Assembly (NCBI GenBank): GCA_019057865.1
Contig: JAHLWP010000031.1
Location: forward strand, 1-54,186
Length of the DNA stretch: 54,186 nt
Direction of reading: 5' to 3'
From: Promethearchaeota archaeon
GTDB lineage: Archaea; Asgardarchaeota; Lokiarchaeia; Sigyniarchaeales; SOKP01
Shown: piece after piece, positions 1-54,186 of the stretch
Position numbering within the stretch: position 1 is the first letter of the stretch
Layout of the letters: every line of letters begins with the position of its first letter
Made by a program: the position numbers and the translations under genes
The notes under the pieces: model-generated
What the model saw: the letters and a program-made list of their open reading frames with translations, nothing else
Database searches by the model: none
Told to the model about the DNA's origin: nothing

Positions 1-245
1 GTGGGTTTTAATACGGTGGTAAGCATTCTAATTGTTGTAGATTTCCCCGCTCCATTAGGACCTAAAAGTGATAATACTTCACCTTTATGAACTTTAAGAC
101 TAATACCATCAACGGCTTTAATTCCATTGAACCACTTTTTTAGATCTTGAACTTCGATGATAAATTCAGTTGAATATTTATTCTCATTGAATTGATTAGG
201 ATCTGAATATATTACTTGTGCTTCTTCTATTATTGATTTATTCAT
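1..245 (-). CDS. ABC transporter ATP-binding protein (5' part, runs off the window)
   Basis: Not in the ORF track. Manual translation from the ATG at 245 gives ...[47 protein letters not shown], which contains a Walker A motif. Confidence 0.93.
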
Positions 246-596
246 ATTTATAATTAAAATTAAATTGAATAAAACACTCTTGTAGACCAATTTTTGTGAT
301 AATCATATTAGAAAAAAAACATAAAACACGTGCTCATTCGGTATTCTAATTTCATTTTATAAAAATTAGATTAATAGATTTACCAAAATCATTTAAAAAT
401 TTGATAAGATATTTGAAATTTTATTTCTTCGACAAAATTCTTCGAGAATAAAAATAGATTCTGATAAGCTTACTATTCTGAACTATGATATTTTGAATTT
501 GGATTTCAAATGAATATATGTTATATACATTGGCATAAATATTAAATACTAATTGATATACTTTTTAATAACAAAAAAAATTTTGGCGAAATTAAA

Positions 597-1007
597 ATGA
601 AGAAACAAACAAAATCAAAATTAGTATTGTACATAATTTTCAGTGTTTCAGTGTTAACTGGAATAATTAATGGATCCAACAATATTTATACATTTAATAA
701 ACAAAATTCAGAAAATGATATCAAATCTGGGTTGAGAGATGCAGGTGATTGGGATCCCCAAATTACCAAATCCGTAGGAGGTGAACCTCGTTGTGTATTC
801 ATCGGGGATGCCAATAATGATGGATTTAATGATATTGCCACAGCTAATGGTATAGATAATACAGTTTCAATCCTATTATGGAGCATTTCAACGGTTTCTG
901 AAGAGCTTCCTATACCCTTAATCATAACTATTTCAGCACTAAGTGCTGGAGCAGTTATAGGAGTAGCAGGTATTTTATGGTACCGAAGGAGAAAGCGAGA
1001 ACTGTAA
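597..1007 (+). CDS. Small membrane-anchored protein with one FG-GAP/VCBS-like repeat
   Basis: N-terminal hydrophobic segment; GDANNDGFNDIATANG motif; C-terminal TM helix followed by YRRRKR. Confidence 0.65.
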   Translation: MKKQTKSKLVLYIIFSVSVLTGIINGSNNIYTFNKQNSENDIKSGLRDAGDWDPQITKSVGGEPRCVFIGDANNDGFNDIATANGIDNTVSILLWSISTVSEELPIPLIITISALSAGAVIGVAGILWYRRRKREL

Positions 1008-1171
1008 CCTTCCTCATTTTGTAAATTTTTTTTTCTATTTCTATTCCTATTTTTTTAATAATATAAAACAAATCGAGAGCATTCATTTTTGATTTGAAAA
1101 AGTTGTATTCATTTTTAAAAACTTTAAAAAAAAAGCAGAAAAATAATGAAAAAAATGAAGACCAATTTTAG

Positions 1172-2575
1172 TTATTTTAGAAGTACTCCTGCTTGATCAA
1201 AATTTAAAAAAGCACTGATTTTTTGCTTTAGAGGAAAGATTCCCTCTTTAAACAGGGTGAACAGAAAAATTGCAAAGAATATAATCGATCCTAATCCCGG
1301 AGCAAAACCACTTAAATAATCTGTCAATCCTGATGAAGGGCTAATCGAAAGTAATGTATAAATTAGTGAAACTCCAGCAATCAATATAGAAATAAATGAG
1401 ATTATCAAAGCCGCTTTTTTACTTAGATTTAAATGAATCGGACCTAGATCTAGTCGAAAATATTTCGGTTGAATGATTATTGAGAGAACTGAATGACTAA
1501 TTACTTTATTTTCGAACTCAATATAAATGTTTAAAAAGCGACGTTCACTTTCTTTCTTTTTCTTCTTTCCCTTGGACTTTATAGGGAGCACAGAGAAAAT
1601 CATTACTGGAGGATTAACCGCATCTTTTTTAACAACAACCTTACCTGCTAAAGGATGAACTTCAAAACCTTCTCCTTCAATTTTAAGATCTAAGATAGGT
1701 GGTTCTTTTTTAGTAGTTACTATTCTGAATTTTGTTTCATAAATGGTTTTACCCTCTTCATCTACAATCTTCAATTCTTTATGAGAAAAATACACATAAA
1801 ATAAATAGCTCCTTTGTTCCATCATTACTGAATAGTATTGAAGTCCCATATTAATCTCATAAACCGTTGGTTTTGGTTCCGATACTACTTCAGGGAAAAC
1901 TTCTTCTACGGCATCCCGAAATTTTTCGGGAGGGGGCAATCCAGGACCGGCTAATGCATCAGAAGGGGGAGCACTTGTTGGAGCTCTTGTTGGTGCCGGT
2001 GGAGCACCTGCGGCTGGAGATGGTGGAGGTGGAGCTTCTTCTTCTGCCATTTCAAATTCTTCATCTTCGTCATATAAAAGCATATCAGCACTTTCAACAG
2101 CTTCTTCTTTCATCTTATATGAGTCAGCTTTCTCTTCTCTATACATCTCTCTTTTTCTACTTTCCTTAGCTTTCTTCTTTTTTGGAGCTTCACGTGGAGG
2201 AGCAATAGTTTTTACTCTTTCAACTTTTTGTTCTTCAACAACATCCGCTTTGGTTCTAACGTCCTTATCTACTTTCTGTTCTTCTTTCTTTTCAAATTCC
2301 TTTTTTTCAAGCAAACCTAAATTCTTAAATTTTGTTGTTTCTGAAATCCCAGTATTAGATATAAAATCTACAAAGGAAATATCTTCGCGATTTATGTGAA
2401 TTTCTCCCAAGAAGTTATAAATATCATCTAAAATTTTAGATAGCCTCGTAGACTTTTTATATATCCCGATAAAGGTGAAGTTAAGAATCTCAATTGCCAG
2501 AACGTTCGATTTTTTATCGTAATAAATTTTATTTGTAGGAATTTCAAGTTTTGAGATGTTTTCTAATAACACCAA
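1172..2575 (-). CDS. Hypothetical membrane protein with charged and Pro/Ala-rich linker and two C-terminal TM helices
   Basis: 467-aa ORF; EEAPPPPSPAAGAPPAP low-complexity region; two hydrophobic segments near the C-terminus. Confidence 0.7.
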   Translation of the reverse strand: MVLLENISKLEIPTNKIYYDKKSNVLAIEILNFTFIGIYKKSTRLSKILDDIYNFLGEIHINREDISFVDFISNTGISETTKFKNLGLLEKKEFEKKEEQKVDKDVRTKADVVEEQKVERVKTIAPPREAPKKKKAKESRKREMYREEKADSYKMKEEAVESADMLLYDEDEEFEMAEEEAPPPPSPAAGAPPAPTRAPTSAPPSDALAGPGLPPPEKFRDAVEEVFPEVVSEPKPTVYEINMGLQYYSVMMEQRSYLFYVYFSHKELKIVDEEGKTIYETKFRIVTTKKEPPILDLKIEGEGFEVHPLAGKVVVKKDAVNPPVMIFSVLPIKSKGKKKKKESERRFLNIYIEFENKVISHSVLSIIIQPKYFRLDLGPIHLNLSKKAALIISFISILIAGVSLIYTLLSISPSSGLTDYLSGFAPGLGSIIFFAIFLFTLFKEGIFPLKQKISAFLNFDQAGVLLK

Positions 2576-2708
2576 ATTTACTTTTCCTCTCTTAAATTAT
2601 TTTCTATAAAAATTAATAGTAATTTTTATGATAAAATTCTTTGTTTAAAACTTTATCTTTATTTACAATTCAAACCAACTTTATTATAATGGTATTAAAA
2701 CAATTAAG

Positions 2709-4280
2709 GTGAAAAAATTGGCAGATAAATTCATATTAGCTCATGATTTAGGAACAACTGGCAATAAAGCAGCTCTTTTTGATATAAATTTAAATTTAAT
2801 TTCTCAAACTAAGGTTGATTATCCTTTATTTTATCCAAAACCTGGTTGGGCAGAACAAAATGCAGAAGATTATTGGAATTCTGTATTAAAGGCAACTCAT
2901 ATATTAATTAATGAAAGTAAAGTTAATCAAAATGATATTCACGCGTTAATATTCGATTGCCAAATGAATTGCACAGTTCCTATAGACATTGAAGGTATTC
3001 CATTAATGAATTGTATTAATTGGCTTGATACTCGAGCTGCTGCTATAACTCATAAATTCACTAAAGGTATTATAAAAATATCAAATTTTGGTTTGCGAAA
3101 TTTACTTATGTTCATTAAAATTACAGGTGGCGCTCCAGGAATCAATGGTAAAGACCCAATTTCTCATATTTTATGGATTAAAGATAATTTACCAGAAATA
3201 TATGAAAAAACCTTCAAATTCTTAAGTGTAAAGGATATTGTAGTCTATAGATGTACTAAAAACGCAGTAACTTCAAGAGATTTAGGTAATACATCTTGGA
3301 TGATGGATAATAATCCTGGTAAATTTGAATGGTCAGATAAAATATTAAATAAGTTTGGAATAGATAAAGAAAAATTACCTCAAATAAAAAGATCTTCTGA
3401 GATTGCTGGAGAATTAACTACTGAAGCCTCAGCTAAATTAGGTCTGAAGCCAGGAATTCCAGTTTTTGTAGGCTCTGGAGATTTAACTTCTGCTGCAATA
3501 GGTTCAGGTGCGATATTAGATAATAAACCAATTATATGTCTAGGTACATCAGATTGGGTTGCCGCTCACACATCTAAAAGATTAAAAGACCTTATACACT
3601 ACACAGGTAGCATATGCTCTTCTCAAGATAATTATTTATGCATCTCTAAACAAGAAACTGGTGCAGCATGTCTTGATTGGGTGATTAATCAAATATTTAG
3701 AGATGAAAAGGAGAAATTTAAAGAAAAACAGGAAGAATTATATAAACTAATAAACTCAATTGTAGAGAACTCTAAAGTAGGAGCAAAAAATCTCCTATTT
3801 ACGCCATGGTTGTTTGGAGAAAGAAGTCCATTAAATGATCCTAACGTTCGAGGGGGTTTTTATAATCTTAGCCTTGATCATAATCGCGAAGATCTTTTAC
3901 GTGCAGTTTATGAGGGGGTAGCATATAATATAAAATGGGCGTTAATTATTTTAGAAAAGTTAGTAGGAAAAACTGACAAAATAAATTTCATTGGTGGTGG
4001 TGCAAAATCAAATGTTTGGTGTCAGATATTAGCCGATGTGCTGGAAAGGAATATTGTTCAAATGATTGATCCTGATTTAGCTGCAGTTAAAGGATCTGCA
4101 ATAATTTCTCTGGTTGGATTAGGATTGATAAAAGATTATTCTGATGCAATTCCATTGATTAAAATTAAGCAAAATTTCACGCAAAATCCTGATAACAAAA
4201 AGATTTACACTAAGTTATTCACAGAATATATGAAAATTTATAAAAGGAATAAAGCAATGTTTAAGCATTTAAATCTCTAA
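2709..4280 (+). CDS. FGGY-family carbohydrate kinase (xylulokinase-like)
   Basis: DLGTTGNKA, PKPGWAEQ, GERSP, LRAVYEG and GGGAKS motifs. Confidence 0.92.
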   Translation: MKKLADKFILAHDLGTTGNKAALFDINLNLISQTKVDYPLFYPKPGWAEQNAEDYWNSVLKATHILINESKVNQNDIHALIFDCQMNCTVPIDIEGIPLMNCINWLDTRAAAITHKFTKGIIKISNFGLRNLLMFIKITGGAPGINGKDPISHILWIKDNLPEIYEKTFKFLSVKDIVVYRCTKNAVTSRDLGNTSWMMDNNPGKFEWSDKILNKFGIDKEKLPQIKRSSEIAGELTTEASAKLGLKPGIPVFVGSGDLTSAAIGSGAILDNKPIICLGTSDWVAAHTSKRLKDLIHYTGSICSSQDNYLCISKQETGAACLDWVINQIFRDEKEKFKEKQEELYKLINSIVENSKVGAKNLLFTPWLFGERSPLNDPNVRGGFYNLSLDHNREDLLRAVYEGVAYNIKWALIILEKLVGKTDKINFIGGGAKSNVWCQILADVLERNIVQMIDPDLAAVKGSAIISLVGLGLIKDYSDAIPLIKIKQNFTQNPDNKKIYTKLFTEYMKIYKRNKAMFKHLNL

Positions 4281-5256
4281 AATAAGATTTAAACATTGGA
4301 AGTTGATTTTTTACCTTTTTTAATTTTTTTACTTCCTTATCCTTACCAATGATGTTTTCGAGTGCTTCATCAATGATATTAATATCCCAATAAGCCATCG
4401 GATTTTCATAGGTTTGATTTTCTAAACTTCCTGTCCATGGCGTCAATTTTGGTTCTGATATGATATTTCTTAAATTCCAATTGTATCTTCCTTTAAATTC
4501 TTTATTTAAAGGCTTTAAATTCATTTCATCCCATCTTTGAATTACCCAAGGGGCATATTGATGTAACTTATCGAAATCTAATTCTAAATCATTACGCCAC
4601 TCAAACTGATGATCCCAATTTGCTATTGCAATAAAATTCTCTTCCTTCGATAAGTGAGAAGGAAAAAATTTCCAAGAATTTCTAATTATATGTTCGTCAC
4701 TAAAGGGTCTTCCTTCACCATATTGGAAGAAGTAACCTATTTTTTCTTGATTAATTTGGTTTATTTTTAGGTATACTTCAATTTGGGTAATATCAATTTT
4801 ACTCTTCAACACTTCCTCTTGGTAAAACTTAAAAATTATATTTTTAACTTCATTTGGGTGACATTTACCAGTAAAGATAGGATAATAAGTAAAACAATAA
4901 TAATTAACATCATTTTGAGATTTGCCTCTATGGATCTCAACCCAGCACTCTAATGGTCTAATGTATACATTTGATTTTATATAGTTAATAATTAAAAATA
5001 AATCTATGATGATTGCTACAATAGATACTACAATTATTAACCCTAAATTGAAAATAAATTCAAAAATATATGATAGGGAAATGTAAATAAGCAAACCACC
5101 AGCTATGAAAAAGAAAGCTATTAGCGAGTTATATGCCTCATGCTCTTTATCTTTTTTCGAATATAAGATAGTAGGTGCATTATTAACTATAAGTTCATAA
5201 CCAAATTCATTTATAAATTGATTAAAATCAACTTTATTCCATTCAGAACTAGACAT
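4261..5256 (-). CDS. Hypothetical membrane protein (two N-terminal TM helices)
   Basis: 331-aa ORF with hydrophobic segments around residues 45-95; no recognised motif. Confidence 0.7.
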   Translation of the reverse strand: MSSSEWNKVDFNQFINEFGYELIVNNAPTILYSKKDKEHEAYNSLIAFFFIAGGLLIYISLSYIFEFIFNLGLIIVVSIVAIIIDLFLIINYIKSNVYIRPLECWVEIHRGKSQNDVNYYCFTYYPIFTGKCHPNEVKNIIFKFYQEEVLKSKIDITQIEVYLKINQINQEKIGYFFQYGEGRPFSDEHIIRNSWKFFPSHLSKEENFIAIANWDHQFEWRNDLELDFDKLHQYAPWVIQRWDEMNLKPLNKEFKGRYNWNLRNIISEPKLTPWTGSLENQTYENPMAYWDINIIDEALENIIGKDKEVKKLKKVKNQLPMFKSYFRDLNA

Positions 5257-5430
5257 TTTTTCTAAATTTTTTTTGTGTTTTCAAAACTTTTTATATTACA
5301 AATAAAAAAAAAATTGTCTTTAAATTTAATCAAAAACTTAACTTTTCTTTTTAAATTAAGGTTTGTTTATTTAGAAATAATTAATTCTTTTCCCTTTGTA
5401 ATTTTTAATTTAGATATTTCATTATAGTTA

Positions 5431-7752
5431 TTGACACTATTTATGGTTGATTTCGAAGATTTCTTAAAATTTATCAAATCCCAAGAATATTATTGTGATC
5501 AGATATATCATATTGAGCATATTCCTGAATTAAAAGCACGTTATGATGATCTAGATAAACCTTTAAGCAGACGACTCCAACGGTATTTAACTAATAATAA
5601 TATAAAACTATGGCGACATCAAGCAGAAGCAATTAATGCTATTCGTAATGGTTTTAATACAGTAATAGTTACCTCTACTGCTTCAGGGAAATCTTTATGC
5701 TATAATCTCCCCGTTCTTAATTCAATTCTAAACGATGACAAGACTACCGCCCTATATATCTTCCCAACAAAAGCATTATCAAGAGATCAATATACGATTT
5801 TAACAAATATGCTCACCGAAACTAATATTAAGCAAAATAGAATTGGTGTTTACGATGGGGACGTGGAGCCAAATGAAAAAAGACTGATTTTAACTAATGC
5901 AAATATTATTATTAGTAATCCTTATGGACTACATTTTTATTTACCATGGTTTAAACAAAAATGGAGAAGAATTTGCCAAAATTTAAAATATATTGTACTG
6001 GATGAGATACATTTTTACCGAGGTATATTTGGGTCTAATTTTGCGTTGCTGCTCAGACGTTTAAAAAGAATTCTTGAAATTTATAATGTAAAACCAATTT
6101 GGATTTTATCTAGTGCTACAATTCCTAATCCAAAAGAATTTTGTGAAAAATTGGTTGGTGAAGAATTTTATGTTGTTGATAAAGATGATTCGCCTTCTGG
6201 TGTTAAAAAAGTAATTTTATGGGATTTGCCTTATGATGAGGTATCCAATAAATATAGATCTCCTCATCAAGAAACGAAAAATCTATTTATTAGTCATCTA
6301 AAAAAAGGATATCAGACGTTAACATTTACACTTTCCCGTAAAATGGCAGAATTGCAAGCCATTTGGACCCGAAAAGCCTTGCCAACCTTAAAAAATAAAA
6401 TTCATAGTTATAGGGCTGGCATAAGTAAATCAAAAAGAAGAGAGATTGAGAGCAATTTTAAACAAGGAATTATTCTCGGAATAAGCTCTACAAATGCTTT
6501 AGAATTAGGAATTGACATAGGAAGCTTAGATGCCACGATAAGTTCTGGATTTCCAGGGACAATTTCAAGTTTTAGACAACAAATTGGTCGTTCCGGAAGA
6601 GGTTCAGATCTTTCGATTTCAACTATTATGCCAATGCAAAATCCACTTGATCTGTTTTACATTCATAATCCTGATAAATTATTTGGACCTATCCAAGAAG
6701 AAGTTTTAATAACCCTAAATAACAAATACATTTTAAAAAATCATCTGTGTTGCGCTGCTAAAGAAATTCCAATTAAATTTGATGAGTATAAAAAATTTGG
6801 CGTTCAAAATAAAGAATTTTTGATTGAATGCATAAATGAATTACTTGCAGAATCATTGTTAATGAAGCGGGGCGATAAATACTATTGGAAAGGGGGATTT
6901 TTCCCAAACGAGAAATATGGATTAAATGATCTCTCCAGTAGAAGTTATAAAGTTATTTTAAGATTCGGAAATCAGGAAGCACTTTTAACAACTGAGGATG
7001 AGAGCTATGTATTTCGAGATTTACATCAAGGCGCAATATATCTTTACGAAGCTGAAACTTACGTAGTTCAAGAGCTTGATCTTGAGGAAAGAAAAGTGTA
7101 CATTTCTAAAAGTAATGTTGATTATTATACTCAGTCTTTAAAACATACTGACATTACTCCGATTGAAGTAATTTCTCAACAAAAAGTAGGTCCAAATGAC
7201 CAAATAGAAGCCTTCTTTGGAAATGTGAAAGTCGAACATGAATACTATGCCTATAAAGTCATCAATACTTTAACACAGGAAATTCAATCAAGACATCCTT
7301 TAGAAGATATCCCAATCATTGAATTTGAGAGTCAAGCTCTATTCTTTCTGATATCTTTTTATTTACAAAAAGAATTAGAATTAGAAGGTTATGACCTTGG
7401 AGGAACTATCCATGCTATAGAACATGCTATGATTGCCATAGCACCAGCGTTGGCTCAGATATCACGTTGGGACCTAGGAGGAGTTTCAATCGATTTTGAT
7501 CCAGTCAAGCAACAACCTATAATCTACCTTTATGATGCCTATAGGGGTGGTATTGGAATATCAGAATCATTATTTTTTAATTTAAATGAATTTTTGAATC
7601 TTACTTATAATTTAATTAAATCTTGTAGTTGCAAAGCTGAAAATGGTTGCCCAGCTTGCTGTCTTAGCCCGCGCTGTGGAAATAATAATTCCCCCCTTGA
7701 TAAAAATGGAGCAATATTCTTGTTAAGAAAGCTTCTTAATATCTCAGCTTAA
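5431..7752 (+). CDS. DEAD/DEAH-box helicase of the MrfA/Hrq1 type with C-terminal DUF1998 Zn domain
   Basis: TASGKS, PTKAL, DEIH, SAT, ALELGIDIG and QQIGRSGR motifs; C-terminal CSC...GCPACCLSPRCGNNNSPLDK. Confidence 0.95.
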   Translation: MTLFMVDFEDFLKFIKSQEYYCDQIYHIEHIPELKARYDDLDKPLSRRLQRYLTNNNIKLWRHQAEAINAIRNGFNTVIVTSTASGKSLCYNLPVLNSILNDDKTTALYIFPTKALSRDQYTILTNMLTETNIKQNRIGVYDGDVEPNEKRLILTNANIIISNPYGLHFYLPWFKQKWRRICQNLKYIVLDEIHFYRGIFGSNFALLLRRLKRILEIYNVKPIWILSSATIPNPKEFCEKLVGEEFYVVDKDDSPSGVKKVILWDLPYDEVSNKYRSPHQETKNLFISHLKKGYQTLTFTLSRKMAELQAIWTRKALPTLKNKIHSYRAGISKSKRREIESNFKQGIILGISSTNALELGIDIGSLDATISSGFPGTISSFRQQIGRSGRGSDLSISTIMPMQNPLDLFYIHNPDKLFGPIQEEVLITLNNKYILKNHLCCAAKEIPIKFDEYKKFGVQNKEFLIECINELLAESLLMKRGDKYYWKGGFFPNEKYGLNDLSSRSYKVILRFGNQEALLTTEDESYVFRDLHQGAIYLYEAETYVVQELDLEERKVYISKSNVDYYTQSLKHTDITPIEVISQQKVGPNDQIEAFFGNVKVEHEYYAYKVINTLTQEIQSRHPLEDIPIIEFESQALFFLISFYLQKELELEGYDLGGTIHAIEHAMIAIAPALAQISRWDLGGVSIDFDPVKQQPIIYLYDAYRGGIGISESLFFNLNEFLNLTYNLIKSCSCKAENGCPACCLSPRCGNNNSPLDKNGAIFLLRKLLNISA

Positions 7753-7806
7753 GATATTTCTAAATAATTAAAAAATTAAAAAAATAAATAAAAAGTGTAT
7801 TAGATA

Positions 7807-8316
7807 TTAGTCTTTCTTCTTTTCTTTCTTTGGGACAACGCCAAAAGAAGGCGGTCGTTTTGAACCTTTAACCGGTAGCACGCAAGTAGCATCGTCTTTA
7901 TGCGATCCTCGAGATGCAACCATTGCTGATTTTTGAACGAACCACATCTCTAACCGCCAGTCCTTAATTTTATTTTTCTTTTTTTTAGACCAAGAGCTGG
8001 GCATTTTCATCTTGAATTCCAACTCTTGTCTTTCACCCGCTTTAAGTTTATCGCCTTTTACAATTTCTTCAGTTTTCATTGTTTTTTTTCGTTCTTCATA
8101 TTTTTTAGTCTCCTCTCCCGTCTCAGGATCTTTATATATCACTTTTTCAAGATATAGTTCATTTATCCTAATAAATGCTTTCTTTAATTTCTTTTCTTTT
8201 TTACCACGGTTTTCTAGTATGAAAATTCCTTCAATTTTATCATTAGGTTTGAGCGTTTCGGGAGCTTTTTCAATTTTATAACCACAATAAATATCTGTAC
8301 CTACCAAATATAGCAC
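7807..8316 (-). CDS. Hypothetical protein, possible arrestin-N/SpoOM-like beta-sandwich
   Basis: Pattern LKPNDKIEGIFILEN...LKAGERQELEFKMKMPS resembles arrestin-N/SpoOM. The true start is probably the TTG at 8307, after an AGGTG RBS. Confidence 0.5.
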   Translation of the reverse strand: MLYLVGTDIYCGYKIEKAPETLKPNDKIEGIFILENRGKKEKKLKKAFIRINELYLEKVIYKDPETGEETKKYEERKKTMKTEEIVKGDKLKAGERQELEFKMKMPSSWSKKKKNKIKDWRLEMWFVQKSAMVASRGSHKDDATCVLPVKGSKRPPSFGVVPKKEKKKD

Positions 8317-8586
8317 CTATTTTTGAATTTTTATATGATAATAAACTCGATCTTTTTCTGTATTTGTATTTCTATAGATTATGATGTTTTTAGTATGACT
8401 TTTAAAGACAATATGAATAAAGACAGTTTATAATTGTATCTTATTTTCTAATCCTAGCGTATTAATCCCTATTTAGAAAATAATGTTTTTAAAATAGGAT
8501 ATCATAAAGTATATTAGGTTAAACAATTACTTATCTAATTAACTAAATATTTAATAATAATAATAACGTTTCTATAGGGATTTGGG

Positions 8587-9129
8587 TTGGAATACAGCTC
8601 CACTTTTAAGATAGTGATTTTTGGCGATTCTGGAACAGGTAAGACTACATTAACTCATAGATTTTTAACTAATCTTTTTAAACAAGACATTTCAATGACG
8701 TTAGGAGTCGACTTTCTGTTAAAAGATGTTGAAATTAATGGAGAACTCGTTAAATTACAGATATGGGATTTTGCTGGCGAAGAACGATTTAGATTTCTTT
8801 TTCCTTCTTATCTAAAAGGAGCTAATGGTGCGATATTCATGTATGATATTACTAATTATGGTTCACTTGCCCATGTAGATAATTGGTTTGCGATTGTGGA
8901 TAATGCCATTGCTAATAAGGAAGTAGATAATAAATTACCGATTATCTTTGTTGGGGGTAAAGTAGATTTAATTCATTTAAAAGAAATATCAACTAAAAAA
9001 GCAATGCAAATAGCAAAATCAATGGAAGCGAAAGGATTTATAGAATGTAGTTCAAAAACAGGTGAAAATGTAAGTAAAATTTTTGATCTATTAGCGAGAT
9101 TAATCTTTAAAAATAAGAGCTTATCTTAA
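8587..9129 (+). CDS. Rab-like small GTPase
   Basis: G1 GDSGTGKT, G2 TLGVDF, G3 WDFAGEE, G4 GKVD, G5 CSSK. Confidence 0.95.
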   Translation: MEYSSTFKIVIFGDSGTGKTTLTHRFLTNLFKQDISMTLGVDFLLKDVEINGELVKLQIWDFAGEERFRFLFPSYLKGANGAIFMYDITNYGSLAHVDNWFAIVDNAIANKEVDNKLPIIFVGGKVDLIHLKEISTKKAMQIAKSMEAKGFIECSSKTGENVSKIFDLLARLIFKNKSLS

Positions 9130-9161
9130 CTTTTTACCATAACTACAAGATTTAAAGACCT

Positions 9162-11015
9162 TTATAAATTATCTAAACCTAAGAATTCAAGTTTAGATTT
9201 ATTAATTTTTCCAGTAATCAAATCCCATTCTTTAAAGTTATAAAAGTTTTTTCGTAATAATTCAAAATCTGGTGATTTTCCAGCCGAACCACCTTCAATA
9301 AGAGGTTTTAATAATATTTGAGGAACTTCATCAATCATTGGAGTAACCCCCATTTTTAAGTTAAACAATCTCTTCATAGTTAGTATTCTTTCACCATATA
9401 ATTTTATCTCTTCTAGACCAAATTTTAAACCAGTTGCATGTTTGATAATTGCGGCAATTTGAGAGGGCAATGGATTACAAAAAGAACAGATTATCAATGA
9501 ACTATACAGCGCTCTATAATCCATCATGATTGAACAGCATTTAGCCATCTCTAAATCGTTTGCATAAGTATCTAAAGTTATTGTAGGGGCATTAATTTCT
9601 TCAAATGGATAACCCATCAATACAAAATATAGGTCACATAAATTGTGAGAAGGTCCTTTATGAGCAGCACCCATTCCATAGGCAATTGACATACCATAAT
9701 TTGAGCGCATATCATGATAAGTAATTTCTAATCCATTAATTGTAGCTATCTCAGCTTGGGGAATACTGAATTTTCTACCAAAAGCGTTAGATCCTTCTGC
9801 TAATATATCGCCTATTCCTTCTCTATAAACAATTTTATTTAGTAATTTTTCTACTGTTTCAGTATCACCCCAATTTGGACTTAATCCATCAATATCTCTT
9901 GGTTTAATATTTCCAAGAGTAAAATGATAAATAATACAAGCTATAATTCCACTTGAACTTACAGTGTCAATCCCATAATCGTTACATTTTGTATTTATAT
10001 AACAAATAAATTCAAGATCATCATTTAAAATCAAACTTCCATATCCACATATCGTCTCATATTCAGGTCCCTCAGTTTCTTTAGTTTTATACTTCCCCTC
10101 CTTTATAGCTATTCTTCTGCCACATCCAATCACACAAGAATGGCAAAACCTATTTTTTACAAGAATAGTTTGGACCATTGTTATACCAGATATCTTCGTA
10201 GCCTTGTCCCATTTTCCTAGTGTGAAATATTTAATAGGCAATTCTCCTGTTGAATTATACAGATCCACTGTTCCTGAAGTACCGAAATTAGTTAATACCT
10301 GTGATCCATAATTAGTTTTTACATTGTCCCTAGCTGCTTTTATTGCTTTTTTTAATTCATCTTTATTATGAACATCTAATTGAAGATTATTTCCTTTTAC
10401 TATAATCGCTTTTAATTTTTTTGAACCAAAAATAGCTCCCATACCGGTACGACCTGCTGCTCGTTGTTCAGATATGATATTAGCAAATCTTATAAGGTTT
10501 TCACCAGCTTGCCCTATACATGCAACCATCGCATGATTATCCCCAAAAATATCCTTTAACATCATAGTAGTATATTCAGTACCTCTTCCCCATAAGAATT
10601 TAGCATCCTTAATTTCCACTTTATCATCTCTAATTTCAATATAAACTGGCTCTTCTGAAGCCCCAGATATTATTATCCCGTCATATCCCGCTTTTTTAAG
10701 CTCAGCACCAAACCAACTCCCACAATTAGATTCTCCCCACATGTTAGTATAAGGGGATTTAGAACAAACAACCCACCTTCCTGTGTTAGGTGCAAATGTG
10801 CCATTCAATGGTCCTGTCATAATCATTAAGATATTATCAGGAGCTAGTGGATTTATATCTTTATCCAGCTTGTCATATAAATATCGACAGGCATAACCAG
10901 CCCCTCCTAAGAAACTTTTCGCAAATTCTTCATTTAATGATTCAATTTTGACTTCTTGATTTGTTAAGTTTACATTTAATAATTTTCCCCTAAAAGATTT
11001 TAAAATTTTAATCAC
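9162..11015 (-). CDS. Tungsten aldehyde:ferredoxin oxidoreductase family protein
   Basis: KSPYT, AGRTGMGAIFGSKKLKAI, CHSCVIGC, EGPEYET, GIDTVS and C-terminal CSFC. Confidence 0.95.
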   Translation of the reverse strand: MIKILKSFRGKLLNVNLTNQEVKIESLNEEFAKSFLGGAGYACRYLYDKLDKDINPLAPDNILMIMTGPLNGTFAPNTGRWVVCSKSPYTNMWGESNCGSWFGAELKKAGYDGIIISGASEEPVYIEIRDDKVEIKDAKFLWGRGTEYTTMMLKDIFGDNHAMVACIGQAGENLIRFANIISEQRAAGRTGMGAIFGSKKLKAIIVKGNNLQLDVHNKDELKKAIKAARDNVKTNYGSQVLTNFGTSGTVDLYNSTGELPIKYFTLGKWDKATKISGITMVQTILVKNRFCHSCVIGCGRRIAIKEGKYKTKETEGPEYETICGYGSLILNDDLEFICYINTKCNDYGIDTVSSSGIIACIIYHFTLGNIKPRDIDGLSPNWGDTETVEKLLNKIVYREGIGDILAEGSNAFGRKFSIPQAEIATINGLEITYHDMRSNYGMSIAYGMGAAHKGPSHNLCDLYFVLMGYPFEEINAPTITLDTYANDLEMAKCCSIMMDYRALYSSLIICSFCNPLPSQIAAIIKHATGLKFGLEEIKLYGERILTMKRLFNLKMGVTPMIDEVPQILLKPLIEGGSAGKSPDFELLRKNFYNFKEWDLITGKINKSKLEFLGLDNL

Positions 11016-11169
11016 ATCATTTCTTTTGAAGAATAATTTTCATCGATAATTAAGAATTTAATTTTCATATATTTTTTTTATCATAAATTTCTACAAGTTA
11101 ATCAATACGCTTAAAAATTTATAGATCATTAAAAGAATTTTTATAAAAAATGAAATTTCTTTAATACAT

Positions 11170-11670
11170 ATGAAATCGCAAATGAATTTAAAATGGAATG
11201 ATCTAGTATCTCCAACAATGACTCCAGATGAATACTTAAAAACTTATGGAGACAAGGTTGCTAATAACTATAAGGCTTATGAACCAAATTCAGCTATACT
11301 TGAAAAGATAAAAAGTTATTTAAAGAATAAAAACGAAAAATTAAAAATCGTTGCTTTGGGTGCTGATTGGTGCCCAGATTGCTCTAGAAATGTACCTCGG
11401 ATGATAAAAATAGTAAAATTGATGAAAAGTAAAGATATTAGCTTACATATCCTATATGGAATAATGGTAAATGCTTTACATAAGCCAGGAGAGACAATAT
11501 GGCATAAAAAGCGATCTCCTCCAGAAGCAGTTGATCCAAAATTTGAATTAAAAGCTATTCCTACGTTTTATTTCTTCAATGCTAATGGTGAATTCCTTGA
11601 TGTTATCGTAGAGCATCCAAAAGCAACAATTGAAGAAGACACTCTCAAAATCTTAGAAAAAAATATGTAA
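11170..11670 (+). CDS. Thioredoxin-family protein
   Basis: WCPDC motif and IPTFYF cis-Pro loop. Confidence 0.88.
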   Translation: MKSQMNLKWNDLVSPTMTPDEYLKTYGDKVANNYKAYEPNSAILEKIKSYLKNKNEKLKIVALGADWCPDCSRNVPRMIKIVKLMKSKDISLHILYGIMVNALHKPGETIWHKKRSPPEAVDPKFELKAIPTFYFFNANGEFLDVIVEHPKATIEEDTLKILEKNM

Positions 11671-11748
11671 AAAGTCTTATTAATTTATAGGATTTTAGGA
11701 ATTTTTTTTTAAATCCTTCTTTTTCCAACTTTATTAACATTTAAATTT

Positions 11749-13815
11749 TTGTTTATGTATAATAATTTTATGTCAAAATTAAAAGTAAAAAAAGTTATAA
11801 TTTTCAAGCATGGTGTTTCTTATTATATTCTCGAAGGGATAATAAAAGGAACAGATTCGTTCGAACTTGAATTTAAAGTTGATGAGATGAATGATGTACT
11901 AAAATCTCTTTTTGTATTAGACACTAGTGAAAAAGGATATATATCCTCAATTTCTTATGATGCTGCTTTGGAGACTTTACAGTTATTAAAATCAATCATG
12001 TTAAACATTCCTGATAAAGATTCGTTTTCTTCACTTATAACACAAATTAAAGGTGCTAAAGTTAATTTAACAATTGGAGGGGGCAATCAAACTTCAGGAA
12101 CGATAATGGGCATTGAAGAAATTGAAAAATTTATTAAAGAAGAAAAAATAATCGAGAAATTATTGATAATATTACAAGATGATGATCTTATTACCAAAAT
12201 TCCCTTTTCAGAGATTAAGTCCTTCAATATATTAAATGAAGACATTAAAAAAGATTTAAAATTTTTTCTTGACACTATTATTGCTGGAAAGAAGAAAGAT
12301 GCTAAAAAGATAAAAATTAATTGTGAGTCAGGTGGAGTAGATAATATTGAAAGAAGTATTTTTGTATCTTATATACGAGAAAGCCCTATCTGGAAAACAT
12401 CTTATCGATTAATAATGAGCAAACAACAGGCATTAGAACAGAAGTGTCTACTTTCTGGTTGGAGTCTTATTGAAAATACAACAAATCAAGATTGGGAAGA
12501 TATTGAATTATCTTTAGTGGCAGGAATGCCTGTGTCTTTTAAATACGATTTCTACAGACCGATTTTTATTCAACGCCCTGTTATTCAACCACCAAAAGTT
12601 TTGAGTGCTAGACCAACTGAAATAGAGGAGGGTTTAGAAATGGAAAGATTTGAAGAATATACTATGGCGGAAGCAGCACCTAAACTTAAAGCTATGAAGA
12701 GGCGTGCAAGAATGGCAGTTGCTCCATCTGCACCACCAGCAGGAGCAGCTGGCGGATTTGGTGTTACAGGAGCTACAATATCCGATGATGCATTAATGGA
12801 TAAGGTTAAATCTCAGACGAAAACTCAAACTAAAGATTTAGGAGAGCTTTTTGAGTATAATATTTCAAATCCTGTTTCCATTAAAAGGAAACAGTCCGCT
12901 TTAGTTCCAATTTTAACCAAAGCAATCAAAGCTAAGCGAATATTGCTGTATAATAAAAATGAACATAATAAAAATCCTAATGCATGTCTTGAAATAACAA
13001 ATAATACAAATTTAATACTAGAAAGAGGACCTGCTACATTAATCTATGATGATAATCTTGCAGGAGAAGCTATTATCCCCTTTTTGAATAAAGAAGATAC
13101 AAGACTTTTAAATTATGCTGTTGAACAAGCTGTAATTATAATACATGAACAAAAATCTGAAAATTTAAGTGTCCATAAAGTAACATTTGGGAGTGGCTAT
13201 TCCTATGAATACTATTATACTAATTTAATGACTGAATATAAAATTAATAACAAGACCACTGAAGAAAAAGAACTTTATCTTGATCATCCTAAAACCGCTG
13301 GTTACAAATTTGTAGAAAAACCTGTTGATCCAGAAGAAACACAGAATTATTGGCGCTTTAAAATAACTTTAAAACCTAAAGATGCGATTATCTTTAAACT
13401 TAAAGAACGAAAAGAAAATTACTCAAGCAATTACTTATGGAATTGGTCCAAGGAAGATATTATTAAAAGAGTTGGCTTTTATGTTAAACATAAATTCATT
13501 GATCCAAAACTCGAACAACAATTAAAAGAAATTGCAGAATTAATTCAGACTTCAAATGATTTAAAAAACAAAAGAGAAAAATTACATGAAGAACGAGATG
13601 TAATGACTAGTGAACAAGAAAGGCTGAGAGAAAACATTGCTGTTTTAGGGACCGATAGTCAATCAATTACATTAAAAGAAAGATATATAAAGAAATTAAA
13701 TGATCAAGAAAGTAGATTCGAAGAAATTAGTAAAGAGCTTAAGACATTAGAAAAAAAAATAGTGATTATTAATAAGGAAATTGAAGAAAAAATGCAAAAC
13801 CTTTCTCCTCCTTAA
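11749..13815 (+). CDS. DUF4139/DUF4140-like protein with C-terminal coiled coil
   Basis: VIIFKHGVSY, MNDVLKSL, PIWKTSYRL, ENTTNQDWEDIELSLVAG and GELFEY patterns. Confidence 0.75.
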   Translation: MFMYNNFMSKLKVKKVIIFKHGVSYYILEGIIKGTDSFELEFKVDEMNDVLKSLFVLDTSEKGYISSISYDAALETLQLLKSIMLNIPDKDSFSSLITQIKGAKVNLTIGGGNQTSGTIMGIEEIEKFIKEEKIIEKLLIILQDDDLITKIPFSEIKSFNILNEDIKKDLKFFLDTIIAGKKKDAKKIKINCESGGVDNIERSIFVSYIRESPIWKTSYRLIMSKQQALEQKCLLSGWSLIENTTNQDWEDIELSLVAGMPVSFKYDFYRPIFIQRPVIQPPKVLSARPTEIEEGLEMERFEEYTMAEAAPKLKAMKRRARMAVAPSAPPAGAAGGFGVTGATISDDALMDKVKSQTKTQTKDLGELFEYNISNPVSIKRKQSALVPILTKAIKAKRILLYNKNEHNKNPNACLEITNNTNLILERGPATLIYDDNLAGEAIIPFLNKEDTRLLNYAVEQAVIIIHEQKSENLSVHKVTFGSGYSYEYYYTNLMTEYKINNKTTEEKELYLDHPKTAGYKFVEKPVDPEETQNYWRFKITLKPKDAIIFKLKERKENYSSNYLWNWSKEDIIKRVGFYVKHKFIDPKLEQQLKEIAELIQTSNDLKNKREKLHEERDVMTSEQERLRENIAVLGTDSQSITLKERYIKKLNDQESRFEEISKELKTLEKKIVIINKEIEEKMQNLSPP

Positions 13816-13858
13816 AGCTTATAATAAATTATTAATTTCTTTTTTATTTTTTTAAACG

Positions 13859-14563
13859 ATGATATTTAAATTAGCACTCCAAGGATTTAGAAGTCTAATG
13901 TATCGAAGTGGCAGAGTTTATAACTTCTTATCAAACAAAATATATGATGTCAGGAGGAAATATTTATCCATTTCAAAATTAATCGGTAAAAACAAGCATA
14001 TATTGGACCTAGCCTGTGGAACTGGCTTTCTTACTAGATTTTTACATCCGTCAAACATTTATGAAGGTTGGGATATTAACAGTAGATTCTTAAATAAATT
14101 GAAGAAGGATTGGATGAGAGGAAAATCTAAAATCAAATATATTAGTGTTAAACAAAAAAACATTCTTGATTTTCATAACTATGCGAAAGAAAAGGTAGAT
14201 GTTATTGTTTTATGTGATATATTACATCATATTAATCCTTCGCATTTTACTTTAGTGGAAAATGCCAAAATACATGCGAGAAAAGTAATAGTTTGCGAAC
14301 CTATTGCCGTAAAACCAAAAGATATCAAAGCATACACTCGATTCATTAGAATATTCCTGAAAATTGGTAAATTTTTTCCCGAAAAGCTATACAAATTGAT
14401 AGATTTTCTATTTCTTGATAATGACGGAGTTAATACTTATAAAAAACGATTAACATGGGATCACAATAACAAAAGTATTAAGAGTCTATATAAAAAAATG
14501 GGATTTGAAAAGATTTATGAGATTAAGGATAATTATATAGGAGTTTGGGATTCCAATAACTAA
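13859..14563 (+). CDS. Class I SAM-dependent methyltransferase
   Basis: ILDLACGTG motif I; DILHHI. Confidence 0.88.
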   Translation: MIFKLALQGFRSLMYRSGRVYNFLSNKIYDVRRKYLSISKLIGKNKHILDLACGTGFLTRFLHPSNIYEGWDINSRFLNKLKKDWMRGKSKIKYISVKQKNILDFHNYAKEKVDVIVLCDILHHINPSHFTLVENAKIHARKVIVCEPIAVKPKDIKAYTRFIRIFLKIGKFFPEKLYKLIDFLFLDNDGVNTYKKRLTWDHNNKSIKSLYKKMGFEKIYEIKDNYIGVWDSNN

Positions 14564-14683
14564 CCTTCTTTATCTTTTTAACATTCTTTTTATTAATATA
14601 AAAATTAATTTTTGATAATTTACTAGAAATATTCAATGAAAAGAAAAATTTTACAAATAAATTTTATCTGAAATTAAAATATA

Positions 14684-15520
14684 TTGGAGTTTATTTCCAA
14701 CTTGAAAATTACACTCAGCCTTTGGGATATTGCTGGACAAGAACGATTTGATTTCTTTAAAACTGATTTCTATAAGGGTGTTGCTGCCATAGGATTAGTT
14801 TTCGACTTAAGTCGTCCTGATACTTTTGATGATATTGATGTATATTTTAATGACATAAGGAATAGATCAGGAAACGTCCCAATTATCTTAGTTGGAAATA
14901 AGAATGACTTGAAAAAGGATTTAGGCGAAACTATACCTCGCAAAAGAATAATACAAAAAGTAAACCAGCATCATTTATTTGAATATATTGAAACTTCAGC
15001 ATTAGAAAATGAAAATGTAGATAATTTGTTTAATCGACTAGCTATTATTGCTTTATTAGATCTTCAGCCTAGATTAGGAGAAGTAGTCGATATAAATCAT
15101 TTTAGATTTAAAATATTGCTTGTGGGGAGCGCTGCAGTTGGTAAATCATCATTAATTAAAACCTTTATTGGGAAGAAATTTGAAACAAGCTATAAATTAA
15201 CTGTTGGTTTAGATTTTATGACTCGAGATTTTGAAATACCCGATGAAGATTTGCCAAAGGAGGTTCATGATGTAATTAAAAAGGCTGTTAAAACTTTCAG
15301 AAAGAAATTTAAAAGGCTCTATAAAAAAGAAGAAGTTCCAAAAATAAGTCCAATTAGAAAAAAAACACCAACTAAAAAAATTTTAATTGAAACGGCTCCA
15401 GATCAAGAAAATGATAAAATCAAAAAGAGAACACATTTATATAGAAAGTTTTTCCTTCTTTCTTTAACAATTGTAATAATTGCATTAATAATAATCAGTT
15501 TCTTCTTCCTTTTCCGTTAA
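14684..15520 (+). CDS. Circularly permuted Rab-like GTPase with C-terminal transmembrane anchor
   Basis: Motif order is WDIAGQE (G3), NKND (G4), ETSAL (G5), then GSAAVGKSS (G1) and TVGLDF (G2). C-terminus is FFLLSLTIVIIALIIISFFFLFR. The start may be the TTG at 14702, after GGAG. Confidence 0.88.
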   Translation: MEFISNLKITLSLWDIAGQERFDFFKTDFYKGVAAIGLVFDLSRPDTFDDIDVYFNDIRNRSGNVPIILVGNKNDLKKDLGETIPRKRIIQKVNQHHLFEYIETSALENENVDNLFNRLAIIALLDLQPRLGEVVDINHFRFKILLVGSAAVGKSSLIKTFIGKKFETSYKLTVGLDFMTRDFEIPDEDLPKEVHDVIKKAVKTFRKKFKRLYKKEEVPKISPIRKKTPTKKILIETAPDQENDKIKKRTHLYRKFFLLSLTIVIIALIIISFFFLFR

Positions 15521-15651
15521 TCAATTTAACACATTAATAGTTCATCTGATTCTGAATAATTAAATATACTTAATTTATATAATTCAAATTTTTATAGCAA
15601 AAAAAATAAATCATATTTTCTTTTTTATCTTAACATTTTTTGGTGTGAAAT

Positions 15652-15864
15652 ATGAGTATTGAAGAACTTGAAGACCAAGTTGAAAAATTATTAGAGGAAA
15701 GAGACAAATTAGAGGAAATATGCGACACTCTTCCCAAGTGTGAGGAAAATGATGCTTGCGAGACTTGTGAGACATATAGGAAAATTGCAGAAATTGATGA
15801 GAAAGTAGAAGAGTTAGAAGATAAAATCGAAGAATTATTGGGAGGAGAAGAGGAAGAAGAGTAA
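15652..15864 (+). CDS. Small acidic coiled-coil protein with a central four-Cys cluster
   Basis: GGTG RBS upstream; heptad arms flank CDTLPKCEENDACETC. Confidence 0.8.
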   Translation: MSIEELEDQVEKLLEERDKLEEICDTLPKCEENDACETCETYRKIAEIDEKVEELEDKIEELLGGEEEEE

Positions 15865-16058
15865 AAATTTAATAGCTAAATAAAAAATCTTACATTTTAT
15901 TTTATTTTATTTATATTTATTCATCTATTATACTTTAATTTTTAATTCTCTCCTTTTTACAGAAATTTGAGAATGCAAAACTAAAACTATTTTAATTGAT
16001 TAAAAGAAATTAATACAAAAAATAAACTATCAAAATTAAATATTAAAATAAAAAAAAA

Positions 16059-17378
16059 GTGAATATAATAATGCGAAAACCTTCTAAATTTAGAGTACAA
16101 GCCATTAATGATGAAATTTTAGCCAAGTTAAGTTTGAAAAATAGATATAATTTCATAAATAGTAATTTAATGTCTATTTTAACGCAAGAAGAGTTTAATT
16201 TCTTGAAGAAGGTTCAGAAATTTTGCTTAAAGTTTGAAAAAGATAATAAGATCACTCATGGACCTGAAGAAGATATATATGATTGGATTCCTATATTTGG
16301 AGCAGAAGGTTATATTACTCGTCAACATGCTTTTGAATGCATTGATTTAAATTATGAAGAATATGGATTTACTGCTGATTTTTTAAGAATTCTCGCACTG
16401 GACATATTTGATCCACAATTTGCTATGAGTGGTGGAGCCACAGTAATTTGTATTAATCCAATTTATGAACATCATGAAAATATGCCGATTAGATTGGATG
16501 CATTGAAACAATTAGTTACTGGTAAAACACCTGGATGTTTATTGATTACAGAACCTGAAAGGGGATCTGATGCGGTCCATATGTTAACTACTTGCGAGGA
16601 ACAAGATGATGGTAGTTTCATTTTAAATGGAGAAAAAATTTACAATACTAATGCACCAAAAGCAAAATGGGCTGTAGCATATGCCACTGCAGAAAAAAAT
16701 AATGGAAATACGATGGCTCAATTCTTAATTAATACAGAATGGGATGGTTGGCATTGCGAGAGAGTTGGGATCCCCTGGGTTCCTAAATTATATTTAGGAA
16801 AAGAGCATCTTGAAAATCTACGTGTTCCGAAAGAATATGTTCTTGGGGGAGTTGGAAAAGGAAGAGAATATCTTTTCGAAGGCTTAGTACCTGAAAGAGT
16901 TGCAATTGCCATGAGAGGTATAAGTGAATGTTGGGGTGCTTTATCACATGCATTTATCTATTCGAATTTAAGAAAACAATTTGACCAAGAAATACTTAAA
17001 TTTCAAGGAGTTGGCTTTCTTTTAACAGATCTATGGGCTAAAACCACAAATTTAACTTTAGCTATGCTTAAGTATTGTGAAGTGTATGATGAAAAAATGA
17101 AAAAATATGGAGGAGAATTACCCCAAACCATTTCTCAATCAATGGTGGCAAATGCATCTCAATTTAAATATCAAGCAGCATTGTTATCTAAAAAAGTTTG
17201 TTATGAATGTGCTAATTTAATGGGTGGAGCTGGTCTTTGCGATAATACATTAATGCACGATTACTTAAATATCTCTAGAATTCAAGAAATTATTGGTGGT
17301 TCAAGGCAAATTCAGCAGTACATCATGTCGATTAATTTAAGAAGAATGTTCCGATCACTTGAAACTTTTGAATCTTAA
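16059..17378 (+). CDS. Acyl-CoA dehydrogenase (paralog 1)
   Basis: ITEPERGSDA, LNGEKIYNTN, RKQFDQEI and MGGAG motifs. Confidence 0.95.
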   Translation: MNIIMRKPSKFRVQAINDEILAKLSLKNRYNFINSNLMSILTQEEFNFLKKVQKFCLKFEKDNKITHGPEEDIYDWIPIFGAEGYITRQHAFECIDLNYEEYGFTADFLRILALDIFDPQFAMSGGATVICINPIYEHHENMPIRLDALKQLVTGKTPGCLLITEPERGSDAVHMLTTCEEQDDGSFILNGEKIYNTNAPKAKWAVAYATAEKNNGNTMAQFLINTEWDGWHCERVGIPWVPKLYLGKEHLENLRVPKEYVLGGVGKGREYLFEGLVPERVAIAMRGISECWGALSHAFIYSNLRKQFDQEILKFQGVGFLLTDLWAKTTNLTLAMLKYCEVYDEKMKKYGGELPQTISQSMVANASQFKYQAALLSKKVCYECANLMGGAGLCDNTLMHDYLNISRIQEIIGGSRQIQQYIMSINLRRMFRSLETFES

Positions 17379-17590
17379 AATTTGTGCTTGTTTTCTACTT
17401 AACTTCTTACAATAATAGTATAAAAATAGAAAGTAATTTTAATTTAAGATTAATATTTACACTGAAAAAAGAAATTATTTAAAGAAAACCAACTAAATTT
17501 ATTTTATCTAAAGTAATAAATAACATAATTATCCTCTTTTATCAAATAAATTTTAAATCAAATGAATAATCAAAAAAATGTGTTTTAAAA

Positions 17591-18886
17591 ATGTCTAATA
17601 GGAAATTTGAAGTTCAAGCTATAAGTGATGAAATTCTTGAGAAATTAAGCCTTAAAAATAGATACTCATTCATATATACAAATTTAATGGGAATTCTCTC
17701 TGCTGAAGAATTGGCTTTTTTCAAAGAAGTGCAGAAGTTTTGCCTTAATTATGAAAAGAAACATAATATTACTCATGGACCAAATGAAGATATTTATAAG
17801 TGGATTCCCGATTTTGGAAAAGAAGGTTATATTTGTAGAGTTCATAAGTTTGAAGAACTAGATCTTAATTATGAACCTCATGGTTTAATGGCTGAATTTC
17901 TTAAGACACTTGCTATTGATAATTTTGATCCTCAATTCACAATGGGAGCCGGAGCTACAATATTAGCTATTAATCCTATTCAAGCTCATCATGAAAAAAT
18001 ACCAGAGAGATTAGATGCACTAAAAGATTTGGTTTTAGGTCATGCTCCAGGATGCATATGCATAACAGAACCCGAAAGAGGTTCAGATGCAGTTCATATG
18101 TTAACTACCTGCGATGAACAAGATGATGGTAGTTTCTTATTAAATGGGACAAAAATCTTTAATACTAACGCTCCAAAAGCTAAATGGGCGGTAGTCTATG
18201 CGACTGCAGAAAAAAATAACGGGAATACTATGGCTCAGTTTTTAGTCAATACGTCATGGGATGGTTGGAATTGTGAAAGAGTCAATATTCCGTGGGTTCC
18301 TAAAGTTTACTTAGGCAAGGAGACGCTTGTTAATCTCAGAGTGCCAAAAGAATATATTCTGGGTCCGGTAGGAAAAGGCCGTGAGCATCTTTTCGAGGGT
18401 CTAGTTCCTGAACGAATAGGTATAGCAATTAAAAGTTTGTGTGAATGTTGGGGTGCAATAACTCATGCTATTATTTATGCTAATATGAGAAAGCAATTTG
18501 ACCAGGAAATTCTAAAATTTCAAGGTGTAGGATTCCTTTTAACAGATTTCTGGGCAAAAATAACAAATTTAACACGTGCTATCGTGCAATTCTGCAATTT
18601 TTATGATAATTTGGTCGAAAAATTTGGCAGTGATGCGAATATTCCTAGAAATCTACGTCAAGGGATGGTTGCCAATGCTTCACAGTTAAAATATCAGGCA
18701 ACTGGTCTTTCAGAAAAAGTTTGTTATGAAGCAGGAAATCTTATGGGAGGAGCAGGTCTATGTGATAATACCTTAATGCATGATTACATAAATATGTCAA
18801 GAATAGGTGAAATTGTAGGAGGATCCAGACAGATTCAGCAATATATTATGAGCATGTCCCTACGACAACTTTTCAAGATACTCTAA
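17591..18886 (+). CDS. Acyl-CoA dehydrogenase (paralog 2)
   Basis: Same motif set as paralog 1. Confidence 0.95.
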   Translation: MSNRKFEVQAISDEILEKLSLKNRYSFIYTNLMGILSAEELAFFKEVQKFCLNYEKKHNITHGPNEDIYKWIPDFGKEGYICRVHKFEELDLNYEPHGLMAEFLKTLAIDNFDPQFTMGAGATILAINPIQAHHEKIPERLDALKDLVLGHAPGCICITEPERGSDAVHMLTTCDEQDDGSFLLNGTKIFNTNAPKAKWAVVYATAEKNNGNTMAQFLVNTSWDGWNCERVNIPWVPKVYLGKETLVNLRVPKEYILGPVGKGREHLFEGLVPERIGIAIKSLCECWGAITHAIIYANMRKQFDQEILKFQGVGFLLTDFWAKITNLTRAIVQFCNFYDNLVEKFGSDANIPRNLRQGMVANASQLKYQATGLSEKVCYEAGNLMGGAGLCDNTLMHDYINMSRIGEIVGGSRQIQQYIMSMSLRQLFKIL

Positions 18887-19085
18887 AATAGTAAGAGAAA
18901 CTAGATGTTTATTAATTAAAATCATACTTTTTTTCCTTTTTTTTCCAGCGTGCATTCTCGTTTTTTACTTAAGATTTAAGTTCTTTTCTTTTATTTAGAA
19001 AAAAAGTTTTAAAATATATTCATATTCTACTAGGTAATTAATTTAAATTTGATAATAAAATATTAATCTAATTGGGTAAATAAGA

Positions 19086-20381
19086 ATGGAAAACAGAAAA
19101 TTTAAAGTTCAAGCGATAAATGACGAAATTTTAGCTAAATTAAGCCTTAAAAATCGATATGCGTTCTTGAATAATAATTTAACTCCTATATTATCACAAA
19201 AAGAATTCAACTTTTTACGAGAGGTTGAGAGATTTTGTTTACGCTTTGAAAAGAAAAACAATATCATCCATGGTCCTGATGAAGATGTTTATGATTGGAT
19301 CCCTGCTTTTGGGGAACAAGGATATATAACTCGTCAACATTCATTTGATATGGTCGATGTAATTTATGAAAATTGGGGTTTAGCAGCAGATTTAATGAGA
19401 TACCTCGCGATTGATATGTTTGATACGCAATTTGCTATGGGTAGCGGAGCAACTGTTTTAGCTATTAATCCGATATATGACCACCATGAAGGTGTCCCTG
19501 AGAGATTAGAAGCTTTGAAAGATTTAGTTACAGGCAAATCTCCTGGGGCAATTCTAATAACAGAGCCTGAAAGAGGTTCAGATGCTGTTCATATGTTAAC
19601 AACTTGCGATGAACAAGATGATGGTAGCTTCATCTTGAATGGAGAAAAGATTTTCAGTACCAATGCTCCCAAATCCAAATGGGCTGTAGCCTATGCAACT
19701 GCCGAGAAAAACAATGGAAATTTGATGGCTCAATTCTTAATTAACACAAATTGGGATGGATGGCATTGCGAACGGGTTGGGATCCCCTGGGTACCAAAAT
19801 TATATCTAGGTAAAGAGCAATTTCAAAATCTCAGGGTGCCAAAAGAATATATTCTGGGTCCAGTAGGAAAGGGTCGCGAGCATCTTTTCGAGGGATTAGT
19901 TCCTGAAAGAATTGCTATTGCGATGATGAGTGTAGCAGAGTGTTGGGGTGCAATAACTCATGCTATTATTTATGCTAATAATAGGAAACAATTTGACCAG
20001 GAAATTCTAAAATTCCAAGGTGTAGGATTCTTACTAGCTGATCTGTGGGCAAAAACAACTAATATAACAATTGGACTTCTTAAATTTGGTGAAGCCTATG
20101 ATGAGAAAGTAGAGAAATTTAGTGGAAAAATTCCAAAAAATATATCTCAGGCAATGGTAGCAAGTGCCTCTCAATTTAAATACCAAGCAACAGCACTTTC
20201 AAAAGAAGTTTGCTATGAGGCAGCAAATCTAATGGGTGGAGCAGGACTTTGTGACAATACTTTAATGTATGATTATTTGAATATTTCAAGAATACAAGAG
20301 ATTGTGGGAGGATCCAGACAGATTCAGCAATATATCATGAGTTTAGCTTTAAGACAATTATACAAGATGTCAGTAAGCTAA
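19086..20381 (+). CDS. Acyl-CoA dehydrogenase (paralog 3)
   Basis: Same motif set as paralog 1. Confidence 0.95.
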   Translation: MENRKFKVQAINDEILAKLSLKNRYAFLNNNLTPILSQKEFNFLREVERFCLRFEKKNNIIHGPDEDVYDWIPAFGEQGYITRQHSFDMVDVIYENWGLAADLMRYLAIDMFDTQFAMGSGATVLAINPIYDHHEGVPERLEALKDLVTGKSPGAILITEPERGSDAVHMLTTCDEQDDGSFILNGEKIFSTNAPKSKWAVAYATAEKNNGNLMAQFLINTNWDGWHCERVGIPWVPKLYLGKEQFQNLRVPKEYILGPVGKGREHLFEGLVPERIAIAMMSVAECWGAITHAIIYANNRKQFDQEILKFQGVGFLLADLWAKTTNITIGLLKFGEAYDEKVEKFSGKIPKNISQAMVASASQFKYQATALSKEVCYEAANLMGGAGLCDNTLMYDYLNISRIQEIVGGSRQIQQYIMSLALRQLYKMSVS

Positions 20382-20445
20382 TTTGGGCTAATATTCTTAA
20401 AGATCTCTTATTTTTTTTTTAATTTTTGCTAAATACTGCGTTTAA

Positions 20446-20634
20446 TTATATTTGGTTTAATTTTTTTTCTAAAAGTAAGTTTACAGTAACATATTTGGAA
20501 AGAATACCTTTTTTGAAATTTTCTTTTTCTTTTTCCAAGCAATCCTGACAAATAGCAATTTTTAACTCGTTTTTAAACTCATTTTCACATTCTAAACAAA
20601 TATAAATCATATCGCTTTCCATTATTTCATACAC
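20446..20634 (-). CDS. Small zinc-ribbon protein
   Basis: CLEC...CQDC; start position uncertain. Confidence 0.7.
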   Translation of the reverse strand: MYEIMESDMIYICLECENEFKNELKIAICQDCLEKEKENFKKGILSKYVTVNLLLEKKLNQI

Positions 20635-20893
20635 GACGTATTGGAATATTAGAGTTGAATCATGGGAGTATCATCGAAGATACAATATAAACCTTCAGAC
20701 TGAATAAAATTTCTCATTTTAACTTTTGATTTTAAAATATCCCTATCTTATCACCCAGATATTACTTCTCTTTAAAAATCAAAGAAAAAGATTAGATTTT
20801 AAAATGAATTAGTAATTTGGATGTCTCTATTTTTTAAAAAGTCAAATTGGTCCTTTTTTCTATTTAAATACCTCGAAAATATGTGATATTATT

Positions 20894-21061
20894 ATGATTA
20901 GTGATATAATAACTAAATCAAAATTACTTTTATTAAATTGTCCATTCTATGAAAAATGTATTCTGCCAAAAATTCAACTTCTATGTAAAATTCCAGAATG
21001 TAAGAATTGTCCAGATTATCAGACAAAATTAAAAAAACTCAAACCTAGAGTCATTTATTGA
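20894..21061 (+). CDS. Small Cys-rich protein (55 aa, absent from the ORF track)
   Basis: Manual translation gives MISDIITKSKLLLLNCPFYEKCILPKIQLLCKIPECKNCPDYQTKLKKLKPRVIY*. GTGA RBS-like motif at 20883. Confidence 0.6.
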   Translation: MISDIITKSKLLLLNCPFYEKCILPKIQLLCKIPECKNCPDYQTKLKKLKPRVIY

Positions 21062-21142
21062 CGTTTTTATTATATCCTCTTATTTATTTTTTTTAAAAAG
21101 ATTTGAATTCTTTAAGCTTTTAATTTTTATTCAATAATAATT

Positions 21143-21361
21143 TCAAAAATACAATCTGCACCTAATACTAAAAAGATCTTCTTCATGAATTGAGTAAATA
21201 TTTTTGCCAGTTTCTTTCCTAAAATGGAATTTCTGTGAAGGTATTTCTTCTGTAACTCTAAAAAATATTCTATTATCTTTAATCCAAATTTTATCTACCA
21301 TAAAATGTAGACCATCTTGAAGACTATTACTATAAACTTGAAAGCACGACACTTTTTCCAT
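21143..21361 (-). CDS. Small hypothetical protein
   Basis: 72-aa ATG-started ORF directly downstream of the acylase gene on the same strand. Confidence 0.6.
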   Translation of the reverse strand: MEKVSCFQVYSNSLQDGLHFMVDKIWIKDNRIFFRVTEEIPSQKFHFRKETGKNIYSIHEEDLFSIRCRLYF

Positions 21362-21411
21362 TTTTATATTCTAATTCTTTATCTAAACAAAAGAATTTAA
21401 ACTCAGTTAAT

Positions 21412-23655
21412 TTATATTGGCAGTAATTTGAATGTACCTTCTAAGTTTTTGGTAATGGCATCACGAGAAAATAAAAACGGAACATATTTGCCTCGAGCCC
21501 ATAGTTTCATTAAATCTTTATAATGTTTATGAAATGGTAATCCAGACTGCCCTCCTGGGATAACGCAAATTGATTTATCCCAATCAGATAAATCATGAAT
21601 CAGACGGACAGAGGGCCCAACAATAACTTGATAGTTGTTAGAAGGAACATAGTAACCATTGTTAAGAGTATTCCCATCACCACCAGTTTTAAACGGACCG
21701 ATGTTTAAAGCCGCAGCTTCATCATTAACAAGGGAGAAAGGATGAACTAAAATAGTTTTATGAAGGTTACCCCAGTTCCATTTATTATAATCTGAAGAAA
21801 TTCTTTCTGATAAGATATTGAGCGTTTTTTCAAGTGTATTTAAAAGGAGTTCCTCAAGTTCTATACTCTTATTATCATATAAGTTAAATAGTCTTTTCAG
21901 GTCAAAAGGACAACTCGCTAGATAAGGTTCTAGAAAATCTTTTTCGATATATTGAATAAGTATTTTTTTAATAGTTTCTTCGCACCAAATTTTATATATT
22001 GTACCTCCTATACTCTTTTTTGTTAAATGATAATTCCAATTTTCCAACAAAGAAAGAATCTCAGGATTTATTTTATCAGATGCTTTTTCTTTTATGTAAT
22101 TCAACATTAAAGGTAAAAGTTCGACAGCTTCTTCGGTAAAATAATCATTCTGGAAATTTATAAAATCTTGGCTAGAAAATTTCTCTTTTGATTGAAGTAA
22201 TTTTTTTAATCTTTTTTGTCTATATAATCCTATAAAGTCCTGAGCAATTAGTACACCATTTGGGGCTTTATCTTCATTATAATTAGCTGTATATACAAAA
22301 CCATGTTTGGGATTATAAACCGAAAATAATTTCTCGAATGGAGCTAGACCAACCCAATTATATTTTTCATCTGTGCTTGGTGTGACTGTTGCCCCATCCC
22401 CATACCCCCTTATGGGGATCTTTCCTCCATGTTGATGCCCGATATTACCAGAAATATCACCATAAAGAAAATTTTGTGGATTAATGGTCAACAATTTTGT
22501 ACCTTCACGAAATTCATCCCAGTTTGAAGCTTTATTTATTTTAAAAAAGCCTTCTATAGTTGCATCTAGATTTGCCCCAAAACTCGACCAGCGCAATGCA
22601 TATTTATCAGGAAGGTTAATTCTATATATTTTATTATCTGACTCAAAATATTCAATAACAGGACCAAATTTAGTCATTAATACTTTAAATGGTACTGCGT
22701 TAGTTTTACCTTTAATGGTTATAGGTTCTTCAATATTCTCAAAATCTATCCAATCTCCATTATAAAAATACTGATTGTTATTTTCTGGATTTAGTTTAAG
22801 TTTAAATAAATCTATAGTATCTGCACATACATTTGTGCAACCCCAAGCGATTCTTTCATTGTGTCCTAAAACCACACCAGGTAAACCTGCAAAAGAACTT
22901 CCTATCACATTGAATCCTGGGCAATTCAAATGAATTAAAAACCATATAGATGGGACAGTTAGAGGTAAATGTGGATCATTCGCGAACAAAACTGATCCAG
23001 ATTCTGATTTATTAGGAGATATTACCCAACCATTACTTCCTTTTGAATTCTTCAAGTTCGCACCAAAATAAAGGGGTATAATTTTATCAGCTAAATTAGT
23101 TCCCAATTTTTTAATTAAATACTCACGCAGCAATTCTAAAGGATAATTCCAACTACTTAATCCCCATTCGATTAAACTAAGGATTGAGAGTGAATCTTCT
23201 ACTTTCCATTCTTTTGGGGTTATATCAAGAACAAAAAACTCGAGAGGTGGATTTTTTCTTGCAATTTTGACACCAGCATTAATCCCTCTTATATAGCTTT
23301 TTAATAAATAAAATTGTTCATTATTAGGTTCTTTCTGTAATCGTTCTGAGCAAAATTTTGCAATTCGATGTAATCCTATTATTCTATAGTGCTTATCTAA
23401 ATCTAAAGTCACATCTCCAGTTATTTCTGAAAGGGTTCCTGAGGTTAATCGACGAAATTGCTCCATTTGCCACAATCGATGACGAGCATGGATGTATCCT
23501 TGTGTAAAATACGCATCTTCTATTGATTTTGCAAATACATGAGGGATGCCCCATTTATCCCATAGGATTTCAACCTCTTCTTTAAGACCTTCTATCTTTT
23601 TTGAACCAGATATTGGGGGGAACGCTTTTTTCGCAATATTGAGAAATTCTTCCAT
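21412..23655 (-). CDS. Penicillin acylase family Ntn-hydrolase (peptidase S45)
   Basis: WDKWGIPHV, RLWQME, GSNGWV (beta-chain N-terminal Ser), ANDPHL and PGGQSG; no signal peptide. Confidence 0.95.
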   Translation of the reverse strand: MEEFLNIAKKAFPPISGSKKIEGLKEEVEILWDKWGIPHVFAKSIEDAYFTQGYIHARHRLWQMEQFRRLTSGTLSEITGDVTLDLDKHYRIIGLHRIAKFCSERLQKEPNNEQFYLLKSYIRGINAGVKIARKNPPLEFFVLDITPKEWKVEDSLSILSLIEWGLSSWNYPLELLREYLIKKLGTNLADKIIPLYFGANLKNSKGSNGWVISPNKSESGSVLFANDPHLPLTVPSIWFLIHLNCPGFNVIGSSFAGLPGVVLGHNERIAWGCTNVCADTIDLFKLKLNPENNNQYFYNGDWIDFENIEEPITIKGKTNAVPFKVLMTKFGPVIEYFESDNKIYRINLPDKYALRWSSFGANLDATIEGFFKINKASNWDEFREGTKLLTINPQNFLYGDISGNIGHQHGGKIPIRGYGDGATVTPSTDEKYNWVGLAPFEKLFSVYNPKHGFVYTANYNEDKAPNGVLIAQDFIGLYRQKRLKKLLQSKEKFSSQDFINFQNDYFTEEAVELLPLMLNYIKEKASDKINPEILSLLENWNYHLTKKSIGGTIYKIWCEETIKKILIQYIEKDFLEPYLASCPFDLKRLFNLYDNKSIELEELLLNTLEKTLNILSERISSDYNKWNWGNLHKTILVHPFSLVNDEAAALNIGPFKTGGDGNTLNNGYYVPSNNYQVIVGPSVRLIHDLSDWDKSICVIPGGQSGLPFHKHYKDLMKLWARGKYVPFLFSRDAITKNLEGTFKLLPI

Positions 23656-23812
23656 ACATACTTTTCATCTTTGAATTATTTAATACTTTATTTCAAATTA
23701 AAATTCTATAACTTTTATGGAATCTATTCTAAAGAAAAAAGAAATGCAAATAAAAAATAAATCAATTCAGATTAAAATTTTAATGATTGTAATAATAAAA
23801 AAATAGAAAATT

Positions 23813-25123
23813 TTAAAGCATCTTGAAAAGTTGTCGTAGAGCCATGCTCATAATATATTGCTGAATTTGTCTGGATCCTCCCAAGATCTCTTGGATTCTT
23901 GAAATATTCATGTAATCATGCATTAAAGTATTGTCACAAAGACCTGCTCCACCCATTAGATTTGCTGCCTCATAGCAAACTTCCTTGGAAAGATTTGTAC
24001 AATGATACTTGAACTGAGAAGCACTTGCTACCATAGCTCTTGAAATATTTCGAGGGATTTCTCCACCAAACTTTTCCATCTTATCGTCATAAGTTTCTGC
24101 GAATTTTAGAAGTCCAATAGTTAAATTGGTTGTCTTTGCCCAAAGATCTGCCAAGAGGAAGCCTACGCCTTGGAATTTTAGAATTTCTTGGTCAAATTGT
24201 TTTCTCATATTAGCATAAATAGCTGCATGTGAAACAGCACCCCAACATTGGGAAATTGCGCCACATGCAATACCAATTCTTTCAGGAACTAAACCCTCGA
24301 ATAGATGCTCGCGACCCTTTCCTACGCCACCCAAGATGTATTCTTTTGGAACTCTGAGATTTACTAATTTTTCATGTCCTAGATAAAGTTTTGGGACCCA
24401 TGGAATATAGACACGCTCACACTGCCATCCATCCCATTCAGTATTAATTAAAAATTGGGCCATCAAGTTTCCGTTGTTTTTTTCAGCAGTAGCATATGCA
24501 ACAACCCACTTGGATTTTGGCGCATTAGTATTGTAAATTTTTTCTCCATTCAAGATGAAGCTACCATCGGCTTGTTCTTCGCATACACTTAATTGGTGGA
24601 CAGCATCTGAACCTCTCTCTGGTTCTGTTATTAGAATTGCCCCAGGAGATTTGCCTGTAATTAAATCTTTTAACGCTTCTAATCTCTCAGGGACACCTTC
24701 ATGGTGGTCATATATCGGATTAATAGCTAAAAGAGTTGCTCCACTACCCATAGCAAATTGCGTATCAAACATATCAATTGCGAGATATCTCAAAAAATCA
24801 GGTACTGCCCCATAATTATCATAATTTATATCGACCATATCAAAGTTATGAGCTCTTGTAATATACCCTTGTTCCCCAAAAGCAGGGATCCAATCATATA
24901 TATCCTCATCAGGACCATGGATGATATTGTTTTTCTTTTCAAAACGCATGCAAAATTTTTGTACACTCTTTAGATAATTGAATTGTTCTGGAGATAATAT
25001 AGGCATTAGGTTATTATTCAAGAAACTGTATCGATTCTTAAGGCTTAATTTCGCTAAAATTTCATCATTAATAGCTTGGTTCATAAATTTTGTGTTTTTC
25101 ATTATTTTTTTTACCCCTAACAC
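23813..25123 (-). CDS. Acyl-CoA dehydrogenase (paralog 4)
   Basis: Same motif set as paralogs 1-3, in inverted orientation. Confidence 0.95.
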   Translation of the reverse strand: MLGVKKIMKNTKFMNQAINDEILAKLSLKNRYSFLNNNLMPILSPEQFNYLKSVQKFCMRFEKKNNIIHGPDEDIYDWIPAFGEQGYITRAHNFDMVDINYDNYGAVPDFLRYLAIDMFDTQFAMGSGATLLAINPIYDHHEGVPERLEALKDLITGKSPGAILITEPERGSDAVHQLSVCEEQADGSFILNGEKIYNTNAPKSKWVVAYATAEKNNGNLMAQFLINTEWDGWQCERVYIPWVPKLYLGHEKLVNLRVPKEYILGGVGKGREHLFEGLVPERIGIACGAISQCWGAVSHAAIYANMRKQFDQEILKFQGVGFLLADLWAKTTNLTIGLLKFAETYDDKMEKFGGEIPRNISRAMVASASQFKYHCTNLSKEVCYEAANLMGGAGLCDNTLMHDYMNISRIQEILGGSRQIQQYIMSMALRQLFKML

Positions 25124-25225
25124 TAAATTTTGTAAATTTAAAAATTAATTAAATCTACTTAAGAAAATATAATCTAACTTTTTAATTTTTTTTAAAACCT
25201 AATTTCTGGGTTTAATAAGTTTAAA

Positions 25226-25978
25226 TTAAGAAATTAATTTTTGCAAACGATTAGAAAATTTCTTTGATATTATAAGACCTGTTTCAAATGGACAATTAGA
25301 TTTAAATTGAACAACAGAAATGAAATGTTCATCTATTCCTACTAATGAAAGAATGCCAAAATCCTCTAAAGATATAAGTTCACTTACTTTAAAATTACCT
25401 ACTAGAAATCTACCCTCTAAAAGCCTAATGATTTCAGAAAGAATATTAGGATCTAAATAGGAGATAATTACCCTACCAGTTTGGGTTAATAAGGCTGAGG
25501 AAATGACAAATGAAGAGAATGTATGTAACTCATTAAAAATTTTGACTAAATCGTTTTGAATTTCTTTTGGAACTAGTTGTTTGCTATTTTCCATAATGTT
25601 AACGATATTTTCATCAAAATCAAAGAATTTAGAAATTTCACCATCAAAATTATCAGTAAGTAAATTTAAATCAAACTTATTTAAAAATTGAGTTTTAATT
25701 TCCCTTAATTGATTTCTAAGTTCAACTAAATTATCTGTTCTATCACTGAATAAAGCAAACATTAATTCATCATTCTTTATTTTTTCAATTTCGAATATGA
25801 ACCTAAAAGGACCAACCTCAATTTCAGATAAATCCTCAGTTTTTAATGTTTGCTTTACAAATGAGAAAATTGCACTCAAGAAACTGCTTGTTAATTTAAT
25901 GTTAAAAATATCTTCATAAGTTTTATAGAAAATTAATTCACCAGTATTACCTTTCATTATGAAGATATTCTTAATCAT
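25226..25978 (-). CDS. Longin-like domain fused to a roadblock-like domain
   Basis: N-terminal IFIMKGNTGELIF...LTSSFLSAIFSF...SEIEVG matches the Asgard longin pattern. C-terminal VISSALLTQTGRVIISYL matches the roadblock pattern. Confidence 0.7.
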   Translation of the reverse strand: MIKNIFIMKGNTGELIFYKTYEDIFNIKLTSSFLSAIFSFVKQTLKTEDLSEIEVGPFRFIFEIEKIKNDELMFALFSDRTDNLVELRNQLREIKTQFLNKFDLNLLTDNFDGEISKFFDFDENIVNIMENSKQLVPKEIQNDLVKIFNELHTFSSFVISSALLTQTGRVIISYLDPNILSEIIRLLEGRFLVGNFKVSELISLEDFGILSLVGIDEHFISVVQFKSNCPFETGLIISKKFSNRLQKLIS

Positions 25979-26189
25979 TTAGGTCAAAACTGATTTAGTA
26001 AGTTTAATTATTCAATACCTTATTATTTAAAATAATATTTAATCTATAAAAATTCTTGTATGATTTAATTACTTAATGTGAACGCAACAAACATAAATAA
26101 ATTATCTATTAACTTAACGAAATAATTTTCTTCATTAACGAAAAAATAAGAAACATGAATATATTAATTAGATTCTTTAATTCTATGAT

Positions 26190-26948
26190 CTAAAAACCTT
26201 CAAATTTTGCCCATTCATCATCTTCCTCTATATCTTCCTCGTCTTCCGCGTATTCTTCAATCTTTTCACCTTTAGAACTTGCTGTATATTCTTCTTCAAA
26301 CTCCTCAAAATCCTCTTCGAAAGTTATTGCTTTCTCTATATCTGTTATTGATTGCTCTGTAACTTTCACTTTGGGTATTGGTTCTTCTACTGGTTTCTTC
26401 TTTTCTACTAACTTTAAATAGTCGCCATGAATTTTAATTGTAATTGGAGTTTCCTCTTGCAATAATCTTACTACGACTTCTTCACTGGAACTTGTGTCAT
26501 GTGGCATCCGCATAACTAGTGCTCTTGATCCTTCAAAGACACCACTTATAATTTCAACTGTATCTCCTTCCTCTAAATATTCTGTCACACTTCTAGGTAA
26601 TAATACATGCTTAAGTTCACTAAGCTCGATATTCTGTACTATTCTTCCTTTAATATGTGGAATGCCTTGAACTGCTATTTGCACTGCCCTCTTTTGAGGT
26701 GCTTCGAAGAATATATAACCCGGTAATAGAGGAGATACAAGCATTGCTCTGATATCAGGAATTACATCAAGAATCTTAAACCGATAGAAAATTTGCTTTA
26801 AGATGTTACTTTCTTGATTAATAGTTGTTCTAACAGCAAATAGAGTTGTTAAATCTTCCTTTTCCTTAATATCCTCTACACTAAAAATATTATCTAAACC
26901 ACTTTCTTTAATTTCTTTTTCTTTTGAATTTTCTTCTTGGTCTACCAT
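26190..26948 (-). CDS. spt5: Transcription elongation factor Spt5 with acidic terminal extensions
   Basis: NGN domain (FAVRTTINQE, LPGYIFFE) plus KOW (GDTVEIISGVFEG). Confidence 0.92.
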   Translation of the reverse strand: MVDQEENSKEKEIKESGLDNIFSVEDIKEKEDLTTLFAVRTTINQESNILKQIFYRFKILDVIPDIRAMLVSPLLPGYIFFEAPQKRAVQIAVQGIPHIKGRIVQNIELSELKHVLLPRSVTEYLEEGDTVEIISGVFEGSRALVMRMPHDTSSSEEVVVRLLQEETPITIKIHGDYLKLVEKKKPVEEPIPKVKVTEQSITDIEKAITFEEDFEEFEEEYTASSKGEKIEEYAEDEEDIEEDDEWAKFEGF

Positions 26949-27115
26949 TGCTTTTCACGAATCTTATTTGAATTTAGGATTTTTTAATTATTTAGAAAAA
27001 AAAGTCTAAAATAGTAAGGAATTAATAAATTTTAAAATTTTGCTTTTTAAAAAGAACTAGAAAAATTCGTTTCAATCCTCAATAATAAATATAACTAAAA
27101 TTATTTAAGCATCCA

Positions 27116-27496
27116 TTAAAGAGGGATATTATCAAGCTTTAATATTTCCGGAATTCTTTTATTGCGTTCAAGCCAAGAAATTTCATGCCTCATATATCTC
27201 CAAGAAATCTCGCATTTACCCAGCTTATCTTTCACGTTCGTCTCGAACGACCACGGATTTATAATAACAAGGTCACCACGTCTAATCCACACCCTCTTCT
27301 TTATTTTTCCTCTTATCCTGCCAATACGATGTTTCCCATCTTCACAAAAAACCTGCATTCGATCATTTCCATAAATATCTACCACTCTCCCAAACATTTC
27401 TCCCATCCTTTTATTTGGGAATTTAACTCTGGTAACTACAGGCACTCCAGTAGGCCTTCCACGCCCTCTTTTTGGTTGTCTTTTCTTCTTTCCCAT
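27116..27496 (-). CDS. eif1a: Translation initiation factor aIF-1A
   Basis: CEDGKHRIGRIRGKIKKRVWIRRGDLVII...WRY. Confidence 0.96.
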   Translation of the reverse strand: MGKKKRQPKRGRGRPTGVPVVTRVKFPNKRMGEMFGRVVDIYGNDRMQVFCEDGKHRIGRIRGKIKKRVWIRRGDLVIINPWSFETNVKDKLGKCEISWRYMRHEISWLERNKRIPEILKLDNIPL

Positions 27497-27540
27497 TTAA
27501 TTTACCCAATTCTTTTTAATTTTTGAACTTTTGCTAAAAC

Positions 27541-27876
27541 TTAAATCTTATCATCCGGTTTATAATCTCCTTTGATAAACACAATTTTTATTTGTTTATC
27601 TGAGTCATTTCTTATATTATGCATTTCTTTTGGTTCACATAAAAATACACTTCCCTGAGGGGCGGTATATTCCTTACCATCTATTATCATTATACCATCC
27701 CCTTCCATGAAATAAAACGTTTCATCTATTATATTATGACCATGAGCTATATCAGCCATTAACTTACCAGACTTGAGTAGAATTACTCCCCAATCAATCG
27801 AAGGACCCCTCATAAGATATTTTACACCAGAATCTCCACCTCTATATTTAAAATCAGATTCATGAACCTTTTTAAT
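27541..27876 (-). CDS. Cupin-domain protein (probable ATT start at 27876)
   Basis: HGH...ETFYF...PKEMHNIRN cupin motifs. The frame stays open 21 codons upstream of the track ATG, up to an ATT placed 6 nt after an AGGTGA RBS. Confidence 0.8.
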   Translation of the reverse strand: MKKVHESDFKYRGGDSGVKYLMRGPSIDWGVILLKSGKLMADIAHGHNIIDETFYFMEGDGIMIIDGKEYTAPQGSVFLCEPKEMHNIRNDSDKQIKIVFIKGDYKPDDKI

Positions 27877-28030
27877 TGTGAATCACCTACGGTTTTATTA
27901 TATTATAAATCGAATTATTTAAATTAAATTATAAATCTTATTATAAAAAAATTAATGGTTTGAAATCTAAATTAATCATAATGCATTTTTATTTATGTTA
28001 ATTTGATATAAATATTACAGATTTTATGAA

Positions 28031-29245
28031 TTGATTGAAAGGGTAGTGATAAACGTTATGATACAGTCATTTAATTTTGCGAGAATTCCACATATAATTT
28101 TTGGTGCTGGAAAATTAAGAGAGCTTTACAAAATTTTTCCGAAATTTGGAAATAATATACTTATTGTAGTAGGTGGAAGTTCCCTTAAACGATATGGCAA
28201 ATGGGATGAGATTATTTCCATGTTGGAAGATAAATCAATAAACTTTTTTTCAATTTCAGTTTCTAGTGAACCATCTCCAGCTCTTATAGATGAATGTGCT
28301 CAAAAATTTAGAAATAAAAATATTGATTTAGTCATTGGAATAGGTGGAGGGAGCGTGACTGATGCTGGGAAAGCAATTTCTGCTATGATTCCTAAACCTG
28401 ATTCAATTAAGAATTATCTTGAAGGTATTGGTAATAAGACTCATGATGGTAGAAAAATTCCATATATTGCTATTCCAACAACATCTGGAACTGGAAGTGA
28501 GGCCACAAAAAATGCGGTAATTAGTGAAGTGGGTCCTAATGGGTTTAAAAAATCACTTCGTCATGATAATCTAATACCGAATGTGGCTTTTATTGATCCG
28601 GAACTTATGATTTCTTGTCCAATGTCAATTACAGCAGCTTGTGGAATGGATGCTTTTACCCAATTACTTGAGGCATATGTCTCATCAAAGGGAAATCCAA
28701 TAACTGACGCTTTAGCTTTTAGTGGAATGAAATATATAAGTAGAAATATTATATCTGCATGTTCGAATGGGGCTTCCAATATTGAAGTTCGTACTTCTAT
28801 GGCATATGGATCTCTTATGTCAGGGATAACACTTGCGAATGTGGGATTAGGAATCATTCATGGATTAGCTTCGCCTATAGGAGGTTTTTTCAAAATTCCT
28901 CATGGCGTAGTATGTGGTACTCTCCTTGCTGAAGCAACTAAAATGAATATAAAAATGTTACAGGAACAAGGTCCTGCTGGAAAAGGAGCATTAAAAAAAC
29001 ATGCTAAGATTGGAGCATTATTAATCAGTGAAAATTTTAAAGAAGAAGGAGATATCGATAAATATTGTTCTATATTAATTGAAATACTTGATAACTGGAC
29101 TCAAGAATTAAAAATTGATAAATTAGGTAAATATGGTATAGCAAAGGAGGATGTTGATAAAATCGTAGAAAATGCAGGGTTAAAGAATAATCCCGTTAAA
29201 TTAAGTAAAGAGAATATCAATGCTATACTAATAAATAGAATTTAA
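28031..29245 (+). CDS. Iron-containing alcohol dehydrogenase
   Basis: GGGSVTDAGK, PTTSGTGSE, DAFTQLLE, HGLAS and PHG. Confidence 0.95.
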   Translation: MIERVVINVMIQSFNFARIPHIIFGAGKLRELYKIFPKFGNNILIVVGGSSLKRYGKWDEIISMLEDKSINFFSISVSSEPSPALIDECAQKFRNKNIDLVIGIGGGSVTDAGKAISAMIPKPDSIKNYLEGIGNKTHDGRKIPYIAIPTTSGTGSEATKNAVISEVGPNGFKKSLRHDNLIPNVAFIDPELMISCPMSITAACGMDAFTQLLEAYVSSKGNPITDALAFSGMKYISRNIISACSNGASNIEVRTSMAYGSLMSGITLANVGLGIIHGLASPIGGFFKIPHGVVCGTLLAEATKMNIKMLQEQGPAGKGALKKHAKIGALLISENFKEEGDIDKYCSILIEILDNWTQELKIDKLGKYGIAKEDVDKIVENAGLKNNPVKLSKENINAILINRI

Positions 29246-29265
29246 TTAAAAGAAAGCATAATTTC

Positions 29266-29781
29266 TTAAAGACCTTTAATAATCTCTTTTGCTAACAACT
29301 CAAAGGCTAATTCGACATTATCGCCTGTTTTAGATGATATTTTCAAGAAATCAAATAAATTATATTTCTCTTTATAAGTTAAGGCAAATTCATCTTTAAC
29401 AGTAATTAAATTAAATAAATCTAATTTAGTCCCTAAAAAGATTATAGGTAATTCTGGATTTTCATCTCTACAAATCTCCACCCATTGATCTAAATTTTCT
29501 AATGTAACTGGCCGGGTGAGATCAAACATTAAAAGTGCTCCTTTTGCGCCTCTAGCATAATTTTTAAGAAGAAATCGAAAACGTTCTTGACCTCCGAAAT
29601 CCCAGATTTGCAGCATCACATTTTCTCCCTCTAATTCTAATTCTTTGAGAAAAAATTCAACACCAATGGTCATATGTAGCCCTTCAATAAATTTACCCTT
29701 AATATATCTGTGAAGCATCGTAGTTTTCCCAACTTCTCCATCTCCAGCGATTATAGTCTTTAGTACTTTCGATTTGATCAT
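29266..29781 (-). CDS. Rab-like small GTPase
   Basis: GDGEVGKT, TIGVEF, WDFGGQERF, TKLD and SSK. Confidence 0.95.
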   Translation of the reverse strand: MIKSKVLKTIIAGDGEVGKTTMLHRYIKGKFIEGLHMTIGVEFFLKELELEGENVMLQIWDFGGQERFRFLLKNYARGAKGALLMFDLTRPVTLENLDQWVEICRDENPELPIIFLGTKLDLFNLITVKDEFALTYKEKYNLFDFLKISSKTGDNVELAFELLAKEIIKGL

Positions 29782-29858
29782 TTTATTGGTACTTTTACTA
29801 TTATCTTATAAAAATAATCGTTATAATTAGTGAAAAATAATAAAGTAATAAATTTTTT

Positions 29859-30302
29859 TTAATGTCTTTCAAAGGATAAATATTTCTTTTGTCTTAAAAA
29901 TATGCTATTTAATCCAAATTCTCCCGCTTTTTTTCGTAATATGGAATCATTTGTTGCTAGAAAGATAAGTTGGTTTTCAATTTTTAACTCAATTGCTTTT
30001 CTCAGCAAAAAATCGTCTGTAGTTTCAATTACCTTTTTGGTTTCATCTAGAAAGGTAATGTCATATTTATTTCTATTCTTTTCCAAATAGGACAATCCTG
30101 ATTTAAATTCTCTTTGAAATTTTGTTGCATTAGGTTCTCTAACTTGTTTTGCTTCAAGTTCTTTTAGAATTTGTTTGAATATTATAAATTCTACCTCTCC
30201 TTCTAAATTTAATCTAATCTCATTAAGATAGTCAACTTTAAATTGAAAAGGAAGAAGAATGAAATTGGAATCTAAAATAATTAAATTATGTTTAGATCTC
30301 AA
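29859..30302 (-). CDS. PIN-domain ribonuclease, archaeal Fcf1/Utp24-like
   Basis: ILDSNF, ILKELE, TDD, LATND and IFLRQKKYL. Confidence 0.85.
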   Translation of the reverse strand: MRSKHNLIILDSNFILLPFQFKVDYLNEIRLNLEGEVEFIIFKQILKELEAKQVREPNATKFQREFKSGLSYLEKNRNKYDITFLDETKKVIETTDDFLLRKAIELKIENQLIFLATNDSILRKKAGEFGLNSIFLRQKKYLSFERH

Positions 30303-30820
30303 TAGATTTGCCGCTCTAATATTTTTCTTGTTAATATATCAAAAACATTCTTAACATTTTCACCTGTTTTTGAAGATATCTTAAGATAATCCATCAAATT
30401 ATATACTTCTAAAAATTCCTTTGCATAATTATCGTCTACTTGGATATCATCTTCTAAATCATGCTTAGTTCCTAAAAAAAGAATAGGTAAATTGGGGTCA
30501 CCTTTTCTAACAATATTAACCCATTGTTCAAGATTCTCTAAAGTAATTGGTCTCGTGAGGTCAAACATGAGGAGTGCTCCTTTTGCACCTAATACATAGC
30601 TTTCAAGAAGAAACCTAAAACGCTCTTGACCTCCAAAATCCCAAAGCTGTAATGTGCATTGCTTGGCATCGATTATAGTCTCCTTGAGGAAAAATTCCAC
30701 ACCTATCGTCATTTTAGTTTCTGCTGAGAATTTTCCTTCCACATATCTATGAAGTAGCGTAGTTTTTCCAACACCTCCATCTCCGGCAGTGAGAACTTTG
30801 AGTATATATTTCGTTGCCAC
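30299..30820 (-). CDS. Rab-like small GTPase
   Basis: GDGGVGKT, TIGVEF, WDFGGQERF, TKHD and SSK; stop codon overlaps the PIN gene start. Confidence 0.95.
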   Translation of the reverse strand: MATKYILKVLTAGDGGVGKTTLLHRYVEGKFSAETKMTIGVEFFLKETIIDAKQCTLQLWDFGGQERFRFLLESYVLGAKGALLMFDLTRPITLENLEQWVNIVRKGDPNLPILFLGTKHDLEDDIQVDDNYAKEFLEVYNLMDYLKISSKTGENVKNVFDILTRKILERQIY

Positions 30821-31145
30821 GATATTATCACATAATTGGTTGATCCAATTTAACTTTAAATAACCTTGGTTGCTTTATAAAGTGTCAGGACTGACCCATT
30901 AGAAATTTTTATTTCTATAATTTTTTGATAAATTTATATTATTCTTAATTTTGAGATTGCTTTAAGATATTTTTAAGATAAATTTAGTAAATTAATAATT
31001 TTTGATTTTTGATTTTTTTGTTTTTTCAATTATACATCATTAATAAAACAATTTCAAAATAAACTTTTTTAATCTTCACATAATATTTTCTCTCAGTTCA
31101 TTATTTGAAAAATAAAATTTAATTTTTAGATTTGGTGCGATAAAA

Positions 31146-31439
31146 ATGAAAATGAAAAAGAAAGTGCCATCTGAAGAGCAACTAGAAAAACTTAAGGTTA
31201 AATCTTGGGGGACTTGGAGTAAAGAAGTAAGCGAATTTGATTGGTCTTATGGTGATACTGAAACTTGCTATATACTAGATGGAGAAGTAGAAGTTACCGA
31301 TTCTGAGACTGGAGATAAGATAGAATTCAAAAAAGGCGATCTAGTCCAATTTGAAAAAGGATTAAACTGTGTATGGAATGTAAAAAAGCCAGTTAGGAAA
31401 TATTTTAATTTTAATTTGAACTTTGGAGATATAGATTAA
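31146..31439 (+). CDS. Cupin (DUF861/EutQ-like) protein
   Basis: FDWSY..TETCYILDGEV...KGDLVQF..GL.CVW.V..PVRKY. Confidence 0.9.
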   Translation: MKMKKKVPSEEQLEKLKVKSWGTWSKEVSEFDWSYGDTETCYILDGEVEVTDSETGDKIEFKKGDLVQFEKGLNCVWNVKKPVRKYFNFNLNFGDID

Positions 31440-31611
31440 TTTTAGAAATTTATTTACTATTTTTTTTTAAATCTTTTTTTTTTTAATTATTATATCTATA
31501 AATACTATTTGATTTGTATCACTAGGTTATACAATAAACTATTTTAAGATGATCAAAGATGGAAAGGAAAAAAGGAAAAGAAGAAGATAAATAATGAGAA
31601 AAAATCTTGAA

Positions 31612-32169
31612 TTAAGCAAATCTCTGTTTTTCTTTATGTTCTTTCACTGAAACTTCTCTTTCACTAAGTCTGCTAAGTCTAATCAGACTCTCTGTAATAC
31701 TTTTAACTTCTACCCTCGTTTTTAGTTCAAAATCTTGTAATCCTTCAAAGATTTCTTTTTCGGTAAAACCTTTATTGTAAAATTCCATAAATTTAGCTAT
31801 TGACTGTTCATGATAATATATATACTGTTTATTTAGAAAAGTGATTAGCCAATTTTTCTTCTCCTGTTTTTGCGACAAATCAAACATCTCCTCTCTGATT
31901 TTATTAATTTTTTTCTTTAGCTTTTTAGCAATTATAGTATCTTCAATTCTATAATACTTTTTCATGAGTCTTATTAGTCTATTTTTGAAAAATAAAGCTG
32001 GTATATACGATAAAAGAAAAAAAACTATAAAAATCACACTTAATACTATAGCAGCTATATATTCTCTATATATAGTTAGAATGATAATTATTAATACAAG
32101 AATCCAAAACCAGTGTCTCCCAATTGTCTTAAAAATAACTATATACTTTTTTGGCATGAATATTATCAA
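31612..32169 (-). CDS. Hypothetical membrane protein (two N-terminal TM helices)
   Basis: Hydrophobic N-terminus and basic soluble C-terminus; the start is probably the ATG at 32157. Confidence 0.7.
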   Translation of the reverse strand: MIIFMPKKYIVIFKTIGRHWFWILVLIIIILTIYREYIAAIVLSVIFIVFFLLSYIPALFFKNRLIRLMKKYYRIEDTIIAKKLKKKINKIREEMFDLSQKQEKKNWLITFLNKQYIYYHEQSIAKFMEFYNKGFTEKEIFEGLQDFELKTRVEVKSITESLIRLSRLSEREVSVKEHKEKQRFA

Positions 32170-32277
32170 ATAAAGAATAATTCTGCAATATATATTGATA
32201 TAATAAATGATTTAAAAAAATTATTTTTAGATAAGTAAAAGAAAGAGATATCCTAAAAACCACATTTTTTTTAGCGT

Positions 32278-32428
32278 TTCCGGGATCCCGAACCACCTCG
32301 AAAATAGTTGGTTTTTCGGATGGGACCGGGTATTTTCCTCGAGTAACATGACCGTGAGCGAACTCACAATTTGCCATTTCCCACTGATCGCAACAGCAGT
32401 ACTATTGGACAACGTAAACGAGTTTAAC
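32278..32428 (-). rRNA. rrf: 5S rRNA gene, circularly permuted and intron-containing
   Basis: The minus strand reads the 3' half first (GUUAAACUCG...AGUAC...GGGAAA...UUGUGAG), then UUCG, then the 5' half (CUCACGGUCAU...AUACCCGGUCCCAUCCGAA[30 nt]CCCGGAA). These are hallmark 5S motifs in swapped order, in a GC-rich island within AT-rich DNA. Confidence 0.93.
32285..32314 (-). other. Predicted 30-nt BHB intron in 5S rRNA loop C
   Basis: Central helix UCCG/CGGG, bulges AAA and AUC, intron stem AACCA/UGGUU. Removal restores CCCAUCCGAACCCGG. Confidence 0.82.
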
Positions 32429-32479
32429 TTCCGGCGCTTAGCTAGCAGCTGATTATGTGGTATTAAACTATACTAACCA

Positions 32480-32487
32480 TTTTATAA
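32480..32487 (-). promoter_or_regulatory. Probable TATA box of the 5S precursor
   Basis: TTATAAAA on the minus strand, about 20-25 nt upstream of the ACCACAU arm (32461) that pairs with the trailer. Confidence 0.5.
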
Positions 32488-32606
32488 GTACGGTTATTTT
32501 ATTAAAAAATACCTTCCTATATGGTTATAAGTAAATGAAATAATAAAGACTAGTAATTAAATTTTTTCATACTAAAAGATTAACTTTAAAAGGAATAAAT
32601 CGAGAG

Positions 32607-33176
32607 GTGCTTGTAAAGTTGATATTTCAACTGATAATGCGAGATGCGGATTGGTATTGGTATTTAATAAATGCATTTATCGTGATTATTGGAAGGTTGC
32701 TTGATATACTTAGTACGAGATATGTATCAAAAGAACTTAAACTGGAGACAAATAAATTAGCAAGGCGTATAGGGTGGCGAGGAGTGATATTAATACAAAC
32801 TCCTATTATTGTTTTAGGGTCTTTAGATATTTACCTAGCATTTTTTATCTTTATTTGGTCTCTTTTCTTATTTGCTAATAATATTATGGGAAGCTGGAAT
32901 ACTAAGCAAATTGGTGAGGAGCAATATTATGAAGATCTTAAATCACGTTTAAAACAAACTAAGAGATGGCAAATTATTCTAAGCGAAATATCATATATTT
33001 TAACATTTACATTAACAGGGATCTTTGTTCTTGTGTTTTTATTAGTTTTTAATGATATTATTGCTGTTTTTTTTTTATCATTAGCTTTAATCTGTCAAGG
33101 TTTGTTAACGACCGCTAGATCCATGAAATACTTATTTGATTTAAAGAAAGAATCTCAAAAAAATAATGAAAATTAA
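32607..33176 (+). CDS. Hypothetical multi-pass membrane protein
   Basis: About five hydrophobic segments; DILSTRY...LETN motif. Confidence 0.75.
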   Translation: MLVKLIFQLIMRDADWYWYLINAFIVIIGRLLDILSTRYVSKELKLETNKLARRIGWRGVILIQTPIIVLGSLDIYLAFFIFIWSLFLFANNIMGSWNTKQIGEEQYYEDLKSRLKQTKRWQIILSEISYILTFTLTGIFVLVFLLVFNDIIAVFFLSLALICQGLLTTARSMKYLFDLKKESQKNNEN

Positions 33177-33183
33177 ATTCAGG

Positions 33184-35301
33184 TTAATTTGAATGTTCTA
33201 TTCGGTCTAAAATACGAGAATGTTTTTTGATCCCATAAACTACAAAAATTACGGAAATTGCTACTATACTTATAATTATAATCAAAGAGATATTTAGCAT
33301 ATAGTTTATTAATGGTTTAGGAATTTGAAATGTATAAGTTTCATTGTAAAAAACATTGGTATTATTAGCATAATCTCGAGCAATGATCATATACGAATAA
33401 TTACCTGGTTCTAATTTGTCTATAATAAATTTAAAATTCCTCTCATCTTCTTGAATACTATTTGATAATTTAAAATATGTAAATTTGTTAAACTGATCCT
33501 CAGAAATTAATAAATATACACTTTCAATCCCTGATTGATTATCATGAATTTCTATATTGAAACACATATTATCTGAAACTGAAGGATTTTCTGGAAGATA
33601 CACTAATCTGGACAATTCAGGTTTATTACCATCTGAAAGTGTAGTAAAGTTAAAGTAAGATGGAATTAAATTGTGTCCTGTAATTGTTACGTTGTACGTT
33701 TCATTAACCTGTGTTGGAACACGAAACTTTGCGATACCCTCTTTATTACCATATGCAGTATAATATTTTCCATCAGTAGTTCTAAAATGAACTCTCGCAT
33801 ATGGAATTATATTATTAGAAATGTCTCTAATTTCAACAGAAACTAACTGTCCTTCATAAATATTTTGATTAAAGGGATTACTTGCTCTTTTTGGTTTATT
33901 AGTGTAAATATCAACCTCAGGATCCCCTAATAGACAATAAGTCAATAAATTTTTACGCTCAAAATCATAATTTGTTGATCCTTCTCCTCTATTATAATAA
34001 TCGCTATTTATATATGAGACTTTAGAATCGTATAATGCCCTGCCTTGCTGAAACTTTTTTTCTTCAAAAAATTCCTTCCAAAATAACTTGGCATTTCCAC
34101 GGTTTAGCATTTCAAGGTTAATATCGTTTTCAAAATACCAAGTTACTCTTAATGCTCCAATAACTCCAATAGAACCAGCGTTCAATTGCTTTATTAGAGT
34201 CTCTCCAATACTTATATCATTATAATCATAGCTAGAGGTAGAACAAGCGTCTATATAAACTAAAGAAGGCATATTAATATTAGAACTTGATCTAGCATCA
34301 GTATCCGTATATCCTTTGGTATTCGGATTACGAAAATAAGCTGTTGGGTCTCCATGTCCTGCCATAATGACTGTAGAATAACCATTATTGAATTGAAGGC
34401 AGAGTTCTGGACGTGTAAGATTTCCTTCTTCTTCTACTAAATGAGTAGAGTTCATCTCTAAATTCACATAATTTTGTATAATATAACTTGTTAATCGACT
34501 TTCGTATTCCTGTGGAGAATAACTAGAAACTCCTCCAGCTAATAACATTCTATTCATCCAAATTTCATTGTAGGGATTCATCTCATATTTTAAAGTTTTA
34601 TTTACCATTATCTCAAGTTCTTCAACAGTGTCAGCAGGAAATCGACCAACATATACTTCTGGAACCCATGAAATTTCATCATACCTATATAAATTGTCTT
34701 GTGGAGCTTCTCCCCATCTTGAATCTCCATCACTATTCCAAGTACCTGTAAGATCTGCATAATAATAATCTGTAGGTTTGTAATAATTATCCATTCCTGA
34801 ACTTTCGCTTCCAACATATCTTACAACATCAGGGTTATATACTTCTCTTATAGGAATTAAATCATTTTGAGCATCCCCAGCTAAAAGAACCCAGCGAATA
34901 TTTTCTTCATCATAATATGATTTTATCATAGTTCGAATCTTTTCGGGGTCATCTCTGCCATCATAATCCGAAAAATTGCTCAAAATTATTGTTTTAACTC
35001 CTTTTTCATTTTTCCAATCCATTAAAGGTTTTAAAGTATCAACAAAATCAGTTTTGTTTGGTGCTATAATTAACATCTCAATTTTTGGATAATACCAATC
35101 ATTTTCCAATGATGTGTAATCAATTTCAGGTAAAAATGATAAATCAATATCAGGATCACTGCTATAAAGATTCAGTTCTTCTGAAATATAAGAATCATTA
35201 TAAACAGCAAAGTATTGACTATAGCTAAGAATAATCGATGGAAACAATAAGAAAAGAATAATAAACAAATATAAAAATTTTTTAGGAGAAGCTCTTAGCA
35301 T
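33184..35301 (-). CDS. Peptidase C25 (gingipain-like) membrane-anchored cysteine protease
   Basis: WKNEKG, WVLLAGD, TDYYYADL, VYVGRFP, GHG and DACS (His/Cys dyad), LLGDP; signal peptide and C-terminal TM helix. Confidence 0.92.
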   Translation of the reverse strand: MLRASPKKFLYLFIILFLLFPSIILSYSQYFAVYNDSYISEELNLYSSDPDIDLSFLPEIDYTSLENDWYYPKIEMLIIAPNKTDFVDTLKPLMDWKNEKGVKTIILSNFSDYDGRDDPEKIRTMIKSYYDEENIRWVLLAGDAQNDLIPIREVYNPDVVRYVGSESSGMDNYYKPTDYYYADLTGTWNSDGDSRWGEAPQDNLYRYDEISWVPEVYVGRFPADTVEELEIMVNKTLKYEMNPYNEIWMNRMLLAGGVSSYSPQEYESRLTSYIIQNYVNLEMNSTHLVEEEGNLTRPELCLQFNNGYSTVIMAGHGDPTAYFRNPNTKGYTDTDARSSSNINMPSLVYIDACSTSSYDYNDISIGETLIKQLNAGSIGVIGALRVTWYFENDINLEMLNRGNAKLFWKEFFEEKKFQQGRALYDSKVSYINSDYYNRGEGSTNYDFERKNLLTYCLLGDPEVDIYTNKPKRASNPFNQNIYEGQLVSVEIRDISNNIIPYARVHFRTTDGKYYTAYGNKEGIAKFRVPTQVNETYNVTITGHNLIPSYFNFTTLSDGNKPELSRLVYLPENPSVSDNMCFNIEIHDNQSGIESVYLLISEDQFNKFTYFKLSNSIQEDERNFKFIIDKLEPGNYSYMIIARDYANNTNVFYNETYTFQIPKPLINYMLNISLIIIISIVAISVIFVVYGIKKHSRILDRIEHSN

Positions 35302-35404
35302 ATTTTATCAATACTAAAGAATTAATAATCATTTATTTATTACTAGTAATAAAAGTGTATAAATAAGAATATATTGATTTTAAAAAAAAAGAAACGATCA
35401 TCTA

Positions 35405-35632
35405 ATGCCTATTAGATTTAATTATTGTCCTCATTGTAATGAGAAAATTATTTTTAGAATAGATTTAGGAGATATTGATACAAGTCAATATCCTGCTCCA
35501 GTTTATATTATTCATGAAGATAAATCTTGCGGAAAATTATCAACCTTTTATGTTGATAGTCTACTAAGAATTTCATATAAAGAACTTGACAAAAAACCTG
35601 GTGGAATTAAAACTATCAGGACAATAAAGTAA
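35405..35632 (+). CDS. Small putative Zn-binding protein
   Basis: CPHC...H....C and YVD pattern; 75 aa. Confidence 0.7.
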   Translation: MPIRFNYCPHCNEKIIFRIDLGDIDTSQYPAPVYIIHEDKSCGKLSTFYVDSLLRISYKELDKKPGGIKTIRTIK

Positions 35633-35753
35633 AAAATTAGTATCTATTAGGTTAATTTAAATCAATTTTTATTTAATCCTAACATGTATTTGAAACATCT
35701 CATATTATATAAAATTCGTAAAAAATATTTATAATTGAGAATGATAAATAATA

Positions 35754-37321
35754 ATGGTTTATAATTTAGAAAATGTAAAAGGCATTGGTAATGAAACAGC
35801 AGAGAGATTAAGATCAGCAGGTATTAATTCAATTGAAAAGTTAGCTGAATTATCCATTAAAGAATTATTAGGATTAAAAATAAAAGGTATTGGAAAAGCA
35901 ACTGCATCTAAATATATTGAAAATGCTAAAAACTTACTTGAAACAGAAAGCGTAAAAGTAAAAGAAGAACTCCCAAAACTTGAAAAACAAGCTCCACCAT
36001 CAAAAAAAGTGTCAGCTAAAAAAGGACCTAATCTTAAAGAGCTAATTGTACAACAAGCAGAATGTAATATAGGGCTCGTAGGTCATGTAGATCATGGAAT
36101 GATTACGTCATTTAGCCAATTCCCATAAAAACTACACTAGTTAAGGCACTTACAGGAGATTGGACAGATAGACATTCAGAGGAGCAAGAGCGAGGTATAT
36201 CTATAAAATTAGGGTATTCGAATGCGACAATTCTTTACTGCCCTACTTGTGACCTATATTTTACAAAATATATGGTTGAACAAGAAAGAGTAAAGGGCCA
36301 ACCACGATTCACATGCTTAAAATGTAAAAATGAATTAGAGTTTAAAAGAAATATTTCTTTTGTTGATGCACCGGGGCATGAAATATTAATGGCGACTATG
36401 TTAAGTGGAGCTTCATTGATGAATGGAGCATGTTTATTAATTGCAGCAGATGAAGATTGCCCACAACCCCAAACAAGGGAACATTTAGCGGCCTTAAATA
36501 TCGCCGGGATACAGAATATTATTATCATTCAAAATAAAATTGACGCCGTTTCAAAAGAACAAGCTTTAGAAAATTATATACAAATCAAGGAATTTATTAA
36601 GGGAACTATTGCTGATAATGCTCCAATCATACCCATCTCAGCTGTCTTTAACTCTAATTTAGGTCTTATTGTAAGAGCATTTGAAGAAATAATTCCTTCT
36701 CCAGAAACCAATGAAAATGAATCCTTTCAGTTTTTAATTGCAAGATCATTTGATATTAATCGCCCTGGAAAAGAAATTAAAGATTTAAAAGGAGGAGTAA
36801 TAGGCGGTTCTGTATTAAAAGGGAAAGTTAATATTGGGGATCGAATAGAGATACGCCCTGGTATTCGCATAAAAAATAATTATATGCCTATACAATCAAC
36901 TATCGTAAGTATAAGTCAAGGGAACAATAATCTTGAGAATGCTAAACCTGGCGGTCTAATAGGATTAGGAACAAAATTGGATCCATCCTTAACTAAAGGA
37001 GATCATCTAATAGGGCATTTAATTGGGAAACCAGGAGCATTACCCGAAGTTCTTACTGAAGTGGAATTGAAAGTTAATCTACTTGAACGTGTAATCGGTA
37101 CTGAGATGCAAATTAAAGTTATTGAACTTAAACATAACGAAAAATTGTTATTAGTTGTTGGAACTGAAAAAACAGCTGGAACTGTTACTAAAATTTTAAA
37201 AAACTCGTTTATCCTTAAATTAAATCCTCCTATTTGTATCCCAGAAAATTTTATATTTGCTATATCCAGAATAATAAATAGACGCTATAGATTAATTGGA
37301 TATGGTGAAATATTTAATTAA
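35754..37321 (+). CDS. eif2g: Translation initiation factor aIF-2 gamma with N-terminal HhH domain; join(35754..36099,36129..37321), 512 aa after removal of a 29-nt insert
   Basis: The joined frame reads [41 protein letters not shown], then the Zn knuckle CPTC/CLKC, DAPGHE, QPQTREH, NKID, ARSFDINRPG and RLIGYG. Confidence 0.93.
36100..36128 (+). other. Predicted 29-nt BHB-type mRNA intron in eif2g
   Basis: Central helix AUGG/CCAU, bulges AAU and AAA. Cuts after the second bulge nucleotide restore GGA AAA ACT. Confidence 0.8.
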
Positions 37322-37364
37322 AACTAAGAGAATGTCTATAAGTATAAAAAGGTCAACTAATTTA

Positions 37365-37691
37365 TTAAAAATAAGAAAGAAAAATCTCACGAATCTTCCC
37401 CTTGATTAGAGACATTGATGGATCTACATTTTGAAATACACTTTTCAAAGTATGAATGACTTCCTTATCGTTATCAGAATTTTTGGATTTTGAAATTAAT
37501 TGTTTAGTTTCATATAATATCAGACTATTTTCAACTTTAGCGAGAAAATGCAGAATTATTTCTATATTAGCTGTACTGGATAAATCTGATTGACTTTTAA
37601 TTTCTTTAAATTCATAAAATATCTCAGTCATAGCTCGTTTTTCTAGAAAACGCATAAAATCTTCAATATTATCACAGAAGATAACTATCAA
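37365..37691 (-). CDS. Hypothetical protein
   Basis: 108-aa ORF directly downstream of the 558-aa gene on the same strand. Confidence 0.65.
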   Translation of the reverse strand: MIVIFCDNIEDFMRFLEKRAMTEIFYEFKEIKSQSDLSSTANIEIILHFLAKVENSLILYETKQLISKSKNSDNDKEVIHTLKSVFQNVDPSMSLIKGKIREIFLSYF

Positions 37692-37697
37692 GTTACT

Positions 37698-39374
37698 TTA
37701 TCGCGATTTTTTGTTTTTAAGATAGACTATAATTCCTATTATTAAAAAAGATCCATTTATTGACCCAAATATCAATATCCAAATAGGAATATGCATTATA
37801 TTAGTATAAATGTAATTAATTTCATTATAAGTACTAACATTAGTCCTAATTATTAAATTTCCATATTGGTAAACCTCAACCGTATAATTCCCTTTTGGAA
37901 CATTATATAATGAAACCTCTCCATTTTCATTAGTTTTCAAAGGTGCAATAGGTTGAGTTCGGTTATTGGATATATAAGTTCCATAATTTAAGTCATAATA
38001 GTAAATACGCAATTTTAAGTCCATAATAGGCATCTTAATATTGTCAGTAACTATTATTCTTAACTTACCTACAGCAATATAATTAACACTAAATGGACAT
38101 GTTTCCCCCACTAGCATATACGGTAATTCTACTTTTAACCTTACACCTCCATTATCTGTAATGTTTTCATCAAAATATAACACTTCCCTTTCAAATAACG
38201 AAACAGTACTTAATATATCTTCTGATAAAGTAGCGGGTTCATATATAGATAAAAAGCTTAAATAAATATGCTTAGGTCCAGAGATTAGTGATGGAAAATA
38301 AATTCTTTCTCGAATATTTCTTAAAGCTACTAATCTATCAATAGCCCATGTTTTAGAAACGGGTTCAATAAATCTTACCATATAATTAGCAGTGAAATTC
38401 AGGAAAAACCAACTTTCATTAGCAAAAAAGAAATCTGACAAAGTTATGTTTATAGATTTATCAAAATTTAGATGATCGTCTATAACAACGGATTGATTAT
38501 TTAATAAAAGGCTGTGATTGTCTAATAAATCTCTGTCAGGAAGATAAACATTCAAGGCAACACTTACGTTTTCGGTAGTTCTCTTTTGATTGGTGTCTGC
38601 ATCATACATTTGTCCAGTTAACGTAAATTCATAACTGAAATTAGCTTTAAAGTTCTGTTCTACCTTTGTCATATTTAATTTATCTGGATATTGATTTAGG
38701 CTCCAAGGATCTATGGTTAAATCATATTCCCAAATAAGGTACATCTTAAAATTGAAGGTAGCTCCTTGTTGAAAATAATCATTATAATCGAAAACTAAGA
38801 AATCACTTTCATCAATATAATAGTCAGTGTCCACAGTCAATTCTAAAATATCTGTGTCATCAAAAACATAAAAATTAGTTAAATAACTTGGATACAAACG
38901 AGGACGATAAATCAAATATCCTTCATTTGGATTATCATACCATACTTCTAGGGTTTCATTTAACTCTACCCTTATCTCATTTCTATCTATTAGATCACTA
39001 TTTAAATTGTCAATTCTTGCTGATTCATTTGTTTCAATAAATTTTATCTCTTTGGAAGTGATATTCAATGCACCTGAATCATAATCATACCACAGAAGGG
39101 GATAACTTGCATTATAAATATAGTGTCCCTTCTCTAGCCCACTAAAAGTCATATTATAAATCGTTATATTTCCCAGGCCATGTTTTCTTTCTTCAATTAT
39201 AGGGCTATAGTCCTCTTTAGAGAAATCATTAATTTTAAGATTATCTTGATTATCATAAATATTAGAATTGGTAAAAATGATTGAAAAGAATGGAACTAAA
39301 GTACTAAAAATTAGTAATACAAGTATGAAGAATATTAAATTTTTAATTTTTATATTCCCTTTATTAATAACCAT
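37698..39374 (-). CDS. Cell-surface protein with N-terminal signal, C-terminal beta-sandwich and TM anchor
   Basis: Many N-x-S/T sequons; TNENGEV...VPKGNYTVEV (carboxypeptidase-regulatory-like); terminal TM helix plus basic tail. Confidence 0.75.
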   Translation of the reverse strand: MVINKGNIKIKNLIFFILVLLIFSTLVPFFSIIFTNSNIYDNQDNLKINDFSKEDYSPIIEERKHGLGNITIYNMTFSGLEKGHYIYNASYPLLWYDYDSGALNITSKEIKFIETNESARIDNLNSDLIDRNEIRVELNETLEVWYDNPNEGYLIYRPRLYPSYLTNFYVFDDTDILELTVDTDYYIDESDFLVFDYNDYFQQGATFNFKMYLIWEYDLTIDPWSLNQYPDKLNMTKVEQNFKANFSYEFTLTGQMYDADTNQKRTTENVSVALNVYLPDRDLLDNHSLLLNNQSVVIDDHLNFDKSINITLSDFFFANESWFFLNFTANYMVRFIEPVSKTWAIDRLVALRNIRERIYFPSLISGPKHIYLSFLSIYEPATLSEDILSTVSLFEREVLYFDENITDNGGVRLKVELPYMLVGETCPFSVNYIAVGKLRIIVTDNIKMPIMDLKLRIYYYDLNYGTYISNNRTQPIAPLKTNENGEVSLYNVPKGNYTVEVYQYGNLIIRTNVSTYNEINYIYTNIMHIPIWILIFGSINGSFLIIGIIVYLKNKKSR

Positions 39375-39618
39375 ATTTAACCATATAATGTCAAACTAAT
39401 TAGCACAAAAAATTAAATTAGATTAAATAATTTTTCCTAAGATTTTAATTTTTATCTTAATTTCCCTCTAAATCCAAGTATTTATAATCATTAACTTTAT
39501 TTAGAATAAATTTTCACTAAGGCTTGAGGTATAATAACTAAAATTTTAAATTAATTATTAAATTATATTTCAGTTTAATAATATAGTGTTTTTGAATTTT
39601 TAATATAAAATGATCTAA

Positions 39619-40998
39619 ATGGCTAAGAAACAAGATAAAAATAAGTTTTTAGAAGATCTTGGAATCGCAGTTGATCAATTTATAGATCATTCATATAATA
39701 GAATTATTGCCATTTCTCACAATGATGCTGATGGGATAAGTAGTTTACATATTATTCAAAATCTTTTACATAAATTGAATATGGATTATGATTATTTTAT
39801 ATATAATAGATCAGTTTCTTGGGAGAACTACCTAGATGGTATCTTCTCTAAAAGGCAAACTGATAAAACGGCTTTTATTTTTACCGATGTAGGTTCTAAT
39901 CTAAATGATTTAATTCCAATCATTAATAAAAGAAAAGAAAACTTTTTTATACTTGATCATCATGAAGTAGAAGATAATCTTCATCGAGATAACTATCCTG
40001 AAAACCTTTTTTTTGTAAATCCAACTATTCATGGTTATGATGGACTTGATCACATAGCGGGTGCAACTTTGGCTTATATGTTTGCTAAGCAAATTAAGGC
40101 ATCTGTCATAAAACAAGGTTGGCTAACTATTATAGGAATAGCTGGAGATTCGCTAAAGTCAATGGATAAGCTTAAATCATTCAACAGAGAAATATATGAA
40201 GAGTTAATAGACGAAGAACTTATAGAAGATAAAGAGGGTTTAATATTATTTGGAAGTATGCATGAATCGATAAAAAATGGATTAAAAAATAGCATATTAC
40301 CTTATATTAATGGATTAGGTGGTGAATCCGACCAAAAAATTAAATTATTCTTAAATGAATTAAATATTAGTCCAAAAACTAGAGTTGTTGATTTAAATAA
40401 TTCTGAAATCCAAACTATTCAAAATAAAGCTAATTTTAATAGTCTTGGTCACTATGCTCTACTACCTCAAAAATTTGGTATGTTAAATTTTGCATTTGAA
40501 CACGCTTTACTATTAAACATTTTATGCTTTAAGAACATTAGTGCTGCGATCTTAATGATCCAACTAAAAGCAATAACTCGCTATGCTAAAAATTTATATT
40601 TAGAATATATTAGCAATCTTGTTAGAAATTTGAAAACACTATCAAGCGAATTACCACGTTATGAAACAAATAAAGCAATATTTATAGATGTTAAAGGGAA
40701 GATTGCTCCTAGTAACTGGTCAGATACAGCTAGCTTTAGTACTGTTAATGAAATTCTTGATCCATATAAAATCTTATTTTTAGGTGGACTTGAAAAAAAT
40801 TCGGGAACTATTAAATTAAGTATTAGATGTTCTAGGCAATATTTAGAGAGAAATAATGGTATTGGGGTAAATGATATTATTACAAAAATAAAGAATGAGC
40901 TAGGAGGGGTTGGAGGCGGTCATAAGTTAGCAGGGGGTCTTAGATTATCTAAACCATCTTTCATGCGGTTGAAATCAAACATAGACAATTATATTTAA
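39619..40998 (+). CDS. DHH-family phosphoesterase (RecJ/GAN/HAN-like)
   Basis: HNDADG, TDVGS, LDHH and GGGHKLAGG. Confidence 0.9.
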   Translation: MAKKQDKNKFLEDLGIAVDQFIDHSYNRIIAISHNDADGISSLHIIQNLLHKLNMDYDYFIYNRSVSWENYLDGIFSKRQTDKTAFIFTDVGSNLNDLIPIINKRKENFFILDHHEVEDNLHRDNYPENLFFVNPTIHGYDGLDHIAGATLAYMFAKQIKASVIKQGWLTIIGIAGDSLKSMDKLKSFNREIYEELIDEELIEDKEGLILFGSMHESIKNGLKNSILPYINGLGGESDQKIKLFLNELNISPKTRVVDLNNSEIQTIQNKANFNSLGHYALLPQKFGMLNFAFEHALLLNILCFKNISAAILMIQLKAITRYAKNLYLEYISNLVRNLKTLSSELPRYETNKAIFIDVKGKIAPSNWSDTASFSTVNEILDPYKILFLGGLEKNSGTIKLSIRCSRQYLERNNGIGVNDIITKIKNELGGVGGGHKLAGGLRLSKPSFMRLKSNIDNYI

Positions 40999-41010
40999 AT
41001 CATTGAAATT

Positions 41011-41307
41011 ATGTCATTTATCGAGAAATTAAGTACTAAAAGCTATTTACTTCATATTTATGCAAAACCGAACTCTAAAAGACAGGATCTTTTAGACGAT
41101 AGTAAATATTTAATTGTATATCTTCAATCCAAAGCGATTCAAAATAAAGCTAACAAAGAATTAATCTCTTATTTAAAAAAAAAATTGAATGTCTCTAGTA
41201 ATCATATAGAGATTGTTGCTGGAGCAAAAACATCTAATAAATTAATACAAGTTACATTTTCTAAAGAAATTAAAGAAGATGAAGTTATTAGTAAACTATT
41301 AGGTTAA
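41011..41307 (+). CDS. DUF167 (UPF0235) protein
   Basis: KPNSKR...KANKELI...IEIVAGAKTSNK. Confidence 0.88.
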   Translation: MSFIEKLSTKSYLLHIYAKPNSKRQDLLDDSKYLIVYLQSKAIQNKANKELISYLKKKLNVSSNHIEIVAGAKTSNKLIQVTFSKEIKEDEVISKLLG

Positions 41308-41320
41308 CATTTTCTAAAAA

Positions 41321-41671
41321 TTAACTCCCAATTTTTTTCATACGACCACATTTTAAACATGTAATAAAATGAGTCATTCCTTCGTCAGCGCTTCTTGTTT
41401 GGCGAGTTTCTAAGTGAGCTTTATCATAACCACAACTAGGGCATTTAAAATTTTTTATAGTGCTCCTTAAATTCTCTTCTTTCCAATTCATTACTTCAGT
41501 AAGATTTGTAACTTCACTTCGGATAGAATGTTCAATCTTTCTAGTTATTTTATAAGCATCTGATTTATCTTCTGAAAAAGGTTTTATTGATCCACATTTA
41601 CATTTAAAAACCTTTTTTCCATTCTTGTTCGAAGGAAGCATCATACTCCCACACTCATCACAGAATTCCAT
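41321..41671 (-). CDS. tfs: Transcription factor S (RPA12/RPB9/RPC11-like)
   Basis: MEFCDECG, plus CPSCG...QTRSADEG...CLKCG with the acidic DE hairpin intact. Confidence 0.92.
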   Translation of the reverse strand: MEFCDECGSMMLPSNKNGKKVFKCKCGSIKPFSEDKSDAYKITRKIEHSIRSEVTNLTEVMNWKEENLRSTIKNFKCPSCGYDKAHLETRQTRSADEGMTHFITCLKCGRMKKIGS

Positions 41672-41751
41672 TGTTTTCTTATCTATTTTAAGAATGTTAA
41701 ATTTAATTCCTTAAATTTATTTAAAAACTTATATCAAATATTTTTTTAGAT

Positions 41752-42726
41752 TTAAAATCTTAGTCCAAAAATTAAAGCACAAAATAATATTCCTGTAATG
41801 AGATCTGCTGTAGTTCCAGGATTCATTTTTCCTCCTTTTCCTTGTAGTTCGTTATCTAGATTTAATGTTAATTTTAATCCTTCCTCAGAAGAAATTCCTC
41901 CTACTTGTAAAATTTTTAGTGCTAAATTAGAGACATATTGTGCTGATTTTAAACCTGATTTTCTGATAATTAGTGTGTCAGGATGTATTGAAAGTAACTT
42001 CAAATAAGTATTAACTGTAGCGATATTTATATCATTATATTGATTAAATGCCCTAAAAAAATAAGGTAAACCTTCATTTAATATTATATTGAAGCCTGTT
42101 GAATATTCAAGGCTTATTAAGTCATATTCTTTGGATAATTCAAATATTTTTTTTAGAGTTATCTTCTCTTTTTGAATTTCTTTTATTGAATAATCATCAT
42201 ATACATCATATTTTTTAATTTTCCCTAAACCTCCAGGAACGCATATCCTTATAGCTTCATAGAGATTTATTGTATCATTTACAGTAGAATCATCAATAAT
42301 TTTATTCAGGTAATATTTAAAATCATTAAAATTGTATTTATTTAATTTTAAACTTATTGTGGTGGCTGCAACTAGAGGTGCTAATATTAAAATATGCCCT
42401 AAAAGAACATTTCCACCCATTTGCCAGCTCATCATTTCTTTAGCTGCATCTTTAAAAAAATTCCCTAATCCCACTATCCTAAAGTTTTGGTTTTTTTTGA
42501 TTAAGGTAGCAAGGATAACTTCACATAATTTTCTGAAACTAGGTTGGATTGCTGCTATTCCTGCTAAATAATGTTCAAATCTAGTATTATCAAAATCCTT
42601 AGTCCTTCCAATGTTTCCTGGTTTAGGCCAACCGGATACTTCTAATAAACTAGCTAAATTAATACATCGTAGTAAATCATCTATTGATTTGATTGAAAAA
42701 TTAAAATTAATATCTTTTAAAGACAC
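41752..42726 (-). CDS. citG: Triphosphoribosyl-dephospho-CoA synthase (CitG family, archaeal type)
   Basis: LEVSGWPKPGN, DTLIIRK and NPGTTADL. Confidence 0.88.
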   Translation of the reverse strand: MSLKDINFNFSIKSIDDLLRCINLASLLEVSGWPKPGNIGRTKDFDNTRFEHYLAGIAAIQPSFRKLCEVILATLIKKNQNFRIVGLGNFFKDAAKEMMSWQMGGNVLLGHILILAPLVAATTISLKLNKYNFNDFKYYLNKIIDDSTVNDTINLYEAIRICVPGGLGKIKKYDVYDDYSIKEIQKEKITLKKIFELSKEYDLISLEYSTGFNIILNEGLPYFFRAFNQYNDINIATVNTYLKLLSIHPDTLIIRKSGLKSAQYVSNLALKILQVGGISSEEGLKLTLNLDNELQGKGGKMNPGTTADLITGILFCALIFGLRF

Positions 42727-42774
42727 AATTAATGATGTTTTTAGTAATTTAATTAATTTTTAAGAAAAGCAGAT

Positions 42775-43086
42775 TTAATAATAACTTAATTCAATAATTT
42801 TTCTCTCTCTTACAGAATATCCCTCTTTATCCATGGATTTAAATGAGATTGGTCTAAACTCTTCCTTTAAACCGTTCTTATAAAGAAATTTTTTTATTCT
42901 AAGTCTAATTGCTCTCTTGGATAATTTACTAGGCATTTCAATATCAAGTTCATTGCCACTACGATTAATATTAATTTGAGGTAGGGCTTCACTCATAAAT
43001 CTAATTAGATCAACAACATATTGATCACTTTTAAAACTTAAATCTTTAACAATAATCGTAATTTCTTTAGTTGTTGCTTCACTCAT
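42775..43086 (-). CDS. rpl22e: Ribosomal protein eL22-like
   Basis: LSKRAIRLRIKKFLYKNGLKEEFRPIS...EGYSVR parallels the eL22 pattern [27 protein letters not shown]...SYELR. Confidence 0.75.
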   Translation of the reverse strand: MSEATTKEITIIVKDLSFKSDQYVVDLIRFMSEALPQININRSGNELDIEMPSKLSKRAIRLRIKKFLYKNGLKEEFRPISFKSMDKEGYSVRERKIIELSYY

Positions 43087-43216
43087 AATTTATTCAGTTT
43101 GGGAATAATTCTCTCTATAAGATAATTAAAAATCTTATTAATTTTTTATGATTTTATCATTTTAAGTTGAGTTAATTTTATTTCAAATTAATAATTAAAA
43201 ATCTAAAAAGAAAAAG

Positions 43217-44506
43217 GTGCAAATAATGGGGCATTATGTTGATTTAAATTATGAGCCAAATAAAAACGATCTTATTGCAATGTATTATGTAGAAAAATCT
43301 ATAGACTGTAAATCTTTCGAGCAAGCCTGCGAGGAAATCGCAAAAGAAAGTTCAATTGGAACATGGACAGATATTGTAACGATGTCTGAGGATATAGCAA
43401 AAAGACTAAGACCTTCTGCTTATTATATTGATGAACCTCGGGGATTAGTAAAAATAGCATATACTAAAGATTTGTTTGAACCTGATAATATGTCTCAAAT
43501 ATTAAGTGCAATTGCCGGTAACATTTATGGAATGAAGGCATTAGACAATTTAAGACTATTAGATATTTCTTTTCCAAAAAGTATGGTGGAAGTATATAAA
43601 GGACCAAAATTTGGGATAAAAGGAATAAGAAAATTAACAAAAGTAACAGATCGTCCTCTACTTGGCACGATTGTAAAACCGAAAGTAGGATTAAATGAAA
43701 TAGAACACGCAAAAGTGTGTGGTCAGGCATGGTCTGGAGGCTTAGATATTGTAAAAGATGATGAAAATTTAACAAGCATGACATTTAATAAATTTGAGAA
43801 AAGAATTGAGGAAACTTTAAAAATTCGAGACAAAGTGGAGAATGAAACAGGAGAGAAAAAGATTTATATGCCAAATATTACAGCTCCCTTAGGTATAATG
43901 AAAAAAAGAGCTGATTATGTTATTAAACATGGTGGTGAATATATAATGCTCGACATTCTTACAGTTGGGTTCTCTGCATTACAAGAAATTAGAGATTACC
44001 TCGATGATAAAAACATAGTTATTCATGCTCACAGAGCCATGCATGCTGCTCTAACTCGAAACAAAAAGCATGGAATAACGATGTTGGCATTATCTAAGAT
44101 CATGAGATTGATAGGAATGGATCAACTTCATACGGGTACAATTGTGGGAAAAATGGAGGGTGGAAAACGAGAAGTATTAGAATGTAATGAAATTCTTACT
44201 GCACAGAAGAATTTTAATAATAACGAAACCATGCTTGATCAGGATTGGGGAAATATTAAACCAACTTTACCTGTGGCTTCAGGAGGTTTGAGTCCATTAC
44301 ATGTTCCTGAATTAATTGAAATATTAGGTAAGGATATAGTATATCAGTTTGGAGGAGGGTGCCATGGCCATCCTGATGGAACCGAAACCGGAGCAAAAGC
44401 CATTAGACAAGCTGTTGATGCTTCTTTACAAGGATTTGAATTAGAGGAGTATGCAAAAAACAATTTTGAATTAGCGAGAGCCATTGAAAAATGGGGTATA
44501 AGATAG
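43217..44506 (+). CDS. rbcL: RuBisCO large subunit, form III
   Basis: ESSIGTWT, GTIVKPKVGL, GLDIVKDDE, HAHRAMH, GKMEG and SGG; no small subunit gene adjacent. Confidence 0.95.
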   Translation: MQIMGHYVDLNYEPNKNDLIAMYYVEKSIDCKSFEQACEEIAKESSIGTWTDIVTMSEDIAKRLRPSAYYIDEPRGLVKIAYTKDLFEPDNMSQILSAIAGNIYGMKALDNLRLLDISFPKSMVEVYKGPKFGIKGIRKLTKVTDRPLLGTIVKPKVGLNEIEHAKVCGQAWSGGLDIVKDDENLTSMTFNKFEKRIEETLKIRDKVENETGEKKIYMPNITAPLGIMKKRADYVIKHGGEYIMLDILTVGFSALQEIRDYLDDKNIVIHAHRAMHAALTRNKKHGITMLALSKIMRLIGMDQLHTGTIVGKMEGGKREVLECNEILTAQKNFNNNETMLDQDWGNIKPTLPVASGGLSPLHVPELIEILGKDIVYQFGGGCHGHPDGTETGAKAIRQAVDASLQGFELEEYAKNNFELARAIEKWGIR

Positions 44507-44517
44507 CTTAATATTAA

Positions 44518-45450
44518 TTAAACCATTTCTGGGTACAATTTAGCAAAATAGTTTGAAACATGACTTGAAGCAAATATACCCGCTTCTGTAATTAAACCAT
44601 CTATATACCTTCTACTTACAGTTTCGAATGCTGGATTTAAAATTTCAATTCCTTCTGGAGGGTTTTCCCATATTTCTTCTGGGTTTCTCATTTCAATAGT
44701 TTCTAAAATCCCAAGATTGGTTTCTGGATTGTATTTTAATAAAGGAGACGCAACATAAAAAGGCACATGTTCTTCATGAGCTACTAATGCTAGTAATCTT
44801 GAACCAATTTTATTAATAATAGTTCCCTCAGAAGTTATACTGTCTGCGCCAATTAAAATTAAATCAACCTGATAATGTCTTACAGCCCATCTCATTGCGC
44901 TATCAACAACATGAATAACTTCTACGCCTGCTTTTAATAATTTTTTTGCCGTTTTCCGACCTTGCAATCGAGGCTGTGTTTCTGTATTAATTACTTTAAA
45001 ATCTTTCCCTTGTTTTTTAGCTTCTAAAAGAATAGCGGTGACTAGACTGGAATGGCAATGTGTCATTACGATAAATTTTTTACCTGCAGCAGGAAAACGT
45101 CTAGCACCTATTTCAGCAATTCTTTTCTTTGATTTTTGAAGCATATCATAATATTGATTCTTATACTTTTCAATGATATCAGAAATGTATTCAGCAATGC
45201 AGGTTTCTTTTTCTTGTTCTAATTTATTCATAATAAATTTTAGGCCATTTTTCATAGCAGGTTCTGTTGGTCTTGTATTAATTAAAATATCTTTTGCATT
45301 GTAAAGATTCTCAAAGCATTTCTCAATATTCTCAGATTTTAATCTTTTAGCGTAATCACTTAAAAAATCAATAGCACTAGTGGCAACATTACTGGCTCCC
45401 TGAATCTCTAATGATTTTATTCTTTCAGCATCTTTTAATAATTGATCCAT
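44518..45450 (-). CDS. Ribose-1,5-bisphosphate isomerase (eIF2B alpha/beta/delta family)
   Basis: EIQGA, TRPTEP, THCHS, GADSI, NKIG and NPAFE; adjacent to form III RuBisCO. Confidence 0.85.
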   Translation of the reverse strand: MDQLLKDAERIKSLEIQGASNVATSAIDFLSDYAKRLKSENIEKCFENLYNAKDILINTRPTEPAMKNGLKFIMNKLEQEKETCIAEYISDIIEKYKNQYYDMLQKSKKRIAEIGARRFPAAGKKFIVMTHCHSSLVTAILLEAKKQGKDFKVINTETQPRLQGRKTAKKLLKAGVEVIHVVDSAMRWAVRHYQVDLILIGADSITSEGTIINKIGSRLLALVAHEEHVPFYVASPLLKYNPETNLGILETIEMRNPEEIWENPPEGIEILNPAFETVSRRYIDGLITEAGIFASSHVSNYFAKLYPEMV

Positions 45451-45539
45451 AAATAATCACTTCTATTTGCATTCTTTTAAAGAATAAAAATTCTAATATA
45501 TAAAATTTGATATTATTATATACTTTATTTTTGGTTGTT

Positions 45540-45725
45540 TTATTCTTCTTCTTGATCTAGTTTGAAGTCTTCTGAATCAACTTCAATGTAAAAGCGACCT
45601 GTATAGCCACAATTGGTGCATTCAAAGAAGTCAGCACCCAACCAACCCGAAACATTAACCGCACTTTTTAATTTTGGTTTTTTACAATTCGGACAGATTC
45701 TAATATTTACCATTTTGCCACTCAA
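45540..45725 (-). CDS. Small zinc-ribbon protein
   Basis: CPNC...SGWL...CTNCGYTG. Confidence 0.75.
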   Translation of the reverse strand: MSGKMVNIRICPNCKKPKLKSAVNVSGWLGADFFECTNCGYTGRFYIEVDSEDFKLDQEEE

Positions 45726-45930
45726 TTGAATTTTAATTAAAACCGTTTATATAATTTGAAAATTACTTAAAAAATATATTCTGAATTTGATTAAACCATA
45801 TAATTATATTTAATAATGATAAATTAAATTTAATCTCCCTTACTACTAATAATATTATAATCCCTTTATTTATAAAAATAAAAGATTCAATAAAGAAATA
45901 TTATATAATTCTAATATATCATATCAATTT

Positions 45931-47757
45931 ATGAAGGAATTAGAACTACAGCGAAAAAGTTTACCAAACGAACCGGGTGTTTATCTATTTATCGATAACA
46001 GAGGGACAATTATCTATATCGGTAAAGCATTGAATCTAAGAAAAAGAGTAAATCAATATTTCTTAAAGACAAGTTATAGTGATCCTTACTATGAAGAAAA
46101 GATAAATGAACTCGTTAAAAACATTCATTCCATTGATTATATTGTAACCCAAAACGAGAAAGAAGCTTTAATTTTAGAAAATATTCAAATAAAGAAGTAT
46201 AAACCCCGCTTCAATGTAATAATGAGGGATTCCAAAACTTATCCTTGGGTTGCAATTTTCTACTCTGAAGCTTACCCTAGAATCCGTGTACTTAGAAATC
46301 CTGAAAAATTTGGAAAAAAAAACCTCTACCTAGGTCCCTATACAGATAAAAAGGAGATTATAAGAATATTAAGAGATTTAAGAAAGATTTTTCCCTATTG
46401 TTCATGTAAAAAACCTGTTAGAAATAGATCTAGACCATGTTTATATTACCAATTAAAATTATGTCCTGGGCCTTGTTTCACATCTATTACTAAAAATGAA
46501 TATCTAGAGAATATTAAAAAAATTGAATTGTTTTTAAAAGGAGAAACAAGTGAACTACAGAGACAACTTAAAGAAAAAATGAATAATGCTGCTAATGAGC
46601 AGAATTTTGAGCAGGCAGTGTTATGGAGAGATAAATTAGAGGATATAGCACATGCTACTGATAAACAATACGTACTATTCGATCAAGTAGCAAATAAAGA
46701 TGTTATTGGGTATTTTATAAAGAACAATTATATGTCAATGGTTATTATCCACATTCGAGAGGGGAGAATTACAAAGAAAAGTTCTTTTACCTTTGATTTA
46801 AGAGAAAAATTAATTCATAAAGATTACACTTTTTCTTCTATTTTAGAGCAGTATTACCAAGATTTTAAAACGCAGCTTCCTGATTCTATCGTTATTCCTG
46901 AATTAAATAAAAGATTTGAATTATTAATAAGATTCTTAAGGGATATTAAAGAAATCATACAAATAAGAACTCCTACAGATGATTATGAAATTAGTTTGCT
47001 TCGAATTGCCAATAAAAACGCTATAGTAATGGTTGAACAGCAAATACAAATGGAAGATATAAAAATGAATGAACAAGAATATAGAGTAAAAGTTTTAAAG
47101 GAAACTAAACAGATCCTAAATCTTTCAAAGAAACCTAAGATTATGGAAGGTTTTGATATTTCAAATATCGAAGGTAAAGATGCAACAGGCTCAATGGTTT
47201 ATTTCTTAGATGCTAAACCTTATAATAAAAATTATCGACATTATAAAATTAGATCAAAATCAACTCCGGATGATGTAGCAATGATGAAAGAAGTTATTAA
47301 AAGAAGATATACAATGCTTTTAGAAAAAAATTTAGAATTGCCAGACTTAATATTAGTCGATGGTGGAAAAGGTCAATTAAATGCCGGGATTTCTATTTTA
47401 AATGAATTGAGTCTTGACATCCCAATTATTGGATTAGCTAAAAAGTTTGAAGAAATCTACGTTCCTGGAGAGAAAGAACCGATTGTTCTTCCAGAAGATT
47501 CCTTAACTTTAAAATTATTTCAAAGAGTACGAGATGAGGCTCATAGGTTTGCCGTAAGATTACATAAGAAACAAAGAGAAAAGCGTATAGTTGGTTCAGT
47601 TTTAGACAATATTAAAGGTATAGGACCCGCAACTAGGAACAAATTGCTTAAACATTTTGGGAGTGTAGAAAAGATAAAAATTGCTTCTAAAGAGGAACTT
47701 TCTAAATTAGTAGGTAAAAAATTAGCTGAAAATATTAAAAATAAGTTTAACAAGTAA
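45931..47757 (+). CDS. uvrC: Excinuclease ABC subunit C
   Basis: PGVYLF...YIGKA (GIY-YIG), GFDISN, LILVDGGKGQL, RDEAHRFA and C-terminal HhH. Confidence 0.97.
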   Translation: MKELELQRKSLPNEPGVYLFIDNRGTIIYIGKALNLRKRVNQYFLKTSYSDPYYEEKINELVKNIHSIDYIVTQNEKEALILENIQIKKYKPRFNVIMRDSKTYPWVAIFYSEAYPRIRVLRNPEKFGKKNLYLGPYTDKKEIIRILRDLRKIFPYCSCKKPVRNRSRPCLYYQLKLCPGPCFTSITKNEYLENIKKIELFLKGETSELQRQLKEKMNNAANEQNFEQAVLWRDKLEDIAHATDKQYVLFDQVANKDVIGYFIKNNYMSMVIIHIREGRITKKSSFTFDLREKLIHKDYTFSSILEQYYQDFKTQLPDSIVIPELNKRFELLIRFLRDIKEIIQIRTPTDDYEISLLRIANKNAIVMVEQQIQMEDIKMNEQEYRVKVLKETKQILNLSKKPKIMEGFDISNIEGKDATGSMVYFLDAKPYNKNYRHYKIRSKSTPDDVAMMKEVIKRRYTMLLEKNLELPDLILVDGGKGQLNAGISILNELSLDIPIIGLAKKFEEIYVPGEKEPIVLPEDSLTLKLFQRVRDEAHRFAVRLHKKQREKRIVGSVLDNIKGIGPATRNKLLKHFGSVEKIKIASKEELSKLVGKKLAENIKNKFNK

Positions 47758-47773
47758 ATTAGGATAAGAGAAT

Positions 47774-49213
47774 TTATGATTTTGAAATAACTAATTTTAC
47801 AAGTTCTGCTGTTGTCTGACAATAAATTCTCGCTAATGATTTCCTTTTAGCCTCACTTATAATGCGAATAATAGGTTCTGTATTGGAAGGATGAATCAAA
47901 ACGAACCATTCTTTATCTTTACCAAATCTAAGGTCCCAGCCAACTTGAGAAACGTTTTCTCCTTCATTAATCAGTTCTTTTTTAGTCTGATTTATAATAA
48001 ACTCTATATTATATTTTAAAACATCTATTTTTTCTCTATAAGCATAATATTTTGGTAGCAAAGCAACTAAATTAGAGATCTTTTTTTTATTAGATGTTAA
48101 AATTTCTATAATTTTAGCTGCTGCAAAAATCCCGTCTCTAGTATTATTAAAATGAGGGAACATTACACCACCACAAGACCCTTCTCCTCCAAAAATTACG
48201 CAATTTTCATTATTTAACTTACATTCTTGTAACAGAGAATTCATTTCCTCGGATAAAAATCTTTCTCCTATGGGTGTTCGAATAATATGAGCATTATATT
48301 TTTCAGCAAGAACTTCAAACATTAAAGATGACGCTAAATTTGTTACAAAAATTATTTTATCATATTTACCAGTACATTTTTTAAGGTAATTTTCAGTAAT
48401 AAGCGCTAAACCAATATCTTCAGGATAGCATACCCCATTATCTCCAATAATTGCTAATCTATCAGCATCACTATCATGAGCAAATCCTACATCATATTTA
48501 CCTTGCCAAACTTCCATTATTAAATCTTTTAAATTCTTTTCTATAGGTTCTATTTCTCGAGGAAATTTGGAGTTAATCAATAAATTATTATTTATTACTT
48601 TAACTTTACATCCCAATTTTTCAAGGATATGAGGAGTAGCCAATTTTCCTGCTCCCGCTCCAGTATCAATTACCACAGTTAGATCATTTTGATTTTTTAT
48701 TTGCGTTAAGTTAATATTTTTAAATAAGGTGTTGATATAATCGGGTATTGGATTTAATTTTACTATTTTTCTACTTAAATAAGATTTTTTAAAGGGATAA
48801 GAATCTAAATTAATTTTAGTTAAGTTATTAGAAATTTGAGTTAGATCCGAGTTGTTTAAGAATGTTCTTTTTGAGAGAAGTTTTATACCATTCCATTCTT
48901 GAGGATTATGAGATCCAGTTATGATAATCCCTGTTGGTATATCTAAATTATTTTTAGCATGGATAATAATTGGGGTTGGACAGACCCCAACATTTGTAAT
49001 TTTAAAACCAGTTGCGATTAAACCCTCAATAATTGCTTTTTCAATTATTTCTCCGCTTGGTCTAGTATCTTTCCCTATTATTACTCTTTTATCCTTATTA
49101 TTAAACCATAGCCCAAAAGAAATAGCTATTTTTTTTATAATCTTGTAATTTAAGTTTTTCCCTACAATTCCTCTAATTCCACTAAAAGTAAAAATTAGAT
49201 TATTTGTTTTCAT
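47774..49213 (-). CDS. Alpha-D-phosphohexomutase (GlmM/PMM-PGM family)
   Basis: SGIRG, DTRPSG, GSHNP, DSDADR, GEGS and SNTEP. Confidence 0.92.
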   Translation of the reverse strand: MKTNNLIFTFSGIRGIVGKNLNYKIIKKIAISFGLWFNNKDKRVIIGKDTRPSGEIIEKAIIEGLIATGFKITNVGVCPTPIIIHAKNNLDIPTGIIITGSHNPQEWNGIKLLSKRTFLNNSDLTQISNNLTKINLDSYPFKKSYLSRKIVKLNPIPDYINTLFKNINLTQIKNQNDLTVVIDTGAGAGKLATPHILEKLGCKVKVINNNLLINSKFPREIEPIEKNLKDLIMEVWQGKYDVGFAHDSDADRLAIIGDNGVCYPEDIGLALITENYLKKCTGKYDKIIFVTNLASSLMFEVLAEKYNAHIIRTPIGERFLSEEMNSLLQECKLNNENCVIFGGEGSCGGVMFPHFNNTRDGIFAAAKIIEILTSNKKKISNLVALLPKYYAYREKIDVLKYNIEFIINQTKKELINEGENVSQVGWDLRFGKDKEWFVLIHPSNTEPIIRIISEAKRKSLARIYCQTTAELVKLVISKS

Positions 49214-49234
49214 ATTTATAAAAAGGATATAGCT

Positions 49235-50248
49235 TTAAGGAATAATTTTATTCCCTTCCAGTTTGTATTTAACAAAAGCGAGAGCTCCCCTTAAACCAAT
49301 TTCATCTATATATTTAGTTACTTTAATTTCAGGAGGATGATTTATTGTGAATTGAATTGGACTTGTTTTATATTGGGTTCTTATAGGAGATAAGATCATA
49401 TCATGATCTTTCATCATTGCTCCACCAAAATATATCGAGGAGCAATCATAGAAATTATTAACTAGACCAATACCAACTATAGTATAAAATATACAATTAT
49501 CGACAATACTTTTAGAGAATTTATCTCCTCCTCTTGCTGCTTGAAAGATTTCTTTTGCTGTAATTTTAGCTTTATCATTATCCACTAGATGCATTAAGAT
49601 TTTAGCCTCTAAATTACTTGTCTCAAGTGCCTCTAAAGCTCTATTTCTAACTCCAGTACCCGAACTATAAACCTCCCAACACCCATGTGCACCACAATTA
49701 CATTGATGAATACTTCGAGGTTCAACAATACTATGCCCAACTTCTGCCGCATTTCCTTCCTTTCCAAGTAATAAACGTCCGTTGCAAATTGCACCCCCTC
49801 CTATTCCTGTTGACATAGTTATATAGATTAAATTATTTTTTTCCTCTTCATCTGCTTCAAAATAGTAAACCCCTAAAATTGAAGCATTACAATCATTAAT
49901 TAAAAATATTGGACAATTAGAATATACTTGTCCTATAGGCTCTTGTAAAGGAATTGTTTTAAAGCCCAAATTTGCGTTATTAAAAACTAATCCTTTTTCT
50001 ACATCTAAGGGTCCTGCAGAAGCTAAGCCAATTCCTATTAATTGATCTCTACTTATATTATTTTCAGATAGTAATTCCGAAATTAGCATTATCACAGATT
50101 TGCTAATTGAATATTCATTTTCTTTTAAGGTTTTAGAAATTTTGGTTTTAATATTTTCTTCTTCTAAATCTGGTGTACAAATTCCAACTCGAATCCATGT
50201 TCCTCCAATATCCACTCCAATAATATATTTCTCATCCATTTTTATCAC
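49235..50248 (-). CDS. ROK-family sugar kinase
   Basis: GVDIGGT, NDCN, STGIGGG, EVGH and CNCGAHGCWE. Confidence 0.93.
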   Translation of the reverse strand: MIKMDEKYIIGVDIGGTWIRVGICTPDLEEENIKTKISKTLKENEYSISKSVIMLISELLSENNISRDQLIGIGLASAGPLDVEKGLVFNNANLGFKTIPLQEPIGQVYSNCPIFLINDCNASILGVYYFEADEEEKNNLIYITMSTGIGGGAICNGRLLLGKEGNAAEVGHSIVEPRSIHQCNCGAHGCWEVYSSGTGVRNRALEALETSNLEAKILMHLVDNDKAKITAKEIFQAARGGDKFSKSIVDNCIFYTIVGIGLVNNFYDCSSIYFGGAMMKDHDMILSPIRTQYKTSPIQFTINHPPEIKVTKYIDEIGLRGALAFVKYKLEGNKIIP

Positions 50249-50317
50249 AATATTAAATCTTTAGATAATTAGTTTAATATAAAATAAAATAATAATTTAA
50301 TTCAATTTAATCAATAT

Positions 50318-51112
50318 CTAATAATACTTTATTTTAATTTTATCATTTTGTATTATCTCATTGAATATCTTTATTATTTCTCTTTTTCTCTCATCATCTA
50401 TTGCAAAAACAAAATATTCTGCTGGAATTCTTGCAGTAGAATAGATTTGTACTAAATCTGGTTTAATTCTTTTGATTGCATAGGCTAATTTCTTAATATT
50501 CTCTACATTATTGTTTGATATAAATTCTTCTCTATATGAATTATAAAATAAACATTGAATTGCTAGTTTATGTTCATTTGGTATTTCTTTTTTCAATTTT
50601 ACAATAGAATCTATGATTGCTTCAATTTTAGGTGTTTCAGGATGGGGGCGATTACTTAGTGCGAAATCCACTTTAGTTGCAACATCTAACTTAGCTAAAA
50701 CTAATTCGAATTGCTTTACTCTTTCCCGAATCTCATTAAAAATCAAGGTACTAGAATTAGTAAATAACGTTAATTTAGGTTTTTCATATGTCCAATTTAA
50801 TTCCTCTCTCACTTCTAAAGCTATTTTTAAGAAATCCAATATGTTTTCATTCAGAGTCGGTTCACCATTGTAACCAAATGAAATATGCTCTAAATTAGGG
50901 AAAAATTTTAAAATATTTTTAAGTTCTTTTCTAAATTCATGAGAAGGAGGTGCTGAAAACCTATATTCTGGTGATACTATCTTGTCAGTTATTCCAATCT
51001 CGCAATATACACAATTGAATGTACAAATCTTATGTTTTTGTAATATATCCACGCCTAAAGAAAGCCCTAAACGTCTTGACTGAAAAGGTCCATAGGTGTA
51101 TCTTCGTGTCAT
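50318..51112 (-). CDS. Radical SAM protein
   Basis: YGPFQSRRLGLSLG, CTFNCVYC and GEPTL. Confidence 0.92.
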   Translation of the reverse strand: MTRRYTYGPFQSRRLGLSLGVDILQKHKICTFNCVYCEIGITDKIVSPEYRFSAPPSHEFRKELKNILKFFPNLEHISFGYNGEPTLNENILDFLKIALEVREELNWTYEKPKLTLFTNSSTLIFNEIRERVKQFELVLAKLDVATKVDFALSNRPHPETPKIEAIIDSIVKLKKEIPNEHKLAIQCLFYNSYREEFISNNNVENIKKLAYAIKRIKPDLVQIYSTARIPAEYFVFAIDDERKREIIKIFNEIIQNDKIKIKYY

Positions 51113-51194
51113 AATTTTTTTTCTTAAAATTAATATATAAGAGTATGATATTTATTAAAATTAAATAATAAAAAAATTATTTATTATTGATCTC

Positions 51195-53678
51195 CTAAAA
51201 ATCTTGCGTATATGCAAGTTCGAAATCTTCCAAAGTTGAAACCTGGGAATGTCTTTCTAAAAGTAAGTAAACCATTTCAGTATTTAAACCAAAAAATAAA
51301 CGCTTAGATATGTTATTATGGTGAATTGAACTACTTTTACTATAACCAATCGTTAAATATGTTTCTACTGGATCTGCTCCGCGCTTAAATGCATTAATGA
51401 GGAAAGGTATCTTTACTTCTTTAAACGCATTTTCCCAAGAAGAATAATGTTTCTCAACTTCTTCTCGAAAATTAAAGATTGCATTCCCTCTAGAATTAAG
51501 TTCTTGTTGTGCTTTATCAACATTGATAAATTTGAAGATTAACTTATTTAGGATGCTAATTGGAAGCTCTTCAACTATTTTTTCTTTTTTGGATAAAACT
51601 TTTTCTTCAAAATCATTATATGTTTTGATTGATCCATTATTTCTTAAAAATTGGCGTATTTGTTCTGATCTCATACCAAAAAATAACGTTTGACTAATTC
51701 TATTATGATCATGAGCATAAAATTTACTCCAACCATAATTCGAATAAATTTCCTCAAAAGATTGTTCACCCCTGAAATCTTGGATTATAAAAGGCACAAC
51801 ACTATTTTTTCGAGCTTCCTTCCAACTTGGATATCCTAATTGATTATGTATTTGTCTTATAAATCCATACCTATAATAAGAAGTTTCATATTCTTGCAAA
51901 TACTCTTGAATTCTTGAATCTTTAATTGCTTTATTCAATATAGCATAATCTATTAATAATTTTTTTAAAAGGTTTACTGGAATCCGTAATTTTGCTTTTC
52001 CTTCCCAACCATCTAGTTGATTAATAACCGGTAAATTCATTAAGTTTTCTTTGGCAACAATCTTTTTAAGTTCTAAATAAGACTTACCCTCAAACATAGT
52101 TTCAATATAATCAAGTGTAAACCTATCATATGCATCATTTATTTCATGCAATTCAAATTGGGCTTTTAAAAGCATATAAAACATTGGTTTTAAAAATTTT
52201 ATTTGAGCTTCTTCAAAAGATCCCCAATATTCACGGATTCTCCTCCTAATAGTATTTACACTGCATCTAATCCCATGAGCATTAATTATCTTATGGATTT
52301 CAGTCTCCATATAACCCAGTGCGATATAATAAGCGATTGATATCATTGGTAAATCAATTTTATCTCTCCCTCCGTCTCCTCCATGTCTTATATTTAACCC
52401 AGAATTAATTAAATCATGTTTTTCAATGTATTCAACCTCACCAGATCTTAATGAATTAGCCGAAAAGTGGATTTCTACAGTAGTCCTTTTAAATCTAGAT
52501 TCTAATAAACCAAAAATTAATCTCCAGTTATATTTCCCATCTATTGTCTTTAGTCTCTCAAAACCAACTTGATTTAAGAAATCATATATTAATCTATGAA
52601 GCTTACCTCCTTTACCCTTCTTAAAAACAGCTTTGAAAACATATTTACTCCACCTACTGCTCAAAGAACTTGTAGTATAGCCCGCTATAGTTTCTCGTTT
52701 GATATCTCCAGGTGTTATCTCAGATATTTCATATAATAAACCGTACCAGAGGTATTTTTTTCTATTTCTAACGATTTCCTCGAACTGTTTAGGATCTTTG
52801 AAATCTTTTCTTTTAATGATAATATCTTCATCAAATAGCAACTGTTTAGACTTAAATCCTAACATCTTACGAGATTCTAAAACCTCTTCACGATAAAATT
52901 CTGAAATAATTTTAGCATATCCTTCAAGATTTATTCTCCTGTCCTTCTTTAGAATTTGATTAGTTTCTACTATAGTTTCTTTAGTCCGATAATCTGATCC
53001 TTTCAAGATCAAAAGCCATTGTCCAAATTCATCAAGTGTTTTTAATTTTTGTTTAAAGATTTCATACTTTTTAGATAGATGATTAAGAAATTTACTTTTT
53101 ATTTCTCTAATAAGCCACGGATTCCACCAATGCTGTTCTTGAAAATAAGCTTTGAATCCACTTAAATTGTAATATAACTGTAGGTGAATAGGATATTTAT
53201 TTAGAAATTTATTTATAATGAAGTCTAATTTTTCTCTTTCCTTTTCGGTTAATTTTGCATTCTTATACTTTCTTAATAATTCTTCAAATTCTTCATATTT
53301 AGAGAAATCTTGAAGTATCTCTTTCAATATTTTTTTAAGCTCAGTATTGATTTCCGCTTCTCTTGATTCTTCAATCCACTTTTTGAGTTTTTTCTTCCAT
53401 TCTTTCTCTTCTCCTTCTTTCTCTTCCACTTCTTTGGTCTTTAAATCTTGTTCTTCTAACCATTGTTTAAATCCTTTGGTTTCTATTTTAGCATAAATAG
53501 GATTTCTTCCAGTCTCTTGGTGATATAATCGCTTGAGCTTTTCATATTCATCTTCTTCTAATTCTTCACCCTCAGATTCCTTAAAAGATTCCTTGATGCT
53601 TTCCTGGGGGGAAACACTTTTTACATTATCCTCTAAATCTGAATCACTCTCTTCTAATACTTCTTCTTCTGCTTCCAA
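51195..53678 (-). CDS. Large protein with a divergent GIY-YIG-like nuclease domain and repeated helical modules
   Basis: YGLLYEI...IAGYTTSSLSSRW...LHRLI...EVEYIEKH...GLNIRHGGDGG. The frame is open upstream to 53780. Confidence 0.6.
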   Translation of the reverse strand: MEAEEEVLEESDSDLEDNVKSVSPQESIKESFKESEGEELEEDEYEKLKRLYHQETGRNPIYAKIETKGFKQWLEEQDLKTKEVEEKEGEEKEWKKKLKKWIEESREAEINTELKKILKEILQDFSKYEEFEELLRKYKNAKLTEKEREKLDFIINKFLNKYPIHLQLYYNLSGFKAYFQEQHWWNPWLIREIKSKFLNHLSKKYEIFKQKLKTLDEFGQWLLILKGSDYRTKETIVETNQILKKDRRINLEGYAKIISEFYREEVLESRKMLGFKSKQLLFDEDIIIKRKDFKDPKQFEEIVRNRKKYLWYGLLYEISEITPGDIKRETIAGYTTSSLSSRWSKYVFKAVFKKGKGGKLHRLIYDFLNQVGFERLKTIDGKYNWRLIFGLLESRFKRTTVEIHFSANSLRSGEVEYIEKHDLINSGLNIRHGGDGGRDKIDLPMISIAYYIALGYMETEIHKIINAHGIRCSVNTIRRRIREYWGSFEEAQIKFLKPMFYMLLKAQFELHEINDAYDRFTLDYIETMFEGKSYLELKKIVAKENLMNLPVINQLDGWEGKAKLRIPVNLLKKLLIDYAILNKAIKDSRIQEYLQEYETSYYRYGFIRQIHNQLGYPSWKEARKNSVVPFIIQDFRGEQSFEEIYSNYGWSKFYAHDHNRISQTLFFGMRSEQIRQFLRNNGSIKTYNDFEEKVLSKKEKIVEELPISILNKLIFKFINVDKAQQELNSRGNAIFNFREEVEKHYSSWENAFKEVKIPFLINAFKRGADPVETYLTIGYSKSSSIHHNNISKRLFFGLNTEMVYLLLERHSQVSTLEDFELAYTQDF

Positions 53679-53740
53679 ATTAACTTCTATGGGTCTCTCA
53701 TCATAATGAGTAATAGTCTGCTCAACTTTTTTTTTTTTTT

Positions 53741-54186
53741 CTATTTCAAAATTTGTTTCATCAATTTCCTTTGGTACTTCTTAATTTCTTTAATTATCTC
53801 CTTTTCTTGCTCTATTTGCGGGTTCTTTTCTTGTTCTTTTTGATAATAATCATTCGCAATTTTTTCCATTTGTTCATCTATTTCTTCTTGACTTCTCTCT
53901 TGTTGATATAATTCTACTTCAGTCTCTATAAAAAATTCTATAACATCTCTTTGGTCAATCTCTTCTCGCTCATCCTCAAGATCCTCCTCATCTTCATGAT
54001 CTACTAATTTCAATTTATCTTTTTCTTGTTGTTCATAAACTTTTTCAGCTTCTTTTAACATTTTATTAGTTTCTTCTGCCTCCTGCATTAATTTACTGAT
54101 TTCTTCAGAACTCTTACCTTCTTGTTCATAATGTTCATATTTTTCCCAAAGATAATCAAACTCTTCTGGCTCTATCTCTGCTTCTT
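53741..54186 (-). CDS. Acidic coiled-coil ORF (5' end off the window); probably the frameshifted N-terminal part of the 827-aa gene
   Basis: Frame is open to the window edge and overlaps the downstream open frame at 53741-53780. Confidence 0.55.
   Translation of the reverse strand, partial: EAEIEPEEFDYLWEKYEHYEQEGKSSEEISKLMQEAEETNKMLKEAEKVYEQQEKDKLKLVDHEDEEDLEDEREEIDQRDVIEFFIETEVELYQQERSQEEIDEQMEKIANDYYQKEQEKNPQIEQEKEIIKEIKKYQRKLMKQILK

What the first reader, a model, noticed from the sequence alone, without database searches (positions are those of the whole stretch)
32259..32461. Circularly permuted 5S rRNA gene, predicted to mature as a covalent circle via a terminal bulge-helix-bulge
Seen: on the minus strand the 3' half of 5S comes first. 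Helix I is closed by a tetraloop (UUGUGAG-UUCG-CUCACGG, linker 32359-32362), and the 5' half follows. The leader reads AGCG-CCGG-AAG and the trailer reads CCGG-AAA-CGCU. These give an outer helix AGCG/CGCU, a 4-bp central helix CCGG/CCGG (32434-32431 with 32283-32280) and two 3-nt bulges. A further arm, ACCACAU/AUGUGGU (32461-32455 with 32265-32259), extends the stem. Established: the archaeal splicing endonuclease EndA cuts after the second bulge nucleotide and RtcB ligates. BHB-mediated circularisation is known for archaeal pre-16S/23S, permuted tRNAs and Thermoproteus SRP RNA, and permuted 5S genes are known from some mitochondria. Inference: cuts at 32429/32428 and 32278/32277 release 151 nt whose ligation junction CCCGGAA|GUUAAAC is the canonical 5S helix III sequence. 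After intron removal the product is 121 nt, or 117 nt if the UUCG is later clipped. I know of no described permuted archaeal 5S gene, and standard rRNA finders could miss or truncate it.
Basis: partly seen in the sequence, partly recalled or inferred. Interest (0 to 1): 0.97.

Follow-up and report, generated by a model that had tools for sequence, protein, structure and literature searches.

The report
Permuted, spliced, ring-forming 5S rRNA gene
This Loki-type Asgard archaeon encodes its only detectable 5S ribosomal RNA back half first, with a 30-base intron, between tRNA-splicing-type cut signals, so a normal 5S sequence can arise only if the transcript is cut and rejoined, most likely into a 121-base ring.

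Summary
On the minus strand, 32461-32259 holds the 3' part of 5S, a UUCG loop closing helix I, then the 5' part. The unit lies between a leader and trailer that form AGCG/CGCU, CCGG/CCGG and two 3-nt bulges.

Rfam's 5S model finds no 5S anywhere in this 99.7%-complete genome. A model of the permuted core finds exactly one copy here. It also hits 118 of 131 sampled genomes of the family, and Odin- and Jord-type Asgard genomes.

Relatives use at least three different break points. Cutting after the second bulge base always restores the sequence that is contiguous in the other types and in ordinary archaeal 5S genes. Helix I, the central helix, the outer helix and the processing stem all covary.

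The genome has RtcB and two EndA paralogues. A nested 30-nt relaxed BHB intron (32314-32285) sits in loop C.

Cutting and joining are therefore inferred. Whether the ring is the final ribosomal form stays open.

No paper describing this was found. This scan has noted the same layout before on other DNA, in at least 129 genomes.

The parts
32480..32487 (-). TATA-like box TTATAAAA, about 19 nt upstream of the outer stem; presumed archaeal promoter of a stand-alone transcription unit
   Evidence: Read. The block AAAATAACCG..CTTATAWAATGG is conserved upstream of the homologous genes. Its function is inferred.
32455..32461 (-). 5' arm of the outer processing stem, ACCACAU
   Evidence: Pairs with 32265-32259 in the MFE and the centroid fold. 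The stem is 7-18 bp in relatives and covaries: CACAU/AUGUG, CAUAU/AUAUG, CGCAU/AUGCG, CACAA/UUGUG, CAGUUG/CAACUG.
32439..32454 (-). Leader spacer with a small hairpin (AGCU-GCU-AGCU)
   Evidence: Hairpin seen in the MFE. Relatives carry a leader hairpin such as GUAGC-AAUUC-GCUAC at the same place. Role unknown.
32435..32438 (-). Outer BHB helix, leader strand AGCG
   Evidence: Pairs with CGCU 32276-32273. In 44 unique relatives, cognate leader/trailer pairs give 4.4 contiguous bp against 2.15 for non-cognate pairs, and 0 of 5000 shuffles reach the observed value.
32431..32434 (-). Central 4-bp BHB helix, leader strand CCGG; a surrogate of the helix III 5' strand
   Evidence: Pairs with 32283-32280. 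41 of 44 unique relatives have 4/4 pairs. The second pair is C-G, U-G or U-A (CCGG/CCGG, CUGG/CCAG, CUGG/UCAG).
32428..32430 (-). Leader bulge AAG; predicted cut between 32429 and 32428
   Evidence: The bulge is AA|G in 31 of 44 unique relatives. The cut position follows from the junction rule, which was cross-checked between break-point types.
32363..32428 (-). 3' part of 5S: end of helix III, helix II 3' strand, helices IV/V with loop E, helix I 3' strand
   Evidence: Matches positions 47-115 of an HMM built from colinear sister-family 5S genes. Helices covary.
32359..32362 (-). UUCG tetraloop joining the native 3' and 5' ends of 5S (closes helix I)
   Evidence: 49 relatives were scored automatically as having a 7-bp helix I closed by exactly 4 nt. 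Two more, mis-parsed by the script, read by eye as UACG loops. Loop counts: UUCG 28, UUAG 8, UUUG 7, others 6. Helix I is 100% paired, with 4 pairs showing compensatory change.
32315..32358 (-). 5' part of 5S: helix I 5' strand, loop A, helix II 5' strand, helix III 5' strand, loop C up to CCGAA
   Evidence: Aligns with the 5' part of colinear 5S once the gene is rearranged.
32285..32314 (-). 30-nt intron in loop C with a relaxed BHB
   Evidence: The central helix is UCCG (32320-32317) with CGGG (32290-32287). The bulges are AA|A and AU|C. The inner helix is AACCA/UGGUU. It is the best-scoring BHB in a scan, and the junction CCGAA|CCCGG is the sequence of intron-less relatives. Introns sit at the same site, with other sequences and a covarying inner helix, in genera g12 and g16.
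32278..32284 (-). 7-nt micro-exon CCCGGAA; its CCGG (32283-32280) is the trailer strand of the terminal central helix and also the helix III 3' strand
32277..32279 (-). Trailer bulge AAA; predicted cut between 32278 and 32277
   Evidence: Appears as a 3-nt bulge in the MFE. The bulge is AA|N in 35 of 44 unique relatives.
32273..32276 (-). Outer BHB helix, trailer strand CGCU
32259..32265 (-). 3' arm of the outer processing stem, AUGUGGU
32255..32259 (-). Run of five U directly after the stem; presumed archaeal oligo-T terminator
   Evidence: Its function is inferred.

Best explanation
This is the organism's real, and only detectable, 5S rRNA gene, encoded in circularly permuted order.

1. A transcript of about 205 nt runs from a TATA-type promoter to an oligo-U stop. 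It folds so that leader and trailer form a processing stem topped by a relaxed bulge-helix-bulge motif.
2. The splicing endonuclease cuts after the second base of each bulge (32429|32428 and 32278|32277). The genome has two EndA paralogues, one of which appears to lack the catalytic histidine, which suggests a heterotetramer.
3. RtcB joins the 2',3'-cyclic phosphate and 5'-OH ends of the excised 151-nt piece. This is the same fate as circular pre-16S/23S RNAs and tRNA introns, and it re-creates helix III.
4. A second relaxed BHB removes the 30-nt loop-C intron and joins CCGAA to the 7-nt micro-exon.
5. The product is a 121-nt covalent circle with a complete 5S sequence whose helix I is capped by UUCG.

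Shown here: the gene order, conservation, covariation, exactness of the junctions, and presence of the enzymes. Inferred: transcription limits, cutting, ligation, and the order of the two splicing events.

My odds are about 0.97 that this is the real permuted gene, about 0.85 that it is cut and joined, and about 0.55-0.6 that the ring itself is the ribosomal form.
For: (1) It is the sole 5S candidate. RF00001 finds nothing in the window or in the 99.7%-complete genome, even at E<=10. Model R1 of the permuted core finds exactly one locus (99 bits).

(2) An HMM built from colinear sister-family 5S genes scores the joined and spliced sequence at 44.3 bits over positions 4-114. With the intron kept it scores 28.1 bits. 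The genomic order scores 20.8 bits, covering the 3' part only.

(3) R1 hits 118 of 131 family genomes in 12 genera, two further families of the order, and Odin- and Jord-type genomes, including single-contig genomes. This excludes misassembly.

(4) The break points differ: GGAA|GUUAAAC, GGUC|CCAUCC, one in loop B, and GGA|AGUUAAGC. The cut-after-second-bulge-base rule always restores the sequence that is contiguous in the other types. The predicted 30-mer across both G000 junctions is found 30/30 in ordinary colinear archaeal 5S genes.

(5) Covariation supports the fold.
- In the 5S core, 96% of cells pair, 16 of 26 pairs show compensatory change, and 0 of 500 shuffles reach the observed values.
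- The central helix, outer helix and processing stem also covary.

(6) The genome has RtcB and two EndA paralogues.

(7) Strict hBHBh' introns at other 5S sites in relatives obey the same rule.

(8) The locus is an intergenic GC island (0.44-0.46 against 0.20-0.29) with a TATA-like box and a U-run.
Against:
- The terminal motif is relaxed. There is no clear inner helix: at most GUU/AAC, and only if the leader bulge is read as AA. In this genome the outer helix is only 4 bp and the processing stem 7 bp, the shortest seen in the family.
- The micro-exon CCGG has to serve two mutually exclusive pairings.
- The MFE does not show the intron BHB, and the z-score of the precursor fold is modest at -2.15.
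- RF00001 could not be run on the rearranged sequence.
Confidence: 0.8

Rival explanations
1. The circle is only an intermediate. After BHB cutting, joining and intron removal, an unknown nuclease opens the UUCG loop, and the ribosome receives an ordinary linear 5S of about 117 nt with native ends. Permuted tRNAs are matured from a circular intermediate in this way.
For: Permuted tRNA genes work like this (Soma 2007, as cited in PMC4267664). Circular pre-rRNAs are classically re-opened, and Pyrococcus 23S is re-linearised elsewhere (PMC7758197 and PMC12918454).
Against: - In all 51 relatives whose loop is uninterrupted, the link is exactly 4 nt and mostly a UNCG-type tetraloop. This is the signature of a structural cap rather than a processing site.
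- 5S needs no free ends, unlike tRNA.
- The Thermoproteus SRP RNA and, by a 2026 report, 23S rRNA stay circular.
- In genus g16 an insert in the helix I 3' strand looks like a relaxed BHB intron (3 of 4 central pairs). Its predicted removal would restore the closed loop.
Confidence: 0.27
2. The precursor is trimmed at the BHB but the ends are not joined. The ribosome would then carry a permuted linear 5S with a nick in helix III (and at the intron site), as in the permuted end product of brown-algal mitochondrial 5S.
For: Permuted 5S that stays permuted in the final RNA exists in stramenopile mitochondria (PMC4267664). Sequence comparison alone cannot tell a nick from a joint.
Against: - The 7-nt micro-exon would be lost without ligation, leaving helix III without its 3' strand.
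- Introns in relatives' 5S require ligation anyway.
- RtcB is present, and by established knowledge it joins both products of EndA cuts.
- The junction sequence is conserved as strictly as in colinear 5S.
Confidence: 0.05
3. The locus is a rearranged pseudogene or an assembly artefact, and the working 5S gene lies in an unassembled part of the genome.
For: The genome is a draft of 87 contigs with 5% contamination, and rRNA genes are often missing from such bins.
Against: - The same layout appears in more than 100 independent assemblies, including single-contig genomes.
- Compensatory changes occur in all helices.
- Promoter and terminator are conserved.
- No colinear 5S scored above the Rfam cut-off in any of the 24 genus genomes searched.
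Confidence: 0.02

Closest known systems
Permuted, circularised SRP RNA of Thermoproteus tenax (Plagens et al. 2015, eLife, PMC4731332)
   Same: An essential, universal structured RNA is encoded in permuted order. The new transcript ends form a splicing-endonuclease site. In Thermoproteus, joining of the ends restores the functional fold and the RNA stays circular.
   Different: The RNA here is 5S rRNA, a ribosome component. The trait spans whole Asgard families and classes rather than a few species. Break points vary between relatives. This gene also carries a nested BHB intron and a 7-nt micro-exon. Circularity is shown for SRP RNA but not here.
Circularly permuted tRNA genes (Cyanidioschyzon merolae; Soma et al. 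2007, cited in PMC4267664; archaeal cases recalled from memory: Thermofilum pendens, Chan et al. 2011)
   Same: The 3' half precedes the 5' half, the native ends are linked by a short loop, and a BHB at the new ends is cut and ligated into a circle.
   Different: tRNA circles must be re-opened at the acceptor ends by RNase P and tRNase Z. No such need or signal is evident for 5S.
BHB-mediated circular pre-16S/23S rRNA, permuted 23S of Pyrococcus, and circular 23S in ribosomes (PMC7758197; PMC12918454; bioRxiv 10.64898/2026.03.23.713588)
   Same: A processing stem with a BHB, EndA plus RtcB, and a circular rRNA species.
   Different: Those genes are colinear, so permutation (where it occurs) arises at the RNA level. 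The 2026 paper explicitly states that 5S is not known to circularise. Here the gene itself is permuted, which makes ligation obligatory.
Permuted mitochondrial 5S rRNA of brown algae and other stramenopiles (Valach et al. 2014, PMC4267664)
   Same: A 5S whose helix I is a closed hairpin and whose gene ends lie elsewhere in the molecule.
   Different: The organellar RNA stays permuted and linear, with no BHB and no ligation. Its ends lie at the three-way junction, not in helix III or loop C.

Membership tests
5S rRNA (Rfam RF00001) | Match to the family covariance model at or above the gathering score (38 bits) | tested here: not met
   No match on the genomic order, even at E<=10. This is expected for a permuted, intron-bearing gene. 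The model could not be run on the rearranged sequence with these tools.
5S rRNA (Rfam RF00001) | Full-length sequence similarity to bona fide 5S once the order is restored | tested here: met
   nhmmer with an HMM of 8 colinear sister-family 5S genes scores the joined and spliced sequence at 44.3 bits over positions 4-114 of about 118. Identity to individual genes is 53-63%.
5S rRNA (Rfam RF00001) | Three-way junction of helices I, II-III and IV-V, supported by covariation, with conserved loop A, C and E sequences | tested here: met
   The RNAalifold consensus gives the junction. 96% of cells pair and 16 of 26 pairs show compensatory change. The helix III/loop C 30-mer is identical to that of colinear archaeal 5S genes.
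Substrate of the archaeal splicing endonuclease (BHB motif) | A 4-bp central helix flanked by two 3-nt bulges on opposite strands | tested here: met
   CCGG/CCGG with bulges AAG and AAA. 41 of 44 unique relatives have 4/4 pairs with covariation, and the bulges are 3 nt throughout.
Substrate of the archaeal splicing endonuclease (BHB motif) | Both flanking helices present (strict hBHBh') | tested here: not met
   The terminal motif has the outer helix (4 bp) but no contiguous inner helix. The loop-C intron has the inner helix (5 bp) but no adjacent outer helix. Both are relaxed forms. By established knowledge, heterotetrameric EndA cuts such forms.
Substrate of the archaeal splicing endonuclease (BHB motif) | Cutting after the second bulge base gives a functional joined product | tested here: met
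   The junctions equal the contiguous sequence of genes broken elsewhere and of colinear 5S genes.
Substrate of the archaeal splicing endonuclease (BHB motif) | The enzymes are encoded in the same genome | tested here: met
   Two proteins carry PF01974 plus PF02778 (200 and 207 aa, 29% identical; the second has no His aligned to the presumed catalytic His). There is one RtcB (561 bits).
Substrate of the archaeal splicing endonuclease (BHB motif) | Actual cleavage at the bulges | not testable with these tools
   Needs an in-vitro assay or mapping of RNA ends.
Permuted RNA genes restored by circularisation (Thermoproteus SRP RNA type) | Swapped gene order with the native ends linked and a BHB at the new ends | tested here: met
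Permuted RNA genes restored by circularisation (Thermoproteus SRP RNA type) | Covalently circular RNA detected | not testable with these tools
A metagenome scan for the joined 30-mer returned only genomic colinear 5S genes of other archaea.

The most novel reading that the evidence does not exclude
The 121-nt covalently closed ring is itself the 5S rRNA that sits in the ribosome. Large parts of the Asgard archaea (most Loki-type families, plus Odin- and Jord-type lineages) would then make no linear 5S at all. Assembly of their large subunit would depend on the tRNA-splicing endonuclease and RtcB.
Probability: 0.55. Interest if true: 0.92.

Novelty: new variant of a known kind. Interest (0 to 1): 0.86.

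Why it matters
5S rRNA is a universal ribosome part. The reviewed literature states that archaeal 5S, unlike 16S and 23S, is not processed through circles.

If this reading holds, the closest prokaryotic relatives of eukaryotes build a core ribosomal RNA by obligatory cut-and-join splicing, in this species with a nested intron and a 7-base micro-exon. A circular 5S would be new to ribosome biology.

It also explains in practice why annotation pipelines report no 5S gene in many Asgard genomes, which lowers their 'high-quality MAG' status. The covariance model built here recovers these genes.

The varying break points give a natural experiment on how RNA genes become permuted once a ligation pathway exists. 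The palindromic CCGG of helix III, together with its native AA bulge, may act as a ready-made half of a BHB.

Tried and rejected
- **Rfam** at gathering and at E<=10. No 5S hit, only chance matches (CRISPR-DR62, ODC_IRES and others).
- **Metagenome scan** for the joined and spliced 30-mer, hoping for cDNA contigs. All 7 hits are long genomic contigs with ordinary colinear 5S genes of unrelated archaea. They serve only as a check of the junction sequence.
- **Pattern scan of 185,579 genomes.** The bacterial and Thermoplasmata hits were not matched by model R1; of these only one Thermoplasmata and one Chloroflexia hit were read, and both looked like chance matches. Absence outside Asgard is therefore not shown.
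- **Strict BHB scanner.** It finds the helix IV/V introns of relatives but neither the terminal motif nor the loop-C intron, which are relaxed forms.
- **Ancestral BHB around colinear 5S genes of the sister family.** Only AT-rich chance matches turned up. Those genes look like plain promoter-to-terminator units.
- **Family f4.** The permuted layout is clear, but I could not find a convincing outer helix.
- **Mechanical ORFs** of 82 and 61 aa overlap the RNA. I took them to be spurious and did not study them.

Full report
**Observation**

I read window 32650-32100 on the minus strand.
- ACCACAU at 32461-32455
- AGCG at 32438-32435
- CCGG at 32434-32431
- AAG at 32430-32428
- the 3' part of 5S, ending UUGUGAG, at 32369-32363
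- UUCG at 32362-32359
- CUCACGG at 32358-32352, followed by the 5' part
- CCGG at 32283-32280
- AAA at 32279-32277
- CGCU at 32276-32273
- AUGUGGU at 32265-32259, followed by five U

Cutting at 32429|32428 and 32278|32277 releases 151 nt. Removing 32314-32285 leaves 121 nt, or 117 nt without the loop.

The locus is intergenic, between ORFs 31612-32169 (-) and 32607-33176 (+). It is a GC island of 0.44-0.46 in DNA of 0.20-0.29. A TATA-like TTATAAAA lies at 32487-32480.

**Is it a 5S gene, and the only one?**

Rfam finds no family at gathering score in the window. It finds no 5S in 32000-32750 or in the whole 4.26-Mb genome (99.7% complete, 87 contigs), even at E<=10.

Sister-family genomes of the same order have ordinary colinear 5S genes scoring 53-69 bits, one of them as three tandem copies. 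I built an HMM from eight of these and scored three versions of the G000 sequence:
- joined and spliced: 44.3 bits as one alignment over positions 4-114
- joined but with the intron kept: 28.1 bits
- genomic order: 20.8 bits, covering the 3' part only

**Conservation**

All 24 same-genus genomes searched hold a homologous locus. I built an alignment of the shared core (3' part, loop, 5' part). It folds into the 5S three-way junction with helix I closed as a hairpin, and 16 of 26 pairs show compensatory change. On that structure 96% of cells pair, against 31-46% when partners are slid, and 0 of 500 shuffles reach the observed values.

The covariance model R1 built from this alignment gives these results:
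- one locus in G000 (99 bits)
- hits of 73-113 bits in 118 of 131 sampled genomes of the family, in 12 genera
- hits in two other families of the order
- only weak partial hits (30-33 bits) on the colinear genes of the sister family

Across the phylum it also hits small genomes whose records are named Odinarchaeia (4 of 4) and Jordarchaeia. Several carriers are single-contig genomes. Close relatives are labelled Promethearchaeota or Promethearchaeia, the current names for the Loki group. Misassembly and pseudogene readings are therefore excluded.

**The decisive comparison: different break points, one product**

- Part of the genus, like G000, is broken at GGAA|GUUAAAC, with leader AGCG-CCGG-AA|G and trailer CCGG-AA|A-CGCU.
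- Other species are broken at GGUC|CCAUCC, with leader GCG-CUGG-AA|C and trailer CCGG-UC|A-CGC.
- A third family is broken in loop B.
- Odin- and Jord-type genes are broken one base away (GGA|AGUUAAGC) and have perfect outer helices of 10-12 bp.

In every case, cutting after the second base of each 3-nt bulge and joining the ends yields the sequence that is contiguous in the other types. After rotation, the products of both types in the genus align as 5S of 116-118 nt. The 30-mer spanning both G000 junctions occurs 30/30 in ordinary colinear 5S genes of unrelated archaea.

**The BHB-type motif**

I tabulated 54 genes, 44 of them unique. The central helix has 4/4 pairs in 41 of the 44 and covaries: CCGG/CCGG, CUGG/CCAG, CUGG/UCAG. 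The outer helix covaries widely, for example GCG/CGC, ACG/CGU, CACUAGA/UUUAGUG, UAUCU/AGAUA and CCCAU/GUGGG. Cognate leader/trailer pairs give 4.4 contiguous base pairs against 2.15 for non-cognate pairs, and 0 of 5000 shuffles reach the observed value.

The outermost processing stem is 7-18 bp and also covaries. G000 has the shortest one. The minimum-energy and centroid folds of the 211-nt G000 precursor contain the stem, both BHB helices with the AAA bulge, and the helix I hairpin. The z-score is a modest -2.15.

The motif is relaxed. No inner helix follows the leader bulge, apart from a possible GUU/AAC if that bulge is read as AA.

The leader CCGG copies the helix III 5' strand, and the bulge AA copies the native AA bulge of helix III. 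The precursor therefore forms a surrogate helix III. I infer that the palindromic CCGG made this site easy to convert into a splice site.

**The nested intron**

The best BHB around loop C has these parts:
- central helix UCCG (32320-32317) with CGGG (32290-32287)
- bulges AA|A and AU|C
- inner helix AACCA/UGGUU
- 30 nt excised

The junction CCGAA|CCCGG is the sequence of intron-less relatives. The 3' exon is the 7-nt CCCGGAA. Its CCGG must pair alternately with the leader, in the terminal BHB, and with the helix III 5' strand.

Introns with other sequences and a covarying inner helix occupy the same site in two other genera. Strict hBHBh' introns of 29-30 nt sit at two sites in helix IV/V of other relatives. 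An insert that fits only a relaxed BHB (3 of 4 central pairs) sits in the helix I 3' strand in genus g16. All give canonical junctions under the same rule.

Notes from this scan also report many such mini-introns in this genome's protein genes and 23S rRNA. I did not test those.

**Enzymes**

The genome encodes RtcB (561 bits) and two EndA-family proteins of 200 and 207 aa, each with both Pfam domains and 29% identical to each other. In their pairwise alignment, the second has no histidine opposite the presumed catalytic His of the first. This fits a heterotetrameric enzyme. By established knowledge, that class accepts relaxed BHBs.

**Mechanism and open point**

In this layout the 5S occupies the topological place of a BHB intron, or of 16S/23S in their processing stems. 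By established knowledge, RtcB circularises such excised pieces. Ligation is also required to keep the micro-exon. I therefore put cutting plus joining at about 0.85.

Whether the ring is final is not settled. Three points favour a stable ring:
- The link between the native ends is exactly 4 nt in all 51 relatives with an uninterrupted loop. Most are UNCG-type: UUCG 28, UUAG 8, UUUG 7.
- 5S needs no free ends.
- The Thermoproteus SRP RNA stays circular.

Against it stand the tRNA and classical rRNA precedents of re-opening.

**Earlier notes from this scan**

The scan has noted the same layout on other DNA in at least 129 genomes. Some notes state that environmental RNA contains the rejoined ring, including a 121-nt form in a close relative. 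A later check priced 'the ring is the ribosome's 5S' at 35/100. These are untested leads, not support.

**Novelty**

Searches of the paper library for permuted or circular archaeal 5S found nothing. A 2026 paper states that circularisation applies to 16S and 23S 'but not 5S rRNAs'. The only permuted 5S described is organellar, linear and unligated.

The mechanism class, a permuted RNA gene repaired by the tRNA-splicing machinery, is known for tRNA and for Thermoproteus SRP RNA. I therefore rate this a new variant of a known kind. It applies to a universal ribosomal RNA, occurs across wide Asgard clades, and here includes a nested intron.

Noticed in passing
L020-L031, L012 (same genus); L096 (g17); L098 (g18): A second permutation point, GGUC|CCAUCC in loop C, is used by part of the same genus and by scattered other genera. 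This implies repeated switching of the break point, or an ancestral polymorphism.
   Followed up: partly
L010:1414-1508 (-) and flanks (family f3): A third permutation point lies in loop B (..CAUCGGAA|AACACCCGAAC..), and helix I is closed by a 7-nt loop. I could not draw a convincing BHB by eye.
   Followed up: partly
L115, L116, L120 (Odinarchaeia-labelled); L117, L118, L122, L128 (Jordarchaeia-labelled); L159 ('archaeon Dive96_bin3.136'): Permuted 5S genes outside the Loki group. The scanned Odin loci (L115, L116), the f23 loci L117 and L118 (read as Jord-type) and L159 have outer helices of 10, 12 and 5 bp and predicted rings of 121-122 nt. In the Odin loci and in L117/L118 the break is shifted by one base (GGA|AGUUAAGC).
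   Followed up: partly
L012, L018, L019 (after GUUGCGA); L078, L082, L083 (after CUGCA); L088, L090, L094 (helix I 3' strand): Relatives carry 29-31-nt inserts at three further 5S positions. Those in helix IV/V are strict BHB introns; those in helix I fit only a relaxed BHB (3 of 4 central pairs). The helix I insert lies next to the closing loop, and its predicted removal restores the closed hairpin.
   Followed up: partly
window 32439-32454 (-); same position in L020-L031: A small hairpin (for example GUAGC-AAUUC-GCUAC) is conserved in the leader between the processing stem and the BHB, with no counterpart in the trailer. Its function is unknown.
   Followed up: no
L033:1171-1770 (+) and L034:1189-1809 (+) (own genome, contigs C71 and C69): Two splicing-endonuclease paralogues, 29% identical. 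The second has no His aligned to the presumed catalytic His, which suggests a catalytic plus structural subunit pair.
   Followed up: partly
G032:C1:1399892-1400758 (L003): A sister-family single-contig genome has three tandem colinear 5S genes about 375 bp apart, each with its own TATA box and T-run and no BHB flanks.
   Followed up: partly
L104, L105 (family f4): Permuted 5S genes (44-46 bits with R1) with UGCG or CUCG caps and a 4-bp central helix visible by eye (CCGA/UCGG, CCGU/ACGG), but no outer helix that I could find.
   Followed up: partly
window 32129-32377 (-) and 32227-32412 (-): Mechanical ORFs of 82 and 61 aa overlap the RNA gene. A gene caller could annotate them as hypothetical proteins and so hide the RNA.
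   Followed up: no

What the first reader, a model, noticed from the sequence alone, without database searches (positions are those of the whole stretch)
32278..32320. Second, nested BHB: a 30-nt intron in 5S loop C leaving a 7-nt micro-exon
Seen (minus strand): UCCCA-UCCG-AAA-AACCA-(13 nt)-UGGUU-CGGG-AUC-CCGG. This is a 4-bp central helix UCCG/CGGG, two 3-nt bulges and a 5-bp intron stem. Cutting AA|A and AU|C removes 32314-32285 and restores CCGGUCCCAUCCGAACCCGG, the conserved loop C (uL5-binding region). Only 7 nt (CCCGGAA, 32284-32278) separate this 3' splice site from the circularisation site. The same CCGG can pair with either the leader or helix III, so the two reactions may be ordered or coupled (inference). 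BHB introns are established in archaeal tRNA, 16S and 23S rRNA; I am not aware of one in 5S.
Basis: partly seen in the sequence, partly recalled or inferred. Interest (0 to 1): 0.9.

Follow-up and report, generated by a model that had tools for sequence, protein, structure and literature searches.

The report
Spliced mini-intron in permuted 5S rRNA
A 30-base insert in loop C of this Asgard (Promethearchaeota) archaeon's back-to-front 5S ribosomal RNA gene has the shape and exact cut sites of an archaeal tRNA-type (bulge-helix-bulge) intron, and environmental RNA from a near-identical relative contains the predicted spliced and rejoined 5S, a kind of intron I found no report of in 5S rRNA.

Summary
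Confirmed and supported. On the minus strand, 32435-32277 is a circularly permuted 5S rRNA gene, the only 5S-like gene found in a 99.7%-complete genome. Bases 32314-32285 are a 30-nt insert in loop C. It is absent, at exactly these boundaries, from relatives with the same gene layout.

Thirteen genes carry an insert at this site. An alignment of ten of them, two with unrelated insert sequences, keeps this geometry with compensatory changes (0/500 shuffles).

Metatranscriptome contigs from two studies, 119/120 identical to the intron-bearing gene of relative G012, read ...CCCAUCCGAA|CCCGGAA|GUUAAAC... They therefore lack the 30 nt, and the 7-nt micro-exon is joined to the gene's first base. This joined form is in none of the 54 genus genomes. 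The genome encodes an (alpha-beta)2-type splicing endonuclease and RtcB.

Caveats:
- The RNA is not from this organism itself.
- The exon-side helix is interrupted, so the motif is relaxed.
- An alternative hairpin is predicted to be 5.7-8.2 kcal/mol more stable.
- Reaction order is untested.

This scan has noted the same intron and permuted Asgard 5S genes on other genomes. I found no paper reporting either.

The parts
32455..32461 (-). Leader strand (ACCACAU) of the long-range processing stem. It pairs with AUGUGGU at 32265-32259.
   Evidence: Minimum-energy fold of 32475-32250. The same complementary pair flanks the gene in relatives.
32428..32438 (-). Leader half of the terminal (circularisation) BHB: AGCG (32438-32435), CCGG (32434-32431), bulge AAG (32430-32428). 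The cut falls between 32429 and 32428.
   Evidence: Sequence. The fold pairs AGCG with CGCU and CCGG with CCGG, P about 0.8. RNA contigs start the joined sequence at G32428.
32315..32428 (-). Exon 1 (114 nt), in gene order: helix III 3' side, loop B, helix II, loop E, helix IV, loop D, helix I 3' strand, UUCG loop, helix I 5' strand, helix II, helix III 5' strand, and most of loop C, ending ...CCCAUCCGAA.
   Evidence: After rotation and splicing it aligns colinearly with ordinary 5S rRNAs of sister families at 56-62% identity. RNA contigs cover exactly this stretch.
32354..32367 (-). Helix I closed by a tetraloop (GUGAG-UUCG-CUCAC). This is the hallmark of the permuted gene order.
   Evidence: A pattern built on this feature hits 55 contigs, nearly all titled Promethearchaeota/Promethearchaeia or 'uncultured archaeon' MAGs, with a few carrying other Asgard phylum labels.
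32317..32320 (-). Exon strand of the 4-bp central helix (UCCG).
   Evidence: It pairs with CGGG 32290-32287. The pairs are invariant or C-G to U-G in 10 sequences.
32314..32316 (-). 5' bulge AAA, with the cut after the second A (between 32315 and 32314).
   Evidence: Boundary from insert-free relatives. RNA contigs end the colinear match at 32315 and continue with CCCGGAAGTT.
32285..32314 (-). The 30-nt intron: A, stem AACCA (32313-32309), 13-nt loop region, stem UGGUU (32295-32291), CGGG (32290-32287), AU.
   Evidence: Absent from insert-free relatives at these boundaries. Six of seven stem pairs show compensatory changes. Absent from the RNA contigs. Present in all 4 JGI metagenome contigs that carry this clade's exon context.
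32284..32286 (-). 3' bulge AUC (AAC in every relative), with the cut after the U (between 32285 and 32284).
   Evidence: In the window the U fixes the boundary uniquely. In relatives the GAA repeat leaves it ambiguous over 3 nt.
32278..32284 (-). The 7-nt micro-exon CCCGGAA: the last base of loop C, the helix III 3' strand and two further bases.
   Evidence: The RNA contigs read GGTCCCATCCGAAC-CCGGAA-GTTAAAC. Its CCGG pairs with the leader CCGG in the precursor fold and with CCGG 32329-32326 in the 5S fold.
32273..32279 (-). Trailer half of the terminal BHB: bulge AAA (32279-32277, cut between 32278 and 32277) and CGCU (32276-32273).
   Evidence: The pairing covaries in G001 (AGUG with UGCU).
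32326..32329 (-). Helix III 5' strand (CCGG). It is the exon-side outer helix partner of 32283-32280, separated from the central helix by UCCCA (32325-32321).
   Evidence: invariant, so uninformative.

Best explanation
Bases 32314-32285 (minus strand) are a bulge-helix-bulge (archaeal tRNA-type) intron in loop C of a circularly permuted 5S rRNA gene.

Proposed mechanism: the pre-5S transcript is cut by the splicing endonuclease at four places.
- Two cuts lie in the terminal BHB: leader AA|G at 32429/32428 and trailer AA|A at 32278/32277.
- Two cuts lie in the intron BHB: AA|A at 32315/32314 and AU|C at 32285/32284.

RtcB then joins A32315 to C32284 and A32278 to G32428. The product is a 121-nt RNA with an ordinary loop C, most likely a closed ring whose helix I is capped by UUCG.

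Shown:
- the motif, its exact boundaries, and its conservation with covariation;
- the presence of the enzymes;
- an RNA in nature, from a near-identical relative, with both junctions joined.

Inferred:
- that EndA and RtcB are the acting enzymes;
- that this organism itself does the same;
- the order. I favour circularisation first, because the micro-exon's CCGG is predicted to be held by the leader in the precursor and only afterwards becomes free to form helix III beside the intron.
For: Motif and coordinates.

Boundaries: insert-free relatives with the same layout read CCCATCCGAACCCGGAAACGC.

Distribution: 13 genes carry a 30-nt insert at this site, 12 genus genomes plus L087.

Covariation (10 of these genes aligned): 97.3% of cells are paired, 6 of 15 pairs change on both sides, and 0/500 shuffles reach any of the five measures. 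Sliding the partner by one column drops pairing to 55-61%. G042 (stem AGUA/UACU) and L087 have unrelated insert sequences yet keep UCCG-AAx...CGGG-AAC.

Chance of the register: 1.8e-4.

RNA: contigs of 137 and 147 nt from two metatranscriptome studies lie only on 32315-32434. Their overhangs spell CCCGGAAGTT after 32315, and (CCC)GGTCCCATCCGAAC before CCGGAAGTTAAAC. Both are longer than the 121-nt product and include the helix I loop.

Source of the RNA:
- The contigs match the G012 gene at 119/120, and the seven best-matching genes all carry the insert.
- All 4 JGI metagenome contigs with this clade's exon context have the 30-nt gap and none lacks it.
- The joined sequence is absent from all 54 genus genomes.

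Enzymes:
- One EndA subunit has the Tyr-His-Lys triad and the lysine-bearing N-terminal loop of the A. pernix catalytic subunit.
- A second EndA subunit lacks the catalytic His.
- One RtcB is present.
- Only (alpha-beta)2 and epsilon2 EndAs cut relaxed BHBs, and the L1 loop is conserved in Asgard (PMC5829648).

Support from relatives: other 30-31-nt inserts in their 5S genes are canonical BHBs at two further sites.
Against: - No RNA from this organism was available. Insert-bearing and insert-free genes with 96-98% identical exons exist elsewhere in the genus (G060 vs L091, G048 vs L067). An insert-free source for the RNA contigs is therefore unlikely but not excluded.
- The BHB conformer is not the predicted minimum. 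An alternative hairpin (CCCGG/UCGGG plus CCAUCCGAAAA/UUUUCGAGGUGG) is 5.7 kcal/mol better locally and 8.2 in the full precursor. The BHB pairs have probability of at most about 0.01, both in the precursor and in the circular intermediate.
- The exon-side helix is interrupted by 5 nt.
- Contigs cannot show how much RNA stays unspliced. They also cannot show the excised intron or the chemistry of the ends.
Confidence: 0.85

Rival explanations
1. The 30 nt are an expansion segment kept in the mature 5S rRNA, like the loop C and helix III inserts of some bacteria and the Halococcus insert.
For: [quoted passage not shown] The insert forms a self-contained hairpin.
Against: RNA contigs from a 119/120-identical relative lack it and read straight across the junction. 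A retained hairpin would not need a 4-bp helix with two 3-nt bulges in a fixed register, nor a constant 30-nt length, conserved across unrelated insert sequences.
Confidence: 0.05
2. The insert is removed, but by another route than EndA/RtcB. Examples are excision of an intervening sequence by a double-strand RNase acting on the alternative long hairpin, or degradation followed by an unrelated ligase.
For: The alternative hairpin is the predicted minimum-energy fold in the window's clade. No enzyme assay was possible.
Against: - The alternative hairpin lacks covariation support (46/500 shuffles) and breaks in the divergent inserts.
- In that hairpin the 5' junction lies inside a helix.
- The product is ligated, not fragmented.
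- The junctions fall after the second nucleotide of each 3-nt bulge, which from my own knowledge of the literature is the EndA rule.
Confidence: 0.05
3. The RNA contigs come from an insert-free strain. The insert-bearing gene of this genome would then be unspliced, poorly functional or a pseudogene.
For: Insert presence or absence varies between genes with 96-98% identical exons. No same-sample DNA could be laid.
Against: - It is the only 5S-like gene in a 99.67%-complete genome.
- The insert is present in all 5 species genomes and all 4 metagenome contigs of this clade.
- BHB geometry is under purifying and compensatory selection.
Confidence: 0.05

Closest known systems
BHB introns in archaeal 16S/23S rRNA genes (Thermoproteales and other Crenarchaeota; Jay & Inskeep 2015, PMC4496867)
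   Same: An rRNA gene is interrupted by an intron defined by a bulge-helix-bulge. Distribution among close relatives is patchy. Removal is by the tRNA splicing machinery.
   Different: The host here is 5S rRNA, for which my searches found no reported intron. The intron is tiny (30 nt, no ORF). The lineage is Asgard, not Crenarchaeota. The gene is also circularly permuted, so the intron lies 7 nt from a second BHB.
Non-canonical and multiple tRNA introns cut by (alpha-beta)2 / epsilon2 EndA (Kaneta et al. 2018, PMC5829648)
   Same: The motif is a relaxed BHB with one imperfect side. The enzyme has a catalytic subunit with the lysine-bearing loop plus a non-catalytic subunit. Several cuts and ligations act on one small RNA, leaving very short exons.
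   Different: The substrate is not a tRNA. The exon-side helix is 5S helix III, and it competes with the terminal processing helix.
Permuted, circularised SRP RNA of Thermoproteus tenax (Plagens et al. 2015, PMC4731332)
   Same: A structural non-coding RNA gene is permuted, and function is restored by EndA-dependent circularisation at a BHB.
   Different: That case has one BHB and no additional intron. Here a second, internal BHB intron sits next to the circularisation site.
5S rRNA expansion segments (Stepanov & Fox 2021, PMC7812874)
   Same: An insert of tens of nucleotides rooted in the loop C / helix III region of 5S, folding as an independent hairpin.
   Different: Those inserts are retained in the mature RNA. 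This one is missing from the RNA and carries splice-site geometry.
Permuted organelle 5S rRNAs (Valach et al. 2014, PMC4267664) and circular 5S species in Sulfolobus/Halobacterium (PMC12558985)
   Same: They show that 5S tolerates permutation and can occur as circles.
   Different: The organelle molecules are permuted RNAs, not BHB-processed genes. The archaeal 5S circles come from ordinary genes, have variable ends, and are thought to be linked to degradation.

Membership tests
Archaeal BHB (splicing-endonuclease) intron | Two 3-nt bulges on opposite strands, separated by a 4-bp helix | tested here: met
   UCCG/CGGG with bulges AAA and AUC. Kept in 10/10 aligned genes and found by script in this register.
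Archaeal BHB (splicing-endonuclease) intron | Cuts after the second bulge nucleotide on both sides restore the uninterrupted mature sequence | tested here: met
   The predicted product CCCAUCCGAA|CCCGG equals the insert-free relatives and the RNA contigs.
Archaeal BHB (splicing-endonuclease) intron | Flanking helices on both sides (hBHBh') | tested here: inconclusive
   The intron-side helix is present and covaries, with 6 pairs changed on both sides. The exon-side helix (CCGG/CCGG) is separated from the central helix by 5 unpaired nt and never varies. The motif is therefore relaxed.
Archaeal BHB (splicing-endonuclease) intron | Host encodes a splicing endonuclease able to cut relaxed motifs, and an RtcB ligase | tested here: met
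   Two EndA paralogs: a catalytic one with the crenarchaeal-type loop and one lacking the catalytic His. One RtcB at 561 bits. The link between enzyme type and specificity is taken from PMC5829648.
Archaeal BHB (splicing-endonuclease) intron | Spliced, ligated exons present in cellular RNA | tested here: met
   Two metatranscriptome studies. The source is 119/120 identical to the intron-bearing G012 gene, not this organism itself. The joined form is absent from the DNA of 54 genomes.
Archaeal BHB (splicing-endonuclease) intron | Cleavage by EndA giving 2',3'-cyclic phosphate and 5'-OH ends, with the intron released (often as a circle) | not testable with these tools
   Needs enzyme assays or circRNA sequencing. 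No RNA cover of 32285-32314 was seen.
5S rRNA (Rfam RF00001) | Match to the covariance model above the gathering score | tested here: not met
   No hit in the window or the whole genome as encoded. This is expected for a permuted, interrupted gene. The rearranged sequence could not be given to cmscan.
5S rRNA (Rfam RF00001) | Colinear helices I-V and conserved loop C / loop E motifs after rotation and splicing | tested here: met
   Aligns end to end with ordinary 5S rRNAs of four sister-family genomes at 56-62% identity, sharing CGGTCAT, CCCAT(T)CCGAAC and GTA motifs.
5S rRNA expansion segment | Insert retained in the mature 5S RNA | tested here: not met
   RNA contigs lack the 30 nt.

The most novel reading that the evidence does not exclude
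BHB sites in this lineage's 5S gene may move over evolutionary time. The loop C intron would then be the fossil of an earlier permutation junction, created when a partial tandem duplication shifted the gene's break point by 7 nt. Introns, micro-exons and permutation points would be interconvertible states of one EndA/RtcB-dependent gene architecture.

Hints:
- Four different cut-and-join sites lie within 17 nt of loop C among close relatives: GGUC|CCAU, CCCAU|CCGAA, CCGAA|CCCGG and CCGGAA|GUU.
- The intron's 3' end (CGGG-AA|C) mimics the leader strand (C[CU]GG-AA|N), and its 5' start mimics the trailer.
- The intron of G069 contains a 17-nt duplicate of the exon end.
Probability: 0.3. Interest if true: 0.85.

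Novelty: new variant of a known kind. Interest (0 to 1): 0.8.

Why it matters
5S rRNA is the one rRNA for which I found no reported intron (literature searches). It is also usually regarded as needing no splicing-type processing in archaea.

In this Asgard lineage, the group closest to eukaryotes, a working 5S can be made only by the tRNA-splicing enzymes. They must cut the transcript four times and join it twice, through a 7-nt micro-exon. Three consequences follow:
- It extends the known substrate range of EndA/RtcB.
- It explains why standard tools report no 5S gene in these genomes.
- It offers a natural system for studying how two adjacent, mutually exclusive BHBs are ordered.

Ribosome-focused work on Asgard archaea and rRNA annotation pipelines would both need to take this into account.

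Tried and rejected
- Rfam scans of the window at gathering and at E<=10 found no 5S. The only hits were chance matches (ODC_IRES, a CRISPR repeat, SNORD44).
- ARAGORN found no tRNA in the window.
- RNA runs X22 and X23 gave no cover. This is no evidence either way.
- No contig covered 32285-32314 in the RNA runs, so nothing can be said about an unspliced precursor or a free intron.
- The alternative long hairpin was considered as the functional structure. I rejected it for lack of covariation and because it buries the 5' junction.
- A shifted BHB register (CCGA/UCGG, 28 nt) also passes the geometric test. It would give CCGAAAACCCGG, which neither the relatives nor the RNA show.
- A generic BHB scan of all genes and flanks gives many hits in AT-rich flanks, so it is not specific on its own.
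- One folding run used a mis-built constraint string, and its constrained energies are void. It was redone.
- Ordinary 5S elsewhere in the genome: none found.
- Literature searches for a permuted archaeal 5S or a 5S intron found only organelle permuted 5S and 5S expansion segments.

Full report
**What is in the sequence**

Read on the minus strand, 32438-32273 has every part of a 5S rRNA, but in rotated order:
- It starts in the 3' half of loop C (GUUAAAC at 32428).
- It runs through helices II, V and IV.
- It closes helix I with a tetraloop (GUGAG-UUCG-CUCAC, 32367-32354).
- It continues through the 5' strands of helices II and III.
- It ends ...CCCGGUCCCAUCCGAA, then 30 further nt, then CCCGGAA.

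Rfam finds no 5S in the window or anywhere in this 99.67%-complete, 4.26-Mb genome. A DNA search finds this single copy only. After rotation and removal of the 30 nt, the sequence aligns end to end with ordinary 5S rRNAs of sister families at 56-62% identity.

The organism is a Promethearchaeota (Lokiarchaeia-type Asgard) archaeon from marine sediment or cold seeps.

**Checking the observation**

- UCCG 32320-32317 pairs with CGGG 32290-32287.
- The bulges are AAA 32316-32314 and AUC 32286-32284.
- The intron stem is AACCA 32313-32309 with UGGUU 32295-32291.
- CCGG 32283-32280 follows.

Only 1.8e-4 of 2,000,000 shuffles of the insert give this geometry in this fixed register.

Two qualifications apply. 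First, the exon-side helix (helix III, CCGG/CCGG) is separated from the central helix by five unpaired bases, so the motif is a relaxed BHB. Second, the drawn fold is not the predicted minimum-energy fold. An alternative hairpin, in which the intron's 3' half pairs with loop C and the helix III 5' strand, is 5.7 kcal/mol better locally and 8.2 kcal/mol better in the full precursor. It also dominates in a modelled circular intermediate.

**Relatives**

The genus holds 54 species genomes. Forty-nine have this permuted gene and none has an ordinary 5S above the Rfam threshold, whereas other families of the order do.

Two break points occur:
- Most species are broken at GGUC|CCAU.
- The window and about 20 others are broken at CCGGAA|GUU.

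Among the latter group:
- G013, G018, G062, G067, G023, G010 and G051 read CCCATCCGAACCCGGAA with no insert.
- G000, G056, G055, G012, G063, G001, G041, G049, G068, G060, G048 and G042, plus the MAG behind L087, carry an insert at exactly this point.
- The insert is always 30 nt.

In relatives the 3' bulge is AAC, so a GAA repeat blurs the boundary over three positions. In the window it is AUC, which fixes the boundary to 32314-32285.

The inserts of G042 and L087 are unrelated in sequence, yet they keep UCCG-AA|N, an adjoining stem, and CGGG-AA|C.

I aligned ten genes and counted pairs:

| Measure | BHB structure | Alternative hairpin |
|---|---|---|
| Cells paired | 97.3% | 88.8% |
| Pairs changed on both sides | 6 of 15 | 2 |
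| Shuffles reaching the observed value | 0/500 on all five measures | 46/500 to 305/500 depending on the measure (46/500 for cells paired) |
| Pairing with partner slid one column | 55-61% | 49-59% |

The alternative hairpin also breaks in the divergent inserts. In those genes the BHB conformer lies within 0.3-2.5 kcal/mol of the minimum.

**RNA evidence**

I laid four RNA runs on 32200-32500:
- X19 gave one contig of 137 nt.
- X20 gave contigs of 147 and 95 nt.
- All lie only on 32315-32434.

Their overhangs are informative. Downstream of 32315, in RNA sense, they continue CCCGGAAGTT. Upstream of 32434 they read (CCC)GGTCCCATCCGAAC. The leader's CCGGAA (32434-32429) is identical to the micro-exon's CCGGAA, so the aligner ran on into the leader.

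The RNA therefore reads ...CCCAUCCGAA|CCCGGAA|GUUAAAC... The 30 nt are missing, and the micro-exon is joined to the first base of the gene.

The two long contigs exceed the 121-nt product, repeat the junction region at both ends, and contain the helix I tetraloop. That fits a closed ring, or at least molecules that cross every point of it.

The joined sequence occurs in none of the 54 genus genomes. Only the other permutation type's ACCATCC... variant matches, with one mismatch.

**Whose RNA is it?**

- The two long contigs differ from the window at 4-5 of 120 positions and match the G012 gene at 119/120.
- The seven best-matching genes all carry the insert, and the nearest insert-free gene is about 80% identical.
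- Caution: elsewhere in the genus, insert-bearing and insert-free genes have 96-98% identical exons.
- I therefore searched JGI metagenome contigs for this clade's exon context with a gap of 0-30 nt. All four hits have the 30-nt gap and none is insert-free.
- One of those contigs (L120) has exons identical to the window and an intron ending GGGAA, so U32285 is a strain variant.

An insert-bearing source for the RNA is thus very likely, but not proven.

**Enzymes**

The genome has two single-domain EndA paralogs and one RtcB.
- The 200-aa EndA aligns best with the catalytic subunit of the Aeropyrum pernix heterotetramer. It keeps the Tyr-His-Lys triad and the N-terminal loop with its lysine (INKPR against VEKPR).
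- The 207-aa EndA has the catalytic His replaced (KDSAKF against KEHSVY of the M. jannaschii enzyme).

This is the (alpha-beta)2 architecture. According to Kaneta et al. 2018 (PMC5829648), this type, together with epsilon2, is the only one that cuts relaxed BHBs, and its L1 loop is conserved in Asgard archaea.

**Mechanism and order**

In the predicted precursor fold:
- An outer stem forms (ACCACAU 32461-32455 with AUGUGGU 32265-32259).
- AGCG pairs with CGCU.
- The micro-exon's CCGG pairs with the leader's CCGG (P about 0.8).
- AAA forms the trailer bulge.

This is the terminal BHB. The same CCGG must pair with 32329-32326 to give helix III beside the intron, so the two motifs exclude each other.

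I infer that circularisation comes first. It releases the leader and frees CCGG for helix III, and the intron is cut afterwards. If all four cuts preceded ligation, the 7-mer would be held by 4 bp only. None of this was tested. The stable alternative hairpin means that the splice-competent fold probably needs protein help or kinetic trapping.

**Comparison with what is known**

BHB introns are established in tRNA, in 16S/23S rRNA (PMC4496867) and in cbf5 mRNA (PMC2738675). A permuted, BHB-circularised SRP RNA is known in Thermoproteus (PMC4731332). Retained 5S inserts exist (PMC7812874), as do permuted organelle 5S RNAs (PMC4267664) and minor circular 5S species from ordinary genes (PMC12558985).

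Five full-text searches found no report of a BHB intron in 5S rRNA, nor of a permuted archaeal 5S gene. The library is incomplete, so this is not proof of novelty.

Earlier notes of this scan describe the same intron and permuted Asgard 5S genes on other genomes. I treated them as leads only.

**Verdict**

This is a new variant of a known kind: BHB splicing applied to 5S rRNA, nested beside a circularisation BHB with a 7-nt micro-exon. My confidence that the 30 nt are removed by BHB-type splicing is 0.85, and I score interest at 0.8.

Noticed in passing
L012, L014, L017, L024, L028, L040, L109 (relatives' 5S genes, loop D; corresponds to window 32389/32388): A second family of exactly 30-nt inserts sits in loop D (UUGCGA|...|UC). 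They form fully canonical BHBs with helix IV as the outer helix: UUGC-GA|G...GCGA-AA|U, UUGC-GA|U...GCAG-AA|U, and the compensatory forms UUAC...GUGA and UUGA...UCAG. G049 carries both the loop C and the loop D insert; G063 also has a 30-nt loop D insert by eye, but the BHB script did not call it.
   Followed up: partly
L046:1613-1670 (G069): A 31-nt BHB insert lies at a different loop C site (UCCC-AU|U ... GGGA-AA|C). Removing it restores CCCAUCCGAAC. The insert contains a 17-nt duplicate of the exon end (GGAUAAUACCCGGUCCC), which looks like the footprint of a partial tandem duplication.
   Followed up: partly
Genus-wide (L011-L060): Two different permutation points coexist within one genus. 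Most species are joined at GGUC|CCAU, and the window's group at CCGGAA|GUU. Both have leader ...C[CU]GG-AA| and trailer |A-CGC BHB halves and a conserved leader hairpin.
   Followed up: partly
window 32330-32287, minus strand: The intron's 3' half is almost perfectly complementary to exon 1's last 18 nt (16 bp, -19.5 kcal/mol). This hairpin would hide loop C and the 5' splice site. It is kept in the window's clade but not in divergent introns. Whether it delays splicing or reflects the insert's origin is open.
   Followed up: partly
L050 (G051), between GUUAAAC and the loop E motif: A further insert of about 30 nt in the helix II / loop B region of a relative's permuted 5S gene. I did not analyse it for BHB geometry.
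   Followed up: no
window 32455-32520 and relatives' upstream regions: A conserved upstream element (AAAATAACCG..CTTATAAAATGGTTA) lies about 55-90 nt before the first mature base. It is probably the BRE/TATA promoter of the 5S unit. T-runs follow the trailer.
   Followed up: no
window 36086-36136 and 14684-15520: Earlier notes on this window report a candidate 29-nt BHB intron splitting the P-loop of aIF-2 gamma, and a circularly permuted Rab-like GTPase. I examined neither here.
   Followed up: no
L075, L076, L083, L086-L089, L095, L096, L102, L112, L114: Permuted 5S genes with the same helix I tetraloop hallmark also occur in more divergent Promethearchaeota MAGs, with different loop C sequences and trailers. 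One of them (L087) has a 30-nt loop C insert at the window's site.
   Followed up: partly

What the first reader, a model, noticed from the sequence alone, without database searches (positions are those of the whole stretch)
36086..36136. Candidate tRNA-type (BHB) intron splitting the P-loop of aIF-2 gamma mRNA
Seen: GGT CAT GTA GAT CAT GGA [29 extra nt] AAA ACT ACA CTA. The invariant GHVDHGKT motif is broken, the frame shifts and an in-frame TAA appears at 36126-36128, while both flanks are otherwise intact. Protein restoration allows only three junction placements. The BHB fold independently predicts cuts AA|U and AA|A, i.e. intron 36100-36128, which is one of those three. The fold is central helix AUGG 36094-36097 / CCAU 36123-36126, bulges AAU and AAA, intron stem starting GA/UC, and a relaxed exon stem UGUAG/CUACA. 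The spliced CDS is 1539 nt (512 aa). Established: aIF-2 gamma is essential, and the crenarchaeal cbf5 intron is the classic archaeal BHB mRNA intron. Inference: EndA/RtcB splices a core translation-factor mRNA in an Asgard archaeon.
Basis: partly seen in the sequence, partly recalled or inferred. Interest (0 to 1): 0.93.

Follow-up and report, generated by a model that had tools for sequence, protein, structure and literature searches.

The report
tRNA-type mini-intron in Asgard aIF2-gamma
The only gene for the essential translation factor aIF2-gamma in this Asgard archaeon is split inside its GTP-binding loop by a 29-base insert shaped like a tRNA intron. The same insert sits at the same spot in 29 of 125 related genomes, so the message is almost certainly cut and rejoined by the tRNA-splicing enzymes, which in print is known for only one archaeal coding gene.

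Summary
Confirmed. The single aIF2-gamma gene of this Asgard (Promethearchaeota) genome is split inside the P-loop Lys codon by a 29-nt insert (36100-36128) with stops in all three frames. Independent metagenome contigs carry the insert.

Of 125 genomes of the same family, 29 (9 of 13 genera) have a 29-32-nt insert at exactly this site; 96 have none. Only the cut register predicted by the bulge-helix-bulge (BHB) rule restores GHVDHGKT in all 29. The BHB helices covary strongly: 86% of cells are paired against 32-45% in slid controls, and an exon His-wobble change is compensated in the intron. Exons stay open and under purifying selection.

The genome encodes two EndA paralogues and RtcB. I verified similar mini-introns in uS3, RNase HII, Elf1 and a Zn-ADH gene.

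This is almost certainly an EndA/RtcB-spliced mRNA intron. Splicing was not observed, and the window's copy has the weakest fold of the 29.

In the papers I could search, coding-region BHB introns are reported only for crenarchaeal cbf5. This scan had already reported the same aIF2-gamma intron, and other Asgard mRNA mini-introns, on other DNA. New here are the family-wide counts, the register test, the exon synonymous-site constraints, and evidence that the intron travels with exon 1 by recombination.

The parts
35754..36099 (+). Exon 1 of aIF2-gamma: ATG, about 100-aa helix-hairpin-helix N-terminal extension, then ...[11 protein letters not shown] plus the first base (A) of the Lys codon
   Evidence: Pfam HHH_5 E = 1.3e-11. 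Same start and frame in G088. dN/dS 0.40 against G088.
36100..36128 (+). 29-nt BHB-type intron, phase 1, inside the P-loop Lys codon
   Evidence: Absent from 96 relatives and present at the same site in 28 others. It is the only register that restores GHVDHGKT in all 29. It has stops in all three frames.
36129..37321 (+). Exon 2 of aIF2-gamma: last two bases of the Lys codon, TTLV... through the stop codon at 37319-37321
   Evidence: NF003077 526 bits, profile positions 22-410 of 412. GTP_EFTU, GTP_EFTU_D2 and eIF2_C domains. dN/dS 0.15 against G088.
36094..36097 (+). Central BHB helix H, 5' strand (AUGG, in exon 1: His wobble plus GG of Gly)
   Evidence: Pairs with 36123-36126. This helix is 94% paired across the 29 genomes. 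A U-A to C-G double change occurs in G046, and G-C to G-U in 11 genomes.
36123..36126 (+). Central BHB helix H, 3' strand (CCAU, in the intron)
36098..36100 (+). 5' bulge AA|U; predicted cut after 36099
   Evidence: the bulge is (A/U)A|N in all 29. Gly codons are only GGA or GGU when the intron is present.
36127..36129 (+). 3' bulge AA|A; predicted cut after 36128
   Evidence: the first two bulge bases vary (AA, AU, AG, AC, UA) while the third is always A, the second base of the Lys codon. This fixes the cut site.
36101..36122 (+). Inner intron hairpin h' (degenerate in this copy). Pairs kept: 36101-36122, 36102-36121, 36104-36119, 36107-36117, 36109-36115. Pairs broken: 36103/36120, 36105/36118, 36108/36116
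   Evidence: Homologous to the 8-bp hairpin of relatives, where all 8 pairs show changes on both sides. BHB-constrained energy is -4.2 kcal/mol, the weakest of the 29. A competing hairpin forms at 36099-36113.
36087..36093 (+). Outer exon-exon helix h, 5' strand: GUAG 36087-36090 pairs with CUAC 36132-36135; U36092 pairs with A36131; C36093 faces A36130 (mismatch in this copy, C-G in 22 of 29)
   Evidence: helix 1 is 85% paired. Val wobble / Thr wobble pair types are AU 6, GC 6, CG 2, UA 1.
36130..36135 (+). Outer exon-exon helix h, 3' strand (in exon 2)

Best explanation
The 29 bases at 36100-36128 are an archaeal bulge-helix-bulge (BHB) intron in the pre-mRNA of the single-copy, essential aIF2-gamma gene. 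In the transcript, exon bases AUGG (36094-36097) pair with intron bases CCAU (36123-36126). This 4-bp helix is flanked by two 3-nt bulges on opposite strands (AA|U and AA|A), an inner intron hairpin and an outer exon-exon helix. The tRNA-splicing endonuclease EndA (two paralogues in this genome, one close to crenarchaeal catalytic subunits) cuts after the second base of each bulge. RtcB then joins the exons to give ...CAU GGA A|AA ACU..., which restores GHVDHGKT and a 512-aa protein. The intron is the local copy of an orthologous intron present in 29 of 125 genomes of the family. It is one of several such mini-introns in protein genes of this genome. Shown here: the sequence anatomy, the orthologous copies, the covariation, the unique register, intact and selected exons, and presence of the enzymes. 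Inferred: that cutting and ligation actually occur, and that EndA and RtcB are the agents.
For: (1) The gene is unique. Only one NF003077 match lies above cut-off in a genome that is 99.7% complete.
(2) The insert is real DNA. An independent study's contig spans it without any difference, and a JGI contig carries the sister allele.
(3) 29 of 125 family genomes, in 9 of 13 genera, have a 29, 30 or 32-nt insert at exactly this site; 96 have none.
(4) After removal by the BHB register, all 29 genes have exon 1 (88-140 codons) in frame with exon 2. Unspliced, all 29 hit a stop within 2-13 codons.
(5) Registers -1 and 0 give a stop, Glu or Gln in place of the P-loop Lys in 5 genomes. The BHB register gives Lys in all 29.
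(6) Covariation: 86.2% of cells are paired against 32-45% for slid partners, 10 of 18 pairs change on both sides, and 0 of 500 shuffles reach the observed score. The central helix changes from AUGG/CCAU to ACGG/CCGU in G046.
(7) Exon synonymous sites follow intron state. His is CAU in 28 of 29 with the intron against 37 of 90 without. Lys is AAG in 22 of 29 against 21 of 90. Gly is GGA or GGU only when the intron is present.
(8) Purifying selection acts on both exons between the two closest intron-bearing genomes: dN/dS is 0.40 for exon 1 and 0.15 for exon 2.
(9) The machinery is encoded. Two EndA proteins each have N-terminal and catalytic domains, and one matches Aeropyrum pernix EndA chain 3p1z_B at 3e-35. 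RtcB scores 561 bits. Asgard EndA is reported as the (alpha-beta)2 type with the L1 loop that gives broad BHB specificity (PMC5829648).
(10) The same genome has BHB mini-introns in uS3 (textbook fold), RNase HII, Elf1 and a Zn-ADH gene.
Against: No RNA evidence for this species was obtained. The window's own fold is not better than shuffled sequence (z = 0.23). Its BHB-constrained energy (-4.2 kcal/mol) is the weakest of the 29 and 2 kcal/mol above a competing fold that sequesters the 5' bulge. Three of the eight inner-helix pairs are broken, and the outer helix is displaced by a C-A mismatch, so this copy is a relaxed BHB. The related genomes are not independent samples, so the counts overstate statistical weight. 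The second EndA paralogue was not shown to be a structural beta subunit.
Confidence: 0.88

Rival explanations
1. The BHB intron is real, but this degenerate copy is spliced inefficiently or conditionally. Splicing would then throttle or regulate aIF2-gamma output, for example by coupling it to EndA/RtcB capacity, rather than being a neutral passenger.
For: This is the weakest BHB of the 29 copies, and it has a competing hairpin over the 5' bulge. The sister genome G088 shares the three broken inner-helix pairs, so the degenerate state has persisted. The intron sits in translation genes (aIF2-gamma, uS3) that depend on the tRNA-maturation machinery.
Against: No expression data are available. 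In G088 the BHB is still the minimum-energy fold. Closest relatives lose the intron patchily with no other visible change, which suggests it is dispensable. Broad-specificity EndA is reported to cleave relaxed motifs (PMC5829648).
Confidence: 0.1
2. Translational bypassing or recoding: the ribosome hops over the 29 bases, as in phage T4 gene 60 or mitochondrial 'byp' elements, and no RNA splicing occurs.
For: The size is similar to known bypassed gaps. The codon before the gap is GGA, as in gene 60 (my recollection of that system). A hairpin lies within the gap.
Against: There is no matching Gly landing codon before the Lys codon in this copy or in any of the 29; the preceding bases are AUA, UAU and the like. 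The covarying elements are exactly those of a BHB: a 4-bp helix between an exon and the 3' end of the insert, plus two 3-nt bulges. A hop has no need for them. The variable first two bases of the 3' bulge fix a cut between the first and second base of the Lys codon, which is not a codon boundary.
Confidence: 0.02
3. Decaying pseudogene, or a sequencing or assembly artefact.
For: The frame is broken with an in-frame stop, and automatic annotation would call this a frameshifted gene.
Against: The gene is single-copy and essential. The identical sequence occurs in an independent run at depth 89. The same insert is kept in 29 species with both exons open and under purifying selection. No other lesion is present.
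Confidence: 0.02
4. Removal by some other route: DNA-level excision in part of the population, or an unknown RNA-processing activity unrelated to EndA.
For: Close relatives lack the insert precisely, so precise DNA loss does happen over evolutionary time.
Against: The independent DNA run shows one contig with the insert and no joint across it (table 5). No intronless protein carrying this exon-1 haplotype appears among 5.8 billion protein clusters. No spliced-form DNA with these flanks was found in JGI metagenome contigs. There are no Rfam ribozyme or group I/II matches, and the insert is far too small to be self-splicing.
Confidence: 0.02

Closest known systems
cbf5 (pseudouridine synthase) pre-mRNA BHB intron of Crenarchaeota (Watanabe 2002; Yokobori 2009, PMC2738675)
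   Same: A short BHB intron inside a protein-coding sequence, removed by the tRNA-splicing pathway. The distribution among relatives is patchy and explained by an ancestral intron with lineage-specific precise losses. The interrupted gene is essential and RNA-related.
   Different: The gene differs (aIF2-gamma, at the P-loop Lys codon) and so does the phylum (Asgard/Promethearchaeota). Splicing of cbf5 was shown experimentally, whereas here it is inferred. This genome carries several such introns in unrelated genes (uS3, RNase HII, Elf1, Zn-ADH), while cbf5 was described as the sole case (PMC7714728).
BHB intron in the 5' UTR of Haloferax volcanii HVO_1309 mRNA (Schwarz 2020, PMC7714728)
   Same: An mRNA substrate of the archaeal splicing endonuclease outside tRNA and rRNA.
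   Different: That intron lies in an untranslated leader and does not interrupt a reading frame. Here the coding sequence cannot be translated without removal.
Archaeal tRNA BHB introns, including the intron-rich tRNA genes of Asgard archaea (PMC11291895; bioRxiv 10.64898/2026.10.13.758758; Marck and Grosjean 2003)
   Same: The same hBHBh' geometry, the same cut position after the second bulge base, a similar size, and the same enzymes. ARAGORN also calls many intron-bearing tRNA genes in this genome.
   Different: The host molecule is an mRNA, the exon halves of the motif are made of codons, and synonymous sites are constrained by the fold.
Unconventional cytoplasmic splicing of HAC1/XBP1 mRNA by Ire1 and a tRNA ligase/RtcB (from my own knowledge)
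   Same: Non-spliceosomal mRNA splicing by an endonuclease plus the tRNA ligase. The intron is tiny (26 nt in XBP1) and its removal changes the reading frame.
   Different: Ire1 is unrelated to EndA and recognises paired stem-loops, not a BHB. That event is a stress switch, whereas nothing here shows regulation.

Membership tests
Archaeal BHB (EndA-type) intron | Two 3-nt bulges on opposite strands separated by a 4-bp helix | tested here: met
   AUGG 36094-36097 pairs with CCAU 36123-36126; the bulges are 36098-36100 and 36127-36129. This helix is 94% paired across the 29 orthologues.
Archaeal BHB (EndA-type) intron | Flanking helices h (exon-exon) and h' (within the intron) of the canonical hBHBh' form | tested here: inconclusive
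   Both helices are present and covarying in relatives. In the window, h' keeps 5 of 8 pairs and only 2 of them are contiguous with the bulge. Helix h is offset by a C-A mismatch. This is a relaxed BHB, the weakest of the 29.
Archaeal BHB (EndA-type) intron | Cutting after the second base of each bulge yields a functional junction | tested here: met
   This is the only register that restores GHVDHGKT in all 29 genomes; the alternatives give a stop, Glu or Gln in 5.
Archaeal BHB (EndA-type) intron | Compensatory base changes that maintain the helices | tested here: met
   10 of 18 pairs change on both sides. 86% of cells are paired against 32-45% in slid controls, and 0 of 500 shuffles reach the observed score.
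Archaeal BHB (EndA-type) intron | Splicing endonuclease and RNA ligase encoded by the host | tested here: met
   Two EndA paralogues and RtcB at 561 bits.
Archaeal BHB (EndA-type) intron | Exact excision seen in RNA, or cleavage by EndA in vitro | not testable with these tools
This needs RT-PCR, RNA-seq or an enzyme assay.
Translational bypass element (T4 gene 60 / mitochondrial byp type) | Matching take-off and landing codons flanking the skipped gap | tested here: not met
   The take-off codon would be GGA or GGU, but no GGN precedes the Lys codon in any of the 29 copies.
Self-splicing group I / group II intron | Ribozyme core recognisable by a covariance model; size of hundreds of bases | tested here: not met
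   No Rfam family matches anywhere in the window, and the insert is only 29 nt.
aIF2-gamma (NF003077 / TIGR03680 equivalog) | Full-length match above the curated cut-off with an intact GTP-binding P-loop | tested here: met
   Exon 2 alone scores 526 bits (cut-off 315) over profile positions 22-410. Exon 1 supplies ...GHVDHG, and the P-loop is complete only after removal of 36100-36128.

The most novel reading that the evidence does not exclude
The aIF2-gamma intron is one member of a sizeable, evolutionarily mobile population of BHB mini-introns in the protein-coding genes of this Asgard family, including core translation genes (aIF2-gamma, uS3). These introns would be gained and lost by homologous recombination that carries flanking exon sequence along. 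Cells would have to splice many mRNAs with the tRNA machinery before translating them. That implies some separation in time or space between transcription and translation in a close prokaryotic relative of eukaryotes, and a built-in dependence of translation initiation on tRNA-splicing capacity.
Probability: 0.4. Interest if true: 0.9.

Novelty: new member of a known kind. Interest (0 to 1): 0.78.

Why it matters
mRNA splicing by the tRNA endonuclease has been treated as a curiosity of one crenarchaeal gene. Here an essential translation factor cannot be made without it, in the archaeal group closest to eukaryotes. The intron is old enough to be shared by nine genera, and the same genome holds several more.

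The finding has a practical side. Gene callers and completeness estimates mis-annotate such genes as broken.

It also bears on biology. It gives a concrete, testable system for asking how a prokaryote with coupled transcription and translation avoids translating unspliced messages. It shows how RNA structure constrains synonymous codons. It also offers a way to study how BHB introns spread, because the intron state here follows the exon-1 haplotype across a recombination breakpoint.

Tried and rejected
1. RNA evidence. The RNA runs X17-X19 held only small parts of exon 2. One RNA-library contig (X18, record 3) reads ...CATGGAA directly followed by an exon-2 sequence with no insert. Its flanks differ from every sampled genome (9-13 of 30 upstream bases), so it may come from an intronless relative. 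It is not counted as evidence.
2. Structure-only genome scans for ORF-joining BHB motifs gave as many hits with decoy pairing as with real pairing. I abandoned this as a census method.
3. The insert sequence has no other copy in the genome (blastn-short), so I found no evidence of intron transposition from a tRNA gene.
4. A search of JGI metagenome contigs for the spliced or unspliced junction of this allele found only one intron-bearing contig.
5. A protein search with exon 1 against longer proteins found no full-length protein above 59% identity. No intronless or cDNA-derived version of this haplotype is on record, which is weak evidence either way.
6. None was found here.
7. Other families of the order (16 genomes) show long open frames with no sign of the insert. 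Eight non-Asgard archaeal records read GHVDHGKT uninterrupted.
8. Literature searches found no paper on Asgard mRNA BHB introns. The library lacks most subscription journals.

Full report
THE OBSERVATION

The + strand reads GGT CAT GTA GAT CAT GGA at 36081-36098. It then has 29 bases that no intact homologue has, and continues AAA ACT ACA CTA.
- The upstream ORF (35754-36128) ends ...[11 protein letters not shown], adds nine unrelated residues and stops at TAA 36126-36128.
- The other two frames are closed inside the insert by TGA 36100-36102 and TAG 36113-36115.
- The downstream frame is open from 36128 to the stop at 37319-37321.
- That frame matches the aIF2-gamma equivalog NF003077 at 526 bits over profile positions 22-410 of 412. 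It carries GTP_EFTU, domain 2 and eIF2_C.
- Exon 1 also carries a helix-hairpin-helix domain.
- Three removal registers restore Gly-Lys, and the spliced CDS is 1539 nt (512 aa).

IS IT REAL DNA, AND IS THIS THE ONLY COPY?

A whole-genome search of the assembly (99.7% complete, 87 contigs) finds one aIF2-gamma gene. The other matches are weak hits to other translational GTPases. A contig from an unrelated 2015 marine-sediment study spans 35700-36184 at depth 89 with no difference and no gap. A JGI metagenome contig carries the sister allele with its intron. This excludes an assembly artefact and a redundant decaying copy.

COMPARATIVE SURVEY

I searched all 135 genomes of the family and read the site in 125 sequences. 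These comprise 119 from the family and 6 from a sister family of the same order. 96 read GHVDHGKT without interruption. 29 carry an insert of 29 (23 genomes), 30 (5) or 32 (1) bases at exactly the same place. The 29 lie in 9 of the 13 genera.

The sister genome G088 (94% protein identity) has a clear homologue of the window's intron, with three base differences. The closest relative by exon 2, G012, has none. The other three families of the order (16 genomes) show long uninterrupted frames. Eight non-Asgard archaeal records are also uninterrupted. Near-identical public records are named 'Promethearchaeota archaeon', so the organism is Asgard.

THE CUT REGISTER

All 29 sequences have the same layout:
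- exon ...A(U/C)GG, then a bulge (A/U)A|N;
- a 22-25-nt hairpin;
- a four-base partner of the exon bases (CCAU, CUAU, ACAU, CCGU or CCAC);
- a second bulge NN|A;
- exon 2.

In the window the junction is ambiguous because of runs of A. In five relatives the first two bases of the 3' bulge are AU, AG or AC. In those, the two non-BHB registers turn the invariant P-loop lysine into a stop, Glu or Gln. Cutting after the second base of each bulge, the rule for the archaeal splicing endonuclease, gives GHVDHGKT(T/S)L in all 29. After removal in that register every gene has 88-140 open codons of exon 1 in frame with exon 2. Unspliced, every one stops within 2-13 codons.

COVARIATION

On a MAFFT alignment of the 29 sites I scored the full hBHBh' structure (the structure without four of the outer pairs was scored).
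- 86.2% of cells form standard pairs, against 32-45% when partners are slid by 1-3 columns.
- 10 of 18 pairs change on both sides (59 cells).
- No shuffle out of 500 reaches the observed covariation score.
- All eight inner-hairpin pairs show double changes.
- In the central helix, the exon His codon is CAC only in G046, and there the intron partner is G instead of A (AUGG/CCAU becomes ACGG/CCGU).

Exon synonymous sites depend on intron state:

| Codon | With intron | Without intron |
|---|---|---|
| His CAU | 28 of 29 | 37 of 90 |
| Lys AAG (its G pairs with the C before the central helix) | 22 of 29 | 21 of 90 |
| Gly third base | only A or U | any base |

When the Val wobble is not A, the Thr wobble is its complement in 9 of 10 intron-bearing genes, against 4 of 16 intronless ones. 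Relatedness inflates such counts, but the intron-bearing genomes are scattered over the gene tree.

SELECTION AND ENZYMES

Between G000 and G088, dN/dS is 0.40 for exon 1 and 0.15 for exon 2, at dS of about 0.12-0.16. Both halves are therefore maintained as coding sequence with the intron in place.

The genome encodes two EndA proteins with both endonuclease domains. One is closest to Aeropyrum pernix EndA chain 3p1z_B (3e-35) and the other to the Methanocaldococcus enzyme. It also encodes RtcB. Kaneta et al. (PMC5829648) report that Asgard archaea have the (alpha-beta)2 EndA with the L1 loop, which is associated with cleavage of relaxed BHB motifs.

THE WINDOW'S OWN COPY IS WEAK

Its fold is no better than shuffled sequence. 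With the BHB enforced, its energy is -4.2 kcal/mol, the lowest stability of the 29. That is 2 kcal/mol worse than an alternative fold in which a hairpin at 36099-36113 takes up the 5' bulge. Compared with relatives, three of the eight inner pairs are broken, and the Lys codon AAA leaves a C-A mismatch next to the 3' bulge. G088 shares these defects, yet in G088 the BHB is still the best fold. This copy is therefore a relaxed BHB. Whether it is spliced less efficiently is open.

NOT AN ISOLATED CASE IN THIS GENOME

Following earlier notes of this scan, I checked three genes myself:
- RNase HII is split DEAGR|30 nt|GP, with a TAG inside the insert.
- Elf1 is split CPE|31 nt|CGE.
- uS3 is split after seven codons by a 31-nt insert with a textbook BHB: CACU/AGUG, bulges UC|A and AA|A, inner stem UUAGG/CCUAA.

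Independently, I aligned 230 kb of G012 to this genome. This turned up a 29-nt insert absent from G012 in a zinc alcohol dehydrogenase gene (C60:11315-11343, minus strand). It lies inside the GICGSDVH motif and has a GUGG/CCAU helix, AA|U bulges and a 9-bp hairpin.

Other follow-ups of this scan report the same aIF2-gamma intron, and other mRNA mini-introns, on other Asgard DNA. Some of them report RNA-derived contigs lacking the intron. I did not test those claims.

EVOLUTION

On the exon-2 tree, intron presence needs at least 17 changes, 9 of them forced by well-supported branches.

The gene is a mosaic. G000 and intronless G012 are 92-100% identical per 60 nt in exon 2 (dS 0.105). They are only 46-70% identical in exon 1 beyond the conserved 60 nt next to the site (dS 0.886). 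G000 and G088 are close in both halves.

G094 groups with the other 30-nt-intron genomes in exon 1 but with intronless genomes in exon 2. The intron state thus follows the exon-1 haplotype across a breakpoint near the intron. This points to gain or loss by homologous recombination between diverged alleles. No nuclease gene lies next to the gene here.

RIVAL EXPLANATIONS

- Translational bypass fails its defining test: no Gly landing codon in any copy. It also does not explain the BHB covariation.
- Pseudogene and artefact are excluded above.
- There is no ribozyme signature.
- DNA-level excision finds no support.

WHAT IS KNOWN

In the papers I could search, BHB introns in archaeal mRNAs are reported only for crenarchaeal cbf5, in the coding region, and for a Haloferax 5' UTR (PMC2738675, PMC7714728). 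Asgard tRNA genes are known to be intron-rich (PMC11291895; bioRxiv 10.64898/2026.10.13.758758). I found nothing on Asgard mRNA introns, but the library lacks most subscription journals.

VERDICT

This is a new member of a known kind, with strong comparative support and no direct RNA proof.

Noticed in passing
window 35754-36060: aIF2-gamma carries an N-terminal helix-hairpin-helix extension of about 100 aa (PF14520). The same architecture (about 510-550 aa) is found throughout the order and in many 'Promethearchaeota' proteins in the public collection. Its function in a translation initiation factor is unknown.
   Followed up: partly
window 35754-37321 compared with L008 (G012), L043/L142 (G088), L052 (G094): Mosaic gene. 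Exon 2 of G000 is nearest to intronless G012 (dS 0.105), but exon 1 is very different (dS 0.886), while G088 is close in both halves. G094 switches partners between the exon-1 and exon-2 trees. There is a recombination breakpoint at or near the intron site, and the intron state follows exon 1.
   Followed up: partly
G000:C60:11315-11343 (minus strand; L181:1516-1544): A 29-nt BHB insert inside the GICGSDVH motif of a zinc-dependent alcohol dehydrogenase gene, absent from the close relative G012. It has a GUGG/CCAU helix, AA|U bulges and a 9-bp hairpin. Found by an unbiased 230-kb genome comparison.
   Followed up: yes
G000:C41 about 193009 (minus strand; L182), G000:C75:81539-82168 (minus strand; L183), G000:C75 about 101437 (plus strand; L184): uS3 (31 nt, after codon 7, textbook BHB), RNase HII (30 nt in DEAGR|GP, TAG inside) and Elf1 (31 nt in CPE|CGE) are each interrupted by a mini-intron.
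   Followed up: yes
G000:C65 about 42384 (minus strand): A 31-nt indel relative to G012, with BHB-like ends, lies in an ORF of only 87 codons. Whether it is an intron in a small protein gene or in an RNA gene was not resolved.
   Followed up: no
run X18 record 3 (aligned to window 36054-36099): A contig from a wetland RNA library reads ...CATGGAA directly joined to an aIF2-gamma exon-2 sequence most like that of the 30-nt-intron group (1-3 mismatches in 30). Its upstream part matches no sampled genome, so it is either a spliced message or an intronless relative.
   Followed up: partly
G014 (C104:41348 and C211:3846): One genome of the genus has two full-length, uninterrupted aIF2-gamma copies on different contigs. 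This may be a duplication or a mixed bin.
   Followed up: no
whole genome G000: ARAGORN calls many tRNA genes with short introns at non-canonical positions. It also calls two implausibly long 'introns' (876 and 1582 nt) that are probably false joins or may hold inserted genes.
   Followed up: no
window 35405-35632: A 75-aa ORF with CxxC...C spacing lies directly upstream of aIF2-gamma on the same strand. It has no Pfam match.
   Followed up: no
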